Positions 1 to 63,709 are shown, counted from the whole stretch's first letter. The stretch is 63,709 bases of DNA, filler included, from Candidatus Nezhaarchaeota archaeon WYZ-LMO8 (GCA_004347965.1; 4 parts of 3 records of this genome joined end to end with filler, not necessarily neighbours in it), one strand, 5' to 3'. Numbers and translations are program-made. Notes: generated from the letters alone by a model not told the origin.

Positions 1-893
1 AACGAGGTTATACTTTTTCCAACAAGGCTTGAAATGTTGAGCTGTTATTGGCTAATACCCACCCAATACGTAAGCCTTGTTAAGGCACCAGAATCAGTAA
101 ATGCTTTTCACCTTATCTCTGAAAATTGGCGTGTGAAAGGCATCTTGAAAGCTAAACTCGAATGAGATTGAAAACATAGAAGTGAGGACACCCTTTGTAT
201 AAGGCTTAAGTCAGGTCAACGAATACCTGTCCTGTACCATAAGGAAAAAGAGACATTATTATCGTGAAAATTAATAAATGAATTTGCAAATACCATTGGC
301 AGAGATAGGGAAAAGTCAAAAACTTCCATCGAGGGGGCATATCTAACGAAGATTAGGAGACTCCTTGATGCGAAGATGAGGGATGAGTTGAAGATTCTAA
401 ATCCCATTGCATGATAATTGTCTTAAAAATTAAGGGAACGGAGTTTCGTCAAGAACATGGAATTACTTAGCGGACTCTGGAATGGCTTTTCACAATAGAA
501 ATGTTTCCATGTATACTGGGACAAATAAAATAATGGCAGAAAGGTTATTATTAACAGAGGCGCTTGAGAAAGGCATAAAAATAGATTTAGCCAAGTAACC
601 CTCATAAGAGGATTCCATTTAAATTAATTTTTGATTTATTGCAGTAACCTCACTTTAGGTTTAAAAACAGTCATATTTAAGGTTCATAAGTTTGCATATG
701 CTATCAAGCCTCTATAGTTTGTATCCGTAATTTTTTGCGTTTTTAAGCCTATGTCTTCCATTAGTAAAATGACGCTCTAGCTACCTACTCAAGAACCGCT
801 ATTTAACCCTACACTAGATACTTATACTCTACGTTAATTAAGAAAGTGCAAAAAGTTGCCCTTTTATAATAACCGGGCATAACTAGATTCTAC

Positions 894-2000
894 TTACACA
901 AACTTACTAACGATTCTTTTAAATTCCTCATCTGTTAGAACGCGCTTTTTCTCTTCTGAGTAGGTTTTAACAGCTTCAAGTATCTGTTCAAGCTTGTCTT
1001 CAGGGACCTTTAACCCTAACTTCTCCATCTTGTATACAATGGAGTCTTTGCCACTCTTCTTTCCCAGAACAATTTTTACTGAGTCGTGCCCGACAAAACT
1101 TGGCAAGAATGGAAGCATTTCTAGTGGCATTCCCATCTTCTCGAGACGAGACCACCATCCAGCTATTATTCCAGACTCCACAGTAAATATATTATCGCCA
1201 ACTATCGGCCTGTTCTGAGGCATCTTCACGCGAGTCATCTTCTCCACAACCTTTGATAGCTTGCGAAGTTTTTCGGTTTTCATTCCAGTTTTCACTCCAT
1301 AGAGAAGCTCAAGAGCCATAACAACCTCTGCGAGAGAAGCGTTTCCAGCTCTCTCACCTATACCATTTACAGTTGTATGAACAATTTCAGCGCCAGCCGC
1401 CACAGCTGAAATCGTATTCGCGACAGCTAGTCCAAAATCGTTATGACAATGAATTTCTAATGGTTTCTTCACTCTTTCTTTGAGTTTCCTGACAAAATAA
1501 TGTATTGCGTGCGGTGAGCAGACGCCAAAAGTATCAGCTACAACTAGTGAGTCCATATGGCCTTCTGTTGCAACAGCATTTATTAAACTCCAGCAAGTCT
1601 CAAATTTCGCCCTTGTTGAATCTATTGTGAAGAATGCCACATGCAATCCATGTTCATGGGCATATGAAGTGGCCTCAACAGCAAGTTTAATAGCCTTATC
1701 TTCAGACCATCCATAAGCATAAGATAACAGATGATCGCTTGAAGGGATCTCCATTACAACACCGTCAACCCCACATTTAAGTGCAAGATCAACATCACGT
1801 TTCATACATCTCGTAAATGCGAATATTTTGGCATTTAATCCATCACTGGCTATTGCTTTAACTGCTTCCATCTCTTCTTTTGAAACGGCTGGCATTCCAG
1901 CCTCAATTCTCTGCACGCCAGCCTCATCCAACAACCTTGCAACTTTAATCTTTTCTTGCTTTCTAAAGATCACGTTTGCTTGCTGTTCACCGTCTCTAAG
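894..2000 (-). CDS. DRE-TIM acyltransferase of the LeuA/homocitrate synthase family; 5' end cut by contig edge; no C-terminal regulatory domain
   Basis: Frame is open to the gap and begins LRDGEQQ (DRE motif); has HCHNDFGLAVAN and GIGERAGNA motifs; ends in a GKKSG...LTDEEF helical tail. Confidence 0.85.
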   Translation of the reverse strand, partial: LRDGEQQANVIFRKQEKIKVARLLDEAGVQRIEAGMPAVSKEEMEAVKAIASDGLNAKIFAFTRCMKRDVDLALKCGVDGVVMEIPSSDHLLSYAYGWSEDKAIKLAVEATSYAHEHGLHVAFFTIDSTRAKFETCWSLINAVATEGHMDSLVVADTFGVCSPHAIHYFVRKLKERVKKPLEIHCHNDFGLAVANTISAVAAGAEIVHTTVNGIGERAGNASLAEVVMALELLYGVKTGMKTEKLRKLSKVVEKMTRVKMPQNRPIVGDNIFTVESGIIAGWWSRLEKMGMPLEMLPFLPSFVGHDSVKIVLGKKSGKDSIVYKMEKLGLKVPEDKLEQILEAVKTYSEEKKRVLTDEEFKRIVSKFV

Positions 2001-2100
2001 NNNNNNNNNNNNNNNNNNNNNNNNNNNNNNNNNNNNNNNNNNNNTTAATTAATTAANNNNNNNNNNNNNNNNNNNNNNNNNNNNNNNNNNNNNNNNNNNN
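2001..2100. other. Artificial contig linker (N-run, TTAATTAATTAA, N-run)
   Basis: 100-nt spacer with stops in all six frames; identical in form to the other two linkers. Confidence 0.98.
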
Positions 2101-2350
2101 CGATTACGTGGACGGTAAGCCCATAGCAGCCAAGGTCAAGATGGAAGTACACACGTGTGAGGGATTTAGTGGTCATAGTGATAGAAAGCAACTACTAAGA
2201 TTTGTGGAGAGAGTAGCGCCGAAGCCTCATAAGATAATACTATGTCATGGAGAAAGCGAGAAAATAGCAAGCCTAGCTTCAAGCATAGAGAGGTACTACA
2301 AGATTCCTACACTAACACCCGACTTTCTGGACTCCGTCAGGATCAGATGA
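2101..2350 (+). CDS. C-terminal fragment of a beta-CASP ribonuclease (aCPSF1/FttA type)
   Basis: GFSGHSDRKQL and LCHGE motifs of the beta-CASP/RMMBL region; ends LDSVRIR as aCPSF1 does; 5' truncated by the gap. Confidence 0.85.
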
Positions 2351-2369
2351 CGGAGATCCGTCATTAAAA

Positions 2370-2873
2370 CTACATGAGACCTAAATCTTTTAGCTTACTC
2401 CATATCTTATCGCCTACATGATGTAGATTCTTCACAACTTTACCTCTAGACATAGATGCTACTTCTGAACTGGAGACTATGGCTACGCCAATGCATAGAG
2501 GCTTTCCGTGCTTCTCATCGATTACTACGACCAAGTCATCTCTCGCAAATTCTCCCTGAACTTTAACGATGCCGGGAGCCATTACGTCAGCTCCGTTGAC
2601 TATGTGCTTAACAGCTCCCAAGTCAACTACGATCTTGGGCAGCTCTATTAAGCCATTACTCAATGCCTTTAAAGATGGGATAAGCTTACCCGATATCTTC
2701 ATGATTATCGGCTCACCATCGATGACATACACGCACTCGTCCTTACCCACTTGAACTACTTCCCACCTGGATTTACGGTCTAATGTAGCTTTAAGCTTAA
2801 ACTTTTCTTCGATAGCCGATACTATCTCTTTACTCTCGCTCTTACTCAAGAAGCGTCTATGCGCTTTTGACAT
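2370..2873 (-). CDS. PUA-domain RNA-binding protein (DUF1947/MCT-1-like)
   Basis: VVDLGAVKHIVNGADVMAPGI and HHVGDKIW motifs; probable start is the ATG at 2873. Confidence 0.9.
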   Translation of the reverse strand: MSKAHRRFLSKSESKEIVSAIEEKFKLKATLDRKSRWEVVQVGKDECVYVIDGEPIIMKISGKLIPSLKALSNGLIELPKIVVDLGAVKHIVNGADVMAPGIVKVQGEFARDDLVVVIDEKHGKPLCIGVAIVSSSEVASMSRGKVVKNLHHVGDKIWSKLKDLGLM

Positions 2874-2963
2874 AACCAACCATTTTGAGCATTTTACTGC
2901 TAAGCTTAAAAAAGTATATATTTTTAACAATAGAACGAAAGTTAGGTTTGGCAGGGTCCAACT

Positions 2964-3191
2964 ATGTCAGAGACAACATTAGCGATATTGGCATCCTCGA
3001 TAGGTAGCCAAATACTTGTTAGACTTAAAGGCGGTAGGGAGTTGCGAGGCAAGTTAAAGAGCTACGATCAACATCTAAACATAGTCCTTGAGGATGCTGA
3101 AGAATTAAAGCAGAATGGTGAGCCAAAGAAGCATGGGCTAATACTAATTAGGGGAGATAGCATAGTCTTAATAAGCCCAGTATCCAAGTAG
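2964..3191 (+). CDS. Sm-like archaeal protein (Lsm/SmAP1)
   Basis: Sm1 motif [14 protein letters not shown] and Sm2 motif IRGDSI; lies directly upstream of L37e, the conserved archaeal arrangement. Confidence 0.95.
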
Positions 3192-3205
3192 CGGAGGACT
3201 ACGTC

Positions 3206-3397
3206 ATGGTTAAGGGGACAACTTCTTTTGGAAAAATGAACAAAGGAGCGACGCACATCAAGTGTAGAAGATGTGGTAGAAGATCTTACAATAAGAAGAA
3301 GCACTACTGTGCTGCATGCGGCTTTGGTAAATCAAGCAGATTAAGGAGGTACTCTTGGCAAAACAAGCCGTTAAATAGAGCTTATCGTCTTGTTTAA
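3206..3397 (+). CDS. rpl37e: 50S ribosomal protein L37e
   Basis: [10 protein letters not shown]...CRRCGRRSY...CAACGFG zinc ribbon. Confidence 0.97.
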
Positions 3398-3448
3398 AAT
3401 CATTCATCGATGGAAACGTTAATACCCAACCTCGCCATAATTATGGCA

Positions 3449-3522
3449 GGGCCGGTAGATCAGCCTGGTGGATCGCCCGCTTGGCATGCGGGAGGTCGCG
3501 GGTTCAAGTCCCGCCCGGTCCA
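3449..3522 (+). tRNA. tRNA-Ala(GGC), intronless, CCA not encoded
   Basis: Acceptor stem GGGCCGG/CCGGTCC with the G3:U70 Ala identity pair and discriminator A; anticodon arm CCCGC-TTGGCAT-GCGGG; T-loop GGTTCAAGTCC. Confidence 0.95.
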
Positions 3523-4071
3523 CTAAATTTTAAGCGAATCCTTAAGTAAAGAGAACGTTCTTCTCCTTTAATCAATGAGAGTTTAGCATTAAATACAAGG
3601 ATTTGATTGAGCCTGTGTTTTGCGAGAAATAGATTTTACAATTTTATTTTACATATACGCCCTCCCGACCCCCTCAATAGTAATTGTATTTTCGGCAAAA
3701 AGGAAACTATGAATACTAACTCTAAGCACCATTATGTCTTCTCTCGAATTTATTTTCCCCCTAAAGCTCGTAAAAGGTTAAGAAGCGTGAACAATGGACA
3801 TTTCTCATGGAGCAGCTTGAACGACCCTTTGTCATAGCTCATGATTAAGTAATGCCTGAGGATCATGGGAAGCAGTAGAACTTGTATCGGTTCTACGGTA
3901 TTTAAGCCTAAAGACTTAATAACTCAGTCAAAGCCTTCCTTGAGATTCCAAGAATATGACGATCTGAGACATCAATAAAATGCTTCATCTCTGCCGATAC
4001 AAACTCGGATAATTTATTAAAAGATGCTCAAAACATAGATACAAGTATTTACTACAATTAAAAGAATTGGT

Positions 4072-4632
4072 TTACAGGTTTTTCCAGAAGTTTTCTGTTA
4101 TGCCTTTTACCTCCAGTCTTCCTTTAAGCTTTTCTATGATTGGTTTGGCGTCTTCCCATTCCTCTTCTGTGAGCGGTGAAGCTCCTGTCTTCTCTACTAT
4201 TGTCTTGATTATCTGTTTTGCGTTTAATTCTCCTATATCAGTTTTTGGCACGATGAGCCATATGTCGTAGAAAAGTGTTGGCCTGAACACCCTTGGTATT
4301 TCTGCTAGGAACTCCAGTATTATGCTGTCTTCGGTTTCAACTCCAGACCTGTAAAACACCTTTTTCATTGTTGCAATAAACACTCCTGTGGGGAGGAAGA
4401 AGGCAAGCGCTAAGCTCTTTATAAGCTGACTAGCCGTGACTGTTATGCCTCTAGTCTCAGCAATTCTGTCCAGGGCCGCCTTGGCCTCATCCCTATCAAG
4501 CTCTTTAAACTTTACATTCATTTTTCTGAGAATCTCCACTAAAGGCTTTCTAACTATGAGGCCCAAACCAAAAGTTTTAGAGGCCTTATCAATAAACCTC
4601 TTGCTCACATACAACACAAATGGTTCAAACAA
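4072..4632 (-). CDS. Hypothetical protein, 186 aa
   Basis: Long ORF with protein-like composition, TTG start and upstream AT-rich promoter-like tract; no motif recognised. Confidence 0.7.
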   Translation of the reverse strand: MFEPFVLYVSKRFIDKASKTFGLGLIVRKPLVEILRKMNVKFKELDRDEAKAALDRIAETRGITVTASQLIKSLALAFFLPTGVFIATMKKVFYRSGVETEDSIILEFLAEIPRVFRPTLFYDIWLIVPKTDIGELNAKQIIKTIVEKTGASPLTEEEWEDAKPIIEKLKGRLEVKGITENFWKNL

Positions 4633-4847
4633 AAATTATACCCAAGGGTAAATGCTTTTTTAACCTAATAAATGTTGTGTAACAGACATTAAATGTTTCT
4701 CTTGCCGAGTGCATTGAGCTTTTGCGATCATAGCGCATGCACCTTCTCAAGATTTTTCAAGTCATTCAAATTCTTGCTCAATTATCTTCTACTCTCCCAT
4801 TCTCCTTCCTTAGCTTCATAGCTGGTTCTCCACCCTTAGATATATAC

Positions 4848-4947
4848 NNNNNNNNNNNNNNNNNNNNNNNNNNNNNNNNNNNNNNNNNNNNTTAATTAAT
4901 TAANNNNNNNNNNNNNNNNNNNNNNNNNNNNNNNNNNNNNNNNNNNN
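4848..4947. other. Artificial contig linker
   Basis: N-run, TTAATTAATTAA, N-run. Confidence 0.98.
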
Positions 4948-5280
4948 GGCTTAGGAATAATAAGCAAGAAGCTCGTAAGATACGCGCTTACTGGAGAATG
5001 GATGTCAGCCGCTCAGTGTAAAGAGCTTGGACTAGTTGACATAGTCGTCCCACCAGATCAGCTTGAAGTCGTGGGCATTGAGATGATTGTAAAGATATTG
5101 AGAGCTGCACCACTTGGAGTAAGAGCCATTAAGACTTTGGCTGGAGCTTATAGGAGAACCTACGAGAACCTGATGAGAATTGCAATACAAGAGCTCGTAT
5201 CGCTTTCAATGACAGAAGACTTCACGGAAGGAACCAGAGCCTTTGTTGAAAAGCGTGCTCCAAGATGGAAAGGGAAGTGA
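4948..5280 (+). CDS. C-terminal fragment of an enoyl-CoA hydratase/isomerase (crotonase) family protein
   Basis: LTGEWMSAAQCKELGLVD and TEDFTEGTRAFVEKRAPRWKGK crotonase C-terminus; 5' truncated by the gap. Confidence 0.9.
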   Translation, partial: GLGIISKKLVRYALTGEWMSAAQCKELGLVDIVVPPDQLEVVGIEMIVKILRAAPLGVRAIKTLAGAYRRTYENLMRIAIQELVSLSMTEDFTEGTRAFVEKRAPRWKGK

Positions 5281-5515
5281 AGCCATATAGAGCCAACAAT
5301 TAAGCATGCTAAGCCTTTAATCTCATGCTGAAGCAAACCTCTCCATAGCTCTTAGAGGTAAAGATCTTTTGAGTAAACTGACTTAATTACGTGCTCCAAC
5401 TAATCAGTGAAGTAGGGGGTCTCCAAATGTTCAGCAAATTTTGAGGATATCATAGCCCAGTAAAGAATTAAGGAGATATGAGTGGAGCCCTCACATCGAT
5501 AGCGAGTTTTACGAT

Positions 5516-6667
5516 CTATGGAGAATAACCTTTACCAAATAGTAGTCTCGATATTATCAGCTTCATTATGTCACTCGTACCATCACCTATGAGTAGCCCC
5601 CTTAAAGCTCTAAAAATCCTTTCAAATGGATAGTCTTTGGTGTATCCTACAGCTCCAAATGTTTGAATGACGTCATTTACGGTGCTAAATGCTTCTTCAC
5701 ATCCATACCACTTAGCTGCAGCAGCTTCAGCCATGTATGGCTTCTTGTTGTCAGCTAACCATAGAGCTTTATACGCTAATAGCTTGGCGCACTGGATCTT
5801 GGTCCAGTGCTCAGCTAACCTGAAGCTGACGGCTTCAAACCTCGATATCGGTTGACCGAATGCTGTCCTCTGCTTGGCGTACTTCACAGCTTCTTCAAGA
5901 CACCTCTCAGCTAATCCTAGAGAGGAAAGTGCTATGAGGACCCTTAAAATATTGAATTCCTCCATCAACAAGTAAAATCCTAAGTTCTCCATGCCTATGA
6001 GGTTGCCAACGGGAACCTCCACGTTATCAAATATTACTCCTCCAAATTCACCCTTTAAGTCGCTAGCCATGGACTCTAATTCGTATGGTTCAACTCCTCT
6101 TCGATTAGCTTCTATGAGTAGAAGGCTTATGTTCCTATGAGGTTTATCCGAGGATCCTGTTACCACAGATGCTATGAAGACATCTGCTATTGGAGCACCA
6201 GTTATAAAGGCCTTCTCTCCTTTTACTCTGTATACGTCCCCTAATTTCTCAGCCTTGGTGGTTATTGCAGCAGCATCTGACCCACAACCCGGTTCGGTAA
6301 AGGCTCCAGCTATGAGTAGTTCTCCTCTCAACAATTTACCGATAACTTCCCCTCTTACCTCATCATCAACTATGAAGGGTAATAGCCTTGCAAAGCCAAA
6401 GATTGTTAAGAATATTGGCGCCACAAGTTCATGCCTCCCTAAAGTCTCAGCGACAATTCCTTGGCTAACGTTGTCCAATGGGGAGCCCCCAAGCTCCTCT
6501 GGTATGTTCATTCCAGTTAAGCCAATATTACTCAGCTTTTTTAGTAGGTCTCGAGGGAAGCTCCTTTCCTTGACCCACTTGCTTACATAAGGATCTACCT
6601 CTTTCTTACAAAACTCTTCAATGGAATTCCTCAGGAGCTCCTGCTCTTTAGTGAAGGAGAAGTCCAT
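5516..6667 (-). CDS. Acyl-CoA dehydrogenase
   Basis: AFTEPGCGSDA, GEKAFIT, RTAFGQPISRFEAV and QTFGAVGY motifs. Confidence 0.95.
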   Translation of the reverse strand: MDFSFTKEQELLRNSIEEFCKKEVDPYVSKWVKERSFPRDLLKKLSNIGLTGMNIPEELGGSPLDNVSQGIVAETLGRHELVAPIFLTIFGFARLLPFIVDDEVRGEVIGKLLRGELLIAGAFTEPGCGSDAAAITTKAEKLGDVYRVKGEKAFITGAPIADVFIASVVTGSSDKPHRNISLLLIEANRRGVEPYELESMASDLKGEFGGVIFDNVEVPVGNLIGMENLGFYLLMEEFNILRVLIALSSLGLAERCLEEAVKYAKQRTAFGQPISRFEAVSFRLAEHWTKIQCAKLLAYKALWLADNKKPYMAEAAAAKWYGCEEAFSTVNDVIQTFGAVGYTKDYPFERIFRALRGLLIGDGTSDIMKLIISRLLFGKGYSP

Positions 6668-6839
6668 GGAGTAATGAGATAAGAGAGGCCCTATAAGCCT
6701 TATGCCGCAAATCTTTAGCTATGTGGAGTGGGTGAAGCAGAAGGTACAAGCTAAACACCTATGAGGGCATGTAAGAAAACTGAGGGAGCTGGTTGGTGAA
6801 GGCGAGGAGTGCCTTCAATGAGTTAAAGGCTGCGAGCGC

Positions 6840-7202
6840 TCATGGTGAAACCGTTTTTCGAGGACTAAGGGAGGCGCTGAACTCCTCTACTTTCACCAAC
6901 TTTGACCTCCACTTGTATAGCTCCAGCATTTCTCTTCTTATGACGTGTACTTCAAATGGGTCCTTTATCCCCCTCTCCCACAGTTTTACCAACACTTCTT
7001 CCGGCGGCTGGTCCGTGACTACTAGTATGTCTATATCGCTTGATAACGTATACGTACCTTCAACAACACTACCAAAGAGGTAGACTTCGGCGTTCTCATC
7101 CAGTTCCTTAACTGTTTCTACGACTACCTTAAGGTAGTGCTTGAGGTTTCTAAAAACTTCAGCTCTATGCCTAGCTAACTTTACTAAGAGCTTCTCTGAC
7201 AA
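6840..7202 (-). CDS. Minimal nucleotidyltransferase (MNT antitoxin)
   Basis: FGS-x10-DID motif; overlaps the HEPN gene. Confidence 0.9.
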   Translation of the reverse strand: MSEKLLVKLARHRAEVFRNLKHYLKVVVETVKELDENAEVYLFGSVVEGTYTLSSDIDILVVTDQPPEEVLVKLWERGIKDPFEVHVIRREMLELYKWRSKLVKVEEFSASLSPRKTVSP

Positions 7203-7572
7203 CTCTAAACACCCTATCCACTACTCCTCTAACCCTCATCGCTTCTTCAATTCTGAAATCTCTTGGCACGTATCTTGAAGTTATGTAGGCATCTTCGAGT
7301 AAAGCTAGTTCTACGCTATGCTCCACCCACAGCTCTTTAACGTCTTCGTCTCCCGTAAGCTCGTGCACCAATTCGAGTAGCCTTCTAATGCTGTGCGTTC
7401 TCGGATAGTCTACACCCAGAGAGAGTAGAGCCGCCTTCAAGAACAATTGGAGACTTTGCTCGAAACTAAACATCGCTAAGTCATGAAAGCCCTTCTCGAT
7501 CTGAAAAAGGGCGGATTCGTAGAAACGCCTAGATCTCTCCAAGAGACTATTTACTTCATCTTGTTTAGTCAA
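7171..7572 (-). CDS. HEPN-domain protein (HEPN-MNT toxin-antitoxin pair)
   Basis: AMFSFEQSLQLFLKA, YPRTHSI and LEDAYITSRY patterns typical of archaeal HEPN proteins; paired with MNT. Confidence 0.9.
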   Translation of the reverse strand: MTKQDEVNSLLERSRRFYESALFQIEKGFHDLAMFSFEQSLQLFLKAALLSLGVDYPRTHSIRRLLELVHELTGDEDVKELWVEHSVELALLEDAYITSRYVPRDFRIEEAMRVRGVVDRVFRVVREALSKVS

Positions 7573-8048
7573 ACAGTATACACCTCACATGCCTAATACT
7601 AGTGACCTAAATATTTCTTAGGCTTGCCACCTACTCCCAGCGCTAACTCAAACATACGAAGTCTTCGCATATTAACGTTCATTTTTATCTTAGAAATCTA
7701 CTAATGACTAATGATAGAGGAGCACATATTCTTGAAACTGTTCCAATACATTACAAGAAACTGCAAGACCTTTTAAAGCACGCATTACTCCTACAGTCTT
7801 GTAGATGGAGTGTGGCTCATTAAGCAATCTGTGCAGAGTGATTAACATTTTGGTGAGGTCCTCTGATTGAGCTTATAAGTTAAGAGAAGTTTTTGCGGAC
7901 TGATGTAGAGAGGTAATACTAAAGCTATCGATTCTCAATAAATCTTCCTGAGTTTATAGCTCATTTGCTTTCGAGGTTTTACAAAACGCTACGTGAGGCT
8001 ATGAAGCTATATTTGAAGTAAGAAGTTCAGCTCTAACATAGGTTTATA

Positions 8049-8160
8049 TTAAATTGGTGTCATCGTCTCATCCTTGTTCCCCCGCATCCTGCCTGGATTC
8101 TCATTGGGCTCAGGAACGTCCGGGGGGGAACCCCCTAGACCCCACATTTCTTTAGTTAAC
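8049..8160 (-). mobile_element. Probable 3'-end remnant of an IS200/IS605-family tnpB gene
   Basis: GC-rich island in AT-rich DNA translating to MWGLGGSPPDVPEPNENPGRMRGNKDETMT, which resembles the C-terminal tail of archaeal TnpB (recalled, not searched); no RuvC or zinc-finger part upstream. Confidence 0.45.
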
Positions 8161-8716
8161 GCGGGGGCCACATAGTTATTTAAGATGTTTCTTGTCATTA
8201 ACAGTAACTCGGTAAGTTCTTTCTCAATATTGTCTACCAACGTCGTACTTTCATACTCCAAGAGTTTAGCTAACTTCACAGCTATAGTTATGGACGTTCC
8301 AGAAGTTATAGGATAAAGGCCTTTGTCGCTGCAACCTATCTCTGAGCCAGCTCTAGTATAGTTTCGCTGGATTGACTAGCAGCTATAATTCTCTCTTCAA
8401 CCGCATCAATATTGTCAGCCTTGCCTAGCCTATACCAAGTCTCTCCGCAGCTATTCCAGACGTTCTGAGCCTAACACAACTTTTTGGATTTCACATCTGT
8501 TCGTGCTGGTTGATGTAGATGGAAGCACTCATAAGTACCCTATATGTAGCAGGATGAAGTAGTTCGATGAAGGATCGAGAGCTAAAAAGGCTCTCCCCGA
8601 GCTGCTCGAGATTTGAAGTCCTCCACAGCCGAGGTGGAACGAATAGTTGAAAAGAGTTAACTATCCGACAACGGAAAAGGATAAGTCTCTAACCGCTTTT
8701 CACTCTTGGTGTCTTC

Positions 8717-9742
8717 ATGAAGATATGTTTAAGGTTCCACATGAGCAAGATATTTGACTCAGGATGGGCAGCGAAACTCTTGAAGTTCTTTAAGGATTAC
8801 GGTGAGGTTGTGGCAGTGGTCTCCGGAACCATGGGCACCGTCGCAATGATGGATTTTGGGCTAAACCTCAACGTCTTGAAGGAGAGGTTCGTAGATTGGG
8901 CGAATAGGAGGGAGTTTGACTTAGTCATAAGTGCAACTCAAACAACCTCAGTTAACAGAATGCTCGCTGATGGTTGGCATCTTTCCAAGAAGTTGAGGTT
9001 TCCGGTAATCGGAATAGAGACTGGCACCATGACTTTAGCGTACTGGGGGGATGTAAAAGAGGTGGCGGAGGAGTTTGCTGTGAAGTTAGGGTTCAAGCTT
9101 GTAGAGGGACCAGATTTTGGCATCACTTTTTGGAGGGATGAAAAGTTAGAGTATAGGAAGATATTAGCAGTTGAGCCTGGAGATTGGATTTTAGTGAACG
9201 GTATAATAGTTGGGAGGGCTTTTAGAGAAGAGGTGATCTTTGTCTGCGAATCTGGTAGAATATTGGAGATTAAGGGAGTTGAGGTTAATTGGCATGGAGT
9301 TCAGAAGCTTGGCTACATAGATTTAGAGAAGGCCAAGATCGATACGATAAAAGTATTGAGAGACGAGGTTAAGAATAGAGCAAGACTAAGCTACTCAGCT
9401 GGAAGGAAAATTGCCTTCATAGATCACGCTGGATACGAGGTCTTTAAGTTTCTAGAGGAAGGTATTTGTTGTGCAGTCACAATCGGTGATGATACGACAG
9501 CTATTGTAGGAGATATTCTAGAGAGGTTTGGAGTACCAGTGATCGGAGTTGTTGATGGAGACTTAAATGGTCTTCTCCCTACAGCAAAGCTTCATCCGAA
9601 CTCCATGATTCTTAAAGTAAAAAATGATGATGCCTTCGGGAGGAGGATTTATAGAAAAGTATTTCAAGAACGTGAGGTCATTGAAGGTGACTTAGAGTCT
9701 ATAAAGCATGAAATATTGAAGTTGCTTGCTGAAGAAGAATGA
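8717..9742 (+). CDS. DUF2117 family protein (uncharacterised, methanogen-associated)
   Basis: N-terminal H..KIFDSG...GTMG.VA..D and C-terminal VTIGDDTT...GDIL.RFG.PVIGVVDGD patterns. Confidence 0.75.
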   Translation: MKICLRFHMSKIFDSGWAAKLLKFFKDYGEVVAVVSGTMGTVAMMDFGLNLNVLKERFVDWANRREFDLVISATQTTSVNRMLADGWHLSKKLRFPVIGIETGTMTLAYWGDVKEVAEEFAVKLGFKLVEGPDFGITFWRDEKLEYRKILAVEPGDWILVNGIIVGRAFREEVIFVCESGRILEIKGVEVNWHGVQKLGYIDLEKAKIDTIKVLRDEVKNRARLSYSAGRKIAFIDHAGYEVFKFLEEGICCAVTIGDDTTAIVGDILERFGVPVIGVVDGDLNGLLPTAKLHPNSMILKVKNDDAFGRRIYRKVFQEREVIEGDLESIKHEILKLLAEEE

Positions 9743-10119
9743 TGGCCGGTTAATCTGTGACTATTCATTTCATTAATGATCAAGGAGTATGGTAATTCAC
9801 TGCACATCACATCTTATGATTGAGATTTAAAGATCGTCATCGACCCCACGAATTAACACAGGCTTTCTACGCACATAACTTTACAACAATAGAATGAGGT
9901 TGCGTGCTGTTATGTTAACTTAATACCATCTCTTTTGCCCTCTTTTCTACGTTTGTTTAAACTTTCTTCACACTTTTCTACAGGTTTTCTACAGCTTATA
10001 GCCAGTGACGAACATGGCCGAATAGCAATGAGGTCTCAAGAAGAATACGTTAAGTCATGCGAGCTTTTAGTAGTATCTATTTCTCATATTGATCAGGAGC
10101 GATTTAACTTGGTGGGAGG

Positions 10120-10707
10120 TCAAAGCAGCTGTTGAAGAAGAAGTGGAGTTACGTAAACCTCAATAAAAGCAGCAAGAACCAGGAGAGGCATGACGATCTT
10201 AAAGTAAGCCTTGATACAGGATATTACAACACTACCGATGCTGACGTCCTTCCTGTGAATCCTTCTGACCACGCTCATTCCTATCCCAATCCCTAGAGCA
10301 CAGCTTATCAGTAAAGCTGGGATCTCAAAGACCCCATGGGGCAACAGACCTGTAAGGAGAAAGAGCACACCTTTCTCCTCTGCCACAAAGAAGCCAAGGG
10401 CTCCAAGTATGACGCCATTAATCAGGGCAAAGAGCACTGTTGGTATTGCGAACAAGATCCCCAGTAACATGAATAAAAAGGTTTTAATGAAGTTGTTGAC
10501 CAATATCACTACCGTCAACATGATGGGGGGAAAGCCCGTTAAAGGGCTAAATAGATGCTCCAAATCCTCTACTAAGCTCTTTAAGGAATGAGCTGAGGAA
10601 TAGCCTATAAAAATGCCTAGGAAGAATATCATTGAGCTAATGAGCACTAAGCTCATTCGAATGGGTGTAGTTGGCAGTTTCATATAGGAGATTTGTGGTG
10701 AGAACAT
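10120..10707 (-). CDS. SpoIIM-family (DUF95) integral membrane protein
   Basis: ILVNN, LING, LLPHGVFEIPA and AAFIEVYVTP signature motifs. Confidence 0.9.
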   Translation of the reverse strand: MFSPQISYMKLPTTPIRMSLVLISSMIFFLGIFIGYSSAHSLKSLVEDLEHLFSPLTGFPPIMLTVVILVNNFIKTFLFMLLGILFAIPTVLFALINGVILGALGFFVAEEKGVLFLLTGLLPHGVFEIPALLISCALGIGIGMSVVRRIHRKDVSIGSVVISCIKAYFKIVMPLLVLAAFIEVYVTPLLLQQLL

Positions 10708-10752
10708 AATCTAATTTTCTCCTCCCAACTAAGCGCACTAACATTGTACTTG

Positions 10753-11150
10753 CTAATGGTTAGCCACTTCTCTGCTACTCTCTATTCTCCCATCCCTAAT
10801 GCTATAGACTCTTGTGCATGCATCTACAACTATGGGATCGTGAGTTACTATGATGAATGCCTGGCCATTCTCTTTGTTTAGTCGCCTCACAAGGTTCATT
10901 AGCGACCTTGCCGACTTCGAGTCTAGGTCCCCTGTAGACTCGTCAGTTAAGACTATTGCAGGATTGTTTGCCAAAAGCTCTAGCTATGGCTACCCTCTGT
11001 TGCTCTCCACCACTCAGCTCGTCAGGCTTATGACTTGCTCTAGCTTCCAAACCCACCATCTCAAGAGCTCGAATGCCCCTCCCTTCTCTCGCTTTTTGGT
11101 ACTCCAGCCAACGCCATCGGCAGCTCTACGTTCTCTAGAGCTGTTAAATC
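10753..11150 (-). pseudogene. Truncated, frameshifted LolD/MacB-type ABC ATPase
   Basis: Reads [11 protein letters not shown]...[19 protein letters not shown] / [19 protein letters not shown]...IVTHD across frameshifts near 11080 and 10975; Walker A half and permease partner are absent. Confidence 0.85.
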
Positions 11151-11305
11151 GTGATTTCACTTTAAACAAGCTTTCTTTTTATCACTTGTTGAGCAATCAT
11201 GAATGCCTACATAGGTCGGGAGCCTTTAGACTAGGATAAGAACTATGTGAACGCAAAATTTACATGGTAAAGTTGAGGAGGTCATGCACTAAATGACGTA
11301 CATGG

Positions 11306-12271
11306 TCAACAGTAGTAGAGTATTCTTCCTCTTACCTCAACCTTACTGACTTCACCTTTACGTACTAGATGTTCTAGGTGAGCTATAGTCTCTCCAACAA
11401 TAAACCACTTTTGTATCACAGGTAGCTTGCTTAGATTTTTCTCCTCTATGTCCCAGCTTATGCTCGGTGCAACCTCCCAAGCAGTTTTGGGATGATCTAA
11501 AGCGGACAAAGCTTCCTTAAGTCTCTTCTCGTGATGCACCTTTAGCTCCTCAATTCTCTCCCTCAAATTGATGCCGAAGCCTCTGTGACCGGGAAGTACG
11601 AGCTTGACGTTGAAGGAGAGTAGTTTCTCAAGGCTCTTTAAGTACTCGTTAAGTGGATCTTCAAGCATCGGCATCCAAGATATGTTAGGAGTTATGTCAA
11701 AGAGGACGTGGTCTCCAGAGAACAACACCTTCCTCTCTTCGTCGTATAAGCATATGTGTCCGGGTGTGTGGCCCGGTGTTAAAATGCATCGTAGTGATAC
11801 GTCACCTAGAGTGATGACGTCGCCATCACTAAGTTTTTTAAATTTAAAGTCCCTCCAGTACGTGTACTTTATTCCCGGATGAAGTCTTAGCAGCAGCCCA
11901 GCCTCTTCTTTGGGGAAGCCGTTCATTACGTAAAAGTCTACGAGCTTCTTCCAGTAGTCGTGCGAGCTTCGACGCATTTCCTCAATGCATTCAATCTCTA
12001 TGGAGCTCATAAGTATGGAGTCGGAGAACCTTCCAGCAAGGCCCATATGATCAGCATGAAGGTGTGTAGATAAGAAGAGGGGCTTCTCCACTCTAAGCTC
12101 ATCTAGGGCTAAAGCCAAGGTGTTGTAGCATTCATCAACGTTAAAGCCTGTATCTATTATCAAGCACTCATCTTCGGCTTTTACTATGTACGAGTTTGTA
12201 TATCTAAGTGGATTGTTGGGTAGCGGTACTTTAACTCTGAAAACGCTTGGCACTATCTCTTCAATGAGCAT
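11306..12271 (-). CDS. MBL-fold metallo-hydrolase with C-terminal winged-helix-like domain
   Basis: THLHADH, TPGHTPGH, SGDH and PGH motifs; GETIAHLEHL tail typical of acyl-CoA-catabolism-linked members. Confidence 0.9.
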   Translation of the reverse strand: MLIEEIVPSVFRVKVPLPNNPLRYTNSYIVKAEDECLIIDTGFNVDECYNTLALALDELRVEKPLFLSTHLHADHMGLAGRFSDSILMSSIEIECIEEMRRSSHDYWKKLVDFYVMNGFPKEEAGLLLRLHPGIKYTYWRDFKFKKLSDGDVITLGDVSLRCILTPGHTPGHICLYDEERKVLFSGDHVLFDITPNISWMPMLEDPLNEYLKSLEKLLSFNVKLVLPGHRGFGINLRERIEELKVHHEKRLKEALSALDHPKTAWEVAPSISWDIEEKNLSKLPVIQKWFIVGETIAHLEHLVRKGEVSKVEVRGRILYYC

Positions 12272-12434
12272 GGTAATTGTATGCTTAATTCTGAGGATAT
12301 TAACTTTTTCGACGCCTCATAATCAGCAATACAAGTTGAGTTGTACTCTTCTCCCCCTGACACGAAAATCAGCTAAAAGTCTAGTTGTGTAACCTTAAGA
12401 AGAGAGACGATTCTATAAGAAGTTGTGTGAGATT

Positions 12435-13697
12435 ATGCTTGAGAACGACGCTTTACTGACAGAGGAGGAAGTTAAGCTTCGAGATGAAGTTAAGGAGTTC
12501 GTAGCGACAGTAGACCCAGAACTTCTTAGAAGAATGGATAGGAATGAAGTGGATTATCCATTCGAATTTGTAAGATCTGCAGCTCAGAGAGGTCTATTGG
12601 GCTTGAGGTTTCCGAAGGAATACGGCGGAAGAGGGATGAGCTGGACCGCTGAGGGCGTTGCTATTGAAGAGATAGGGGTTCTAGGTTATGGTATTGGCTG
12701 CGCGTACTCGATGATTAGCATTGTTGGTGAAGCTCTATATCGCTTTGGAAGCGAGTGGCAGAAAGAAAAGTTCCTCAAACCCCTAATAAGAGGGGAGAGA
12801 ATCGCAGCAGAGGGGCTTACAGAGCCTAGAGGAGGCAGCGACTTCTTCGGGACAACAACTAGAGCTGAGAAGAAAGGGAGAGTTTGGGTCCTAAACGGTC
12901 AGAAGAGGTTTATAGCTGGTGGAAAGGTAGCAGACTTCTTTCTGTTATACGCAAGAACTGATCCAAATGCTCCTTCACACAAGGCTTTGACAGCCTTCTT
13001 GGTTGAAAGGGACATGGGCGTAAAAGTGGAGGAGATCTACAATCTACTAGGCTTAAGGGGTATGGGGACGGCTAGAATAGTCCTCAAGGACGTCGAGGTC
13101 CCTGAAGAATATGTGGTAGGAGAAGTGAATGATGCGAGGGAGGTCTTCAATAGAATGATGATACCTGAAAGATTGACCTCAGCAGCTGGAGCTATAGGGC
13201 TTGCAAGAGCTGCTTTAGAAATAGCAATAAAATACTCAGATAAGAGGAAGGCCTTTGGTAGGAAGATTAGAGAGTTTCAAGGAGTTAACTTCATGGTAGC
13301 TGAGGCCGTAACGAAGCTGGATGCTGCAAGAGCTCTAGTTTACACAGCTGCAAGAGCTGTGGACCTCTACGATGCTGGAGTAAATGATCCTCGAAGAATA
13401 GGAGGCGACCCTAGGAAGTTAGTGAGTGAAGCTAAGTACTATGCAACTGAGGTTAGCTGGGAGGTCGTTAACATAGCCATGCAGATCCTAGGTGGAATAG
13501 GTTACACCCAAGTGTACCCAGTTGAAAGAATGCTGAGAGATGCACGCTTAGGTCTCATATGGACTGGGAGCAATGAGATAATGAAGGTCCTAGTCCAGCA
13601 TGAAACCTACAAGTTGATGGGACTACCATCAAGAGAAAGGGATTACGAGAAGGATGCTATGGACTGGTACAAGGAGTGGGAGAAAGTATACGAGTAG
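12435..13697 (+). CDS. Acyl-CoA dehydrogenase
   Basis: LTEPRGGSD, NGQKRFI, RKAFGRKIREFQGV and QILGGIGY motifs; probable ATG at 12435. Confidence 0.95.
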   Translation: MLENDALLTEEEVKLRDEVKEFVATVDPELLRRMDRNEVDYPFEFVRSAAQRGLLGLRFPKEYGGRGMSWTAEGVAIEEIGVLGYGIGCAYSMISIVGEALYRFGSEWQKEKFLKPLIRGERIAAEGLTEPRGGSDFFGTTTRAEKKGRVWVLNGQKRFIAGGKVADFFLLYARTDPNAPSHKALTAFLVERDMGVKVEEIYNLLGLRGMGTARIVLKDVEVPEEYVVGEVNDAREVFNRMMIPERLTSAAGAIGLARAALEIAIKYSDKRKAFGRKIREFQGVNFMVAEAVTKLDAARALVYTAARAVDLYDAGVNDPRRIGGDPRKLVSEAKYYATEVSWEVVNIAMQILGGIGYTQVYPVERMLRDARLGLIWTGSNEIMKVLVQHETYKLMGLPSRERDYEKDAMDWYKEWEKVYE

Positions 13698-13780
13698 AAT
13701 AGATCGAGGACTGCACTAAGATCATATCTTAAGGATCTATGAACTTAAATTAATAAAAAAGAGGTTTAGTGGATAAGTAG

Positions 13781-14062
13781 TTAAACCATTTCCTCTACTT
13801 CTTTTTCACCGGTTTTAAGTTGTAATTCCTGCTCGGTGTCCAGCCTTCTGAGCAATGCTAAGAACTCGCCTACGTGGGTTTTCTCCTCTTTGGCTATATC
13901 CTCAAAAACTCTTTTAACCTTCTCATCACTACATGCTCTAGCAAACTGGAGGTATAAGTTTACAGCGTCGAGCTCAGCTATTATCGCTATCCTAAGGGCT
14001 TCTATCAGCTCTGCGAACGTGAATTTCCTGTTAAGAGGAAGTTCTAAAGGGTTCTTCGCCAT
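13781..14062 (-). CDS. Small ferritin-like protein of the encapsulin-cargo (EncFtn/Flp) type
   Basis: LRIAIIAELDAVNLY and DIAKEEKTHVGEF: a two-helix half-ferritin with an ExxH iron site. Confidence 0.85.
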   Translation of the reverse strand: MAKNPLELPLNRKFTFAELIEALRIAIIAELDAVNLYLQFARACSDEKVKRVFEDIAKEEKTHVGEFLALLRRLDTEQELQLKTGEKEVEEMV

Positions 14063-14271
14063 CAATTAACTACCACCTTCTTAGCCTTTTAATGGGCTTT
14101 GTGATTAACTTTTACCCCGAACCTACGTGTGAATGGTTGTTCGGGTGCTTAAGACCGTGATCCTAATTCTTTTCTGATTTAGAGGGTGAAAGATGTCGCT
14201 TAACATTGAAGACCGGGGTCTACACAAAGGTTTTCTCTTTCCATGCATAAAATATCTTGTAGGTTTTGAAA

Positions 14272-15060
14272 ATGTACAAGATAATACCTCTCAAACAAGC
14301 TGAAATAAGCGTACCACTCAGTCTCGTCATGATGATGGGGGATGCACGAACCATCGTTACAGGTCCAGTTTATGTGTGGGTCATAGATGGACGTGACGAA
14401 AAGATAGTCGTTGATGCTGGGATTCAAGAGCCACATAATGGTCTCGTACAGGGCTACCCGGTAAAAGGTGGTGGAGAGAAGGGGTTGAGAAGTGCCTTAG
14501 AGAAGGCAAATGTAAGGCCGGAGGAAGTAGAAAAGCTGGTGATTACGCATTTACACTTCGACCACGTTGCGAATGCTGGTCTCTTCCACAACGCAAGAAT
14601 CTACGTGCAGAAGAGGGAATGGGATTCAGCTCTAAATCCTCCAATGCATTATCGAAGAACTTATGATAGAAACTTGATTCTTCCACTTGAGGAAATGGAT
14701 CTTTGCTTAGTTGAAGGAGATGTGGAGATAACTGATGGCGTAAAGTTAGTACTTCTCCCTGGTCATACGAAGGGAATGCAAGGAGTGGCTATTGAAACCG
14801 AGAAGGGAAGGTACTTAATAGCAGGAGATCAGTTCTACACTTACTTTAACATCTTTCCTCCAAAGCAGCCATTAGAGCTTACAGACTCTGCAGGCAACAA
14901 AGTTCAGATACCAGCCATTGACCTGCCTTTCCTACCTACGGGACTTCACGTCGACTTAAGTGAGTGGTACAACAGCTGCTTTAAGGCGTTAAGCTATGTG
15001 AGGAGACGAAATATACTTCCAGGCCACGATCCATCTCTTGAGGGATCCACCTTCCCCTAA
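14272..15060 (+). CDS. N-acyl-homoserine-lactonase-like (AiiA/AttM family) MBL hydrolase
   Basis: THLHFDH, PGHT, AGD and PGHD motifs; A.IYVQKREW segment of this family. Confidence 0.85.
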   Translation: MYKIIPLKQAEISVPLSLVMMMGDARTIVTGPVYVWVIDGRDEKIVVDAGIQEPHNGLVQGYPVKGGGEKGLRSALEKANVRPEEVEKLVITHLHFDHVANAGLFHNARIYVQKREWDSALNPPMHYRRTYDRNLILPLEEMDLCLVEGDVEITDGVKLVLLPGHTKGMQGVAIETEKGRYLIAGDQFYTYFNIFPPKQPLELTDSAGNKVQIPAIDLPFLPTGLHVDLSEWYNSCFKALSYVRRRNILPGHDPSLEGSTFP

Positions 15061-15116
15061 TCTTTTTATCTTCTTTCCAACAACATTTATTCTGAAAATT
15101 TAGGAGGAGTGAGAGG

Positions 15117-16559
15117 TTGAGGACATCAGAGGAGTATAAGCAAGACCTGTACAAGATGAAGCCTAACGTGTACATTAGAGGCAATAGGGTGAGAAGAGAT
15201 TCACCAGAGCTAAGTGGAGGGATCTATGTAATTTCTCACACCTTTGATCTCGTGGAGCATCCAGACTATAAGGACCTGCTTGCCGTGACGTCACACTTAA
15301 CTGGGAAGAAGATCAATAGATTCACTCACATAAACCAATCGATGGAGGATTTATTGACAAAACAATTAATGATAAGAAAACTTTGTCAAGTAACAGGCGG
15401 TTGCATTCAACGTTGCATGGGTTGCGATGCAATAAACGCTCTCTCAGTAGCAACTTATGCAGTAGACATGGAGTACGGCACGGACTACCATAAAAGGTTC
15501 ATTAATTATCTAAAGGAGTTTCAAGAGAGGGACTTGGTTGCTGCATGTGCACAGACGGATGTCAAGGGGGATCGTAGTAGGAGACCTCATGAACAGGTAG
15601 ATCCAGATATGTACGTTAGAGTCGTCGAAAAGAGGAGTGATGGAATAATAGTGAGGGGAGCGAAGAACTGCATAACAATGGCTGCTATAGCGGACGAAAT
15701 AATAGTCGTTCCAACGAGGGCTATGACTGAGAAGGACAAGGACTGGAGTGTTGCCTTTGCGATTCCAGCTGATACGGATGGTGTTAAGATCATTGCGAGG
15801 ACGACTCACCTTAGAGCCCCTGAAGGATTAAAGATGCCTCATGCGAACATAGGAGACGACGAGAACATGATAATATTCGACGACGTCTTCGTGCCCTGGG
15901 ATAGAGTATTCATTTGCGGTGAAAACAAATATGCCACTTTGGCTGCACACCTCTTCGCGCTATTTCATAGGCACAGCTACACTGGTTGTAAGCCAGCGAT
16001 GACTGATGTTGTTACGGGGTTTGGAGCCTTAATCGCTGACTACAATGGGGTCTACGATAGGCCTAACATAAGAGAGAGACTTGTAGAGCTTGCAGCTACA
16101 GCAGAGCTTGTATATGCTGCAGGAGTTGCTTCAGCCATTTATGGTCAGAAGACGCCTGCAGGAACATTCATACCCAACGAGGTCTACGCGAACGTGGGTA
16201 GGAGACATGCAGGAATGCACTTTTACAGGGAGCTTGAAATTCTTGCTGAGCTTGCTGGCGGAATATCAGCAACACTCCCCTTCGCAGAAGACTTTCTAAG
16301 TGAAGAGGTGGGACCATACATTAAGAAGTACATCAAGAGAAGAGCGGATGTTCCACCAGAACACGTTTACAGGTGTCTCTATGGGATCTCGAACATCCTT
16401 TGCTCGTCCCTCGGTGGAGTCATGGCGGTAGCAGGTGTGCATGGTGGAGGATCTCCAGTCATGGAGGACATCGCGATTTGGAGAACCTACAACTTCGAGG
16501 AGAAGAAGAACATTGCAAAGTACCTCGTAGGGATCTCTCAAGAACTACCAAAAGTTTAA
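15117..16559 (+). CDS. abfD: 4-hydroxybutyryl-CoA dehydratase / vinylacetyl-CoA isomerase (FAD, [4Fe-4S])
   Basis: CIQRC (Cx3C) and FHRHSYTGCK His/Cys cluster ligands; TDVKGDRS and HGGGS motifs. Confidence 0.85.
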   Translation: MRTSEEYKQDLYKMKPNVYIRGNRVRRDSPELSGGIYVISHTFDLVEHPDYKDLLAVTSHLTGKKINRFTHINQSMEDLLTKQLMIRKLCQVTGGCIQRCMGCDAINALSVATYAVDMEYGTDYHKRFINYLKEFQERDLVAACAQTDVKGDRSRRPHEQVDPDMYVRVVEKRSDGIIVRGAKNCITMAAIADEIIVVPTRAMTEKDKDWSVAFAIPADTDGVKIIARTTHLRAPEGLKMPHANIGDDENMIIFDDVFVPWDRVFICGENKYATLAAHLFALFHRHSYTGCKPAMTDVVTGFGALIADYNGVYDRPNIRERLVELAATAELVYAAGVASAIYGQKTPAGTFIPNEVYANVGRRHAGMHFYRELEILAELAGGISATLPFAEDFLSEEVGPYIKKYIKRRADVPPEHVYRCLYGISNILCSSLGGVMAVAGVHGGGSPVMEDIAIWRTYNFEEKKNIAKYLVGISQELPKV

Positions 16560-16684
16560 TTCCCCTCAAACTTTTTATGTGGATTAAAGTTGGAGAACGA
16601 TATTAGATGAGGTAGTTTTACATTAAACTCACATACTAGAGTACTTGCAAGTATGTTTATATGAATACTAGCATCAAGATATAA

Positions 16685-17962
16685 ATGAGTGGTAAATTGA
16701 TTTCTTCTATAAGAGGTTTGACGGCCTTAGCCATTGTAGCCCTTCTCATTCCTACGCTCAGTAAAGGAATGGTTACTGTAGAAAGTAGTAGTGACGTGGA
16801 GAGCTTTACCCTTTACTTCCTTAATGGTATAGTGGTGTACGACTCATTGATCAACGATACCCTAATTCTAGAGACACCAATAAACATATCCCTTAAAGAT
16901 GGCTTCGAGCAAAAAGTTGTGTACACCATGCAATACAACGTAGTCTTCAACGAGACCATTGGAGCCTACGTATTTAACGCTACAAAGGGTTTTATAGGCT
17001 TCTTCTTAAGCCATGTTGAGCTCCATAGCAGGCATAGAGAGCAAACGTATAGAAGCTTAATGCAAGCTTTATACGATCCTAAATTTACCTCAACATCAAG
17101 ATCTATTGAGATGCCCGAAGAAGTAAGTAGTTACCTGAAGAGCCCATACCTAAAGGTTGTTGAAGTAGTTAGACCGAAGTACGAAGAGTGGTTTAAGGGA
17201 ACCTATGGCTACGATGTTGAGGATGCAGGGCTTTTAGGGATAGCAGCTACAGCTGCTTACTTTGTTCAACACGTCTTCATTCAATACGATCCTAGTGGTA
17301 TACCTAAATCTATCGATGAAGTTGTTGATACAAGGCGTGGCGATTGCGATGACATGTCGAGAGTTCTAGTGGAGTTGCTCAGTACGTACAATATACCGGC
17401 GGTTATCTCCATCGGGTACGTTTACGTTAGCAACTTCAACTTCACAGTGCCAATTGAGAATGTAACCTACAGGTATGTAAACTGTGGACCCCATGCATTC
17501 GTCATGGCGTACATACCTAGTGAAGGATGGCTTTCACTGGACTTTCTCGCCTTCACACTTCTTGCACACCCCTTCATTTGTGAGGGTTATAGTAGGGAAA
17601 CCACAGTTGAAGAAGAGTTGGTTCAAGAGTATTTAAGCCTACATCGATCCCTTAATGCCACCCAAGTAATGATGATTCTGAGTGAAGAGGATCTATTGAA
17701 GCTCTTAGGTGGACCTCTAACACTAGAATCAGTAATGAAGTGCCTTCAGGACATCGTTAAAATTGACGGCATAACCCCCCTTGACTCACTCAAGGAAGCT
17801 AACTCTGAACATAGAGATAAAGAGGAAGCTGGGAAAGTTGATGTAATAATGCCAGGAGTAGAATACATAGTGATAGTCGTCATCACATTACTATCGCTGA
17901 CACTCACGATAATGTTCAGTAAAAGATCAAGTAGATCCGCAAAGGCTTCTACACAGTCTTAA
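16685..17962 (+). CDS. Membrane-anchored extracellular transglutaminase-like cysteine protease
   Basis: N-terminal signal-like segment; GDCDD...HAF...WLSLD Cys-His-Asp triad; C-terminal TM helix followed by a basic tail. Confidence 0.8.
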   Translation: MSGKLISSIRGLTALAIVALLIPTLSKGMVTVESSSDVESFTLYFLNGIVVYDSLINDTLILETPINISLKDGFEQKVVYTMQYNVVFNETIGAYVFNATKGFIGFFLSHVELHSRHREQTYRSLMQALYDPKFTSTSRSIEMPEEVSSYLKSPYLKVVEVVRPKYEEWFKGTYGYDVEDAGLLGIAATAAYFVQHVFIQYDPSGIPKSIDEVVDTRRGDCDDMSRVLVELLSTYNIPAVISIGYVYVSNFNFTVPIENVTYRYVNCGPHAFVMAYIPSEGWLSLDFLAFTLLAHPFICEGYSRETTVEEELVQEYLSLHRSLNATQVMMILSEEDLLKLLGGPLTLESVMKCLQDIVKIDGITPLDSLKEANSEHRDKEEAGKVDVIMPGVEYIVIVVITLLSLTLTIMFSKRSSRSAKASTQS

Positions 17963-18402
17963 GCTTAAGGAGAGTAACAACCATGTCATAAGCATCTTTT
18001 ATGTGCAGCAGTTGTAATAATACAGCGATTCATCATGGTGAAAGTGCCTGTAGGTTAAGGGCTTTAAGACTTGGCTTGCATTCTAAAAGGTCCATCTAAG
18101 TTTTAAGGTTTATTAATCTTCATTAAGAAAAGTTTATTAACCTCCATTCTTAGACAATCCTCCTCTCAAGATTTAAAGGAGATCGTCGTGATGTAGGTAT
18201 TGATAATTGAAGATTAGTCTTGAAGTTCTTGGAACATTTAAAGTGCTTCTAGCTTCATAGCATCTACGCGTAGTAAACAAGTATTACGATGAAGTTATGG
18301 CTTTAAAGCCGATGATCAATGAACTACTGTTCTTTTACTAAAAAGTTTCAACAAACGTTTTATTAAGAGTTAGGCTCTTGAAGATCAAGGTGAAGAAATT
18401 CC

Positions 18403-19056
18403 TTGTCTAAGATTGAGAAGTTCGCTAAAAATTGGGAAAGAGAACTAAAGGAGCCAGCAACATCTAAGATAAGGTCTGCGCTTCTTCCCAGCTCTCCTCT
18501 AAAGTACAAAATTGATTTGACGATGACTAGATTGAAGACTCAAGTAGACAAACTGAATCAAGTGATGACACGACTCATGGAGAAGGAGAGGAAGATTTTT
18601 GATATGGTTGTTGACGCCTACATGAAGCACGATGTGGATAGGGCAACGCTCTACGCTAATGAGCTTGCTGAGCTTAGAAAAATGAGCAAGATAATCCTCT
18701 ACAGCAAGCTATCGCTTGAAAAAGTGCTGTTAAGGCTTGGAACAATAAAGGATGTCGGTGAACTTCTAGTGGCTGTGGCCCCAGTCATAGGCGTTGTGAG
18801 GGCAATTAAGAGTAGCTTAGCAGGAATATTGCCGGGAGCTGAGCAAGAGCTAAACGAATTGAGCTATATCCTCAATAGTTTAGTTACAGAGATAGGTGAA
18901 GCTACCGGGCAGCCACCAACTTTAGAAGCTACTGAGGAGGCTCAGAAGATTTTGGAGGAGGCAATGACCGTAGCTGAACAAAAGATAAAAGAGAAACTAC
19001 CTGAGCTACCTGCATCAGAGACCCCTGTCTCAAATAGAGAGAGGACGAATAAATGA
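18403..19056 (+). CDS. cdvB: ESCRT-III/Snf7-family cell division protein (CdvB paralogue)
   Basis: RATLYANELAELRK and LEKVLLRL motifs; C-terminal EEAQKILEEA...KLPELP (MIM2-like). Confidence 0.88.
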   Translation: MSKIEKFAKNWERELKEPATSKIRSALLPSSPLKYKIDLTMTRLKTQVDKLNQVMTRLMEKERKIFDMVVDAYMKHDVDRATLYANELAELRKMSKIILYSKLSLEKVLLRLGTIKDVGELLVAVAPVIGVVRAIKSSLAGILPGAEQELNELSYILNSLVTEIGEATGQPPTLEATEEAQKILEEAMTVAEQKIKEKLPELPASETPVSNRERTNK

Positions 19057-19199
19057 AAATGTTCTAAACCTAGCTATGGAAATGTGCTTATAGGCAAAGT
19101 AACGTACGTCCTACAACATTAATATTTTTACGAAGTTGAGATAGCAACTGCTTTTTAACACGTATGCTAACAAGCTAATGAGGATGCTTGTCATTCCAC

Positions 19200-20213
19200 T
19201 CAGTTAGAGCTGTATTCGATGTTCTGCATTAGAGCTTGATGACCATGCATAATCCTTTGAGTTGTGAGGTGTAGTGCTATTGTGATTATAGTCCACGTAA
19301 TTATTCCTATTGCTCCCAAACCTAGAAGTACTTCTCGCTGTTCTAGTGGAAGGTTTGATGCTACTACTGTTAAACTCCACAATGCGTTAATAGCACCGTG
19401 AAGAGATGCTGCTGGAATGATGCTGCTGCTCACAGTTACCAGTAGAAGATGTGGAAACGTTGTTGCTATGGTAAGCATTGTAAATAGCGCGATTCCTAAC
19501 AACCTGTTTATCGGGTAATCGTATCCTAGGATGGCTATCGCTGATGCATGCCATAAACCCCATAAAGCTCCTACCACGACAATGCTCCTAATGCTCGGTC
19601 TCGATCCCAAAAGGTGGTAGAGGTATCCTCTCCAACCAATCTCCTCACCTAAAGCGAAGAGGGCGTTTATCGATATTGCAGCCACGTATCCCAAGAAGAG
19701 CTGTGAATAAGCAGCTACACTAGCAAGAGCTTTCAACTCTACATCGGACATGGAGGGAATCTGAGCTTTAATAGTCTCAGTCAACATGTCTACGTAGATG
19801 TCGAAGTTAAATAGCCCTAGCGGCATGGTAATAGCCACGTAAACTCCAAGAGCTAGGTAAGCTATCGTTGGCGCCAATAAGTAGTACACCACTACCCTCT
19901 TAGAGAGTTTTAGGAACCACTTAATTCTCGATACTACATCCTCCTTGAACATTATCAAGCAAATGACTACTGATAAAGCAACGCTCCACATCCTTATAGA
20001 GCCCCATAACCACAATATCATCGGCGTGTAGAAGCTAATCATGATGACATCGAGTATAAGAGCTATGGTGTAAGATAGAATTACGAAAATTAGGATTCTC
20101 GATAAAGTTGACTTATCCAAATACTGCACCCAAAGTGGAGGGCATGTACTGGAAGTTAAGTTTTGCTTCTCGCCCTTCGAGAGATCATAGCTTAAACGTG
20201 TAGACGTAACCAT
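19200..20213 (-). CDS. CPBP (CAAX/Abi) family intramembrane metalloprotease
   Basis: EEIGWRG, WGLWH and HGAIN motifs with multiple TM helices; start position uncertain. Confidence 0.9.
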   Translation of the reverse strand: MVTSTRLSYDLSKGEKQNLTSSTCPPLWVQYLDKSTLSRILIFVILSYTIALILDVIMISFYTPMILWLWGSIRMWSVALSVVICLIMFKEDVVSRIKWFLKLSKRVVVYYLLAPTIAYLALGVYVAITMPLGLFNFDIYVDMLTETIKAQIPSMSDVELKALASVAAYSQLFLGYVAAISINALFALGEEIGWRGYLYHLLGSRPSIRSIVVVGALWGLWHASAIAILGYDYPINRLLGIALFTMLTIATTFPHLLLVTVSSSIIPAASLHGAINALWSLTVVASNLPLEQREVLLGLGAIGIITWTIITIALHLTTQRIMHGHQALMQNIEYSSN

Positions 20214-20364
20214 AATCTAGCCATCCTATCCTTAGCTTTGTGATTAGGACGTGTGGAGCTGTTGAAAAAGTAGATGGCTCTGAACGTGGGCATCAATGAT
20301 CGTGAAAGTTCATGAGACACTACTTACTAAGATGATTTTGTAACTTTACCATGACGAAGCTTTA

Positions 20365-21369
20365 TTACTTGAAGTAGCTCTTTAAGAATTCTTTATAGCG
20401 TTTTATTGACTTAGTCTCCTCTGGATCTAATCCTCTAAGTTTTGCTAAAATGACCGATGATAGACCTACGATCCACGAGCCATACAGCATAGTTTCAAGG
20501 TAACTTGGCTTACTAACGTTCAGGACCTTTAGGTTGTAGCCAAGCTCCCTCAAGTAATCTGATGCAAAATCTATGAGACCCGGTCCCTCTTTGAAGAGCA
20601 CGAATTTAAACCATTCTCTGTTTCCACCTTCCCATCCAACTATGTCGTTGTGTCCCCATTCTGGAAGAACTTCTACCTTCCCAACGATCTTAGAGTTCTC
20701 ATTGAACTCGTTCTTAGCTCTGAGGCCAAGCGGATACAAGTCATCAGTAACTACGAATACTGGAACTCCCGTAAATAGAAACTTTGCGAGGTCCTCGGCT
20801 ATTTCAATTGCTACTCGATCTTCTAGAACTTCAACACCACTCTCTATTCTCAGATCGAGGTTTAATAGTGAATTGATTAAGTTTATGGTTCCTGCTAGTA
20901 GAGCTGGGAAGGCTGATCTGGGAGTATGTCCTCCCTCAACCACGATGCGAGGGCTCTTCACCTTCTCGGCCATGGCCATAAGGCGACCGCCAGATGCAAC
21001 CACACAGGTTATAGCTCCTCTCTTGACGGCCTCGCTAAAGGACATTATGGTCTCCAAGGTCTCACCTGAGTAACTTAGTGCCACTACTAACCAGTCCTTA
21101 CCTATGAACTTAGGGAGGGTATAATCTTTGATCGTAACGACTGGGATATCGAGGGTCTTGCTCAAGAGCTTTGTTAGCACGTCTCCTATTATTCCTGAGC
21201 CGCCCATTCCTAGGAAGGATATGCCTCGAAGCGCTCTCACGTCTATAAATTTAGCATCTAGCACTTCACTTTCGAGAGCTCTCTTCAATTGCAAGCTCCA
21301 ACTCAGGTAATCTTCAAAGAGCTTGCTCATTAATGCTGCCTCCGGGTTTTTCAAGACCTTCTCCACCAT
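20365..21369 (-). CDS. Bifunctional phosphoglucose/phosphomannose isomerase (crenarchaeal PGI/PMI)
   Basis: GMGGSG, SYSGETLET, NENSK and PEWGHN motifs. Confidence 0.92.
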   Translation of the reverse strand: MVEKVLKNPEAALMSKLFEDYLSWSLQLKRALESEVLDAKFIDVRALRGISFLGMGGSGIIGDVLTKLLSKTLDIPVVTIKDYTLPKFIGKDWLVVALSYSGETLETIMSFSEAVKRGAITCVVASGGRLMAMAEKVKSPRIVVEGGHTPRSAFPALLAGTINLINSLLNLDLRIESGVEVLEDRVAIEIAEDLAKFLFTGVPVFVVTDDLYPLGLRAKNEFNENSKIVGKVEVLPEWGHNDIVGWEGGNREWFKFVLFKEGPGLIDFASDYLRELGYNLKVLNVSKPSYLETMLYGSWIVGLSSVILAKLRGLDPEETKSIKRYKEFLKSYFK

Positions 21370-21483
21370 AATTACTTAAGTTAGTGTTCGAGGAAAAATT
21401 ATTGCTCGAGCAAGGTTAGAAGCTTTTATAAAAAACTCTTCGCGCAATGAATGTTACTACCCGATTTCAATCTCTTCATTGAC

Positions 21484-22077
21484 TCATTTACCTGCAGTGT
21501 AAGCTCTTTTAGTCTCTCTGTGAACAGATGGGGAGGTAATGGAGCTCATTAAAATGATGACCCCGACAATGACGAATACCGTGCTAAAGCCGAAGTGATC
21601 AGCTAGTAGTCCACCGATTGATGCAGCTGCAGCTTGTCCTAAGCTCGTCGAAACTGCGTAGAAGCCCCATTCCAATGATTCGTGACCCTTATCTATGTAC
21701 CTAGTAAAGAGGCTCATTATGGATGAGTAGCGTAGAGCTGTTCCAATACCGTTTAACGCTTGAAGCACGTAGACTTGCCATGGATAGGTGGCGAAGACGT
21801 AGAGGAGGAAGGATGCACCCACAATGATCGTTCCAGTAGATAGCAAGGCTATTCTCTGCGTTTCATTCAAGACCTTGTCCACGTAGTAGGCTGAAATCAA
21901 CCTAACAATAGAGAAGAGAACCATGTATATTGAAGTAGCAACTCCAACTACTGCCGCTGAGCCTCCAATAATGTTGTTAGCTACGAATATAGCAAATATT
22001 GGAGTTATTAATCCACTTGCTGCTAGCATGTTAGTATCTAAGATTATTAGGGACTTCACCACGCTGTTTAGTCTCAT
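21484..22077 (-). CDS. Half-size (about 6 TM) MFS-type transporter
   Basis: 197 aa with six hydrophobic segments and an MFS-like GGLLADHFGF motif; no room downstream for a second half. Confidence 0.75.
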   Translation of the reverse strand: MRLNSVVKSLIILDTNMLAASGLITPIFAIFVANNIIGGSAAVVGVATSIYMVLFSIVRLISAYYVDKVLNETQRIALLSTGTIIVGASFLLYVFATYPWQVYVLQALNGIGTALRYSSIMSLFTRYIDKGHESLEWGFYAVSTSLGQAAAASIGGLLADHFGFSTVFVIVGVIILMSSITSPSVHRETKRAYTAGK

Positions 22078-22094
22078 AACTCCACACCTTAAGA

Positions 22095-23396
22095 TTAAGC
22101 GTGTATGAATATTAGGTAGTGAAGTGCTTCTCCAATTAGCACCGCCGTCATGGTATAAGGGACACCAAGCTTTGTGAATTCCAGAAAAGAAACCTTATAG
22201 CCTCTCTTCTCCAATAGACCGACGGCGACAGCGTTAGCAGAAGCCCCTATGTAGGTACAATTTCCTCCCAAGCTCCCTCCAATAAGTAGAGCCCACATGA
22301 GGGCATAAACGTCCATACCCGATAGCTTCGAGAGCGTCATAACCATCGGTATCATAATGGCGAAGTATGGTATATTATCTATAAAGGCAGAAAAGAGGAC
22401 CGATATCCAAATCAGGATGGCTGAAGTTACTACAACACCGGATCCAGATGCTTCATAAACTTTTTTGGCTATGAGGTCTATAAAGCCTACCTCAGCAAGC
22501 CCGCCACTCATCAAAAGTATCGAGGCCACGAAGGCTATCGTCTTCCAATCAACGCCCTTAATTATCGCATCAAGCGACTTCTCCACTGGAGCTCTAAGAG
22601 CTAAAATCACCAACGCCCCAATGATCGGGGGGACCCAGAGGGGGACTTCGTACATCTTCCTAACGCTTAATAGAAGCACTACTAAAAAGAAGATAGTTAG
22701 AGCTTCAGCTAATACAACCTCATTTTTACTCACAACAAACTTTAAGTCCGCGGAGGAGCTGGAGCTCTTAACGTACTTCTTGGCTGTGACAAGTAGAGTT
22801 AAAGCGGCTATGGGGCAAGCGGCCATTATGATGAAAAACACGCCAGGTCTTCCTTCAAAAACTATGAAGTCGATGAAGCTCAAATTCAAGGCTGAAGCAA
22901 CCATCATTGAAGGTGGGTCTCCAATCATGAGTGCTGCTCCTACTAAATTCGAGCCTAAAGCAACTGCTAAGACGTACGGCACAGCACTTACACCGAATGA
23001 GCTCGCTAACCTGAAGGCTATGGGGGCAAGGAGGAGGGTTGTAGAAACGTTATCTAAGACGGCTGAGATGAGGGATCCCAGCATGGCTAGAATCAATAGT
23101 GCATTTAAGGGCTTGAACCCTGAAAACTTCAAGAAAGTTATTGTAACCCAATCCGTGAACCCTGATCTCTCTAAGTAATACGTTATCACAGCCATTCCTG
23201 TTAAAAGCCCTATGACGTTTATGTCGAGGTAGCTCAAGACCTTGTTTAAAGGTAGTAAACCGGAGACTATGAAAATTGCTGCTGAGACTAAGCCTACATA
23301 GGCTCTATGCACTCTTCCCCAAGCAATTAGTACAATCGATGCTACGAATATGGCGATAGCGATGATCATGTTGTTCAGCATTATGTTGGCTTCCAT
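22095..23396 (-). CDS. ArsB/NhaD/SLC13 (ion transporter superfamily) permease
   Basis: SAVLDNV, IGDPP, SAFIDNIP and GGNCTYIGASAN repeated hairpin motifs. Confidence 0.9.
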   Translation of the reverse strand: MEANIMLNNMIIAIAIFVASIVLIAWGRVHRAYVGLVSAAIFIVSGLLPLNKVLSYLDINVIGLLTGMAVITYYLERSGFTDWVTITFLKFSGFKPLNALLILAMLGSLISAVLDNVSTTLLLAPIAFRLASSFGVSAVPYVLAVALGSNLVGAALMIGDPPSMMVASALNLSFIDFIVFEGRPGVFFIIMAACPIAALTLLVTAKKYVKSSSSSADLKFVVSKNEVVLAEALTIFFLVVLLLSVRKMYEVPLWVPPIIGALVILALRAPVEKSLDAIIKGVDWKTIAFVASILLMSGGLAEVGFIDLIAKKVYEASGSGVVVTSAILIWISVLFSAFIDNIPYFAIMIPMVMTLSKLSGMDVYALMWALLIGGSLGGNCTYIGASANAVAVGLLEKRGYKVSFLEFTKLGVPYTMTAVLIGEALHYLIFIHA

Positions 23397-23550
23397 GTTA
23401 AACGAGCCTTGAAGATCTTGTGAAAGCGAGCTTATATTGTTTATGGTTAACGAGAGTACTAGCGTTTAATTAGGGTATTCGTGATCGATTCTAGCTTAGA
23501 CTTGCTTAAAGTAAGAAAGGTTAAATAATACAATGTAATTTAATCTTCCT

Positions 23551-24174
23551 ATGGCGGCTCAAGCTCAAGGGCAAATAGACTTGAAGAAGATCTCAAGGGA
23601 GATCTCAACATCAAGCGCGATGTTAGTGATGTACATAGTACTCTATGTAGTAGTATCGGCTTTAGTTAAATACGTGATCTCAACGCTTCTACCGAGCTTT
23701 GGCATTACAGTGGCAGAGTACGAGGTTTACGTCCAGATACTACTAGCTCTAGCCTTTGGATACCTCATCGTAAACAGTGTAGCTAGGCTCTTCTACTGGT
23801 CTACCGTAGGTAAGTATGGTCACTCTACGGCAGCAGCTATAAGGAATGTGGTGAGAATAGTGGGTGTGGGAGCTATGGTTGCTGCCATAGCTGGAGGAGT
23901 TGCTGGAGGAGCTGCAGGTGTGGCTCTCGGAGGCTTTCTAGGTATGGTCGTAGGCTTCGCTTCACAGCAAGTTCTAGGACAAGCAATAGCAGGTCTCTTC
24001 CTACTTATAGCTAGACCATTCAGGATAGGTGACGCAGTCGTTATAGCTGGCGAGGATGGCATAGTCGACGACGTCTCCACGCTTTTCACGAAAGTGGCGA
24101 AGACCGATGGCATTAAGGTATTGATACCAAATAACGCTATTATAGGAAGTAAGGTGTACCTAAAACCTAAGTAG
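23551..24174 (+). CDS. Small-conductance mechanosensitive channel family protein (short form)
   Basis: Gly/Ala-rich TM3 followed by GFASQ...IAG...RPFRIGD...IPNN. Confidence 0.88.
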   Translation: MAAQAQGQIDLKKISREISTSSAMLVMYIVLYVVVSALVKYVISTLLPSFGITVAEYEVYVQILLALAFGYLIVNSVARLFYWSTVGKYGHSTAAAIRNVVRIVGVGAMVAAIAGGVAGGAAGVALGGFLGMVVGFASQQVLGQAIAGLFLLIARPFRIGDAVVIAGEDGIVDDVSTLFTKVAKTDGIKVLIPNNAIIGSKVYLKPK

Positions 24175-24450
24175 CAATGATGATTAAGTTTCTTACTATT
24201 TTTAATTGTGTAGATGAGTAAGTATCTTGAGTGAGACTGTAAAAGTATCATGAGATCATGCCTTGCGACGAGAATGTTCTAGAAGAATGTTGATTCTAGC
24301 ACTATATTGACGACTTCAAGTATTTACGTCTTAGCAAGAAAAGGTAGCTTCCCCATGATTAATGATCAACTTTGAGGTCTAAGGATGGAGGTCTTCAGGC
24401 CTATTACCTAGCTTTGTATAAGAGATAAGAAACGTAAAGAAACGATTAGA

Positions 24451-24473
24451 ATAAAAAAATGAGGAGAATAAAA
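24451..24473 (-). terminator. Putative archaeal oligo-T terminator after gdhA
   Basis: TTTTATTCTCCTCATTTTTTTAT on the minus strand immediately after the stop codon. Confidence 0.5.
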
Positions 24474-25754
24474 CTAGATCCAGCCTCGAAGCTTCATAGC
24501 TTTAACGACCCTATCAATCGCAATGACGTAAGCAGCAACCCTCATTGGATATTCCGAGTACTTCTTCTGCCACTCATCAAGGACCTTATTGAAGTTTATA
24601 GTCATCATTTTGTCCAGCCTGGCAAGCGCCTCTTCATCTGTCAACCAGCACCCCATCCTGTTGTGGCTCCACTCTATCCAGCTCATAGTGACCCCTCCAG
24701 CATTTGCTAATATATCTGGCACGACCATTACCCCCCTTTCGTGTAGAAACTTATCCGCCTCAGGGGTTGTTGGTCCATTAGCACCTTCCACTATCACCTT
24801 AGCCTTGATCCTTTCAACATTCTCCTTTGTAATGACATTCTCAATAGCCGCTGGGATTAATATGTCGACTGGGAGCTCTAGAAGCTCTAAGTGATTTGCT
24901 AATACCTTTACACCCTCACTCTTGTAGTTAATAACAGCACCTGTACTCTCTTTTACTTGCATAACTTTTTCGATGTCTAAGCCCTTGGGGTTGTATATGT
25001 ATCCCTTACTGTCACTAACAGCTACTACGTTGGCACCCCACTCTGCTAGGTACTTGGCTGCATATATGCCCACGTTGCCAAATCCATGAACCGCTACGCT
25101 CTTACCTTCAAGTCCTCCTAGAACTCTCTTTGCCGCTTCTCGAGCTGAAAGAGCTGTACCGTATCCAGTTGAAACAACTCTTGCATAGAGACCTCCGATC
25201 TCCATAGGCTTAGCTGTTACGACACCCCAAGCTGGATATCCAACAATCTTGCTATACTCATCGTAGTACCAAGCCATCACCTGCGGGTTCGTGTACACAT
25301 CTGGAGCTGGTATGTCTATGTCGGGTCCCACATCTCTAGCTATGGCTGCAAAGTATCTTCTACTAAGCTCCTCAAGCTCTCTTGGACTAAGGATCTTGGG
25401 GTTCACCCTAACGGAGCCCTTACCGCCACCGTAGGGTAAGCCAGCTAACGAGTTCTTCCAAGTCATCCACATAGAGAGAGCAACAGTCTCACCTACCGTC
25501 GCGTTCTCACTATACCTTACTCCTCCCTTATAGGGACCTAAGGCGCTGTTGTGCTGACTCCTCCACCCGATTAAGGTGGCTACCCTACTGTCATCCCTCT
25601 TAATTACAACCTTTACTTGCACAAGCTTTTCAGGATGTACAAGAACTTCCACCACGTCGTCTGCAAGACCTAGTATCAACGCTGCATCACGTACTTGCTT
25701 TACAGCCATCTGGTAGACAGGATCCGTCTCATAGAGAACTCTGTACTCACTCAT
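24474..25754 (-). CDS. gdhA: Glutamate dehydrogenase
   Basis: GPYKGGVRY, GGGKG, DIPAPD, GFGNVG, EGANGP and DILANAGGV motifs. Confidence 0.95.
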   Translation of the reverse strand: MSEYRVLYETDPVYQMAVKQVRDAALILGLADDVVEVLVHPEKLVQVKVVIKRDDSRVATLIGWRSQHNSALGPYKGGVRYSENATVGETVALSMWMTWKNSLAGLPYGGGKGSVRVNPKILSPRELEELSRRYFAAIARDVGPDIDIPAPDVYTNPQVMAWYYDEYSKIVGYPAWGVVTAKPMEIGGLYARVVSTGYGTALSAREAAKRVLGGLEGKSVAVHGFGNVGIYAAKYLAEWGANVVAVSDSKGYIYNPKGLDIEKVMQVKESTGAVINYKSEGVKVLANHLELLELPVDILIPAAIENVITKENVERIKAKVIVEGANGPTTPEADKFLHERGVMVVPDILANAGGVTMSWIEWSHNRMGCWLTDEEALARLDKMMTINFNKVLDEWQKKYSEYPMRVAAYVIAIDRVVKAMKLRGWI

Positions 25755-25880
25755 ATGCTCACCTTCCAGGTAACGATATCAACTTTTCAAGCTGCGAGGT
25801 AGGCTTCGCTAGCTATATAAGTTTTTCCTGATCTGACCTGAACATTCAAGCCTTGCGCTTGGTCTCTCCATAGCCCAAGA

Positions 25881-26729
25881 TTACTTGAAGCTCACTTTCC
25901 CTCTTCTTCGCTCTCTAATAGATGGCTCAACGTGGATTGACATATCTATCCCGCTTAACTTGAGGTCTCTCTCTACGGTGTCGATGATCGCATGAATTTC
26001 TTCGAGGGATTTATCGGAGGATACTCTTACAATCATGTCTCCCTGATACACGTTTTCAAGGATCTTCCTAACCCTGAGCTTATCGACTTTTAAGCCATAT
26101 CTTCTTGCATTATCGAGAATCCTATCTACGACGCTTTGTGATGCCACGTCACTTATTGACACCATCACTTCTCTAAAGTTTTTCGCAAGCTCCACGAATA
26201 GGAAGCAGGTTAAAGCTATGGCTCCTAAATAGTCTATGACGAAGCTTACCACGATTCCACAAGTAGATGAAATTATTGACGTAGCGCTCTCTATAAGCTC
26301 TATCGTCGTAAAGCTTGCATAGCCAACTGTTAACGAATAATGTCTTGCCATAAGTATAGCTAGCCCGTAAGGGATCACGGCTATGGCTGCGAATATGGGG
26401 GCTTCATAGCCTACGCTATAGTCTCTCCCAGCAGTGCTCACTAAATCCAAAATTATCACACCAGCTACGAAAGAGTACAGCATGAGCATTGATATGGGTC
26501 CACCAAGCATCAATCTATGATGACCGTAGTGGTGGTCAGCATCAGGCGGCTCTAGGCCAGCTCTAAAGAATATCGAGACGAAGATTATGGCCAACGAGTT
26601 GGCTATGGACGTTAAAGCATCAACAAGAACGGACTTTGATTCGCCGATAACCCCTCCATAGATTTTCAGGGCTCCACCTATGAGACTAAAGACTACAAGT
26701 GCTATTAAAACTCTCTTCACGTTGTCCAC
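25881..26729 (-). CDS. Cation diffusion facilitator (CDF) transporter
   Basis: S.SVLVDALTS and PPDADHHYGH motifs; cytoplasmic domain ending in IHVEP. Confidence 0.88.
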   Translation of the reverse strand: MDNVKRVLIALVVFSLIGGALKIYGGVIGESKSVLVDALTSIANSLAIIFVSIFFRAGLEPPDADHHYGHHRLMLGGPISMLMLYSFVAGVIILDLVSTAGRDYSVGYEAPIFAAIAVIPYGLAILMARHYSLTVGYASFTTIELIESATSIISSTCGIVVSFVIDYLGAIALTCFLFVELAKNFREVMVSISDVASQSVVDRILDNARRYGLKVDKLRVRKILENVYQGDMIVRVSSDKSLEEIHAIIDTVERDLKLSGIDMSIHVEPSIRERRRGKVSFK

Positions 26730-26857
26730 GATCTCTCAAGAGATGTTGAGAGAGTGGGATTTAAGCTTTAATTGAAAGAATTTATGCTATGAAATCATCA
26801 CTTTTAACATCACGATCTTCGTTCTACTTGCAGCAAAGTATAAATTCTCTATGTAGA

Positions 26858-28084
26858 TTAAAGATGTTCCTTAAGCTTTTCTATCGGCATTCTCCCTGGA
26901 GTCTCAGACATCCTGAATGGAGAGTTTGGAACAAGCATCTCCTTACCATTTATATTTGCTTTCAAGAGCGAACTCCTGATGTACCAATGTTTTTCGCTAA
27001 GCGTTTCTTTAAGTGTGTAAGATCTTACTATTATGGGTCTTCCCACAAGCCTTCTGAAAGCCTCTGGCAAGAAACCTCTTCTAGTGGCCCTCTTTATGAG
27101 CTCGTTGGTTGAAAACTTTGAAAGCTCCTTCCTTACCTCCTTGTCAAGTTCAACTATTCGATCCACGTCATCAGTCACTCTATCAGTAGCGTATCTCCAA
27201 TCGGGCTCTAAATCCCATCTATTAATGAGCTTTAGAAAGGCTCTAAAGTCTGTGTCATATGGCGTAGCTATTGTTATGTATCCATCTCTAGTTTTGTATA
27301 CGCCGAATGGATACAGTATGTAATCTATGAAGCCATACTGAGGTCTTGACCTTCCGAAGAGGAAGCCCACTATGATCGGAAACTGATGCACTGCTGCCAA
27401 AGCTTCGTGAGTAGCTACGTCTATGAACTGTCCTTTGCCGCTTCTTAGCCTCTCGTAGAGAGCTATTAGTACTCCTGTTACAGCGCATATCGCTGCCATA
27501 GACCATGCAGCCCAGATACCAGCTCGTAGTGGGATTGGCCTTACACTTGGATTTCCTATGAGTGATGGATATCCATTACGAGCTTGAGCCGTTAGATCAG
27601 AGTCAGGGATATTGCAAAGCTCCTTGCTCTCCTTAGAGAAGTGTCCATAAGGTGATATAGCTAAATATACTACTTTAGGGTTTTTGCTTGAAATGTCTCG
27701 ATACCCCAACCCGATGGAGTCCAGATATCCAGGCTTAGTAGCATCAATGACCACATCGCATGACAATAAGAGGCTCTTCAACTCCTCTCTATCCTTCTCA
27801 TTCTCTAAGTCTAGGTGAACTATCTTCTTACCCACATTCTCAATGAGATATGGTATCCCAACACCCTTTATTCTGGCTCCGTACGGTGAAATTTCCCGAG
27901 TAGAATCTCCTGGAGACTCAACTTTTACGACTTCAGCACCAAGTTCTCTAAGCAAGCCTCCAACCATCGAGCCGACAAGGTTAGATTTGGAAATCTCTAC
28001 TACATTAATTCCATCCAATGCTGATGGCTTACCCTCGAAACTGAAAAACTTTGCTAAAAGCTCGTCTCTCTTACTCACACTCAT
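26858..28084 (-). CDS. Class III (CaiB/BaiF) CoA-transferase, probably the non-catalytic subunit
   Basis: LGAEVVKVE, ISPYG, GKGQFIDV and PFRMSETP motifs; the usual catalytic Asp position reads AGIWAAWS. Confidence 0.85.
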   Translation of the reverse strand: MSVSKRDELLAKFFSFEGKPSALDGINVVEISKSNLVGSMVGGLLRELGAEVVKVESPGDSTREISPYGARIKGVGIPYLIENVGKKIVHLDLENEKDREELKSLLLSCDVVIDATKPGYLDSIGLGYRDISSKNPKVVYLAISPYGHFSKESKELCNIPDSDLTAQARNGYPSLIGNPSVRPIPLRAGIWAAWSMAAICAVTGVLIALYERLRSGKGQFIDVATHEALAAVHQFPIIVGFLFGRSRPQYGFIDYILYPFGVYKTRDGYITIATPYDTDFRAFLKLINRWDLEPDWRYATDRVTDDVDRIVELDKEVRKELSKFSTNELIKRATRRGFLPEAFRRLVGRPIIVRSYTLKETLSEKHWYIRSSLLKANINGKEMLVPNSPFRMSETPGRMPIEKLKEHL

Positions 28085-29405
28085 CTTTTTCACCCTTAAA
28101 CACGGGGTCGTTACCTATATCCCAAGCATCAGGTGGGCACATACCTGGAGCCTGGTCCCAATAACCTATGATACCCTCTTCTTCAAGCTTCTTTATCTCT
28201 TCATCTGTGTAGCCAAGCCACTTCTTAAGAATTAACTTATTGTGATATCCAACAGGTCTCGCAAGCCACTTTATCTTGGGAGGAGTCGCGGAAAGATGTA
28301 TTGGAAGTACGGGGATGTGGACCTTACCGTAAATTCTATCATCAAATTCTATGATGCTACCTCGCTCCCATCTCCATGGATCCTTGTACACATCAAAATC
28401 GGCAAAGACAGGTGATGCTGGGAATCCGTAGGTCTTAGCGTAATTCATAATTTCATCTAAGGTTCTTGAGGAAACCCACTTAGATATGAGGTCGCTTAGC
28501 TCGTTTATGCACTCCTTACTTCTAAGCTTGTCCTTGTACTGACTAACTAGGTCTATGTTCATTGCCCTTGATATAGCAAGTAACTGCTCTTCATCCATTA
28601 TGGCGATTGCTACGAATTTCTCGTCGCTAGTAGCAAATATCCCTGAAGCTATTGCTAAGGGATCTACGTTGCCAGTCTTACCTATTTCCTCTCCTGTTAG
28701 AGTTAGGTACGTGATATCATAGAAGAATCTGAAGAGCGACTCAGCTTGCGATATGTCTATGTACTGACCCTTCCCCGTCCTCTCCCTGTAATAAAGAGCT
28801 GATATCACAGCAGCTGCTGCAACCATAGCTGGGAAGTAGTCTCCGAAGTAGTCTGGCAACTTGTAGAACTCATCTACATCTGGCCATCCGCTCTTCATGG
28901 CTACCCCTATAATTCCTTGAGCAGAGACATCAAAGCTTGGTGCTCTACTTAAAGGACCATACTGACCATATCCGCTGCAGCTTACATAAATTATCTTGGG
29001 GTTAATCTTACTGAGTTGCAGATATCCAAGACCTACCGCGTCTAGAAGACCTGCTCTAAAGTTCTCGATGAAGACATCAGCCTTTGCTACAAGTTTTAGA
29101 AGTATTTCACGCGCCTTACGGCTTCGTGCGTCAAGTGTTATGAGGTACTTATTTGCGTTCAACGTTAAGAACTGTAGCTGGCCCTTCTTGAACATCCGCA
29201 TCCAAACAGCACCTAATCTAAATCTATCTCCTTCCCCCATGGGCTCCACCTTAACAACGTCAGCACCGAATTGCGCTAAGACAGCACCTACGGTAGGTCC
29301 ATAGACGTAATGTGTCATCTCAATAACCTTGACGCCCTTAAGTGGCGGTTCGCGCTTTTCTCCACCTTTAAAGAGTCTCTCAACATACTCAAAATAGTCG
29401 CTCAT
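28071..29405 (-). CDS. Class III (CaiB/BaiF) CoA-transferase, catalytic subunit
   Basis: PLKGVKVIE, GADVVKVE, ENFRAG, SGYGQYGP, YFGD (catalytic Asp) and TGKGQYIDIS motifs. Confidence 0.92.
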   Translation of the reverse strand: MSDYFEYVERLFKGGEKREPPLKGVKVIEMTHYVYGPTVGAVLAQFGADVVKVEPMGEGDRFRLGAVWMRMFKKGQLQFLTLNANKYLITLDARSRKAREILLKLVAKADVFIENFRAGLLDAVGLGYLQLSKINPKIIYVSCSGYGQYGPLSRAPSFDVSAQGIIGVAMKSGWPDVDEFYKLPDYFGDYFPAMVAAAAVISALYYRERTGKGQYIDISQAESLFRFFYDITYLTLTGEEIGKTGNVDPLAIASGIFATSDEKFVAIAIMDEEQLLAISRAMNIDLVSQYKDKLRSKECINELSDLISKWVSSRTLDEIMNYAKTYGFPASPVFADFDVYKDPWRWERGSIIEFDDRIYGKVHIPVLPIHLSATPPKIKWLARPVGYHNKLILKKWLGYTDEEIKKLEEEGIIGYWDQAPGMCPPDAWDIGNDPVFKGEKDECE

Positions 29406-30109
29406 AATCCCAGATACACCTCCTTAATCCTTTTATCGCTCTTTAACTTCTCGGGTGTTCCCTCCATGACTATCCTGCCATTCTCAATCACGTAGGCTCT
29501 ATCACATATGTCAAAGACTCTATGTGCGTTTTGATCTGCAATAAGTATTGTAATTTTATGCTCATCCCTAAGAGCTCTTATAACTTTATATAAGTCCACA
29601 ACTATTCTCGGAGCTAGACCAAGGCTAGGCTCATCGATCAACATTAATCTTGGTCTCGACATGAGACCTCGAGCTATTGTAAGCATTTGTTGTTCGCCAC
29701 CACTCAAAGTTCCAGCTAACTGCTTCCTTCTCTCCTTCAATCGTGGGAATAAGGTGTAGACGAAGTCTAAAGCTTCATGTCTCCTTCTCCAAGACTCTCC
29801 ATGTATCGTCCCCAAAAGAAGGTTTTCCTCAACAGTTAAGAATGGGAAGAGTTGTCTACCCTCTGGAACTATGAAAAGACCTTTTTTAATTATCTCGTGT
29901 GTCTCCTTGTCGTCTATCCTTTCACCGTTGAGTGTTATTCTACCACTTCTCGGCTTAGTAATCCCCATTATCGTATTTAGTGTCGTTGTTTTTCCAGCTC
30001 CATTAGGGCCTATGAGACCTACAATCTCGCCTTCACGAACCTCTAAGGAGACGTCCCAGAGAGCCTTGACTTTACCATACCAGACCTCGATATTCTCAAC
30101 AATCAACAT
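29402..30109 (-). CDS. livF: HAAT-family ABC transporter ATPase (LivF-like)
   Basis: GPNGAGKTT, VPEGR, LSGGEQQM and DEPSLGLAP motifs. Confidence 0.92.
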   Translation of the reverse strand: MLIVENIEVWYGKVKALWDVSLEVREGEIVGLIGPNGAGKTTTLNTIMGITKPRSGRITLNGERIDDKETHEIIKKGLFIVPEGRQLFPFLTVEENLLLGTIHGESWRRRHEALDFVYTLFPRLKERRKQLAGTLSGGEQQMLTIARGLMSRPRLMLIDEPSLGLAPRIVVDLYKVIRALRDEHKITILIADQNAHRVFDICDRAYVIENGRIVMEGTPEKLKSDKRIKEVYLGL

Positions 30110-30847
30110 TTAGATCACAACCTCTTCGCCCATGTATGCCTTAATTACACCTACATCCTTTGCGACTTCACGCGGCTCGCCATCAGCTATTATCTTCCCC
30201 TCGTTCATCACCACAACTCTCTCGACGGACCTCATGATTATCCTTAAGACGTGCTCAACCCACATAGTTGTAAGCTTAAACTCCTCTCTCAACCTTTGCA
30301 CGAGCCTTGCAACGTTATCTGCCTCTACTGGGTTAAGGCCAGCCATGACCTCGTCGACCATGATGAACTTCGGGTTCAACGCTAGAGCTCTAGCAAGCTC
30401 TACTAAACGTAACTCATATATCGGTAAGTCCCGGCAAAGAACGTCTCTCTTCCTTAAGAGGCCCACTATGTCTAGGTAGTATAAGGCTTCCATTGAGGCC
30501 TCTGTTAAAGTCATCTTCTTCTCCTTAAACCTCCTGCTCCCAATGACTGCATAAGTCACATTCTGCCACGCTGTCATGTTACCTATAACTCTAGGTATCT
30601 GAAAGGTGCGAGCTATGCCCAGCTTCACCCTCTCGTCTGCAGTCTTCTTGGTTATGTCTACACCCTCAAAGATTATTCTTCCACTATCTGCTTTGTAGAA
30701 ACCTGCTATTAAATTTATGAGTGTCGTCTTGCCAGAGCCGTTAGGACCTATAAGACCTACAATCTCTCCCTTGCGGATCTCTAAGGAGACACCGTTTACA
30801 GCAATTATACCTCCAAATCTCTTTGTTAAATCACTTACATGTAACAT
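30110..30847 (-). CDS. livG: HAAT-family ABC transporter ATPase (LivG-like)
   Basis: FGGIIAV, GPNGSGKTT, GIARTFQ, DEVMAGLN and VIKAYMG motifs. Confidence 0.92.
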   Translation of the reverse strand: MLHVSDLTKRFGGIIAVNGVSLEIRKGEIVGLIGPNGSGKTTLINLIAGFYKADSGRIIFEGVDITKKTADERVKLGIARTFQIPRVIGNMTAWQNVTYAVIGSRRFKEKKMTLTEASMEALYYLDIVGLLRKRDVLCRDLPIYELRLVELARALALNPKFIMVDEVMAGLNPVEADNVARLVQRLREEFKLTTMWVEHVLRIIMRSVERVVVMNEGKIIADGEPREVAKDVGVIKAYMGEEVVI

Positions 30848-30850
30848 GTC

Positions 30851-30860
30851 TTCACCTCCT
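30851..30860 (-). promoter_or_regulatory. Shine-Dalgarno site of livG
   Basis: AGGAGGTGAA just upstream of the ATG at 30847. Confidence 0.7.
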
Positions 30861-31941
30861 ACAACTTTCTTCTTATTCGAATAACCGGTACGTACTCCCT
30901 GTACCTTGTTTTCCTATATAATCCCCACAACCCTTCAGGTAATAAGTAGAGCGCTATTAGTAAGACTATGTATAATAATAGCAGTGAATAACCTCCACCG
31001 ATATAACTCCTCAATATGTCCCTACTCAGTACGATGAAGTATGCGCCAAGAGGTGCGCCGTATATTGCTGCCTTACCCCCAAGAACGCTACTCAGCAGGA
31101 TGAAGATCAGAACCCAAGGCTCAAGCCACATGGTTCCTGCAAAAGCGCCATAGTAGTGAGCTATAAACCACCCAGAAAGGCCCATGATGCCTGAGGTGAA
31201 GGTAAACGTGACCACCTTAATTTTCTTGGTATCTATTCCAAAGGATGACGCCACATCCTCGTCCTCGTTAATAACACCAAGCATGAAGCCCCACCTAGAC
31301 CTAAGTATCTTGTCAACTATTACAGTCAATATCAATACCATTGCGAGAGACAGGTAGAAGCAAATTAAGAGGTCATTCATGGGGTCGCCGGTATGCGCAA
31401 GTCTAGTTATTCCTGGTATACCAGTCTCAGCACCGAATATGTCGCCACGCCAAAAGATCAACTCGCCTAGTATTAGCGGTAGTACTAATGTGATTAGCGT
31501 AAAGTACAATCCTCGAGATATTACAGTTAACGGGCTTAATGCAAGCCCTACGAGTGCAGTAATGGCGAAGGAGGCTAAGAATGTTAACTCAGAACCAAGG
31601 CCATAATTCTTATTGAGCAGAGCAGCTACATAGCCGCCGACGACAAGGAAGAATTGAGGACCGAAGTTAACTCTACCTGTCCCTATAGTCTGGAGAGAAT
31701 GTGCAATCGCGCTTAAAGCTATCACGTTAGCTAATATCAGTGATGAAAGTAACGTTGTCGATCCTATACCTACAATCCCAAGCGGTACGTAGTACGCCAT
31801 TATTAGTGGAAGAAGTATCCAAAGGATAACGACTATCAACGGATTCCTCCAGTATCTGGGCTCAATAGTCCATTCAAACCTTGACTTATTTAAGAGGTGG
31901 ATTATGATCCTCCCCCTCCTCTCCTCTATCTTAATTACCAT
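30859..31941 (-). CDS. livM: HAAT-family ABC permease (LivM-like)
   Basis: GLYFTLITL, SRWG...INEDE..A.SFGID and VLGG motifs. Confidence 0.88.
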   Translation of the reverse strand: MVIKIEERRGRIIIHLLNKSRFEWTIEPRYWRNPLIVVILWILLPLIMAYYVPLGIVGIGSTTLLSSLILANVIALSAIAHSLQTIGTGRVNFGPQFFLVVGGYVAALLNKNYGLGSELTFLASFAITALVGLALSPLTVISRGLYFTLITLVLPLILGELIFWRGDIFGAETGIPGITRLAHTGDPMNDLLICFYLSLAMVLILTVIVDKILRSRWGFMLGVINEDEDVASSFGIDTKKIKVVTFTFTSGIMGLSGWFIAHYYGAFAGTMWLEPWVLIFILLSSVLGGKAAIYGAPLGAYFIVLSRDILRSYIGGGYSLLLLYIVLLIALYLLPEGLWGLYRKTRYREYVPVIRIRRKL

Positions 31942-32807
31942 ATAGTCTCAGCCCTCGCTAAACCTCTAGGCTTTAGCGCTAATATTATTACAACAACTAC
32001 TAGACATGCTAAGCCCGCTAAGCGTGGATTAACTAGGTAGGCCACGAAGGAGTAAATGGCTCCTATCATGTACGCAGCTATTATCGTCCCCTTCAAGTTG
32101 CCTAAGCCGCCAAGAACCGCAACCATTATTCCATAGGCGAACAATGTCCATCCTATAAACGGGTTTAAGGCCCACACAGGCGCTAGAAGTAGCATTACCA
32201 CGGCTGGGGGGATGGATCCGAGAATCATAGCTATTACGAACATAAGGTTAAAGTTAACCCCTATGATCCTCGACACGAGATAGCTTTGGCTAATCGCTCT
32301 CATAACGAGCCCCGTCTTCGTCTTCATGAAGAACATCACATATAGCGCGGTCATGATTAAAGAAGCTAAGGCAATAACGAAGTACTGTCCAGGAAGGGAT
32401 GCAGGTCCTACATTAACACTCCCTTCTATTACACGAGTTGGTATGAATACTCCTGCAGCTTCAGGGTACACTATACTGACCACTTGCTCAACCGCTAAGA
32501 ATAAGAGGATCAGCGCTGCTAACATGTAGTCCTCAGCTTCCATAAACTTATTCACCACGAACTTGTAGACAAGGTATGATGCTACAGCAACTAGCACGAA
32601 GGGCAGTGCTATCGATAATTCAAATGGTAAGTTTAAGTCCCTCCAAAAAAGCCAAGTACCATACGCTGCAATTAAGAAGAAGATCGGGTAAGCTAAATTA
32701 AAAACTCTCAATACGCCCGTTACGATCGAGAAGCCTAACGCAATACCCAAATACATAGAGCCAAAAATAAAAGTGTAGATGAGGGATAAGAGGAGCTCGT
32801 TGATCAT
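31935..32807 (-). CDS. livH: HAAT-family ABC permease (LivH-like)
   Basis: ALGFSIVTGVLRVFNLA, TKTGLVMRA and VLGGLGNLKG motifs. Confidence 0.9.
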   Translation of the reverse strand: MINELLLSLIYTFIFGSMYLGIALGFSIVTGVLRVFNLAYPIFFLIAAYGTWLFWRDLNLPFELSIALPFVLVAVASYLVYKFVVNKFMEAEDYMLAALILLFLAVEQVVSIVYPEAAGVFIPTRVIEGSVNVGPASLPGQYFVIALASLIMTALYVMFFMKTKTGLVMRAISQSYLVSRIIGVNFNLMFVIAMILGSIPPAVVMLLLAPVWALNPFIGWTLFAYGIMVAVLGGLGNLKGTIIAAYMIGAIYSFVAYLVNPRLAGLACLVVVVIILALKPRGLARAETIW

Positions 32808-32809
32808 CC

Positions 32810-34228
32810 TTAGCCACCGGCTCTTAGCTCCGCAGGACTCTTCACTAGCTCTGGATGGAAGTACCGCCTAGCTAACTCCTCAGGAACTTGGCGGAACGGG
32901 TTTTCTATACCACTGATACAAACTACCTTTCCATCCCTCTGGAACTGATAGTGAGGTGGTAGACATGCAGGGTATGAGTGGAAGTTCTCGTCAAGACTAC
33001 CTAAAATCGTCATTTCGGCTGGCAATAGTGTATGCTCTTCACAGGGAACTCTCTCTAAAGCTTTGATGACTGCGTCGATGTCGAACGGGCTACCTCCACG
33101 CTCGACGACATACTCAACAGCGCGCTTGAAGTGGTACACTGCTGAGTAGTAGTAGTGAGCGCTCATGTCCACTCTCAGACCTCTTCCAAGCATCTTAGCA
33201 ATGAATGGTTGAGTATATGGTGAGATAGGTATATAGTCCGGTACATCAAATACGCCTGATATAACCCCGAGCGCAGCACCACCAGTTAAGTTCCAGAACA
33301 CGGTCCAGTGGTTTGGACCACCGTAAAGCTCTAGGTATATGTCCCTCGCGCCAGATACAGCCCATTGCTTCACTAACGTGATACAATCCGTGTACCAGCT
33401 CGACATCACGAATATATATTCTGCGCCAGCTGCCTTAGCGCCCTCAAGGAATGGTAGGAACTCTTTGGTGCCAACTGGAATGTTGGCCTCGTAGACCACT
33501 GTTAAGCCCATTTCTCTAGCCAGTTCCCTTAAGGGCTTCTGCGATATCCTAATGGTCTTGGTAACCTCAGGCGTCTTAAGGGTTACGGTCATCTCAAGCC
33601 CTTGTCTCGCACCTAGGGTCCAGGCGGCCTCCTCAATTAGTATCGCTATCTTGCTCACTTTAAGGACGTTCTTAGCCTCCCAGAAGATGGCTAGTGGTCT
33701 AAGGACGTTGGCTGTGTAGTCTGCATCAAAGAGCCTGAAGGCAAACTTGTACTTATCGTACTCCTCCATAACCTTGATTGTGACCTCCGCAGCCATCCCC
33801 ACATATCCCAGGATGTGTGGATATTTTGGATATAGCTTGGCCCCCTCCTCCATTAATGCCAGCATCTCCTCACTTACGCCTTCAAGGAGGACGAAGTGAG
33901 CACCCCAATCAACGACAGCTTCTCTGTAGGCTGCAACAGCTACATCAACCTTTCTTTGGGTATCCCACTCCTTATATTCAACAGGGTAGCCAGCTATACC
34001 ACCAGCTTTCTGAAGCTCTTCAATCGCTACTTTAGCAGCTTCACCCTGACCTTTGAGGACTGAAATTGCTGGATTATATAGCAAGGCTATCTTTATGGGC
34101 TTTTTCTCTACCGGAGGTGGGGTGGGACCTGGAGGTGGAGCTGTAATGAGAGCATAACTGAGCCCACCCACAACAGCTATTACCACTACCACTATTATTG
34201 CTGCCAAGACCTTCTTTGACATAGGCAA
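32810..34228 (-). CDS. HAAT-family ABC substrate-binding protein with N-terminal TM anchor and Pro-rich linker
   Basis: TM helix, PPPGPTPPP linker, then PIKIALL...GGIAGYPVE..EWDT type-I periplasmic binding fold; first gene of the liv-like operon. Confidence 0.85.
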   Translation of the reverse strand: MPMSKKVLAAIIVVVVIAVVGGLSYALITAPPPGPTPPPVEKKPIKIALLYNPAISVLKGQGEAAKVAIEELQKAGGIAGYPVEYKEWDTQRKVDVAVAAYREAVVDWGAHFVLLEGVSEEMLALMEEGAKLYPKYPHILGYVGMAAEVTIKVMEEYDKYKFAFRLFDADYTANVLRPLAIFWEAKNVLKVSKIAILIEEAAWTLGARQGLEMTVTLKTPEVTKTIRISQKPLRELAREMGLTVVYEANIPVGTKEFLPFLEGAKAAGAEYIFVMSSWYTDCITLVKQWAVSGARDIYLELYGGPNHWTVFWNLTGGAALGVISGVFDVPDYIPISPYTQPFIAKMLGRGLRVDMSAHYYYSAVYHFKRAVEYVVERGGSPFDIDAVIKALERVPCEEHTLLPAEMTILGSLDENFHSYPACLPPHYQFQRDGKVVCISGIENPFRQVPEELARRYFHPELVKSPAELRAGG

Positions 34229-34519
34229 AAATTCTCACCTCAAATTATTTTTTTAAAGTTAAGCAAACTTTATATAGCTTCCGCCGTGAGAGTCATATTC
34301 ATCTTTTTCAAAGTCAATAGTGAAGTACATACTAACTATGAACTATCAATAACGCAAAGTTAATGTTCAATGATCCTAGTGCAAGAGCAATTTGAGCTAT
34401 GACTCTTCGCTAGAATCAATGATCCTTTTTGTTAAGAAACTCCATAAACGCTTCGCACTACGAAACTCTATGCATTTCAATATCTTCCTACATCTTTATT
34501 CACATAGTTAATAGTTATT

Positions 34520-35152
34520 TTAAGGGTTAAACGCCCTACGAGTGACACTATAGAAGTAGAGTATTCGTTGAAGAACCGTAAAGTTTGATGTCACGGCTAG
34601 TATCACGATTCCAATGCGTAGCGCGGATGAGTTAGACCAAACGATTTCTACTACAGATGAAGCCAGTATTATGATTATTCTCTCAGCTCTCTCGATTAGC
34701 CCGATGGATTCCATTTTTATACCGAAGGATTCAGCTTTGGCTCTTACATAGCTAGTAAGTAGTGAGCCTACCAATGCTATTGCTCCCCATGCTGGGTCAC
34801 AGAGCCCGCTAAGTGTGATGCCTAGTAAGACGGCTGAATCAACGTACCTATCGATTAACGAATCAAGAAAACCACCGAAAACTGTTACCTCTCCACGCGT
34901 CCTAGCCAAGGTGCCGTCCAAGGCATCGCATAAACTAGAGGACAGGAGTAGAAGGACTGCTAAGGTCAAGTAAGCTCTGTAGGCGCTCAGATCAGTAATA
35001 AGAGATCCAGCTATCCAGTAAGCTACTCCTGAAGATATGCCAAGAGCAAAGCCTAGAAAACTTATAGCATTAGGCTTGATACCAAGCCTTCGGATGACAT
35101 TCGCCCACCTATCCATTAACCTCTGGAACCATGCTCTCAGCTTGGTTAACAT
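34520..35152 (-). CDS. CDP-alcohol phosphatidyltransferase (archaetidylinositol-phosphate synthase-like)
   Basis: DALDGTLAR...G..LDSLIDRYVD motif; SYVRAKAE and ERAER segments. Confidence 0.9.
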   Translation of the reverse strand: MLTKLRAWFQRLMDRWANVIRRLGIKPNAISFLGFALGISSGVAYWIAGSLITDLSAYRAYLTLAVLLLLSSSLCDALDGTLARTRGEVTVFGGFLDSLIDRYVDSAVLLGITLSGLCDPAWGAIALVGSLLTSYVRAKAESFGIKMESIGLIERAERIIIILASSVVEIVWSNSSALRIGIVILAVTSNFTVLQRILYFYSVTRRAFNP

Positions 35153-35327
35153 CCTACACACCACTGAGGATGTGGGTAGACATGCTCTACCTTTGAATAC
35201 GCAAAAGTATTCTTTTAACTTTGTACCGCAGGTAAATGTTCATGAACTTTCGTTGAGAGAGATGCGATGAAAAATATGTAACTCTCAGGAAGAATCTTCG
35301 TATGCTTAGGCTGGTGGGTGGGAAGGA

Positions 35328-35377
35328 ATGACTCTTCAACTTAAGCCTATAGGTGTAGTACACGTCAATTTAAGCGA
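35328..35377 (+). CDS. N-terminal fragment, possibly TsaA/TrmO tRNA methyltransferase
   Basis: ATG after a purine-rich SD-like run; MTLQLKPIGVVHV resembles the TsaA N-terminus; only 16 codons precede the gap. Confidence 0.4.
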
Positions 35378-35477
35378 NNNNNNNNNNNNNNNNNNNNNNN
35401 NNNNNNNNNNNNNNNNNNNNNTTAATTAATTAANNNNNNNNNNNNNNNNNNNNNNNNNNNNNNNNNNNNNNNNNNNN
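35378..35477. other. Artificial contig linker
   Basis: N-run, TTAATTAATTAA, N-run. Confidence 0.98.
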
Positions 35478-35504
35478 AGTTGTAAGTTCCAGTCGGGGTT
35501 CAAA

Positions 35505-35999
35505 ATGGTTGACGTTCCTTTCGTTTCTACACCAGAACATGTTGCTCGCAGAATGCTTGAGTTGGCCAACGTTGGCCCCGATGATGTTGTTTACGACTTA
35601 GGTGCTGGTGATGGTAGGATAATCATTATGGCAGCCAAGGAGTTTAAGGCCAGAGCTGTTGGCGTTGAAATAAGAAAAGACCTCTATGAACGAATATTGG
35701 AGAGAGTAAAGACTGATGGGCTTGAGGGGAAAGTAAAGGTGATAAATGGCGACTTCTTTCAAGTTGACATAAGTGAAGCTAGTGTTGTAACGCTATACCT
35801 CTTAACAAGCGTTAATGAAAAGCTGAGACCTAAGCTTGAAAGAGAGCTAAAAGTTGGTGCTCGAGTAGTATCTCACGACTTTGAGGTCCCAGGCTGGAAA
35901 CCAATTCGTATTGAAAGCGTGAGAGACTACTGGTGTGACCACAAGATTTACGTCTATGAAATCGGCATAAGTACACCTAAAAAGACTGTTTTAAGGTAG
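35505..35999 (+). CDS. Class I SAM methyltransferase, archaeal protein-lysine methyltransferase (aKMT)-like
   Basis: VPFVSTP, YDLGAGDGRI, VVTLYL and GARVVSHDF motifs. Confidence 0.8.
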   Translation: MVDVPFVSTPEHVARRMLELANVGPDDVVYDLGAGDGRIIIMAAKEFKARAVGVEIRKDLYERILERVKTDGLEGKVKVINGDFFQVDISEASVVTLYLLTSVNEKLRPKLERELKVGARVVSHDFEVPGWKPIRIESVRDYWCDHKIYVYEIGISTPKKTVLR

Positions 36000-36776
36000 C
36001 TCGCTAATTATGCGAGGTAGGTCGGCTAAGCTCCTAATTACCAAGTGAGGTCTAAGCTGCTCGGGTAAAGATGAGGGGGTAACGTCCTTAGTTACTCCAG
36101 TTAGGACGAGCGCGGTGAGACACTTAAACTTCCTTCCCATCTTTATATCAGTTTCAAGTCTATCACCTACAACCAAAGCTTCTTCAGGTCTCAGCTTGAG
36201 ACCTCTTAAAGCCTCTTTGAGGGCTATTCCTGAAGGTTTACCTACCACCAGCGGCTTTACGCCGGATGCAACCTCAACCGCCTTGACTATTGAGCCTGCA
36301 CCAGGCATGATATCGCCTTCAACAGGTATTGTTGCATCCATGTTTGTTGCTATGAACCTTGCCCCTCGCCTTATCTCTCTCAATGCCTTCGATAATTTCT
36401 GGTAATTGAAATCGAAATCTAGCCCTACAACAACGATGTTAGAATTGAAGTCCACAACTTCATGCCCATAGGATCTCAATACTTCTTCTAGAGCTTTAGT
36501 ACCTATCACATAGATTTTAGAAGACCCGTAGATTCGCTTGATATAGGAAGCTGCTATCATGCTCGAAGTCAAGATTTCATCTAAAGTAACTCTTATCCCC
36601 ATGCTCTCGAGTTTTTGTTGATACTCTTGAGGAGTTTTCGTAGCGTTATTCGTTAAAAAGAGAATCTTGATTCCTCTACGCTTAAGCTCCTCTAACGCTT
36701 CAGGTACCCCATTTATCGGCTTGTCGCCGATGTACACACTGCCATCTAAATCTACTATCAGTCCTTTAATTGGCAA
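35991..36776 (-). CDS. HAD-IIA (NagD-like) phosphatase
   Basis: DLDG, LTNN, GKP and VGDRLETDI motifs. Confidence 0.92.
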   Translation of the reverse strand: MPIKGLIVDLDGSVYIGDKPINGVPEALEELKRRGIKILFLTNNATKTPQEYQQKLESMGIRVTLDEILTSSMIAASYIKRIYGSSKIYVIGTKALEEVLRSYGHEVVDFNSNIVVVGLDFDFNYQKLSKALREIRRGARFIATNMDATIPVEGDIMPGAGSIVKAVEVASGVKPLVVGKPSGIALKEALRGLKLRPEEALVVGDRLETDIKMGRKFKCLTALVLTGVTKDVTPSSLPEQLRPHLVIRSLADLPRIISELP

Positions 36777-37103
36777 TTACCTACACCTTATACTCTCCTC
36801 TAACCACTTAAGATAGTGCTCGTAGCCAGCAATGATTGGTATGGCTATAACCTCCGGAACACTATATGAGTGCATGGACTTGACGGCCTCTATTAGTCTC
36901 TGTAGAACATCAAGCTTAGTCTTAACAATAGCCAAAGCCTCATCGCACTCCTCAAACTTACCTTCAAATATGAAGAGGGAGCGAACTTTTTCTATAACAT
37001 TCACACATGCAGCTAACCCTTCTTCAACAAGCTTTCTGCCAACCTTGTATGCTTCTTCCTTGGATGGAAACGTTATGAGCACCACTAAATGGCAACCTAT
37101 CAT
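36777..37103 (-). CDS. cutA: Divalent-cation tolerance protein CutA
   Basis: LVEEGLAACVN, HSYSVPE and YLKWL motifs. Confidence 0.92.
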   Translation of the reverse strand: MIGCHLVVLITFPSKEEAYKVGRKLVEEGLAACVNVIEKVRSLFIFEGKFEECDEALAIVKTKLDVLQRLIEAVKSMHSYSVPEVIAIPIIAGYEHYLKWLEESIRCR

Positions 37104-37210
37104 TTCACGTCACCACATAAAGGAGACCACTTGGTCCATCTTAAATGTTACACCCTACTACTTTGAAGAAACCTAAATTTAATGCACTTAGTCTTTAAGG
37201 ATCCTTTAGA

Positions 37211-37230
37211 GAAAGAAATGTTTATATAAG
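37211..37230 (+). promoter_or_regulatory. Putative BRE/TATA promoter of the arg/lys operon
   Basis: Purine-rich GAAAGAAATG followed by TTTATATA about 45 nt upstream of argG. Confidence 0.55.
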
Positions 37231-37273
37231 CTATTCTTCAAAGCTCTTTCTATCTACTCAAAGGTAGAAAGGT

Positions 37274-38500
37274 ATGAAGGTCGTTTTAGCTTACTCAGGA
37301 GGACTTGATACATCAGTAGCTATTAAGTGGTTACAGGAGAAGTACGATGCAGAAGTAATAACTGTAACTCTAGACGTAGGTCAAATGGAGGATCTTAAAG
37401 CAATTGAGGAGAAAGCCAAAGCCTTAGGTGTCTATAAGCATTACTCGATGAACGTTGTTGATGAGTTTGTCGAAAGATTCATTGCGCGAGCCATAAAGGC
37501 GAATGCCCTCTATCAAGGTAAGTACCCGCTTCATAGTGCTCTCTCCAGACCCCTAATTGCTGAAAAGCTCGTCGAAGTAGCCTTGAAGGAGGAGGCAGAT
37601 GCAGTAGCACATGGATGTACCGGTAAGGGGAACGACCAGGTTAGGATAGAGGTTACTGTTAAAGCTCTAGCCCCTCACCTCAAGATAATAGCTCCAGTAC
37701 GAGAATGGGGGCTTAGTAGGGATAAAGAGATAGAGTACGCGAGAAAGAAGGGTATCCCGATTCCGATAAAGGATAAGCCGTACAGTATTGACCAGAACTT
37801 GTGGGGAAGGTCCATAGAGTGTGGTCCACTTGATGATCCCTATGCAGAGCCTCCCGAAGACGCTTTTGAGTGGACTGTTAATCCGCTCAAAGCTCCAAAC
37901 GAGCCCACCTACGTAACCTTAACCTTCAAGAATGGGCTGCCAGTTGCGCTTAACGATATTGAGATGAGTCTTAAGGACGTAATAATCTCATTGAATAAAT
38001 TGGCTGGACGACATGGTGTTGGTAGGATAGATCACATAGAAGATCGCGTCGTAGGAATAAAGAGTAGAGAGGTGTATGAGGCTCCTGCAGCGGTATGCAT
38101 TATTGAGGCTCATAAAGACTTAGAGAAGATGACACTAACGAAGCATGAACTAGTGTTTAAGTTGATTGTCGATGACAGGTGGAGTAGACTCGTGTACGAA
38201 GGTTTGTGGTGTGATCCTCTACGCGAAGATCTTGACGCCTTTATCGAGAAGACTCAAGAGAGGGTTGAGGGTGACGTTAGGTTAAAGCTCTACAAGGGCA
38301 CAGTGAATGTTGTTGGTAGGAGGTCCTCTAAGTCACTTTATGAACTTGATCTTGCAACTTATGAAGAGTGGAGTAAATTTGATCAAAAATTAGCTAAAGG
38401 ATTCATAGAGCTATGGGGGTTACAAACGTACATTGCTAGATCGAGGGGTGGTAGAGCTGAGCCAAATGTGGGAGGCAAGGATCAAAACACCAAGTATTGA
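37274..38500 (+). CDS. argG: Argininosuccinate synthase
   Basis: LAYSGGLDTS, HGCTGKGNDQVR, YSIDQNLWGRSIE and GIKSREVYE motifs. Confidence 0.97.
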   Translation: MKVVLAYSGGLDTSVAIKWLQEKYDAEVITVTLDVGQMEDLKAIEEKAKALGVYKHYSMNVVDEFVERFIARAIKANALYQGKYPLHSALSRPLIAEKLVEVALKEEADAVAHGCTGKGNDQVRIEVTVKALAPHLKIIAPVREWGLSRDKEIEYARKKGIPIPIKDKPYSIDQNLWGRSIECGPLDDPYAEPPEDAFEWTVNPLKAPNEPTYVTLTFKNGLPVALNDIEMSLKDVIISLNKLAGRHGVGRIDHIEDRVVGIKSREVYEAPAAVCIIEAHKDLEKMTLTKHELVFKLIVDDRWSRLVYEGLWCDPLREDLDAFIEKTQERVEGDVRLKLYKGTVNVVGRRSSKSLYELDLATYEEWSKFDQKLAKGFIELWGLQTYIARSRGGRAEPNVGGKDQNTKY

Positions 38501-39929
38501 GGCCACACAATACATATCGTCAATAAGCTTCGATGACAGGATAGCCTTAGATGTAGTTAGGGTGAACATCGCTCATCTACTAATGCTTGTCAAGCAAGGG
38601 ATCATTAATGTAAGCGATGGAAGGGCTATATACGGAGTCTTAAAACGGTTACTTCAAGGCTTTAGTTTAAGACCACAATTAGAAGACGTTCACATGCACA
38701 TTGAGGATGAAGTGATAAAAGAGGTTGGAGTAAGTGTTGGGGGCAAGCTACACACAGGGAAAAGTAGGAATGACCAGGTAGCAACTGCACTACGTATGAC
38801 GGCAAAGAGGGTCATCATCGAATTAGCTCACGAGTTGCTAAAGTTGAGGGAGACTTTGCTAAGCCAATGTGAGAAACACATAAACACCATAATGCCAGGA
38901 TACACTCATCTTCAACATGCACAACCAATAACGCTCGCACACCACTTACTAGCATATCACGATAAGTTTGATAGGGACTTCAAGAGGTTGTTAGAGGTCT
39001 ATGAAAGGGTAGACGAAAGTCCCATGGGTAGTGCTGCACTTGCTGGTAGCAGCTTTAACTTAGATAGAGAGTACGTAGCGAAGCTCTTGGGCTTCTCGAA
39101 GATAGAGGAAAACACGGTCGACGCAGTCTCAGATAGAGATTTCATGGTCGAGCTAGCTTTTGCTGCTGCAATGATAATGATTCACCTGAGCCAGATAGCT
39201 GAAGAATTGGTGCTGTGGAGTACGTGGGAGTTCGGGTTCGTGGAGCTTCCAGACGCATACTCATCGACGAGTAGCATAATGCCTCAGAAGAAGAATCCCG
39301 TGGTGGCTGAGGTGGTTAGAGCCAGAGCATCGCAAGTCCTTGGGATGTTATTTTCAGCTTTAAGCATTCTAAAGAGACTACCGTTAAGCTACAACTTAGA
39401 TCTTCAGGAGGTCACACCCTCCGTATGGTTCTCTGTTGAAGAGACATTGAGGGCTCTAAGAATCATAAAGGGCGTTATTGAGGGGTTGCAGTTCGATGTA
39501 AAAAGGATGCATGATGCTGCCGAGCTTGGCTTCTCCACCGTAACTGAGCTTGCAAACGAGATCGTTAGGCGCTTCAACTTGCCATTTAGGGTAGCTTATA
39601 GGATTGTTGGTAGATTAGTCAAGGAGGCCGTCGATGCCGGTTTAACTCCCAACGAGATAACGTCAGAGATGCTTGAGAAGGTTGCACTATGTGAGGGGGT
39701 CTTAATAAAAATCGACGAGGAAGTCATTAGAGAGTCTCTTAATCCTGAAATGTGCGTAGCTAAGTGTAAGGTTTCCGGAGGTCCCTCACAGCGCTCTGTT
39801 GTCGACATGATTAATGGTCGTAAGCTCAAGTTACTAACGGATTCCGATAGGATCATTGAACTTAAGAGAAAAATCGAGGAGATCGACCTTCAGCTTGAGA
39901 GCGAAGCTAAAAGACTTGGGGCGGCATGA
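38466..39929 (+). CDS. argH: Argininosuccinate lyase
   Basis: GKSRNDQV, MPGYTHLQHAQP and SSIMPQKKNP motifs; probable ATG at 38466. Confidence 0.96.
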   Translation: MWEARIKTPSIEATQYISSISFDDRIALDVVRVNIAHLLMLVKQGIINVSDGRAIYGVLKRLLQGFSLRPQLEDVHMHIEDEVIKEVGVSVGGKLHTGKSRNDQVATALRMTAKRVIIELAHELLKLRETLLSQCEKHINTIMPGYTHLQHAQPITLAHHLLAYHDKFDRDFKRLLEVYERVDESPMGSAALAGSSFNLDREYVAKLLGFSKIEENTVDAVSDRDFMVELAFAAAMIMIHLSQIAEELVLWSTWEFGFVELPDAYSSTSSIMPQKKNPVVAEVVRARASQVLGMLFSALSILKRLPLSYNLDLQEVTPSVWFSVEETLRALRIIKGVIEGLQFDVKRMHDAAELGFSTVTELANEIVRRFNLPFRVAYRIVGRLVKEAVDAGLTPNEITSEMLEKVALCEGVLIKIDEEVIRESLNPEMCVAKCKVSGGPSQRSVVDMINGRKLKLLTDSDRIIELKRKIEEIDLQLESEAKRLGAA

Positions 39930-39930
39930 A

Positions 39931-40776
39931 GTGAAGGTGGCTTTACTCTACGATAGATTGAGGTGGGAGGAGAAGTCGATACTTGACGCGCTTAAGGCTA
40001 GAGGCGTTGAAGTCGAGATGGTAGATGCTAAGCTTAAGGTAGCAGTTCATGGGAAAATGAAGGACTTAGGCGACATAGTGTTAAATAGGTGCTTAAGCCA
40101 CTTCAGAGGGCTTTACTGGGCAGCTATACTGGAGACAGAGGGCTTGAGGGTTGTTAACTCATTTCGTACTCTACTAATCGGAGGGGATAAGCTACTCACG
40201 TCACTGGAGCTTGCTAAAGCCAAGATACCTACGCCGAGATTTGTCGTAGCATTCACAGTTGAGGGGGCTATGCAAGCTTTAGACGAGATAGGATTGCCAG
40301 CTGTTATTAAGCCTGTTGTCGGTAGCTGGGGTAGGTTATTAGCATTACTGAGAGACTACGAGAATGCGAAAGCGATATTTGAGCACAGGGAATATTTAGA
40401 GCCATTCCTTCACAACATATTCTACATTCAGGAGTATGTAGAGAAGCCATCGAGAGACATAAGGTCCCTCGTAGTGGGTGATGAAGTTATTACCTCGATA
40501 TATCGCTACGCTCCACCAGGAGAATGGAGAACAAACATAGCTTTGGGAGGAAGAGCTGAGACTTGCACTCTAACTGATGAACAGCAAGAACTTGTTTTAA
40601 GGGCAGCAAGAACTATTAATGGTGAGATTGTTGGTGTTGACTGCCTGGAGAGTAATAGAGGATTGCTCATAAACGAGATAAACACAACCGTTGAGTTTAA
40701 AGGTGCATACTCCGCCACAGGTGTGGATATAGCTGGCAAGATCGCGGACTACCTGATCAGGGAGGCTAGGAGATGA
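39931..40776 (+). CDS. argX: RimK-family ATP-grasp ligase, glutamate--LysW ligase (ArgX)
   Basis: GSWGRL and WRTNIALGG motifs; EFKGA has Gly at the specificity position; follows argH; probable GTG start at 39931. Confidence 0.75.
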   Translation: MKVALLYDRLRWEEKSILDALKARGVEVEMVDAKLKVAVHGKMKDLGDIVLNRCLSHFRGLYWAAILETEGLRVVNSFRTLLIGGDKLLTSLELAKAKIPTPRFVVAFTVEGAMQALDEIGLPAVIKPVVGSWGRLLALLRDYENAKAIFEHREYLEPFLHNIFYIQEYVEKPSRDIRSLVVGDEVITSIYRYAPPGEWRTNIALGGRAETCTLTDEQQELVLRAARTINGEIVGVDCLESNRGLLINEINTTVEFKGAYSATGVDIAGKIADYLIREARR

Positions 40777-41831
40777 GGAAGAAGGTTGGGATTGTCGGGG
40801 CTTCGGGCTTCGTAGGTGGAGAGCTATTACGACTACTCCTCTATCACCCTTATGCTGAGGTAACTACCGCTACATCGAGGAAGTACGTTGGGGAGTATGT
40901 GTTTAGAGTTCATGCCAACTTAAGAAAATTGACAGACCTTGTCTTCACACCGCTCGACGTGAAGAAGCTAACAGAGAATTGCGACGTGGTGTTCCTAGCA
41001 GTTCCACATAAGCAATCAGCTAAGCTGACGGCTCAGCTGGTGGAGACGGGCATTAAGGTCATAGATTTGAGCGCTGACTTCAGGTTCAAAGACCCTCACA
41101 TGTACGAGGTATGGTATAACTGGAAGCACCCAGTACCAGACTTGCTTAAAGAGGCTGTCTACGGCTTACCTGAGCTACATCGAGGTGAGATTAAAAGAGC
41201 TAACATAATTGCATGTCCAGGTTGCATGCCAACAGCTGCAATATTGGCACTGGCTCCTCTAGCTAGGAGTGGCATCATAGATCCTGAACACGTAGTTGTT
41301 GACGTTAAAATAGGCTCTTCAGGTGCGGGTACAAGCCCTTCACTGGCTACAATGCATGCTGAAAGGTTTGGAGTAGTTAGGCCCTATTCTCCGGCTGGTC
41401 ATAGACACACAGGAGAAATAGAGCAAGAACTCTCAGCTCTAGCTGGTAGACCAGTAAAGGTAGCGATGTCAGCCCATGCAGTTAACATAGTTCGAGGAAT
41501 ATTAGCTACATGCCACGTATACGTGAACAGAGAGGTAAAGCTCGTGGAGCTTTGGAGGATGTATAGAGAGATGTATGCCAATGAACCCTTCATCAGGATA
41601 GTGAAAGACAGGAAGGGGGTATACAGGCTTCCAGACCCCAAGGTCGTTGTGGGAACAAACTTCTGTGACGTGGGCTTTGAAGTAGATCCACATGTAAATC
41701 GAGTTGTGACTTTCGGAGCCATAGATAACTTGATGAAGGGAGCTGCAGGGCAAGCCATTCAATGCTTCAACATACTAATAGGGGTTGATGAGAAGACTGG
41801 TCTTGACTTCTGCGGCTTCCATCCCATATAG
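40773..41831 (+). CDS. lysY: LysW-gamma-aminoadipyl/glutamyl-phosphate reductase (LysY/ArgC)
   Basis: GASGFVGGEL, DLSADFR, PGC and DNLMKGAAGQA motifs. Confidence 0.92.
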   Translation: MRKKVGIVGASGFVGGELLRLLLYHPYAEVTTATSRKYVGEYVFRVHANLRKLTDLVFTPLDVKKLTENCDVVFLAVPHKQSAKLTAQLVETGIKVIDLSADFRFKDPHMYEVWYNWKHPVPDLLKEAVYGLPELHRGEIKRANIIACPGCMPTAAILALAPLARSGIIDPEHVVVDVKIGSSGAGTSPSLATMHAERFGVVRPYSPAGHRHTGEIEQELSALAGRPVKVAMSAHAVNIVRGILATCHVYVNREVKLVELWRMYREMYANEPFIRIVKDRKGVYRLPDPKVVVGTNFCDVGFEVDPHVNRVVTFGAIDNLMKGAAGQAIQCFNILIGVDEKTGLDFCGFHPI

Positions 41832-42653
41832 GTGATTCGCTTGGTCGTAGTGGTAAAGTTTGGAGGTGACTTGGTAGCAAACAAGGAGGTACTCGATAGA
41901 CTAGCTCAAGACATAGCGGAAGTCTCAGAGAAAGATAAGGTCGTGGTGGTGCACGGTGGAGGAGACGTAGTGACTATGATAGCTGAGAAGTTAGGTAAAC
42001 CTCAAGTCTTCATTACATCGCCTGATGGTTTTAGAAGCAGGTATACCGATAAAGAAACAGCTGAGATTTACATGATGGTTATGGCCGGTAAGATAAACAA
42101 GGAGGTCGTAATCAGCTTGTTAAAAGCTGGGGTCAAGGCGTTGGGGGTATCTGGTGTTGATGGAGGGCTTCTCAGAGCTGAGCGCAAGAAGAGACTTGTA
42201 ATAATAGATGAAAGAGGGAGGAAGAGGGCAATAGAGGGAGGGTACACAGGTAGGATAATGGGCGTTAACGTTGAGATGTTAAAGGGCTTACTGGAGATGG
42301 GTTTCGTGCCAGTCGTTGCTCCAGTAGCTCTTGGAGATGAGAATGAAGTTCTAAATGTTGATGGTGATAGAGCTGCAGCTCACATAGCTGGTGCGCTTAA
42401 AGCAGAGACCTTGGTGCTATTAACTGATGTCGATGGAGTGATGATCGACGGTAAGCTTGTAGATAAAATGAGTCTCAGCAAAGCGAGATCAGCCTTAAAG
42501 CGCGTTGGAGCAGGCATGATAACTAAGCTCTACGCAACTATTGAGGCATTAGAGGAGGGCGTGGAAAAAGTTATCATAGCATCTGGACTTAAAGAGAGAC
42601 CTGTTACAAGCTCCTTGATGGGGAGGGGCACGGTGATTACAGTTGGCGATTGA
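41832..42653 (+). CDS. lysZ: LysW-aminoadipate/glutamate kinase (LysZ/ArgB)
   Basis: VKFGG, VHGGG, SRYTD, GGYTG and NVDGDRAA motifs. Confidence 0.92.
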   Translation: MIRLVVVVKFGGDLVANKEVLDRLAQDIAEVSEKDKVVVVHGGGDVVTMIAEKLGKPQVFITSPDGFRSRYTDKETAEIYMMVMAGKINKEVVISLLKAGVKALGVSGVDGGLLRAERKKRLVIIDERGRKRAIEGGYTGRIMGVNVEMLKGLLEMGFVPVVAPVALGDENEVLNVDGDRAAAHIAGALKAETLVLLTDVDGVMIDGKLVDKMSLSKARSALKRVGAGMITKLYATIEALEEGVEKVIIASGLKERPVTSSLMGRGTVITVGD

Positions 42654-43824
42654 CTTTAAGAGCATGGAGGATTCTCACCTAGTTCCCACATATCAAAAGT
42701 TCCCAGTCACTATAATTAGAGGGCTTGGAGCTAAGGTATGGGATGATGAGGGCAGAGAGTACGTAGATTGTGTAGCTGGCTATGGAGCAGCCATTGTAGG
42801 TCATTGCAATCCAAGAGTGGTTAAAGCAATTAAGGAACAGTGTGAGAGACTACTAGCTTGTCATTGCTCATGCTACAATGATGTGAGGGCTAAATATCTT
42901 AAAAAGCTCGTAAGCGTACTGCCTAAGGGATTAACGAGGGTTTACCTCTGTAATAGTGGGGCTGAAGCTATCGAAGCTGCTATAAAGATTGCTTGGAAGG
43001 CTACAGGCAAAAGGGTCATAGTGTCCATGATGAGAGGTTATCATGGGAAAACCTTGGGGGCATTGACGCTCACGTGGGATCAAAAGTATAGAGAGAGCTT
43101 TGAGCCCCTCCCAAGTTTCGTGAAGTTTGTCCCCTACGGTAACATCGATAAACTTAAGGGGGCCCTTAGCGATGATGTTGCAGCAGTTGTTGTTGAACCA
43201 GTACAGGGCGAGAGCGGAGTCATAATACCTCCAAGCGATTTCCTTCCACAAGTGAGAGAAGAGTGCACGAAGAGGGGGGTTCTCCTGATAGTTGACGAAG
43301 TTCAAACCGGTTTTGGTAGAACTGGCAAATTATGGGCTTGTGAGCATTGGGGTATCGAGCCAGATATTATATGCATGGCTAAGGGCATAGCTGGTGGGTT
43401 ACCTATGGGTGCCACAGCCACTAAAGAAGACATAGCAATTAAGCTTAGAGTTGGCGAGCATACCTCAACGTTTGGAGGCAATCCCTTAGTGTGCTCTGCA
43501 GCAATAGCAACTCTCGAAGCGATATTGGAAGATGGTCTGCTTGAAAACTGTAGGTCAACTGGCAGCTACATGCTTAGTAGGCTCAAGGACCTTGAGGGAA
43601 AGTTCAAGGTCGTAAGAGAAGCGAGGGGTATTGGGTTCATGCAAGCACTTGAGCTTAGAGTTGATATCAGAGAGCCACTGCTATCATTGATAAGCGAAGG
43701 AGTCTTAGCTACGTACTCTGGGAGAACAGTCATTAGGTTCTTACCTCCATTGTGTCTAACGAGAGAAGATGTCGATGTGGTTATTAACGCTCTTGAAAGA
43801 GTGTTAGGCAATGTCAAGCTTTGA
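42643..43824 (+). CDS. lysJ: LysW-semialdehyde aminotransferase (LysJ/ArgD)
   Basis: NSGAEA, EPVQGE, DEVQTGFGRTG, AKG and HTSTFGGNPL motifs. Confidence 0.92.
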   Translation: MAIDFKSMEDSHLVPTYQKFPVTIIRGLGAKVWDDEGREYVDCVAGYGAAIVGHCNPRVVKAIKEQCERLLACHCSCYNDVRAKYLKKLVSVLPKGLTRVYLCNSGAEAIEAAIKIAWKATGKRVIVSMMRGYHGKTLGALTLTWDQKYRESFEPLPSFVKFVPYGNIDKLKGALSDDVAAVVVEPVQGESGVIIPPSDFLPQVREECTKRGVLLIVDEVQTGFGRTGKLWACEHWGIEPDIICMAKGIAGGLPMGATATKEDIAIKLRVGEHTSTFGGNPLVCSAAIATLEAILEDGLLENCRSTGSYMLSRLKDLEGKFKVVREARGIGFMQALELRVDIREPLLSLISEGVLATYSGRTVIRFLPPLCLTREDVDVVINALERVLGNVKL

Positions 43825-44938
43825 GGTAGAGTTCCTACTCGACTTGTTGAAAGTCTACAGCCCAACAGGTCAAGAAGCTGAGTTAGCTAAGCTGCTATAC
43901 TTAAAGATGAAGGAGCTAGGTTTTGAAGCCCACATAGACTCTGTAGGGAATGTGATAGGAGAGTTAAAGGGTCATGGTCCCAAAGTGTTACTATGCGGTC
44001 ACATGGACACGGTTCCCGGCTTCATACCAGTTAGGATAGAAGATGAAGAAATATGGGGTAGAGGAGCTGTAGACGCTAAGGGACCATTAGCCACGCTAAT
44101 CATGGCTGCTAAGAAGTACCTTAGCTCGGAAAGGAAGGGACTTAACATGGTTGTTGCGGGTGTTGTTGAGGAAGAAGGTTCAAGTAAAGGAATGTACCAC
44201 TTAATCGATTCCATCGACGAGCCAGATGTAGCAATATTTGGAGAACCCAGCGGAGTCTCTTGTCTAACTTTAGGGTACAAGGGAGGAGTAACCTTTGAGG
44301 TAACAGTTGAAACTGAGGAAGGGCATTCCGCCAGCCCATGGCTCTTTAAGAACTCGATAGAGGAAGGTTGGTATCTGTGGATGGAGCTAAAAAAAGTTCT
44401 TAATTCATACAAGAAGGAGGATAGCAGGTTCTACTCGATTACTTACTGCTTAACGTTCATGAATGGTGGCGGATCATCAGCCTTAGTTCCATCGAAATGT
44501 ACCCTTAAGTTCAACGTCAGAATACCGCCAACACTCAAGTGTAAAGACATCATCAGGATGGTGAAGGATGTAGCTGAATGCTTTGCAAGTAGTAGGGGTA
44601 TTAAAGTAGAGGTGAGGTGGGATGAGTGTGTTGAGGCTTACGTTTTAGGTAGAACTAGTACGGTAGCAAGAGCATTTAGCAGAGCCATTTTCGAAGAACT
44701 TGGAGTAAAGCCAAGCTTTGCATATAAGACCGGTACAAGCGATATTAATGTAGCAGCAACTAAGTGGACTCGAGCAGAGATGGCTGCTTACGGCCCTGGA
44801 GACTCGAGCTTGGACCACACTCCATGGGAGAGAGTAAGTGTCAACGAGTATCTTAAGTCGATCAACGTCCTTTGGAGAGCTCTAATTTGGATTGATAAGT
44901 TCAAGAGTAAAGCTTTTCTACCGCAAGATTCCCTATGA
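43811..44938 (+). CDS. lysK: LysW-lysine/ornithine hydrolase (LysK, M20 family)
   Basis: GHMDTV, GRGAVDAKG, EEE, GEP and YGPGDSSLDHT motifs. Confidence 0.92.
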   Translation: MSSFEVEFLLDLLKVYSPTGQEAELAKLLYLKMKELGFEAHIDSVGNVIGELKGHGPKVLLCGHMDTVPGFIPVRIEDEEIWGRGAVDAKGPLATLIMAAKKYLSSERKGLNMVVAGVVEEEGSSKGMYHLIDSIDEPDVAIFGEPSGVSCLTLGYKGGVTFEVTVETEEGHSASPWLFKNSIEEGWYLWMELKKVLNSYKKEDSRFYSITYCLTFMNGGGSSALVPSKCTLKFNVRIPPTLKCKDIIRMVKDVAECFASSRGIKVEVRWDECVEAYVLGRTSTVARAFSRAIFEELGVKPSFAYKTGTSDINVAATKWTRAEMAAYGPGDSSLDHTPWERVSVNEYLKSINVLWRALIWIDKFKSKAFLPQDSL

Positions 44939-44976
44939 TGTTCAGAACTTTTTAACTTCGAGGTTCGTACTAGAAG

Positions 44977-45405
44977 GTGCGAATATTGTTAGAGATAGAT
45001 GAGATCGATAATGCCATACTGAACGTACTGGTAAAAGATTCTAGAACTCCCTACACGATCATAGCTAGGAAAGTAGGTCTCTCCGAGGCCGGCGTAAGGA
45101 AGAGGATCGATAGATTAGTTAAGATGGGAGTTATTAAGAGGTTCACGATAGAGGTGAATCAACCAGTTAAGGTTAGAGCGATAACGCTCATAACAGCCGA
45201 TCCATCAGCTGATACCTCGGAATTATCCTCTAAAGTTAGAGAAGTAAGTGGAGTTGAGAAGGTATTTGAAGTGACCGGAGTTTACGATGTTGTCGTGATA
45301 ATATCGTCACCCAGTATGAGTGATGTTAACGAATGCATTGATGAGCTGAGAAGGATAAAAGGTGTTAAGTCAACGAATACTATGATGGTCTTGAGGGAAT
45401 GGTAG
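44977..45405 (+). CDS. lysM: Lrp/AsnC regulator LysM
   Basis: Lrp HTH plus RAM domain (EVTGVYD); lies directly upstream of lysW-lysX as in Sulfolobales. Confidence 0.8.
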   Translation: MRILLEIDEIDNAILNVLVKDSRTPYTIIARKVGLSEAGVRKRIDRLVKMGVIKRFTIEVNQPVKVRAITLITADPSADTSELSSKVREVSGVEKVFEVTGVYDVVVIISSPSMSDVNECIDELRRIKGVKSTNTMMVLREW

Positions 45406-45480
45406 TTTGCTGAGAAACCTTAATAAGCCTTAACATTAAAGTTAGGTCTTGCATGCTTATAATGGGGGTTAAGGTTTAAC

Positions 45481-45651
45481 ATGAAGGTCAGGTGCCCAGA
45501 TTGTGAGGGCGAAATTAAGGTCCCAGATGACGCAATCGCTGGAGAGATAGTAAGCTGCCCAGACTGTGGTCAAGAATTTGAGGTATACTTTGAGGGTGAA
45601 GAGCTTAAGCTCAAGCAAGCAGAGACGGTGAAGGAAGATTGGGGAGAGTAG
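45481..45651 (+). CDS. lysW: Amino-group carrier protein LysW (56 aa; missing from the ORF track)
   Basis: Manual translation: MKVRCPDCEGEIKVPDDAIAGEIVSCPDCGQEFEV...KEDWGE*, with two CxxC motifs and the invariant EDWGE end. Confidence 0.97.
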   Translation: MKVRCPDCEGEIKVPDDAIAGEIVSCPDCGQEFEVYFEGEELKLKQAETVKEDWGE

Positions 45652-45654
45652 GGT

Positions 45655-46515
45655 TTGGTAAGGGTAGTAGTAACTTATGATAGGATTAGAGTTGAAGAAA
45701 AGGCTTTACAAAAAGCTGGAGAAAACCTTGGAGCTGATGTGAGGTTAATAGATGTAAAAGACTCCTTCATCGACATAACCAAGGGAGAAGTAAACCCTGA
45801 AGTGCTTAAAGGAGACGTTATCATTCAGAGGTGTGTTGGACATTTTAGAAGCCTTTACCTAACTGCAATAATTGATAGCGTTGGGATTCCAGTCATAAAT
45901 TCATTCTACACAACCTTAATTTGTGGCGACAAACTGTTAACAACCCTTACGCTGAGAAGAGCTGGAGTACCAACACCAAAAACCCTTGTTGCCTTCACTC
46001 GGGATGGAGCTTTAAAAGCGTTAGAGGAAGTAGGTTATCCAGCAATCTTGAAGCCAGTTGTAGGTAGCTGGGGTAGGCTAGTGTCACTTATTAAGGACGT
46101 GGAGACAGCTAAGGTTGTCCTTGAACATCGAGAGCTACTACATCCTTTATACCAAATATTCTATGTTCAAGAGTTTATTAAGAAGCCTGATAGAGATATT
46201 AGATGCTTTGTTGTGGGTGAAGAAGCGATAGCAGCGATATACCGCTATGCTGCTCCAGGCGAGTGGAGGTCCAACACCGCTCTTGGAGGAAGAGCAGTTA
46301 AAATGGAGATAAGTGATGAGGTTAGAGAGGTTAGTATTAAGGCTGCTAAAGCTGTTGGAGCCCACGTTGTAGGTGTTGACTGCTTAGAGAGTGAGAGAGG
46401 CCTCCTAGTTCACGAGCTGAACAGCGTAACTGAGTTTAGGAACGCAGCTCCAGCTACAGGCGTTGATATAGCTAAGAAGATTATGGAATACGCCATCAAC
46501 CTTGCAAAGAAGTAA
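45655..46515 (+). CDS. lysX: RimK-family ATP-grasp ligase, alpha-aminoadipate--LysW ligase (LysX)
   Basis: GSWGRL and WRSNTALGG motifs; EFRNA has Asn at the specificity position; follows lysW. Confidence 0.82.
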   Translation: MVRVVVTYDRIRVEEKALQKAGENLGADVRLIDVKDSFIDITKGEVNPEVLKGDVIIQRCVGHFRSLYLTAIIDSVGIPVINSFYTTLICGDKLLTTLTLRRAGVPTPKTLVAFTRDGALKALEEVGYPAILKPVVGSWGRLVSLIKDVETAKVVLEHRELLHPLYQIFYVQEFIKKPDRDIRCFVVGEEAIAAIYRYAAPGEWRSNTALGGRAVKMEISDEVREVSIKAAKAVGAHVVGVDCLESERGLLVHELNSVTEFRNAAPATGVDIAKKIMEYAINLAKK

Positions 46516-47985
46516 CTAGCCCTTCGCTACAGCTATCGGCCTTAATCTCACAACCTTAGTTGCTATACCAACTCTATGGCTTACCTCAGCAACTCTATCA
46601 ACATCTTTGTAAGCTCTGTCCCACTCTTCAGCTAGAACCCTTATGCTAGCAGCTCTAACTGCTATGCCTTTTTGCTCCAACTCGTTCTTGACCTCAGATC
46701 CCCTGACCATCCTCAAAGCCTCTTCTCGAGACATCATCCTGCCAGCTCCATGAGCCGTTGAGCCGAATGTTATCTGCATAGCTTTAGGGTTGCCAACCAA
46801 TATCCACGAGCTAGTCCCCATGGAGCCGGGTATCAGAACTGGTTGCCCAAAGGACCTATATTTAGCCGGCACATCTGGATGATTTGGCGGAAAGGCTCTC
46901 GTAGCCCCCTTCCTATGCACGAAGACCCTCCTCTTAATACCGTCGATTACGTGCTCCTCGACCTTGCATATGTTATGAGCTACGTCGTAAATCAGTTTGA
47001 GCCCTAGATTCTCAGGGTCTTGCTTAAACGTTTTCTTAAAAGCTTCTCTTACCCAGTGAGTTATCATCTGCCGATTGCACCAGGCGAAGTTAGCTGCCGC
47101 AGACATAGCTGCAAAGTAGTCCTCAGCCTCCTTAGATGTCGCTGGCGCGCATGCAAGCTCTCTATCAGGAATTGATATCCCATACTTCCTAACCGCCATC
47201 TCCATTACCCTGAGGTAATCGCTACATACCTGATGACCTAGGCCCCTACTTCCGGTATGTATCATTACAGTTACCTGGTTTTCTTCCCTTATTCCAAAAG
47301 CTTTCGCTACCTCTGGATCAAATATCTTGTCAACCACTTGAACCTCAAGGAAGTGATTGCCACTGCCTAACGTGCCCAGCTGGTCAAATCCTCTATCCTT
47401 GGCCCTCGAAGAAACCTTTGAGGGATCAGCTGCCTTCATGCATCCTCCCTCTTCACAGAACTCTGCATCTACTTCCCAACCATAACCATGCCTAATGGCC
47501 CACTTAACTCCTTCAGCTAAGACGTCATCTAGCTCACTCCTCGTTAACCTAACAGCCTTGGTGGTGGAGCCTAAGCCTGATGGCACCAAATTAAATATCG
47601 TGGTTATAAGATCTTCAAGTACCGGCTTTACATCCTTGTAGGTCAAGTTTGTAACCAGGACTCTAACGCCACAATTTATGTCGTAGCCTATGCCTCCTGG
47701 GCTTATAACGCCCTCCTCAGCATCCATTGCTGCTACGCCGCCTATTGGGAAGCCATACCCTTGATGTCCATCTGGAAGTGTTATAGACCACTTCTGTATT
47801 CCAGGTAGGTGGGCTACGTTCACTGCCTGTACTATCGTCAAGTCTTCAAGCATCTTGCTAAGTAGAACTTTATCTGCATATATTCGAGCAGGAACTCTCA
47901 TACCTGGCTTGTAGTCCTTAGGGACCTCCCATGTGAGCTCATCCACCTGTCTTAGTGGAACACCCTTTGATGACAAGGACACCAC
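46516..47985 (-). CDS. rtcB: tRNA-splicing ligase RtcB
   Basis: PDGHQGYGFPIG, GYDINCG, GSGNHF, HTGSRG, HRKGAT and HGAGR motifs. Confidence 0.97.
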   Translation of the reverse strand: MVSLSSKGVPLRQVDELTWEVPKDYKPGMRVPARIYADKVLLSKMLEDLTIVQAVNVAHLPGIQKWSITLPDGHQGYGFPIGGVAAMDAEEGVISPGGIGYDINCGVRVLVTNLTYKDVKPVLEDLITTIFNLVPSGLGSTTKAVRLTRSELDDVLAEGVKWAIRHGYGWEVDAEFCEEGGCMKAADPSKVSSRAKDRGFDQLGTLGSGNHFLEVQVVDKIFDPEVAKAFGIREENQVTVMIHTGSRGLGHQVCSDYLRVMEMAVRKYGISIPDRELACAPATSKEAEDYFAAMSAAANFAWCNRQMITHWVREAFKKTFKQDPENLGLKLIYDVAHNICKVEEHVIDGIKRRVFVHRKGATRAFPPNHPDVPAKYRSFGQPVLIPGSMGTSSWILVGNPKAMQITFGSTAHGAGRMMSREEALRMVRGSEVKNELEQKGIAVRAASIRVLAEEWDRAYKDVDRVAEVSHRVGIATKVVRLRPIAVAKG

Positions 47986-48083
47986 CTCGACAATTTACTT
48001 AGTTTTAATATTCAGCATTCTATTCAAACCTACTAGATGAGTTGCTCAAGTAACTGTGTGCCACACGACTTTTTAAACTATCG

Positions 48084-48413
48084 TTATCTCACATGGGATC
48101 CTGCAGGAGCTTCGCCATCAACTGTTAGCCAGACAGGTCTTCCATTGACGTCAGCTGCCAGGAGCATCCCTCTAGATTCAACTCCCATTATTTTCTTAGG
48201 CTTTATGTTTGTGAGCACTATGAACCTCTTGCCTACGAAGTAGTTGGGGTCGTAGTATTCTCCTCCTCCAACTACTATATCTCTAACTTCGTTACCTATG
48301 TCGACTTTAAGTCTAAGTAATTTCTTAGAGTTCGGTATCTTCCCAGCCTCTACTACTACTCCAACCCTTAAGTCCAGTAAGTTGAAGAGGTCTATTGAAA
48401 TCTCGTTGCCCAT
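48084..48413 (-). CDS. tRNA-binding OB-fold protein (Trbp111/MetRS C-terminal-like)
   Basis: LDLRVG, KLLRLKVDIG and NIKPKKIMGVESRGMLLA motifs. Confidence 0.9.
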   Translation of the reverse strand: MGNEISIDLFNLLDLRVGVVVEAGKIPNSKKLLRLKVDIGNEVRDIVVGGGEYYDPNYFVGKRFIVLTNIKPKKIMGVESRGMLLAADVNGRPVWLTVDGEAPAGSHVR

Positions 48414-48646
48414 GTTATCACGTGTTTAGAGATGCGTTACTAACTATTAAATTCCTTGTCGTTCAATGGATGTGAATTATCATCAAAGCATAGATGAGAA
48501 AGATGCTTGAAATATAGCTTCTCCCAAGTTATCTACTCATGCGACTAGTGTAAAGCAGAGTGTGAAGGAGAGAGGTCTTAGTAGATCGGAAGATTCAATT
48601 TCATGTTGCATCACTACCGATCTCAAAATCCCTCTTAAAGGCATGC

Positions 48647-49522
48647 TCATCTACGAATCAATCTTTTTAGCAATACTGCAATGTCGCTTGGTTTCTGAGC
48701 TATCTCGACGCCAGCTTTTTTAAGGGCATTGATTTTACTCTCTGCACTTCCGGTTCTACCCATTACTATCGCCCCGGCATGACCCATACGCTTTTCTGGT
48801 GGAACGTAACGTCCAGCTATGAAAGCCACAAGAGGCTTTGAGTAGTTTTCTTTGATTATGTACTCTGCAGCTACCTCTTCGAGATTGCCACCAACCTCAC
48901 CGATTATTACGATGGCGTCTGTACGGGGGTCTTCTCGGAATAGTCTTAAGACGTCAACGAAACTCATGCCTACCACGGGGTCGCCTCCAATGCCAATACA
49001 AGTGGATTGTCCAATACCACTTCTGGTTAAGGAGGCTGCTATTTCATAGGAGAGAGTACCACTTCTTGAGATCATCCCCACGTTACCGGGCTCGTATATG
49101 TGGTGAGGCATTATCCCAATCTTGCACTCTCCAGGTGTTATTATGCCAGGGGTGTTTGGACCTATTATCATTGCGCCTATGCGCTTGGCATAAGATATGA
49201 CCTTAATTGTGTCTTTCACTGGTATGTGCTCCGTAATTATGACTACGATCTTCACGCCATTCTCTAAGGCTTCTAACGCTGCGCTTGCAGCAAATGGTGC
49301 TGGAACAAAGATTATGGATGCGTCAACCTTGTGCTCATGGATAGCTTCAGCTACAGTATCGTACACCGGAACTCCATGAACTTCAGTTCCTCCCTTTCCA
49401 GGAGTAACTCCAGCTACTATTTTTGTACCGTATTCAAGCATGAGCTTCGTATGGAATTGACCCTGCCTTCCTGTTATCCCTTGAACTATCACACTAACAT
49501 CCCTGTTAACGATAATCCCCAT
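48647..49522 (-). CDS. sucD: Succinyl-CoA synthetase alpha subunit
   Basis: QGITG, GVTPGKGG, GPNTPG, SRSGTL and MGHAGA (phospho-His) motifs. Confidence 0.95.
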   Translation of the reverse strand: MGIIVNRDVSVIVQGITGRQGQFHTKLMLEYGTKIVAGVTPGKGGTEVHGVPVYDTVAEAIHEHKVDASIIFVPAPFAASAALEALENGVKIVVIITEHIPVKDTIKVISYAKRIGAMIIGPNTPGIITPGECKIGIMPHHIYEPGNVGMISRSGTLSYEIAASLTRSGIGQSTCIGIGGDPVVGMSFVDVLRLFREDPRTDAIVIIGEVGGNLEEVAAEYIIKENYSKPLVAFIAGRYVPPEKRMGHAGAIVMGRTGSAESKINALKKAGVEIAQKPSDIAVLLKRLIRR

Positions 49523-50660
49523 CCCGACCGTCCCCCCTTACCATTCCAACTGCCTGCCGCACAGCATCCTCCATGCTGTCTACAACTGAAATCCCAAGCT
49601 CAGATAACATTCGTCTCCCTTGCTCTTCATTTGTCCCAACTAATCTAACTGCTAAAGGCTTTTTAATGCCAGTACTCCTCAACGCATCCAATATCCCCTT
49701 TGCAACTTCATCGCATCGAGTTATTCCACCAAGAATGTTTATTAGGATGACTTTGACCTTTGGATTAAGAAGCAGCATCTTAACCGCAGCAGCTATCCTC
49801 TCGGGAGATGCACCTCCGCCGACATCAAGGAAGTTTGCTGGACGACCTCCGAAAAGATGCACTACATCGATGGTGGCCATCGTAAGACCTGCGCCATTAC
49901 ATATAATGCCTAGGTCCCCGTCTAAATCAACATAAGCTAAATCATGTTTGGCTGCTTCTCTTTCATGTGGAGACAGAAGTTCGAAGTACTTCTCTTGCAG
50001 CTCCTTATGTCTAAAGAGGGCATTATCGTCGACTACTATGCGTGCATCTAAAGCAACGAAGTTTCCATCAATCGTCTCGGCAAGGGGGTTTACTTCGATA
50101 AGCTCTGCATCGTAATCCATTCCAGCCCTATATATGGATTGAAATATGTTCTCTAACGATAGGAGGGCATCGCCACTGTACCTCATAAACCTAGCCGCTA
50201 AACGAGCATGATATGGTTGAAGACCTAGCCAAGGATCTAAGCGGAGGGTCATAACCTTTTCAGGCGATCTCTCAGCAATCTCCTCTATGTCGACCCCGCC
50301 TTCCTGTGATGCAATCATGATGTACGTCTGGTCTACCCTACTTACAGTAATGCCGAAGTAGAGCTCTTTTTTTATTGAAAGTTTTTCTTCGATCAACAAA
50401 GACTTTACAGGCAAACCTTTTATGTGCATACCTAATAGCTTCTCAGCTATTACCTTGACCTCATCAGGTGAGTAGGCGAAAAGAATACCGCCAGCCTTCC
50501 CTCGTCCACTTACAGGTACTTGAGCCTTTACTGCGAAAGGTGGTTTAAGCTTGCAAGCCGCCTTATACGCCTCTTCAACGCTTGTTACCACAATACCTTG
50601 AGGAACTGGAATCCCGTACCTCTTCAAAACATCTTTGGCTTCGTATTCTACAAGTTTCAA
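49506..50660 (-). CDS. sucC: Succinyl-CoA synthetase beta subunit
   Basis: EYEAK, KAQV..GRGKAGG, NGAGLTMAT, ANFLDVGGG and GGITRCD motifs; probable TTG start at 50660. Confidence 0.95.
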   Translation of the reverse strand: MKLVEYEAKDVLKRYGIPVPQGIVVTSVEEAYKAACKLKPPFAVKAQVPVSGRGKAGGILFAYSPDEVKVIAEKLLGMHIKGLPVKSLLIEEKLSIKKELYFGITVSRVDQTYIMIASQEGGVDIEEIAERSPEKVMTLRLDPWLGLQPYHARLAARFMRYSGDALLSLENIFQSIYRAGMDYDAELIEVNPLAETIDGNFVALDARIVVDDNALFRHKELQEKYFELLSPHEREAAKHDLAYVDLDGDLGIICNGAGLTMATIDVVHLFGGRPANFLDVGGGASPERIAAAVKMLLLNPKVKVILINILGGITRCDEVAKGILDALRSTGIKKPLAVRLVGTNEEQGRRMLSELGISVVDSMEDAVRQAVGMVRGDGRDGDYR

Positions 50661-50819
50661 ACATAACACCCTTGCCAACAAATTGCCGCTAAACTATTCG
50701 GGGATATACTAATACACAATTTAAGTGTTATAAACTGTCTTAACGTATAAAGAGTAGAAGCTTAACTTTTAATTTTTGAACCAAGAAATTACAATTAAGA
50801 AAGGCTAAGGAGATGGTGC

Positions 50820-51587
50820 TTGACGACCACTTTTGATGCTTTGAAGTTGTCAGAGACTATCGAGAAGCTTGTAGTTAAGGGTTTGAGTAGAAAGTATTAT
50901 CGAGTAGCTAGAGGTGGTAGATGGTATGGTGGAATAGCAACCGCAGATTGTTGTGGTTGCAACTTGAGGTGCGTGTTTTGTTGGAGTGGTGTTCCTAGAG
51001 ATCATCCTGGACAAGTAGGTAAGTTCTACACTCCAGAGCAAGTTTACCAGGCAATTAAGAGCTGCGCCTTGAAGCACGGTTATCGTCAAGTGAGGATAAG
51101 TGGTAACGAGCCGACGATAGGTAGAGAACATCTACTTAAAGTTCTAGAGCTCGTTGAGAACGATGGGTTATTCACCTTTATCCTTGAGACGAATGGTATA
51201 CTTATTGGAAGTGATAGGAGTTATGCGAGAGATATTTCGAAGTTCAGTAACGTGTATGTGAGGGTATCTATTAAGGGGACGAGCGAAGAAGAGTTCTCAC
51301 TATTAACTGGAGCCTTACCGAGCCAATTCAATCTACAGCTTCAAGCTTTAAGGAACCTCTTAGACTATGGTGTTTCATGTCATCCAGCAGTCATGTTATC
51401 ATTTAGCGGCAGAGAGGGTTATGATAGAATAAAGGAAAGACTCTTAGAGATAGATCCAAGGTTAGCTAAAGAGATAGAGGAGGAGTACGTATTCATGTAT
51501 CCTCACGTAGCTGAAAGGCTACGAAAAAGTGGCATCACACCTAAGATAGCTTATGAAGTAAGAAGCATTCCAGAGGAGTTGATATGA
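50820..51587 (+). CDS. Radical SAM protein of unknown function
   Basis: CNLRCVFC (Cx3Cx2C) preceded by GGIATADCCG; RISGNEP and ETNG motifs. Confidence 0.9.
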   Translation: MTTTFDALKLSETIEKLVVKGLSRKYYRVARGGRWYGGIATADCCGCNLRCVFCWSGVPRDHPGQVGKFYTPEQVYQAIKSCALKHGYRQVRISGNEPTIGREHLLKVLELVENDGLFTFILETNGILIGSDRSYARDISKFSNVYVRVSIKGTSEEEFSLLTGALPSQFNLQLQALRNLLDYGVSCHPAVMLSFSGREGYDRIKERLLEIDPRLAKEIEEEYVFMYPHVAERLRKSGITPKIAYEVRSIPEELI

Positions 51588-51832
51588 GGAGGAAGGGGTA
51601 CCCTCACACCTCCGACATCGAAGAAGCAATAATAGAGGTCCTCACAAATGAGGACATTAAGCCTGCACAGTTTTACGATAAGGTGAAGGCTAAGCTTGAA
51701 ACTAAGGGGTTCAAGACGGTGTACATGACCATTAAGCGCGTTTGGAGGATTTACGAGGGGATGGTAAGAAAGGGTAGAATGTATGATGTGCTTGGCGTTG
51801 TTGAAGGTTATGAGGGCGATTTAAACGAGTGA
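51584..51832 (+). CDS. Small hypothetical protein, possibly winged-helix-like
   Basis: 82 aa, ATGA overlap with the radical SAM gene; basic helical pattern ending DVLGVV. Confidence 0.7.
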   Translation: MRRKGYPHTSDIEEAIIEVLTNEDIKPAQFYDKVKAKLETKGFKTVYMTIKRVWRIYEGMVRKGRMYDVLGVVEGYEGDLNE

Positions 51833-51834
51833 GT

Positions 51835-53100
51835 TTAAGTTAGCCTAAATGGTCTACTCTTAACTCCTTTCTTAACACGTTCTTCGGCGGTTAATTCGAA
51901 AAGTCTCTTCGCTAGCTCTACGTCAGCTTTAGTCTGTACTACCCCCCTTCTCTCGTACATCCTCCTCTGCGTTTCAATGGCTGATTCTAATGTCAATTCT
52001 ACAGGTTCAAGACCAAAGCTTCTAGCCCATATGGTGAAGGGAGGAACGTCATCGTACACGAAGCCGTGCACATGCGAGAAAGATCCGATCTTCTTGCCTG
52101 AATATATTTGCGTCCCTATGCTAGTCTTTACGTAATCGCCTATGAAGCATCCTAGCTTTACAAGACCGCTATCGATCATCGAGTCCCTTATTGAAACTCT
52201 TACAGTGCCATACGTGTTCTTAAGATCTGAGACGTTTGTTCCAGCACCTATGTTCGCCCATTCTCCTATGTAGGAGTGACCTATGAAGCCTGCGTGCTGC
52301 TTATTCGTGAAATCGGAGATTATCGATTCTTCAAGCTCACTTCCAAAACCTATCCTACAAACTCTACCTACGTAGCACTTAGATCTTATGTAAGCCCCCT
52401 TAATCATGGTGCCGTCGCCTATGTACACTGGTCCCTCTATCTTGGTGTAACCCTCGATAATGCAGTTTTTGCCTATGTACACTGGTCCCTTCCTAACATC
52501 GACTATAACTGGACCCTCGACTTGGATGTCACCACCGACTCTTAACATCTGAGGGTCACCAATCACCTTAATCTCATCGCCGCTATACCCCTCTCCTAGG
52601 GATGACACTTCGTTTAGAAGCTTTGACGTCAACTCCATTAAGTGCCAAGGATAATTTATGAGGTTTAGGTCCACCTCCTTTATGCTCGCAAATGACTTAA
52701 TTAGCCTAGGTTCAAAGATTCTATTTGCTAAAGCTCCTCTTGCAACGCCCTCTCCAAGCTTCATCGCTATTAATGCGCCCTTGCACGTTAAGGCCTCCCC
52801 CAACTTCATTGAACGTAAAATAGATACCGCTTCAAAATCCACTAAGAGTCTCCCATTAACTATTAACGTCTCGCCCTCCACGTCTACTTCATTGACAGTA
52901 AAGGAGGTTTTCTGGATTAACTTCTCCTTGAGGTAGTCTCTAGTGAATAGTAGGACTTTTTGAGGTCTCAATTCCTCTATCATCCTCTCAAGCAGGGTTT
53001 TTGAGCCACATACAAGGTTGAAGACAGGCTTCGTATGAGTCATGGGCAGGAAGTTCTCGTAGTCCTCGTCCTCAAAGACGCACAAAGTTACTATGCTCAT
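51835..53100 (-). CDS. GlmU-related sugar nucleotidyltransferase/acyltransferase with a left-handed beta-helix
   Basis: FED...NFLPMTHTKPVFNL..G N-terminus lacking the canonical GxGxR; hexapeptide repeats; NKQHAGFIGHSYIGEWANIGAGT..SDLKN. Confidence 0.85.
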   Translation of the reverse strand: MSIVTLCVFEDEDYENFLPMTHTKPVFNLVCGSKTLLERMIEELRPQKVLLFTRDYLKEKLIQKTSFTVNEVDVEGETLIVNGRLLVDFEAVSILRSMKLGEALTCKGALIAMKLGEGVARGALANRIFEPRLIKSFASIKEVDLNLINYPWHLMELTSKLLNEVSSLGEGYSGDEIKVIGDPQMLRVGGDIQVEGPVIVDVRKGPVYIGKNCIIEGYTKIEGPVYIGDGTMIKGAYIRSKCYVGRVCRIGFGSELEESIISDFTNKQHAGFIGHSYIGEWANIGAGTNVSDLKNTYGTVRVSIRDSMIDSGLVKLGCFIGDYVKTSIGTQIYSGKKIGSFSHVHGFVYDDVPPFTIWARSFGLEPVELTLESAIETQRRMYERRGVVQTKADVELAKRLFELTAEERVKKGVKSRPFRLT

Positions 53101-53183
53101 GTTGGGCACCTTAACAGTAATTAATACGGTGAGAGTAGGTTATTTATTTGTGATGAGGTAGTTAAAAGAAGTTGTGGTGGAAA

Positions 53184-53615
53184 ATGAAGTTGAGACTTAT
53201 GGATCTATTGGCATGTCCAATGTGTAAGAAGTTTCCACTAAAGCTGCTAATATTTAGGGTTGAAGAGAGGGATAAACCTAAAGAGCTACCATCGAAGTGC
53301 CCTCTCTACTGTGCTTTAAAGAGCGGTTGGGTTAAGGACGTTAAGCCCACTGATGATGAGTGTCTCGACTGCTTTTCGAAGGAGATTGTTGAAGGGCTCA
53401 TTATATGTGAGGAATGCTATAGATGGTATCCGATAATTGATGAAATACCACACATGTTACCCGATGATTTGCGGCTTATGGATCCTGACGAGGAGCTAGA
53501 GTTCATGAATAGGTGGATCGATAAGTTTCCTAAAGAAATAACTGAGAGCGGTAGACCATTTAATGAGGAGAGCTTAAGAGAGTATAGGGTTAAGAAGGGT
53601 AGGCGGCGTAGCTAA
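53184..53615 (+). CDS. Trm112-like protein (long archaeal form)
   Basis: LMDLLACPMC and GLIICEECYRWYPIIDEIPHMLPD motifs; probable ATG at 53184. Confidence 0.88.
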   Translation: MKLRLMDLLACPMCKKFPLKLLIFRVEERDKPKELPSKCPLYCALKSGWVKDVKPTDDECLDCFSKEIVEGLIICEECYRWYPIIDEIPHMLPDDLRLMDPDEELEFMNRWIDKFPKEITESGRPFNEESLREYRVKKGRRRS

Positions 53616-54403
53616 TGAGCTTGTTTGAAAGGGTCTTGAGGTATCTTGGGGTTTACAAGCTCTACGGGAAATGGCTTGAAAGGAATGTAAAGTCTAGGCC
53701 CATGCCCCAGCACGTGGGCGTGATCCTGGACGGCAATAGGCGTTGGGCTAGAAGCAAGGGGTTGTCCCTAGAAGAGGGTTATAGAATTGGTGCTAAGAAA
53801 GTCGAAGAGCTATTGAATTGGTGTTTAAAACTTGGCATCAAGACATTGACGATATACGTGTTTTCAACTGAAAACTTCAAACGAAAGACTGAGGAAGTAG
53901 ATGTAGTCATGAAAATTGCTGAAGAGACGTTGCGAAGAGTCTTGAAAGATGAGCGAGTACATAGATATGGTGTTAGAGTCAAGGCCTTGGGAAGAACATG
54001 GTTGCTACCACGTAATGTTCAGAAGCTTCTATATGAGCTTGAAGAGATGACATCAAGTTATTCAAACTACTACCTTAATGTAGCGATTGCCTACGGTGGG
54101 AGGGCAGAAATAATAGATGCTATAAGACAGATATCAAGCTTAGTTGTTAAGGGCTCTCTTAAACCTGAGGACATAGACGAGGAGTTATTCGAGAAATTCC
54201 TATATACATCTCATTTACCAAACCCCCATCCAGACTTAATCGTAAGGACCTCAGGTGAGGAGAGGTTAAGCGGATTTCTTCTTTGGCAGTCGGCTTATAG
54301 CGAGCTTTGCTTCCTCGATGTATACTGGCCAGAGTTCAGGTACATAGATTTGCTCAGAGTTATTAGGACATATCAAAAGCGTCAAAGAAGATTTGGAGTT
54401 TAA
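53615..54403 (+). CDS. uppS: cis-prenyltransferase (polyprenyl diphosphate synthase)
   Basis: ILDGNRRWA, FSTENF, YGGRAEI and RTSGEERLSGFLLWQ motifs. Confidence 0.95.
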   Translation: MSLFERVLRYLGVYKLYGKWLERNVKSRPMPQHVGVILDGNRRWARSKGLSLEEGYRIGAKKVEELLNWCLKLGIKTLTIYVFSTENFKRKTEEVDVVMKIAEETLRRVLKDERVHRYGVRVKALGRTWLLPRNVQKLLYELEEMTSSYSNYYLNVAIAYGGRAEIIDAIRQISSLVVKGSLKPEDIDEELFEKFLYTSHLPNPHPDLIVRTSGEERLSGFLLWQSAYSELCFLDVYWPEFRYIDLLRVIRTYQKRQRRFGV

Positions 54404-57234
54404 ACTTCACTATTTGCACATTTTACGCATAATATCTTCCTCCTAATGAGACCTCTAGATTCGCCTATGCAATCTCTACATACGTAATTGCCACATAAAG
54501 CGCAACGATTTGCGTGATCTCTACAAACAGCTCTTCCACATACTTCACATGTATATGAATGTGAGAGACAAACATCTCTTCCACATACGTTGCACGTCCT
54601 CCTCTCCTCATTTTCGCAGAATGTCTTGCTGCAAACTTCACATGTCCAACTATGCTGCTTACAAACTACTGTACCACATTCAGCACACGCAAGGAGGCAT
54701 GAAGAGCAGAGAGGCTCATTGCATATCGAGCATCTATTAGCATGCGCACTACATATCGTCTTAGAGCACGAAGAGCACTTTAACATGTGAGAGTCAAAGT
54801 GTACTTCACATAGTATTGTTCCACATGCAGAGCACCTCAGTGAGTGCTTTGAGCATATGGAGTTAAAACACATCTCACAAATTGCTGAGCTTGAGAGATA
54901 TTTTAGCTCTGTATTGCATATGGTACATGAGCCGTAGAAACCTTTGCCATTTAAAGCATTCCACCAAATTGTAACTTCCTTAGAATTGTCCTTACTAGCT
55001 ATTACTAACTTTGCTTTATACACTGGAATCCACATAAGCTGAAAATTAACGATGGAGAGCTCTTTAGGTTCAGGTTGGATTATCATGGACTTTACATCGA
55101 AGCTTTTGAGGGAGTTGATCTTCATCCTTAGCTCTCTGATCTTCTCTCTCCACTCTCTTTCCAGAGCTCTCTTCTTCTCATTCAGCTCTTTTATTTGAAC
55201 GTTTATCTTCAACATTTCGTCTCTAATGTTCTCAAGCTTATTCTTTCTAATGTCGAGCTGCTTCGAGAGCTTAAGTATTGGCTTTCCATGCTTCTTTGCC
55301 TCCTTGAGCTGCTCACTTAACTGCTCGTATTCACGACGTAAAACATTGTAACTCTCACCTAATTTTCGAAGTCTCTTATTGTATCTCTCTATCGCCTCGT
55401 CTATCTCGGTCATGGATTTAAGGTAGCTCTCTTCGAGGTTCCTCTCTTCACATCGTTCTATCTCAGCTACCTCGTTGAGACATTCTGATAAGAAGGCTTG
55501 CTTATCACTTGTTAACGAAAACTTGCCGAGTTTCTTACTGTAGTAAAGTGTCTTTACAAGTTTTGTGGCAGCGTAAGCTAGTAGTTCCTCTCTAATCTTC
55601 TTGACTATCTTGGCGTCTGCTATGTTAAAGCATGTTCTCTGATAGGAGCCGGGTTGTGGAGGTGATGGAAGAAGATCGAGAGATTCTAAGTCCTTCAATT
55701 CTATATCGTAAGCTTGAGAGCTATCCCAATTTATCTCCCTAACCTCTACGCCTATGGGTATTAATCTTTGAATAGCATCTGAGAGCTTCACATAGGGGTT
55801 TTGTCTCTCAACTTTTGCCTCAACTTCGCAGTAAAGGGCAGGCATGTAGTTTAGCTCTAATGACGTTACGTCGAAACTCAGATTAGAGTATGTGTTCTCG
55901 ATCTTCTCCAATATCTCCGATTCATTAACAACTATCGGCAGGAAGACTTGAGGAAGACCTACCACTGAAATAGGTTGTTTCTGAAGTTTGTCTAAGTCGC
56001 ATGTAGCTGCCTTTGAAAGCTTTTCAAGCAACCTTGCAACTGAAGCATCACTAGGTTTAACTGCGTAATCCAATGGATTAAAGCCTTCACCCCCATGCTT
56101 AGTTTCTCGAGGTCTGATCCTAACTACTATCGGTATCTTCTCAACAGATTCACCGGTTATAACAGCTTCACCACTTTCAAGCCAGGCTATGACGTTCTCC
56201 CACTCATTCTCAAGCCCTCCACTTTCAAGCGTTATCCTCATGTCATTAGGATCAGATAGCCTATGGATAACCCATGTGCCAACAAGCCCCCTAACGGTTG
56301 TATCAAGTAGTTGAGGTCTTTGAGTTATGACTATCAAGCCTGCACCAAACTTTCTGCCTTCCTGGGCAAACCTTCTAATGATGTCAGTAGCCTTGGTCCT
56401 TTCTCTACCAGCGAATCTATGGGCCTCATCGAGGACACAGTAGAAGGGCCTTAATCTACCTTCTACCACTGCTTGAAATACCTTCTCAAGGATTGAAGAG
56501 ACTAGAGATATCTGTTCCTCCCTTAATAGTCCTCGAAGATTAATTATTGTACATTGACCTGGAACTATTAAGTCCTCAGGTTTAGCCACTTCCAATGCAT
56601 TAAGCGGAAGATCTATGCCGGGACTAACTTTAGGGTCTCCAAACTCCACGACGTTTTCAGCGTAAGATTTAGGGTATACACCAAACTCTTCGGAGGTTAC
56701 ATCTCCCATTACCTTTAAACTTGAGTATTCGCCATGGATGTCTATTATCAGCAGCGGTATTCCCTTCTTCAATAGCTCCTCGATGAAGACGCCGGCTGTA
56801 TATGACTTCCCTGAACCTGGCTTTCCAACTATGAATATCCTTCCAAGCTTCTTTATTGGAAGCCATATCTTGCAATCCAGTGCCTTCAGTTTGCCTATGT
56901 ATATTCCAGTCGAGGGATCATCGCTAAGCTTTAATGCTCTCCTAATGTGCTCTTCCTTAGCTAAGTAGACAGAGCTTCCAGGTATGAAGGGGAGCTTGGG
57001 CCCTTGACCTATGACAAAGCATTCAGCATAAACGCCGTCATCGGTTCGATAAAGCTCCTTGATTCCACAAACGTAGTATGTGCCCTCGTGAGCTATTTCG
57101 AGGAAAGAGTTCTTCCCAACTTCATCAGATAAGATCTTAATCCTGAAGCTACTAGTAGTGGTCTTACCTTCAATAATGCCTACTGGTTTAGCGTAGGAGA
57201 TGTTTGATTCGCTCTTCTCCAATTTGTCCCCCAA
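54400..57234 (-). CDS. HerA/FtsK-superfamily ATPase fused to a coiled coil and a C-terminal multi-zinc-finger array (944 aa)
   Basis: Short beta-rich N-terminus; Walker A GKPGSGKS; IIDIHGEY; Walker B VLDEAH; EGRKFG; ITQRP; about 150 aa of heptad-rich region; nine CxxC-x4-Cxx(H/C) repeats. Confidence 0.88.
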   Translation of the reverse strand: MGDKLEKSESNISYAKPVGIIEGKTTTSSFRIKILSDEVGKNSFLEIAHEGTYYVCGIKELYRTDDGVYAECFVIGQGPKLPFIPGSSVYLAKEEHIRRALKLSDDPSTGIYIGKLKALDCKIWLPIKKLGRIFIVGKPGSGKSYTAGVFIEELLKKGIPLLIIDIHGEYSSLKVMGDVTSEEFGVYPKSYAENVVEFGDPKVSPGIDLPLNALEVAKPEDLIVPGQCTIINLRGLLREEQISLVSSILEKVFQAVVEGRLRPFYCVLDEAHRFAGRERTKATDIIRRFAQEGRKFGAGLIVITQRPQLLDTTVRGLVGTWVIHRLSDPNDMRITLESGGLENEWENVIAWLESGEAVITGESVEKIPIVVRIRPRETKHGGEGFNPLDYAVKPSDASVARLLEKLSKAATCDLDKLQKQPISVVGLPQVFLPIVVNESEILEKIENTYSNLSFDVTSLELNYMPALYCEVEAKVERQNPYVKLSDAIQRLIPIGVEVREINWDSSQAYDIELKDLESLDLLPSPPQPGSYQRTCFNIADAKIVKKIREELLAYAATKLVKTLYYSKKLGKFSLTSDKQAFLSECLNEVAEIERCEERNLEESYLKSMTEIDEAIERYNKRLRKLGESYNVLRREYEQLSEQLKEAKKHGKPILKLSKQLDIRKNKLENIRDEMLKINVQIKELNEKKRALEREWREKIRELRMKINSLKSFDVKSMIIQPEPKELSIVNFQLMWIPVYKAKLVIASKDNSKEVTIWWNALNGKGFYGSCTICNTELKYLSSSAICEMCFNSICSKHSLRCSACGTILCEVHFDSHMLKCSSCSKTICSAHANRCSICNEPLCSSCLLACAECGTVVCKQHSWTCEVCSKTFCENEERRTCNVCGRDVCLSHSYTCEVCGRAVCRDHANRCALCGNYVCRDCIGESRGLIRRKILCVKCANSEV

Positions 57235-57477
57235 CTCTATGAAGTTTTAGGCAACTATTGTAGTTAATTACAAACAAAATGTAAGCTAAATGTTTTTAAG
57301 TCATTTGGCTTTCATGAAGCTCCAACCTTTAATTTGAATTTTATTTCGCACATTTAAAGGAGAGCTTCCAAAGCTCGAAGATTAAAGCTTTTAACGTTTA
57401 TAAGACCTTCGTGAAGGCTTAAGTGCTGAGTGCTTTATTCATGGAAAATGTTATATCATCCTCCGCCCCTCTAGCGT

Positions 57478-58329
57478 ATGATGGACGAGCATGTGATGGA
57501 AGCTTTGGGGAGGACCAGAATAGTGGTACGCAACGGTAAAGTTGTAGATGTTGGAAAGCCACTGATAAAGTCTTGTCCGTTAGCAAGCAGGTTTGAGGAA
57601 CCGGTAAAGATATTTTCGAAGGAGGAGATTAAGAGGAACATAGAGTTCAGGATAAGAAAGTTTGGTATGTTCACTAAGAATAGGATCGTTACATCAGACG
57701 AAGACTTCGTTCCCTTTGGATCTTCTGAGCTAATAAGCTTTGGATTAAAGAAGCACATGATCGGCGGTGCCGTCATAGTCGCTGATTGTGCTGGAACTGT
57801 TGTAACAAGAAATCCGTTATTAGTCCAGGGCCTTGGGGGTAGACTATCTGGTCTTGTGAAAACAAGCCCAATACCAGAGGTTATTAAGAGAATAGAGTTG
57901 GAAGGAGGCATCGTCCTTGATAAAGAAGGAGCCAGAATAGATCAGTTAGCTGGAGTTGAGCTCGCCTACAAGCTTGGGATGTCAAATGTTGCTGTAACAA
58001 TAGTTAGTGCTAAAGACGCTGAGATCATAAGGGCTAGGTACGAGGATTCATGGATATTTGCCACGCACTTAACCGGGACGTCAAAGGAGGAGACAGAGAT
58101 CTTAGCAAGCACCTGTGACGTGATAACTTCGTGTGCATCAAGATGGGTGAGGGAGATCGCTGGAAGGAAGGCTTTACTACAAGCTGGCACTACAATACCC
58201 GTCTTTGCGATGACTCAAAGAGCGAAGGATCTAGTGTTGGAGAGACTTAAGAGCCTAGAACGTCAGATACTCGTGAAATTAGAGAAATTACCTTTTACTC
58301 CGACTGAAAGCCCCTTCCCCCTCATTTAA
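57478..58329 (+). CDS. Methanogenesis marker protein 8 (DUF2099)
   Basis: DEHVMEALG, CPL, NIEFRI..FGM, FGSSE, DCAGTV and VQGLGGRLSGLVKTSPIPEVI motifs. Confidence 0.88.
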   Translation: MMDEHVMEALGRTRIVVRNGKVVDVGKPLIKSCPLASRFEEPVKIFSKEEIKRNIEFRIRKFGMFTKNRIVTSDEDFVPFGSSELISFGLKKHMIGGAVIVADCAGTVVTRNPLLVQGLGGRLSGLVKTSPIPEVIKRIELEGGIVLDKEGARIDQLAGVELAYKLGMSNVAVTIVSAKDAEIIRARYEDSWIFATHLTGTSKEETEILASTCDVITSCASRWVREIAGRKALLQAGTTIPVFAMTQRAKDLVLERLKSLERQILVKLEKLPFTPTESPFPLI

Positions 58330-58338
58330 TCGTTCGAT

Positions 58339-61182
58339 CTAGCTTTGAGACCAGTACATCCTCGTCCTGATGTAGTTCTTCTCGGCTTCTAGTATATCTT
58401 TAAAAAGTGTACCCTCACCTCTAGCGTCTTTAGCAAGTATTCTTGATGCTGTTTGAGGACCTACACCCCTTGCAGCTAGAACCATAACTGCCTTCTTCCC
58501 ATAGGTTAAAACCAGACTTGCTGACATTTGATATCTTTTAATCTCATCCACCTCTTGCTTGGTGAGCTTGCCTGACAGCTTCTTCCTAATTAACTTCTCA
58601 ATCTTATCGTCACTAGGCCATGTAACCGCTATGTACCTTGCCCCACACTTAGGGCACTTAATGTCTTCTGGCAGGTACTTGACTTTCCTAGAAGTTGTCC
58701 AGTTACCACAATACATACATACAAGCTTTACAGTTCTCTCCATAAGTCTCTCGAGGACTAGTTCGTCTAGGGTCTTGTCGCTACTGAGCCTTAATGGGAT
58801 CGCTTCGAGAGGGACGTATTTATTGAGTATCGGCGTGGCCAAAGGTGATGCCCTGTTCCCTCCTTCGAACCAAACTACTTCTATAATGTTTTTTCTGATC
58901 AGTTCTAGGATTTGTTTAAGGCCATCAACGTCAAACTTGTCTATCAGGACCTCCATTCTAGCAGCCCTATCAACAATTGTTCCTAGCAGGAACTTGTAAG
59001 CTTTAGAGAAAGCTTTTACGTTAGCATCCTTCTCTACGACTCCCATTCGCTTCGCAGCATGGAATAGTCTCCACAAGTAGACGTCGGATGACGGCATGAG
59101 GTTGTTCGTTAAAGAGTCCACGTCCTCTGGTGATAATTCACTAAGTAATTTAGCTACAAAGCTAGCTCTGATGTTTCGAGACGATATAAGTAGGACTCTG
59201 TACTGGTCTGCTCTATAGTGGATCATCGAGGAAATCGAGCTACTCAACATTGACGATAGTATGAGGCCAAGGAGCTCATTAACCTTGGATCCAAAACAGG
59301 CGTGAACCACGACGTAGTTGCCAAGTCCTTCAACCACGATCCTCTTATCGTGGGGGAACGGTAGACCTAGCTTTAAGTACTCCACCACGTCGCTCAAAGC
59401 CACTTTAATGGCTCTATCTGTTAATGGATAGCCTTCTAAAGCCTTCTTTAGGTCGAGCTTCTCTTTGTATAGCTCCTCGATACTTCTTCTGATGGAAGCG
59501 ACTTCTAACGCTACGTCCATGGGTACTGGTATGAGCTCCCCAATCCATGTTGGTATGGCCCCCTCAATGTCATCCGACGGTTCCACGTAGACCTTAGACT
59601 CCTCAACTCCTATGATCTTCCAAACCCTTCCTCCTAGTATTATGCTTAAAGTCTCCCTAACCTTTGTGACGACAAACTCCTCATCTAAAACCCCAACTTT
59701 CCGCTTGTCTGGTAGAGAGACTACATCGTACTTCTTCACGTCGGGTATCATTGACAAGTTATGGAGGTAAAACTCCATCGTCGCCCTACCGGCTCGCTTG
59801 AGCTTCGAGCCCACAAGCCTGATGACTCCTCTATCGTGGAGGAACTTCACGGTTTCAAGAAAGTCTTCGAGCGTTAAATTCCTGTAAGGATAAGCCCCCC
59901 TGATTATGCTTAGGGCTTCATTTACTTCTATAGCACCCTCATCCATCACGAGTCCTACTACCTGGTGTGCTAGAACGTCGAGAGCACGTTCATGAATCTT
60001 TATTTCCTCGAGCTTTTGGTTAAGTGCCCTCTTAGCTAAAACCGCTGACTCTATGACGTCATCCGATGAATAAGAGATTATTAGACCCCTTGCTACACCG
60101 CCTACTCTATGGCCTGATCGACCGATTCTCTGCAATAGAGGTGTTGATTGTCTAGGTGACATAAATTGTATTACGAAATCGACTGAGCCTATGTCTATTC
60201 CGAGCTCAAGAGATGATGTGCAAATTAAAGCCTTAACCTTACCCTCTTTGAAGTCTTCCTCTGCCTGAATCCTCTCATCTCTTGATAGTGAGCCATGATG
60301 AGCTCTTACTTCAAAGTCACTGGCTATAAGTGCCAAGCGCGAGGATAATAACTCAGTAGCTTCTCTTGTATTTGTGAAGACTAAGACGCTTCCATGCTTC
60401 CTTATTTCACTGGCTATCTTTAGCATCGCTGAAGACGCATGAGGAGTTACTTGAAGTATCGACGTGATCTCTTCATGACCACTAATAGAAGGAGAGTCAA
60501 CTATGATCTCCATCTTTCTGGGCATGGGAACGTAAACTAGATCTACCTCCTCATCGCTCCCTGCGAGGAATCTCTTAACGACATCTATTGAGCCAACAGT
60601 AGCAGATAATCCTATCCTCTGAAGACTCCTACCAGTTATCCTCTTTAATCTTTCAAGAGCTATGGATAGTTGGGTCCCCCTCTTATCAGCTACTAACTCA
60701 TGTATTTCATCTACTATAACCCACCTGACATTAATTAGGCTCCTCCTAAGAGTCCTGCCGATTAAGATTGCTTGTAAAGTCTCGGGTGTGGTTATCAACA
60801 TATCTGGAGGTCGTTGAGCTTGCTTTCTCCTAACATGCTGCGGAGTATCTCCATGCCTAACTTCAATGCTTAGACCAATATTCTCAGCTAGTTTCGACAA
60901 TCTCCCCCAGAGATCTCTATTCAATGCTCGAAGAGGCGTTACGTAGATGCACATTATTCCTCGGCATGTACCCTCCCTCTTCAGCCTTAACATCATGTCG
61001 AGGACTGGTAGTACTGCAGCCTCTGTCTTACCGGTTCCTGTTGGAGATACTATCAAGAGGTTCTTCCCAGACAATATTAGCGGTATGGCCTTCTCCTGGG
61101 GTTCCGTTGGCCTAGTAAAGCCTAGAGCTGCTAGCTCTCTCCTTATCTCCTCATTAAGCATCTCAAAGGCGTTCTTAGCCAT
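58339..61182 (-). CDS. lhr: Lhr-family SF2 helicase (archaeal form with C-terminal Zn finger)
   Basis: PTGTGKT, PLRALNRD, TTPETL, DEIH, SAT, HHGSLS, SSLELGID and QRIGRSGH motifs; C-terminal CxxC...CPKC. Confidence 0.93.
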   Translation of the reverse strand: MAKNAFEMLNEEIRRELAALGFTRPTEPQEKAIPLILSGKNLLIVSPTGTGKTEAAVLPVLDMMLRLKREGTCRGIMCIYVTPLRALNRDLWGRLSKLAENIGLSIEVRHGDTPQHVRRKQAQRPPDMLITTPETLQAILIGRTLRRSLINVRWVIVDEIHELVADKRGTQLSIALERLKRITGRSLQRIGLSATVGSIDVVKRFLAGSDEEVDLVYVPMPRKMEIIVDSPSISGHEEITSILQVTPHASSAMLKIASEIRKHGSVLVFTNTREATELLSSRLALIASDFEVRAHHGSLSRDERIQAEEDFKEGKVKALICTSSLELGIDIGSVDFVIQFMSPRQSTPLLQRIGRSGHRVGGVARGLIISYSSDDVIESAVLAKRALNQKLEEIKIHERALDVLAHQVVGLVMDEGAIEVNEALSIIRGAYPYRNLTLEDFLETVKFLHDRGVIRLVGSKLKRAGRATMEFYLHNLSMIPDVKKYDVVSLPDKRKVGVLDEEFVVTKVRETLSIILGGRVWKIIGVEESKVYVEPSDDIEGAIPTWIGELIPVPMDVALEVASIRRSIEELYKEKLDLKKALEGYPLTDRAIKVALSDVVEYLKLGLPFPHDKRIVVEGLGNYVVVHACFGSKVNELLGLILSSMLSSSISSMIHYRADQYRVLLISSRNIRASFVAKLLSELSPEDVDSLTNNLMPSSDVYLWRLFHAAKRMGVVEKDANVKAFSKAYKFLLGTIVDRAARMEVLIDKFDVDGLKQILELIRKNIIEVVWFEGGNRASPLATPILNKYVPLEAIPLRLSSDKTLDELVLERLMERTVKLVCMYCGNWTTSRKVKYLPEDIKCPKCGARYIAVTWPSDDKIEKLIRKKLSGKLTKQEVDEIKRYQMSASLVLTYGKKAVMVLAARGVGPQTASRILAKDARGEGTLFKDILEAEKNYIRTRMYWSQS

Positions 61183-61249
61183 GAGGTTTATCGAGCCTCA
61201 AACGCGTTTGGAAAACTTTAATTAAAAACTTCCCAATTAAGGTTAAGTC

Positions 61250-62320
61250 GTGGGAGCCTTTGAATCGTTTATTGAAAGGTATGGTCCCCAAATAGAGGAG
61301 GAGCTAGTAAGCTTCTTGAAGTTGAAGGCGAATGACGTTAAAGACGAGAGGAGGAGGCGGGTTATTGAAGAGATAGCTAGGTTCACTCTTAGTGGAGGTA
61401 AGAGGATAAGGCCTTCATTGATGATATTGGGCTACGCCGGTTCTAAGGGGATAATTGATAGTAGAATAGTGAAAGCATCAATATCGATCGAGCTTACTCA
61501 CTCCTACCTGTTAATTCACGATGATGTCATGGATCGAGATGAAGTTAGAAGAAATAGACCTACGGTCTGGAGAGCCTTCAGAGATCTACACTCGGAGATC
61601 TATGGACATGAGGATGCAGCTCACTACGGATATAGTATGGCTATAATAGCTGGAGATCTTTCTGCAGTTTATGCTGTTCAAGCATTATTGAGGTCGGGGT
61701 TTGAGTACGACGTTGTCCTAGAAGCTGTAGAAGTTCTACAAGACGTCATAGAGAAGACCGGACATGGACAGATTCTCGATATGACTCTAGAGAAGGAGTC
61801 TCTAGGCATGGTTAAAGAGAAGGACGTGCTTGAAGTTCATAGGCTTAAAACGGCAATATACACCATTGATGGTCCCCTAAGAATGGGAGGAGTTTTAGCG
61901 AGAGCCGATAGAGAACTACTAAATGCTTACTCGAAGTACGCGATCCCAGTGGGCATAGCATTCCAGCTACAGGACGATATCCTAGGAGTTTTTGGGGACG
62001 AGAAGGTTGTAGGTAAGCCTGTCGACTCAGACATTAAGGAGGGTAAGAAGACCTTGCTTGTGGTTAAAGCTTGGGAGAGAGCAACCCCAGAGCAGAGGAA
62101 GATCTTAGAGAGGACCCTCGGCAACAGGTATGCTTCAAACGAGGACGTTGAAATGGTTAGGGAGGTGATAAGGTCTACAGGTGCTCTCGATTACGTTCGC
62201 AAGCTGGCGCTGAAGTTGGCTGAAGAGGGCTCTTCAGCACTAGATGAAGCTGACATAAGCTATGACGTGAAGAAGATCTTGAAGGATCTCGCCAAGCTAG
62301 TGGTCGAGAGGATAAAGTGA
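61250..62320 (+). CDS. idsA: Trans-isoprenyl diphosphate synthase (GGPP synthase)
   Basis: GGKRIRP; HDDVMD (FARM, with Tyr at -5 indicating a short-chain product); GQILD; FQLQDD; SDIKEGK. Confidence 0.9.
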   Translation: MGAFESFIERYGPQIEEELVSFLKLKANDVKDERRRRVIEEIARFTLSGGKRIRPSLMILGYAGSKGIIDSRIVKASISIELTHSYLLIHDDVMDRDEVRRNRPTVWRAFRDLHSEIYGHEDAAHYGYSMAIIAGDLSAVYAVQALLRSGFEYDVVLEAVEVLQDVIEKTGHGQILDMTLEKESLGMVKEKDVLEVHRLKTAIYTIDGPLRMGGVLARADRELLNAYSKYAIPVGIAFQLQDDILGVFGDEKVVGKPVDSDIKEGKKTLLVVKAWERATPEQRKILERTLGNRYASNEDVEMVREVIRSTGALDYVRKLALKLAEEGSSALDEADISYDVKKILKDLAKLVVERIK

Positions 62321-62478
62321 GTGTTAGCAAGAGTGTATCGCTTACAGGTTGAGGTATCAATACCCTCTTGCTATTTGGGTAACAATCGCGTAAGTCGGGA
62401 AGAGAACACTCAAAACAATTATAGTAGCTGCTGAGTAAGTTAAATTTGGGCTATGATGTCGGTTAAAAGCGATGAGGG

Positions 62479-63378
62479 GTGATTGGCTCTACCATGCTGA
62501 GCCCCGAGATTCCTATCAGAGCTGATAGGCTTAGAGAGAGACTATTAAGAGAGGCTACGAAACGAAGGGTGACTGTAGCCATAGGGATAGGCCTAGAGCG
62601 TGAAGATTATCCAGGAAAGGTGTTAAGAGACTCGAAAAAGGCCGTGGAGCAGGGGCTTGCTTACGTAAAAATTGTTGGCAGTGAAGAGGCAGTTGGTAGA
62701 ATATCTAAGCTGTGTGACAGTGCCGTTGAAGTAATAGCTACACGCGAGCCTGAGAGCACCATAGTTGAGATGTTAGCGAAGGGTGAAGTGGAAGCTGTTG
62801 TTCGAGGAACCCTTTCAGCGAATAAGACGTTAAGGGAGTTGAAGAGAGTCTTTGAGCTTAAGAGGGTTCATCGTGTAGCTGTGTTAGAAACTCCAGATCA
62901 CACTGTGTTCTTTTTGGCGCCTGTTGGCGTGGACGAGGGGAACGACGTTGAGGATAAGGTTGAGCTGGTTAAGGGTGGTGTAAGGTTGTTGAGAGCTCTT
63001 GGAGTGAGACCGATCGTAGCCGTCTTATCGGGTGGGAGACTAGAGGACTATGGTAGGGACGCCATGGTGGATGAAACGTTAAGGCAGGCAGAGGTGGTCG
63101 TAGACAGAGTTAGGAGGGAGTGCAGCATTGAAGCCTACCATCAAGGCATATTAATTGAGGATGCCGTTAAATGTGCTACACTAGTCATAGCTCCTAATGG
63201 GATGACCGGTAACATAATATTCAGGGTCTTGACGTTGATAGGAGGTGGAGGTGCCTTTGGGGCCCCAGTTGTAGACTTGCTACCTAAGGTGTTCGTCGAT
63301 GTCTCGAGAGCTATGGAAAACTACATCGGCTCAATACTCTTATCAGCAGCTCTAGCTAATCTCGCTCTACCCTTCTGA
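62479..63378 (+). CDS. mtxX: Methanogenesis marker protein 4 (MtxX; phosphate acetyltransferase-like fold)
   Basis: AVVRGTLSA, LAPVGVDEG, LSGGRLEDYGR, ILIEDA, GNIIFR and FVDVSR motifs. Confidence 0.85.
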   Translation: MIGSTMLSPEIPIRADRLRERLLREATKRRVTVAIGIGLEREDYPGKVLRDSKKAVEQGLAYVKIVGSEEAVGRISKLCDSAVEVIATREPESTIVEMLAKGEVEAVVRGTLSANKTLRELKRVFELKRVHRVAVLETPDHTVFFLAPVGVDEGNDVEDKVELVKGGVRLLRALGVRPIVAVLSGGRLEDYGRDAMVDETLRQAEVVVDRVRRECSIEAYHQGILIEDAVKCATLVIAPNGMTGNIIFRVLTLIGGGGAFGAPVVDLLPKVFVDVSRAMENYIGSILLSAALANLALPF

Positions 63379-63709
63379 GCTTGCTTAACCGACTTCAAGA
63401 TCTCATTAACGCATGGTTCAAGGTTGAAGCGCCAGCTAAATCCGTCGTAGCAATGGTACGGTAAGGCCTTACCTGATGACGTCTTTGCATTGATGATGTA
63501 TAGCGCGTAATCTCTAACTACACCATAATCCCTTAAGGAGTCTAGAAGGCTCGTGAAGTTGAAGAACTCTTCGTATGGAAGAGAGCCCGATATTATTGTT
63601 GAAGGATGAGATGAAAGGTCATAGAGTGAGTACGAGTAAGCTATGGGCTTCCTGTGGAGAGATTTGATAAATGCTCCAAGTGCCTTATGGCTTTCAAATG
63701 TTATGTCTA
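63321..63709 (-). CDS. 3' part of an ORF entering from beyond the window, possibly a long archaeal Lrp/AsnC-related regulator
   Basis: Open minus-strand frame of about 128 codons (DITFESHKALGAFIKSL...LPYHCYDGFSWRFNL...EPM*); not in the ORF track; overlaps the mtxX end. Confidence 0.6.
   Translation of the reverse strand, partial: DITFESHKALGAFIKSLHRKPIAYSYSLYDLSSHPSTIISGSLPYEEFFNFTSLLDSLRDYGVVRDYALYIINAKTSSGKALPYHCYDGFSWRFNLEPCVNEILKSVKQAQKGRARLARAADKSIEPM

Follow-up and report, generated by a model that had tools for sequence, protein, structure and literature searches.

A HerA-type ATPase with a predicted coiled-coil hairpin and zinc array in Methanomethylicia and some Bathyarchaeia

The window (the whole stretch of DNA that was analysed, 63,709 nucleotides) comes from Candidatus Nezhaarchaeota archaeon WYZ-LMO8 (GCA_004347965.1) and is a composite of three contigs with N runs between them. 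The ORF listing and translation showed a single uninterrupted ORF of 944 aa on the minus strand at 54400..57234, with a TTG start and no internal stops. From N- to C-terminus, its product includes a HerA/DUF87 ATPase core and, past a disordered linker, an alpha/beta domain followed by a coiled coil, a beta piece and CxxC-type units. UppS is convergent at the 3' end of the gene (Prenyltransf, 2e-79, Pfam) and DUF2099 lies upstream in divergent orientation (7.3e-103, Pfam); Trm112 and Lhr are also neighbours at this locus. No nurA, mre11 or rad50 was found near the gene, and the canonical mre11-rad50-nurA-herA operon of the genome is on another contig (C23). This agrees with the first-pass annotation, which had described flanks of uppS and marker protein 8 and none of the usual HerA neighbours. 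The features are as follows.

54400..57234, minus strand: whole gene, 944 codons plus stop; codon 5 is a second in-frame TTG
56962..57180, minus strand: N-terminal beta-rich domain, putatively HAS-barrel-like, residues 19-91 (AF2 strands, pLDDT 87-92)
56065..56907, minus strand: RecA-like HerA/FtsK ATPase core, residues 110-390 (Pfam DUF87 and motifs)
56803-56826, minus strand: Walker A, GKPGSGKS, residues 137-144 (invariant in 93 sequences)
56419-56436, minus strand: Walker B, VLDEAH, residues 267-272 (invariant in 93 sequences)
Residues 292-297, minus strand: EGRKFG (invariant in 93 sequences)
Residues 304-307, minus strand: TQRP, extended form TQRPQLLD (invariant in 93 sequences)
55993..56064, minus strand: disordered linker, residues 391-414 (pLDDT <50 at 392-414)
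55504..55992, minus strand: alpha/beta middle domain, residues 415-577, with a long beta hairpin at 453-493 (AF2 pLDDT 88-96)
55105..55503, minus strand: antiparallel coiled-coil hairpin, helices 578-649 and 654-710, about 10 nm (AF2 models)
54940..55104, minus strand: beta piece after the hairpin, residues 711-765, its C-terminal end being the conserved WNAxNGxG junction (invariant columns)
54403..54939, minus strand: predicted zinc array, residues 766-944: CTIC, nine CxxC-x4-Cxx(H/C/E) units of 15-19 aa, CVKC (unit table)

The gene sits in the middle of a 28.2-kb contig (C10), distant from the N runs. A contig from an independent study spans 54000-56157 with 0 differences, every domain junction included, which was the check on the junctions that the first-pass annotation had proposed, and a 137-kb contig from another run contains the entire gene stretch. 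The full architecture is common to 92 other protein clusters, and the single frame is kept in all of these and in two complete genomes; at one relative locus (L049) the gene is broken into two ORFs. The family is conserved; the window gene is not a product of misassembly, and it is not an isolated case.

A sigma-70 promoter and terminator scan at the gene gave chance-level results, with a model that does not apply to archaea. Eight short contigs from one RNA run (X15) lay over the gene and were 90-99% alike, a weak hint at most that a relative is transcribed, with DNA carry-over as an alternative source.

Motif invariance was read from an alignment of 93 full-length relatives, in which the HerA/FtsK motifs reported earlier for this ORF were all intact. 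The mean identity of the ATPase to 79 distant members was 56.5%, compared with 18-36% for the other parts; together with the invariant motifs (n = 93), this indicates that ATPase activity is under selection. The HerA central domain of Pfam (PF01935, DUF87) matched residues 111-216 at 58.1 bits against a gathering score of 23.2. With the full-length AF2 model (mean pLDDT 86.8), the top Foldseek matches were the HerA hexamers 4d2i (Sulfolobus, the best, E 1.9e-24) and 9x1m, and the alignment to 4d2i (482 columns) spanned the whole 464-residue chain. Among PDB sequences the ATPase matched the HerA of T. kodakarensis (3e-24) and of S. solfataricus (1.4e-21), and the PADLOC models HerA and mad8 matched it at ~100 bits. 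By homology, then, the protein is a HerA-type ATPase of the HerA clade in the HerA/FtsK superfamily. It is predicted to be soluble, no transmembrane segment being expected from a top 19-residue Kyte-Doolittle mean of 1.36.

The linker was 10.9% identical among distant members. A search of 44 middle regions against Pfam at E <= 10 returned coiled-coil families only and no YqhG, and the best phmmer match of the middle domain among PDB sequences had an E of 0.99. The model of residues 415-765 gave 0 Foldseek matches at E <= 1e-3, and in a wide VIA search only its helical hairpin was matched; the structure search suggested in the first-pass annotation thus placed the ATPase with HerA and gave no match for the globular part of the middle domain. 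In the ESM Atlas the tail (best score 0.75) and the middle domain (0.84) matched unnamed clusters only. With local HMMs, the middle domain was matched weakly and in no proteins other than the Mrr-fused ones (E 5.8e-4 to 2.6e-3), and no shorter stand-alone copies of residues 415-944 were found at E <= 1e-3. A YqhG-like middle domain was considered and dropped; hhalign against the module-only class described below left the middle domain unaligned.

The coiled coil has a conserved tip consensus, A.kegrstLK.S.Qi..RE, and its VIA matches included Smc (5xg2, Z 11.4) and the seryl-tRNA synthetase arm (6x94, rmsd 1.3 over 78 residues). The first-pass annotation had pictured a long arm ending in the zinc array. 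This was not borne out by the models: they fold the coiled coil into an antiparallel hairpin, which returns the chain to the alpha/beta domain ahead of the array, so that the array is predicted to exit from the base of the hairpin and not from its tip. In the beta piece, which is homologous to its counterpart in other architectures, W735, P737, W758, N759, G765 and G768 were invariant in the alignment of 93.

The Cys/His tail starts at C770 (54925-54927). The regular expression C..C-x4-C..[H/C/E] found exactly nine units in it, starting at residues 786, 801, 820, 835, 850, 865, 881, 896 and 911, the unit at 865 terminating in CENE, with a lone CTIC before the nine and a lone CVKC after them; the earlier description of the tail agrees with this table. 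The 33 Cys and 7 His of the tail are enough ligands for ~10 four-ligand sites, and the tail probably binds zinc at about that number of predicted sites. The Cys columns of the array were invariant among aligned relatives. The non-Cys positions were 21% identical and the net charge ran from -6 to +13 across relatives; this poor conservation, with a charge not consistently positive, argues against a fixed DNA-binding surface. Tail length was 248-269 aa in 91/93 sequences and 190 aa in 2/93. The window array is four units short of most relatives' arrays, with a 63-column in-register gap relative to 41/42 aligned relatives, and Tandem Repeats Finder found no DNA-level tandem repeat in the tail. 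The similarities of the tail to AN1, FYVE and B-box fingers were weak and all under the family cut-offs; for AN1 (PF01428) the window tail scored 11.2 bits and one relative's tail 26.5, against a gathering score of 27.9.

The beta piece and array form a module that also occurs on other proteins. Profile A3, by which the module family was defined, found 853 representative proteins at E <= 1e-3; the window protein shows the module pattern, a WxP...WNxxNGxG beta piece and then in-register CxxC-x4-Cxx(H/C) units. No Pfam family matched the module above its cut-off. The heads found there are other HerA-like ATPases, Mrr nucleases (as in P0143, Mrr_cat at 41.5 bits), SNF2 and UvrD helicases, the latter accompanied by a DUF559 nuclease, and an unnamed large class; most identifiable heads are DNA enzymes, and P0156 joins the module to an E2 ubiquitin-conjugating domain. 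In P0122, identical 30-aa repeats mark a very recent expansion of units. In the sole context of a module relative that was viewed (n = 1), the module-only P0169 follows straight after an SNF2 helicase, near a NucS-like nuclease, a UvrD-PD-(D/E)xK protein, a CARF-like regulator and a Type III methylase, in a restriction-modification-like island. When 15 relatives were run in PADLOC, the six lacking an ATPase or helicase head gave 0 matches and the other nine matched via the head only. A metagenome scan with P0193 found no relative.

Full-length matches to the window protein were found in 59/401 Thermoproteota genomes sampled, so that homologues, which the first-pass annotation had proposed to seek, extend the fusion well beyond one genome. 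The family was present in 8/9 genomes of f1 plus the window's own genome, 28/32 of f4, 5/5 of f5 and 8/8 of f17 (Bathyarchaeia). It was not found in f2 (0/4) or f3 (0/1), the other two families of the window's own order, and the protein is therefore dispensable. In the ATPase tree the Culexarchaeia, Nezhaarchaeales and Methanomethylicales each formed a separate clade at 100% support; the Bathyarchaeia clade had 85% and the clade of Asgard short forms 94%. Neighbourhoods were syntenic inside orders and different across orders, and all consisted of housekeeping genes, for example TrmI and phosphoglycerate mutase in Bathyarchaeia, and a homocitrate-synthase-like gene, a PRTase and Alba in Methanomethylicales. 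No partner gene was conserved across orders in 47 long-form loci plus the window locus, and when 19 neighbour clusters that recur at long-form loci were Pfam-scanned, each through a single representative, none matched a Sir2, DUF4297 or nuclease family. The lack of a conserved partner gene was thus confirmed, and the candidate "system" of the first-pass annotation became a single conserved gene. Viral contigs searched with the tail held no relative, and the gene is near-universal and single-copy inside its lineages. Inheritance looks vertical on the presence in these lineages, the tree clades, the order-level housekeeping synteny, the near-constant tail length and the absence from viral contigs.

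The best reading of the protein, to which we give a probability of about 0.45, is a DNA translocase, hexameric and vertically inherited, to which a targeting module is tethered. The motor would be a soluble P-loop ATPase of the HerA clade that, by homology, forms a hexameric ring and pumps double-stranded DNA through the pore. The disordered linker would attach one module per subunit, made of the alpha/beta domain, the inserted ~10-nm antiparallel hairpin and a zinc rod of ~10 interleaved, cross-braced, AN1/B-box-like sites. The module may position or tether the motor on its substrate or partner, and a non-catalytic, tethering role is suggested because it has no conserved catalytic residue pattern. 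On this reading the protein would serve genome maintenance on its own in Methanomethylicia (Nezhaarchaeales and Culexarchaeia among them) and in some Bathyarchaeia, and would not belong to mobile defence. One link to DNA is that the beta-plus-zinc module is also fused to Mrr, UvrD plus DUF559, SNF2 and other HerA-like heads.

An unlikely but not negligible alternative is a single-protein device against invaders, in which foreign DNA or a protein of viral origin would be sensed by the zinc array or hairpin tip, after which the HerA ring would seize and translocate the invader's DNA. HerA proteins are common in defence, and this, with the island around P0169 and the PADLOC matches, keeps a defence role in consideration. 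The nuclease and helicase heads on module relatives, the recent unit expansion in some of them and the variable surface of the array would also fit, as would the published "capture" systems built on HerA/FtsK, whose sensor domains evolve fast (PMC12839542). However, the window protein carries no effector domain, no effector gene is conserved next to it, the gene is single-copy in housekeeping synteny with a tree congruent with its lineages, array length is constant, the module itself matches no PADLOC model, and the link to a defence-like island is one context.

A distinctly less probable explanation is a motor that organises or segregates chromosomes in place of SMC condensin where this is absent, a pump of the FtsK kind, with coiled-coil and zinc arms that would bridge or anchor DNA. 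When SMC presence was scored at E <= 1e-50 in 401 genomes, 210 matched, compared with 0/60 sampled genomes of the window's class and 0/8 of f17, and 54/59 genomes with the long HerA protein lacked an SMC match. In the window's genome (93% complete) Rad50 was the only SMC-type head found, FtsZ/tubulin was not found, and the combination of ring translocase and coiled-coil arms in one protein would suit such a role. Against it, five genomes (f32, f34) have both proteins, f2, f3 and many others (f12, f19, f21, f27) have neither, and the closest ATPase relatives are the short forms of Asgard archaea, whose genomes probably encode SMC. The SMC pattern is confounded by descent because it may represent only two or three independent lineages. 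It is likewise a long shot that this family, with six arms to a ring, supplies the chromosome motor that Methanomethylicia and some Bathyarchaeia would otherwise be missing; it would then be a third solution, next to SMC and to ClsN, the coalescin of Sulfolobales.

It is more doubtful still that the motor works on protein or RNA rather than DNA, for instance as a factor of a proteostasis or ubiquitin-like pathway whose AN1/B-box-like fingers would bind protein partners. AN1, FYVE and B-box fingers bind mostly proteins or lipids, and the weak tail similarities, the E2 fusion in P0156 and an array charge that is not consistently basic point this way; yet those similarities are all below cut-off, the solved close relatives of the ATPase are all DNA translocases and the identifiable module heads are mostly DNA enzymes. 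An artefact of assembly or gene calling that fused separate genes, for which the split gene at L049 and the composite nature of the window might be cited, is refuted by the intact contigs and the single frame of the relatives.

In this family the HerA ring is permanently fused to the predicted hairpin and to a zinc rod of 10-14 predicted sites, and the single copy has been retained across entire archaeal classes, cultured methanogens (Methanosuratincola) among them, which makes bench study possible. The module recurs on bacterial and archaeal nucleases and helicases, and knowing its ligand would help to annotate hundreds of protein families. That the family and SMC have nearly complementary distributions, confounded by descent as this is, offers a testable lead on chromosome organisation in these archaea; if the chromosome-motor reading were true, HerA ring arms would act in nucleoid organisation or segregation where SMC was not found.

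HerA-type rings are known from two settings: DNA-end resection, where they partner the NurA nuclease, and bacterial anti-phage defence, where effectors use them as scaffolds. In the literature searched, no paper was found on the family and no characterised protein with HerA, hairpin and zinc array, and passages of PMC7159879, PMC12839542 and PMC10853773 do not describe the architecture. The earlier claim of novelty thus stands for the full combination and not for the beta-plus-zinc module, which the 853 representatives carry with other heads.

Canonical archaeal HerA (S. solfataricus 4d2i; T. kodakarensis HerA-NurA 9x1l/9x1m) has the RecA-like core with Walker A/B and, as predicted, a barrel-like N-terminal domain in common with the window protein and gave the best structural (E 1.9e-24) and sequence (3e-24) matches, yet is only ~19% identical. 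The NCBIfam equivalogs for canonical HerA were not reached (NF040937, 94.1 vs 800; NF040819, 85.5 vs 970). Canonical HerA lacks the 550-residue C-terminal module and is encoded with nurA, mre11 and rad50, unlike the window gene. The closest ATPase relatives, short HerA-like ATPases (495-597 aa) from Promethearchaeota, Odin-, Baldr-, Hel-, Hod- and Hermodarchaeota, are 42-53% identical over residues 1-390/413 and share the end motif RETxHGGxGFNPLD. Past the core they have only a coiled coil of 100-160 residues, with neither alpha/beta domain nor zinc array, and their conserved neighbours (M42 peptidase, GAPDH, an LPG-synthase-like gene) are unlike those of the long forms.

Divergent HerA-like long forms (P0138 from Asgardarchaeia, P0242 from Thor-/Hodarchaeales, P0132 from Anaerolineae, and P0158, P0129, P0199 and P0200) keep the order ATPase, coiled coil, beta piece, zinc array, and BLAST alignments cover the ATPase's second half and everything C-terminal to it, but at 22-29% identity only. 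With Walker A at about residue 25-50, they have a short N-terminal barrel or none, and P0132 and P0158 have a hydrophobic helix at the end. The module-only class, a few members of which have a weak Pfam YqhG match, and the Mrr-, SNF2- and UvrD-fused proteins have no head or other heads and arrays of varying length, and are partly bacterial (Patescibacteria, Pseudomonadota and Anaerolineae among those named). Their beta piece and array are homologous to those of the window family, which aligned to the module-only class in hhalign with a probability of 100% (E 7.1e-49) over the end of the coiled coil, the beta piece and the array.

The anti-phage Sir2-HerA and DUF4297-HerA share the HerA fold (Foldseek E 1e-16 to 1e-19), but the NCBIfam anti-phage HerA equivalogs NF042943/NF042944 were not reached (HerA_antiphage 58.9 vs 800, the second model 48 vs 850), and those complexes use a separately encoded, ring-docked effector, whereas the window locus encodes none. 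FtsK/SpoIIIE (PF01580) scored 16.6 bits, below its threshold of 24, and no N-terminal membrane anchor is expected. The antiparallel arm resembles SMC segments (5xg2, as above), and TIGR02169 gave a sub-threshold 17.3 bits on the coiled coil alone (residues 576-711); Rad50 and SMC, however, have an ABC head, in contrast to the RecA-like ring class of the window protein, whose hairpin has no hinge, no zinc hook and 0 Cys at its tip. Compared with AN1, B-box and FYVE fingers, the spacing CxxC...CxxC-x4-CxxH recalls AN1, but the window family would have a chain of 10-14 sites in place of a two-site finger.

The HerA gene, at 54400-57234 on the minus strand, is a single ORF of 944 aa with a TTG start and no internal stop (ORF list and translation). 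The window is a composite of C1 pieces followed by contigs C6 (4948-35377) and C10 (35478-63709); N runs occur solely at 2001-2100, 4848-4947 and 35378-35477, and gene order across these joins is meaningless. The gene is located centrally in C10, a contig of 28.2 kb.

Genes around the HerA gene (window positions).
53172-53615, plus strand: Trm112-like zinc-ribbon protein, 147 aa, its stop overlapping the uppS start
53615-54403, plus strand: UppS, sharing four bases with the 3' end of the HerA gene
57478-58329, plus strand: DUF2099, divergent, upstream of the HerA gene
58339-61182, minus strand: Lhr-type helicase, 947 aa, with DEAD, Helicase_C, WH_Lhr and DEAD_assoc matches and C-terminal Cys pairs

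The first-pass annotation had described one ORF holding an ATPase, a coiled coil and a Cys/His tail, flanked by uppS and marker protein 8. All of these sequence features were recovered (ORF, Pfam, tail units), with UppS at the 3' end and DUF2099 divergently upstream. The stretch was present whole (sampled-word share at least 0.96) in ten hot-spring metagenome runs from six studies. When four runs were compared, X5 spanned 54000-57700 with one 137.6-kb contig, and a contig from X10, an independent study, covered 54000-56157 with 0 differences, bridging the ATPase/linker, linker/middle, middle/coil, coil/beta and beta/zinc junctions. With these five junctions crossed without differences, the misassembly that had been considered for the fusion is set aside, and the fusion is a real gene and not a join.

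The Pfam model DUF87 (HerA central domain) matched residues 111-216 at 58.1 bits (cut-off 23.2), while AAA_10, Zot, FtsK_SpoIIIE and HerA_C each matched under their own cut-offs. Foldseek with the full model placed S. solfataricus HerA first (4d2i, E 1.9e-24, 482 columns), followed by T. kodakarensis HerA-NurA (9x1m) and the Sir2-HerA and DUF4297-HerA complexes. The closest solved chains by sequence were T. kodakarensis HerA (3e-24) and S. solfataricus HerA (1.4e-21), so the assignment to HerA-type ATPases stands. None of the ten PDB sequence matches of this ATPase at E ≤1e-3 is named YjgR or DUF853. Scores lay far under the cut-offs of the NCBIfam equivalogs HerA_Thermprot (94.1 versus 800), helicase_HerA (85.5 versus 970), CedD (78.1 versus 600) and HerA_antiphage (58.9 versus 800). 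Three DUF87 genes were found in the window's genome: a 543-aa HerA on contig C23 within a canonical mre11-rad50-nurA-herA row, a 466-aa DUF87 ATPase on contig C45 (locus L085, G000:C45:22500-27500) beside an XPD-like helicase on the same strand, and the window gene, which represents a separate HerA-clade subfamily. The XPD-like helicase has 633 aa, with DEAD_2 and Helicase_C_2. All 93 sequences of the family share Walker A, Walker B, EGRKFG and TQRPQLLD without change. Compared with 79 distant members, the 944-aa protein showed 56.5% identity in the ATPase, 25.5% in the middle domain, 18.1% in the coil, 31.9% in the beta piece and 35.6% in the zinc array (21.3% at non-Cys positions).

The full-length AF2 model, built from the 93-sequence alignment, had a mean pLDDT of 86.8, and a separate model of residues 415-765 gave identical elements with a pLDDT of 92.5.

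Domains of the 944-aa protein in the AF2 model.
residues 19-91: beta-rich N-domain
residues 110-390: RecA-like core
residues 392-414: disordered linker (pLDDT <50)
residues 415-577: alpha/beta domain with a long hairpin at 453-493
residues 578-649 and 654-710: two helices with a four-residue turn between them
residues 715-759: strands
C-terminal tail: short beta pairs

The VIA matches for the helix pair were antiparallel hairpins, namely the Smc coiled coil 5xg2 (Z 11.4), the seryl-tRNA synthetase arm 6x94 (rmsd 1.3 over 78 residues) and an Snf7 hairpin; from this alignment the coiled coil would fold back on itself, forming an arm of ~10 nm. The earlier picture of a long arm ending in the zinc array did not survive, as the array in the model leaves the hairpin at its base, beside the alpha/beta domain and away from the tip. 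The tip is the most conserved stretch of the coil (consensus A.kegrstLK.S.Qi..RE). Within residues 415-765, only P465, W735, P737, N759 and the WNAxNGxG junction are invariant. Taken together, these results show a conserved, intact HerA-clade ATPase joined through a flexible linker to a module that is probably non-catalytic.

From C770, the tail reads CTIC, nine units of the form C..C-x4-C..(H/C/E) starting at 786, 801, 820, 835, 850, 865 (CENE), 881, 896 and 911, and then CVKC, with 33 Cys and 7 His in all. Four residues separate CxxC from CxxH inside a unit and three separate CxxH from the next CxxC, leaving one spare CxxC at either end of the array. With this spacing, knuckle i of one type may pair with knuckle i+1 of the other, giving a cross-braced chain. 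Such a chain would bind about 10 zinc ions in the 944-aa protein and about 14 in the 1000-aa forms. The tail profile gave sub-threshold matches among PDB sequences to FYVE (6w9n, E 0.0036) and the Midline-1 B-box (E 0.0069), and a Methanosuratincola tail scored 26.5 bits against AN1, under the cut-off of 27.9. Across 43 aligned tails, the Cys columns show little or no variation, and register is kept along the array. Tails measure 248-269 aa with 39-48 Cys in 91 of the 93 family members; the 944-aa protein and P0002, which is 83% identical to it, have 190-aa tails with 33-34 Cys. The difference is a 63-column in-register gap (columns 98-163 of the module alignment A3) that spans four units and is common to these two proteins only. 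Both tail forms occur within one genus (a 951-aa frame in genome G186; 1019-1025-aa frames in G151, G224 and G254), so the four-unit deletion is recent. The zinc units themselves are old, since Tandem Repeats Finder detected no DNA-level tandem repeat in the tail DNA.

Of 7999 candidates scored in the word-indexed protein search, 597 proteins reached E ≤1e-3. Among the 120 matches listed, rows 2-93 were clusters of 940-1028 aa covering 94-100% of the query, named only 'DUF87 domain-containing protein' and derived from Nezhaarchaeales, Bathyarchaeia, Methanomethylicia/Verstraetearchaeota and Methanosuratincola; with these 92 clusters, the architecture is not confined to a single genome. Strong matches (full-length or fragmented, best E 5e-79 or lower) were present in 59 of the 401 Thermoproteota genomes searched. 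Besides the window's genome, they comprise 8 of the 9 other genomes in its family, another 37 from its class (families f4 28/32, f5 5/5, f6 1/1, f7 2/4, f8 1/1) and 13 from other classes (f17 8/8, f32 three, f34 two). The same search gave no match in f2 (0/4) and f3 (0/1), both of the window's order, or in f10 (0/56), and the remaining families matched only at the level of canonical HerA (~1e-22 over residues 220-390). A scan of genome contigs found 179 relatives; the top 80 comprised 47 long-form Thermoproteota loci, including two complete Methanosuratincola chromosomes, and 33 Asgard loci matching only residues 1-390/413. Orthologues occur in the cultured Methanosuratincola petrocarbonis LWZ-6 and M. 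verstraetei LCB70 (loci L050 and L026). In the ATPase-domain tree (77 rows), rooted on the very long branch of the genome's canonical HerA, five groups came out as clades, with support of 100 for each of Culexarchaeia, Nezhaarchaeales and Methanomethylicales, 85 for Bathyarchaeia and 94 for the Asgard short forms. The protein is a HerA-clade ATPase that carries a coiled-coil and multi-zinc module not previously described, and its family is widespread in certain archaeal classes.

Gene order is kept within orders and differs between them.

Conserved gene order around the HerA gene.
Nezhaarchaeales: Lhr, DUF2099, HerA gene, UppS, Trm112
Bathyarchaeia: AAA ATPase, phosphoglycerate mutase, PRC-barrel protein, HerA gene, GCD14/TrmI methyltransferase
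Methanomethylicales: phosphoribosyltransferase, nucleoside phosphorylase, HD protein, homocitrate-synthase-like gene, HerA gene, ACT protein, Alba
Culexarchaeia: old-yellow-enzyme-type reductase, DUF1614, ASCH, HerA gene

Among the six Nezhaarchaeales-clade loci, window included, the Lhr-type helicase keeps its position, two genes away from the HerA gene, in the window, L004 and L009; it is a fragment in L006, and the contigs of L005 and L008 end short of it. The Trm112-like/uppS pair adjoins the HerA gene in all five loci of this clade that reach past its 3' end, window included. The neighbourhood comparison found no adjoining gene conserved across orders, in agreement with the absence of a partner gene noted earlier.

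Searching the profile of residues 711-944 (beta piece and zinc array) against 1.84 billion representatives gave 853 matches at E ≤1e-3, 311 at 1e-10 and 42 at 1e-30. The 145 top-scoring representatives outside the set of relatives collected before were clustered with arrays masked, and Pfam labels were taken from 72 scanned proteins. One class of 64 was obtained, with Pfam YqhG in three scanned members (P0193, 36.2 bits; P0160, 24.5, and P0208, 16.9, both under the cut-off of 25), along with 14 HerA-like proteins, 13 of an unnamed 211-556-aa class, 10 SNF2 helicases, 7 Mrr_cat-linked, 3 E2-linked and 2 UvrD with DUF559; 32 were paired or single. By hhalign, the family matched 22 members of the 64-protein class over the coil end, beta piece and whole array (probability 100%, E 7.1e-49). 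Named members came from Anaerolineae, Pseudomonadota, Patescibacteria, Asgardarchaeia, Thorarchaeota and Hodarchaeales. In the module-only protein P0122 (885 aa), a 30-residue double unit is repeated in tandem about eleven times with identical sequence; this array has expanded very recently, in contrast to that of the archaeal family, which is fixed.

A housekeeping role in genome maintenance is our preferred reading (probability about 0.45), favoured by single-copy presence, order-level synteny, a tree that follows the lineages, an array of constant length and the absence of any effector. The protein would form a hexameric dsDNA pump with six tethered modules, and these may target or anchor the motor. 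A role in defence or 'capture', which we consider unlikely, draws on the variable surface of the zinc array and the gene company of the module's relatives. In the one context seen, the module-only protein P0169 directly follows an SNF2 helicase (L088:1377-11891), in a row with all genes on one strand: CARF-like/MarR protein, NucS-like nuclease, UvrD-PD-(D/E)xK protein, SNF2 helicase, P0169 and Type III DNA methyltransferase. This row resembles a restriction-modification or defence island of an undescribed kind. PADLOC had no model for the module, and relatives of the tail were not found in viral contigs.

Of the same 401 genomes, 210 matched the SMC model TIGR02169 at E ≤1e-50; these included none of the 60 genomes of the window's class and none of the 8 of f17. 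In the window's genome (93% complete), Rad50 was the only SMC-type head found, no tubulin/FtsZ match was obtained, and there was one weak Snf7-like match (G000:C12:37326-37808). That the long HerA protein substitutes for SMC is nevertheless improbable: 54 of the 59 genomes with it give no SMC match, but G073, G081, G105, G097 and G129 hold both, many SMC-less families also lack it, and the pattern is confounded by descent.

The 944-aa ATPase can be set against its known relatives. Canonical HerA is encoded with mre11-rad50-nurA on C23, whereas the 944-aa protein is encoded apart, on a different contig. The Asgard short forms consist only of the ATPase and a coiled coil of 100-160 residues, and the separate conserved row in which they occur includes an M42 peptidase. 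For the divergent HerA-like long forms, the alignment with the 944-aa protein runs from the second half of the ATPase to the C-terminal end, at 22-29% identity. In two bacterial ones, P0132 and P0158, and in the E2 fusion P0156, the zinc array is followed by a strongly hydrophobic helix (19-residue hydropathy mean 2.3-2.6), which suggests a C-terminal membrane anchor; the 944-aa protein and the archaeal family differ from these three in having no such helix.
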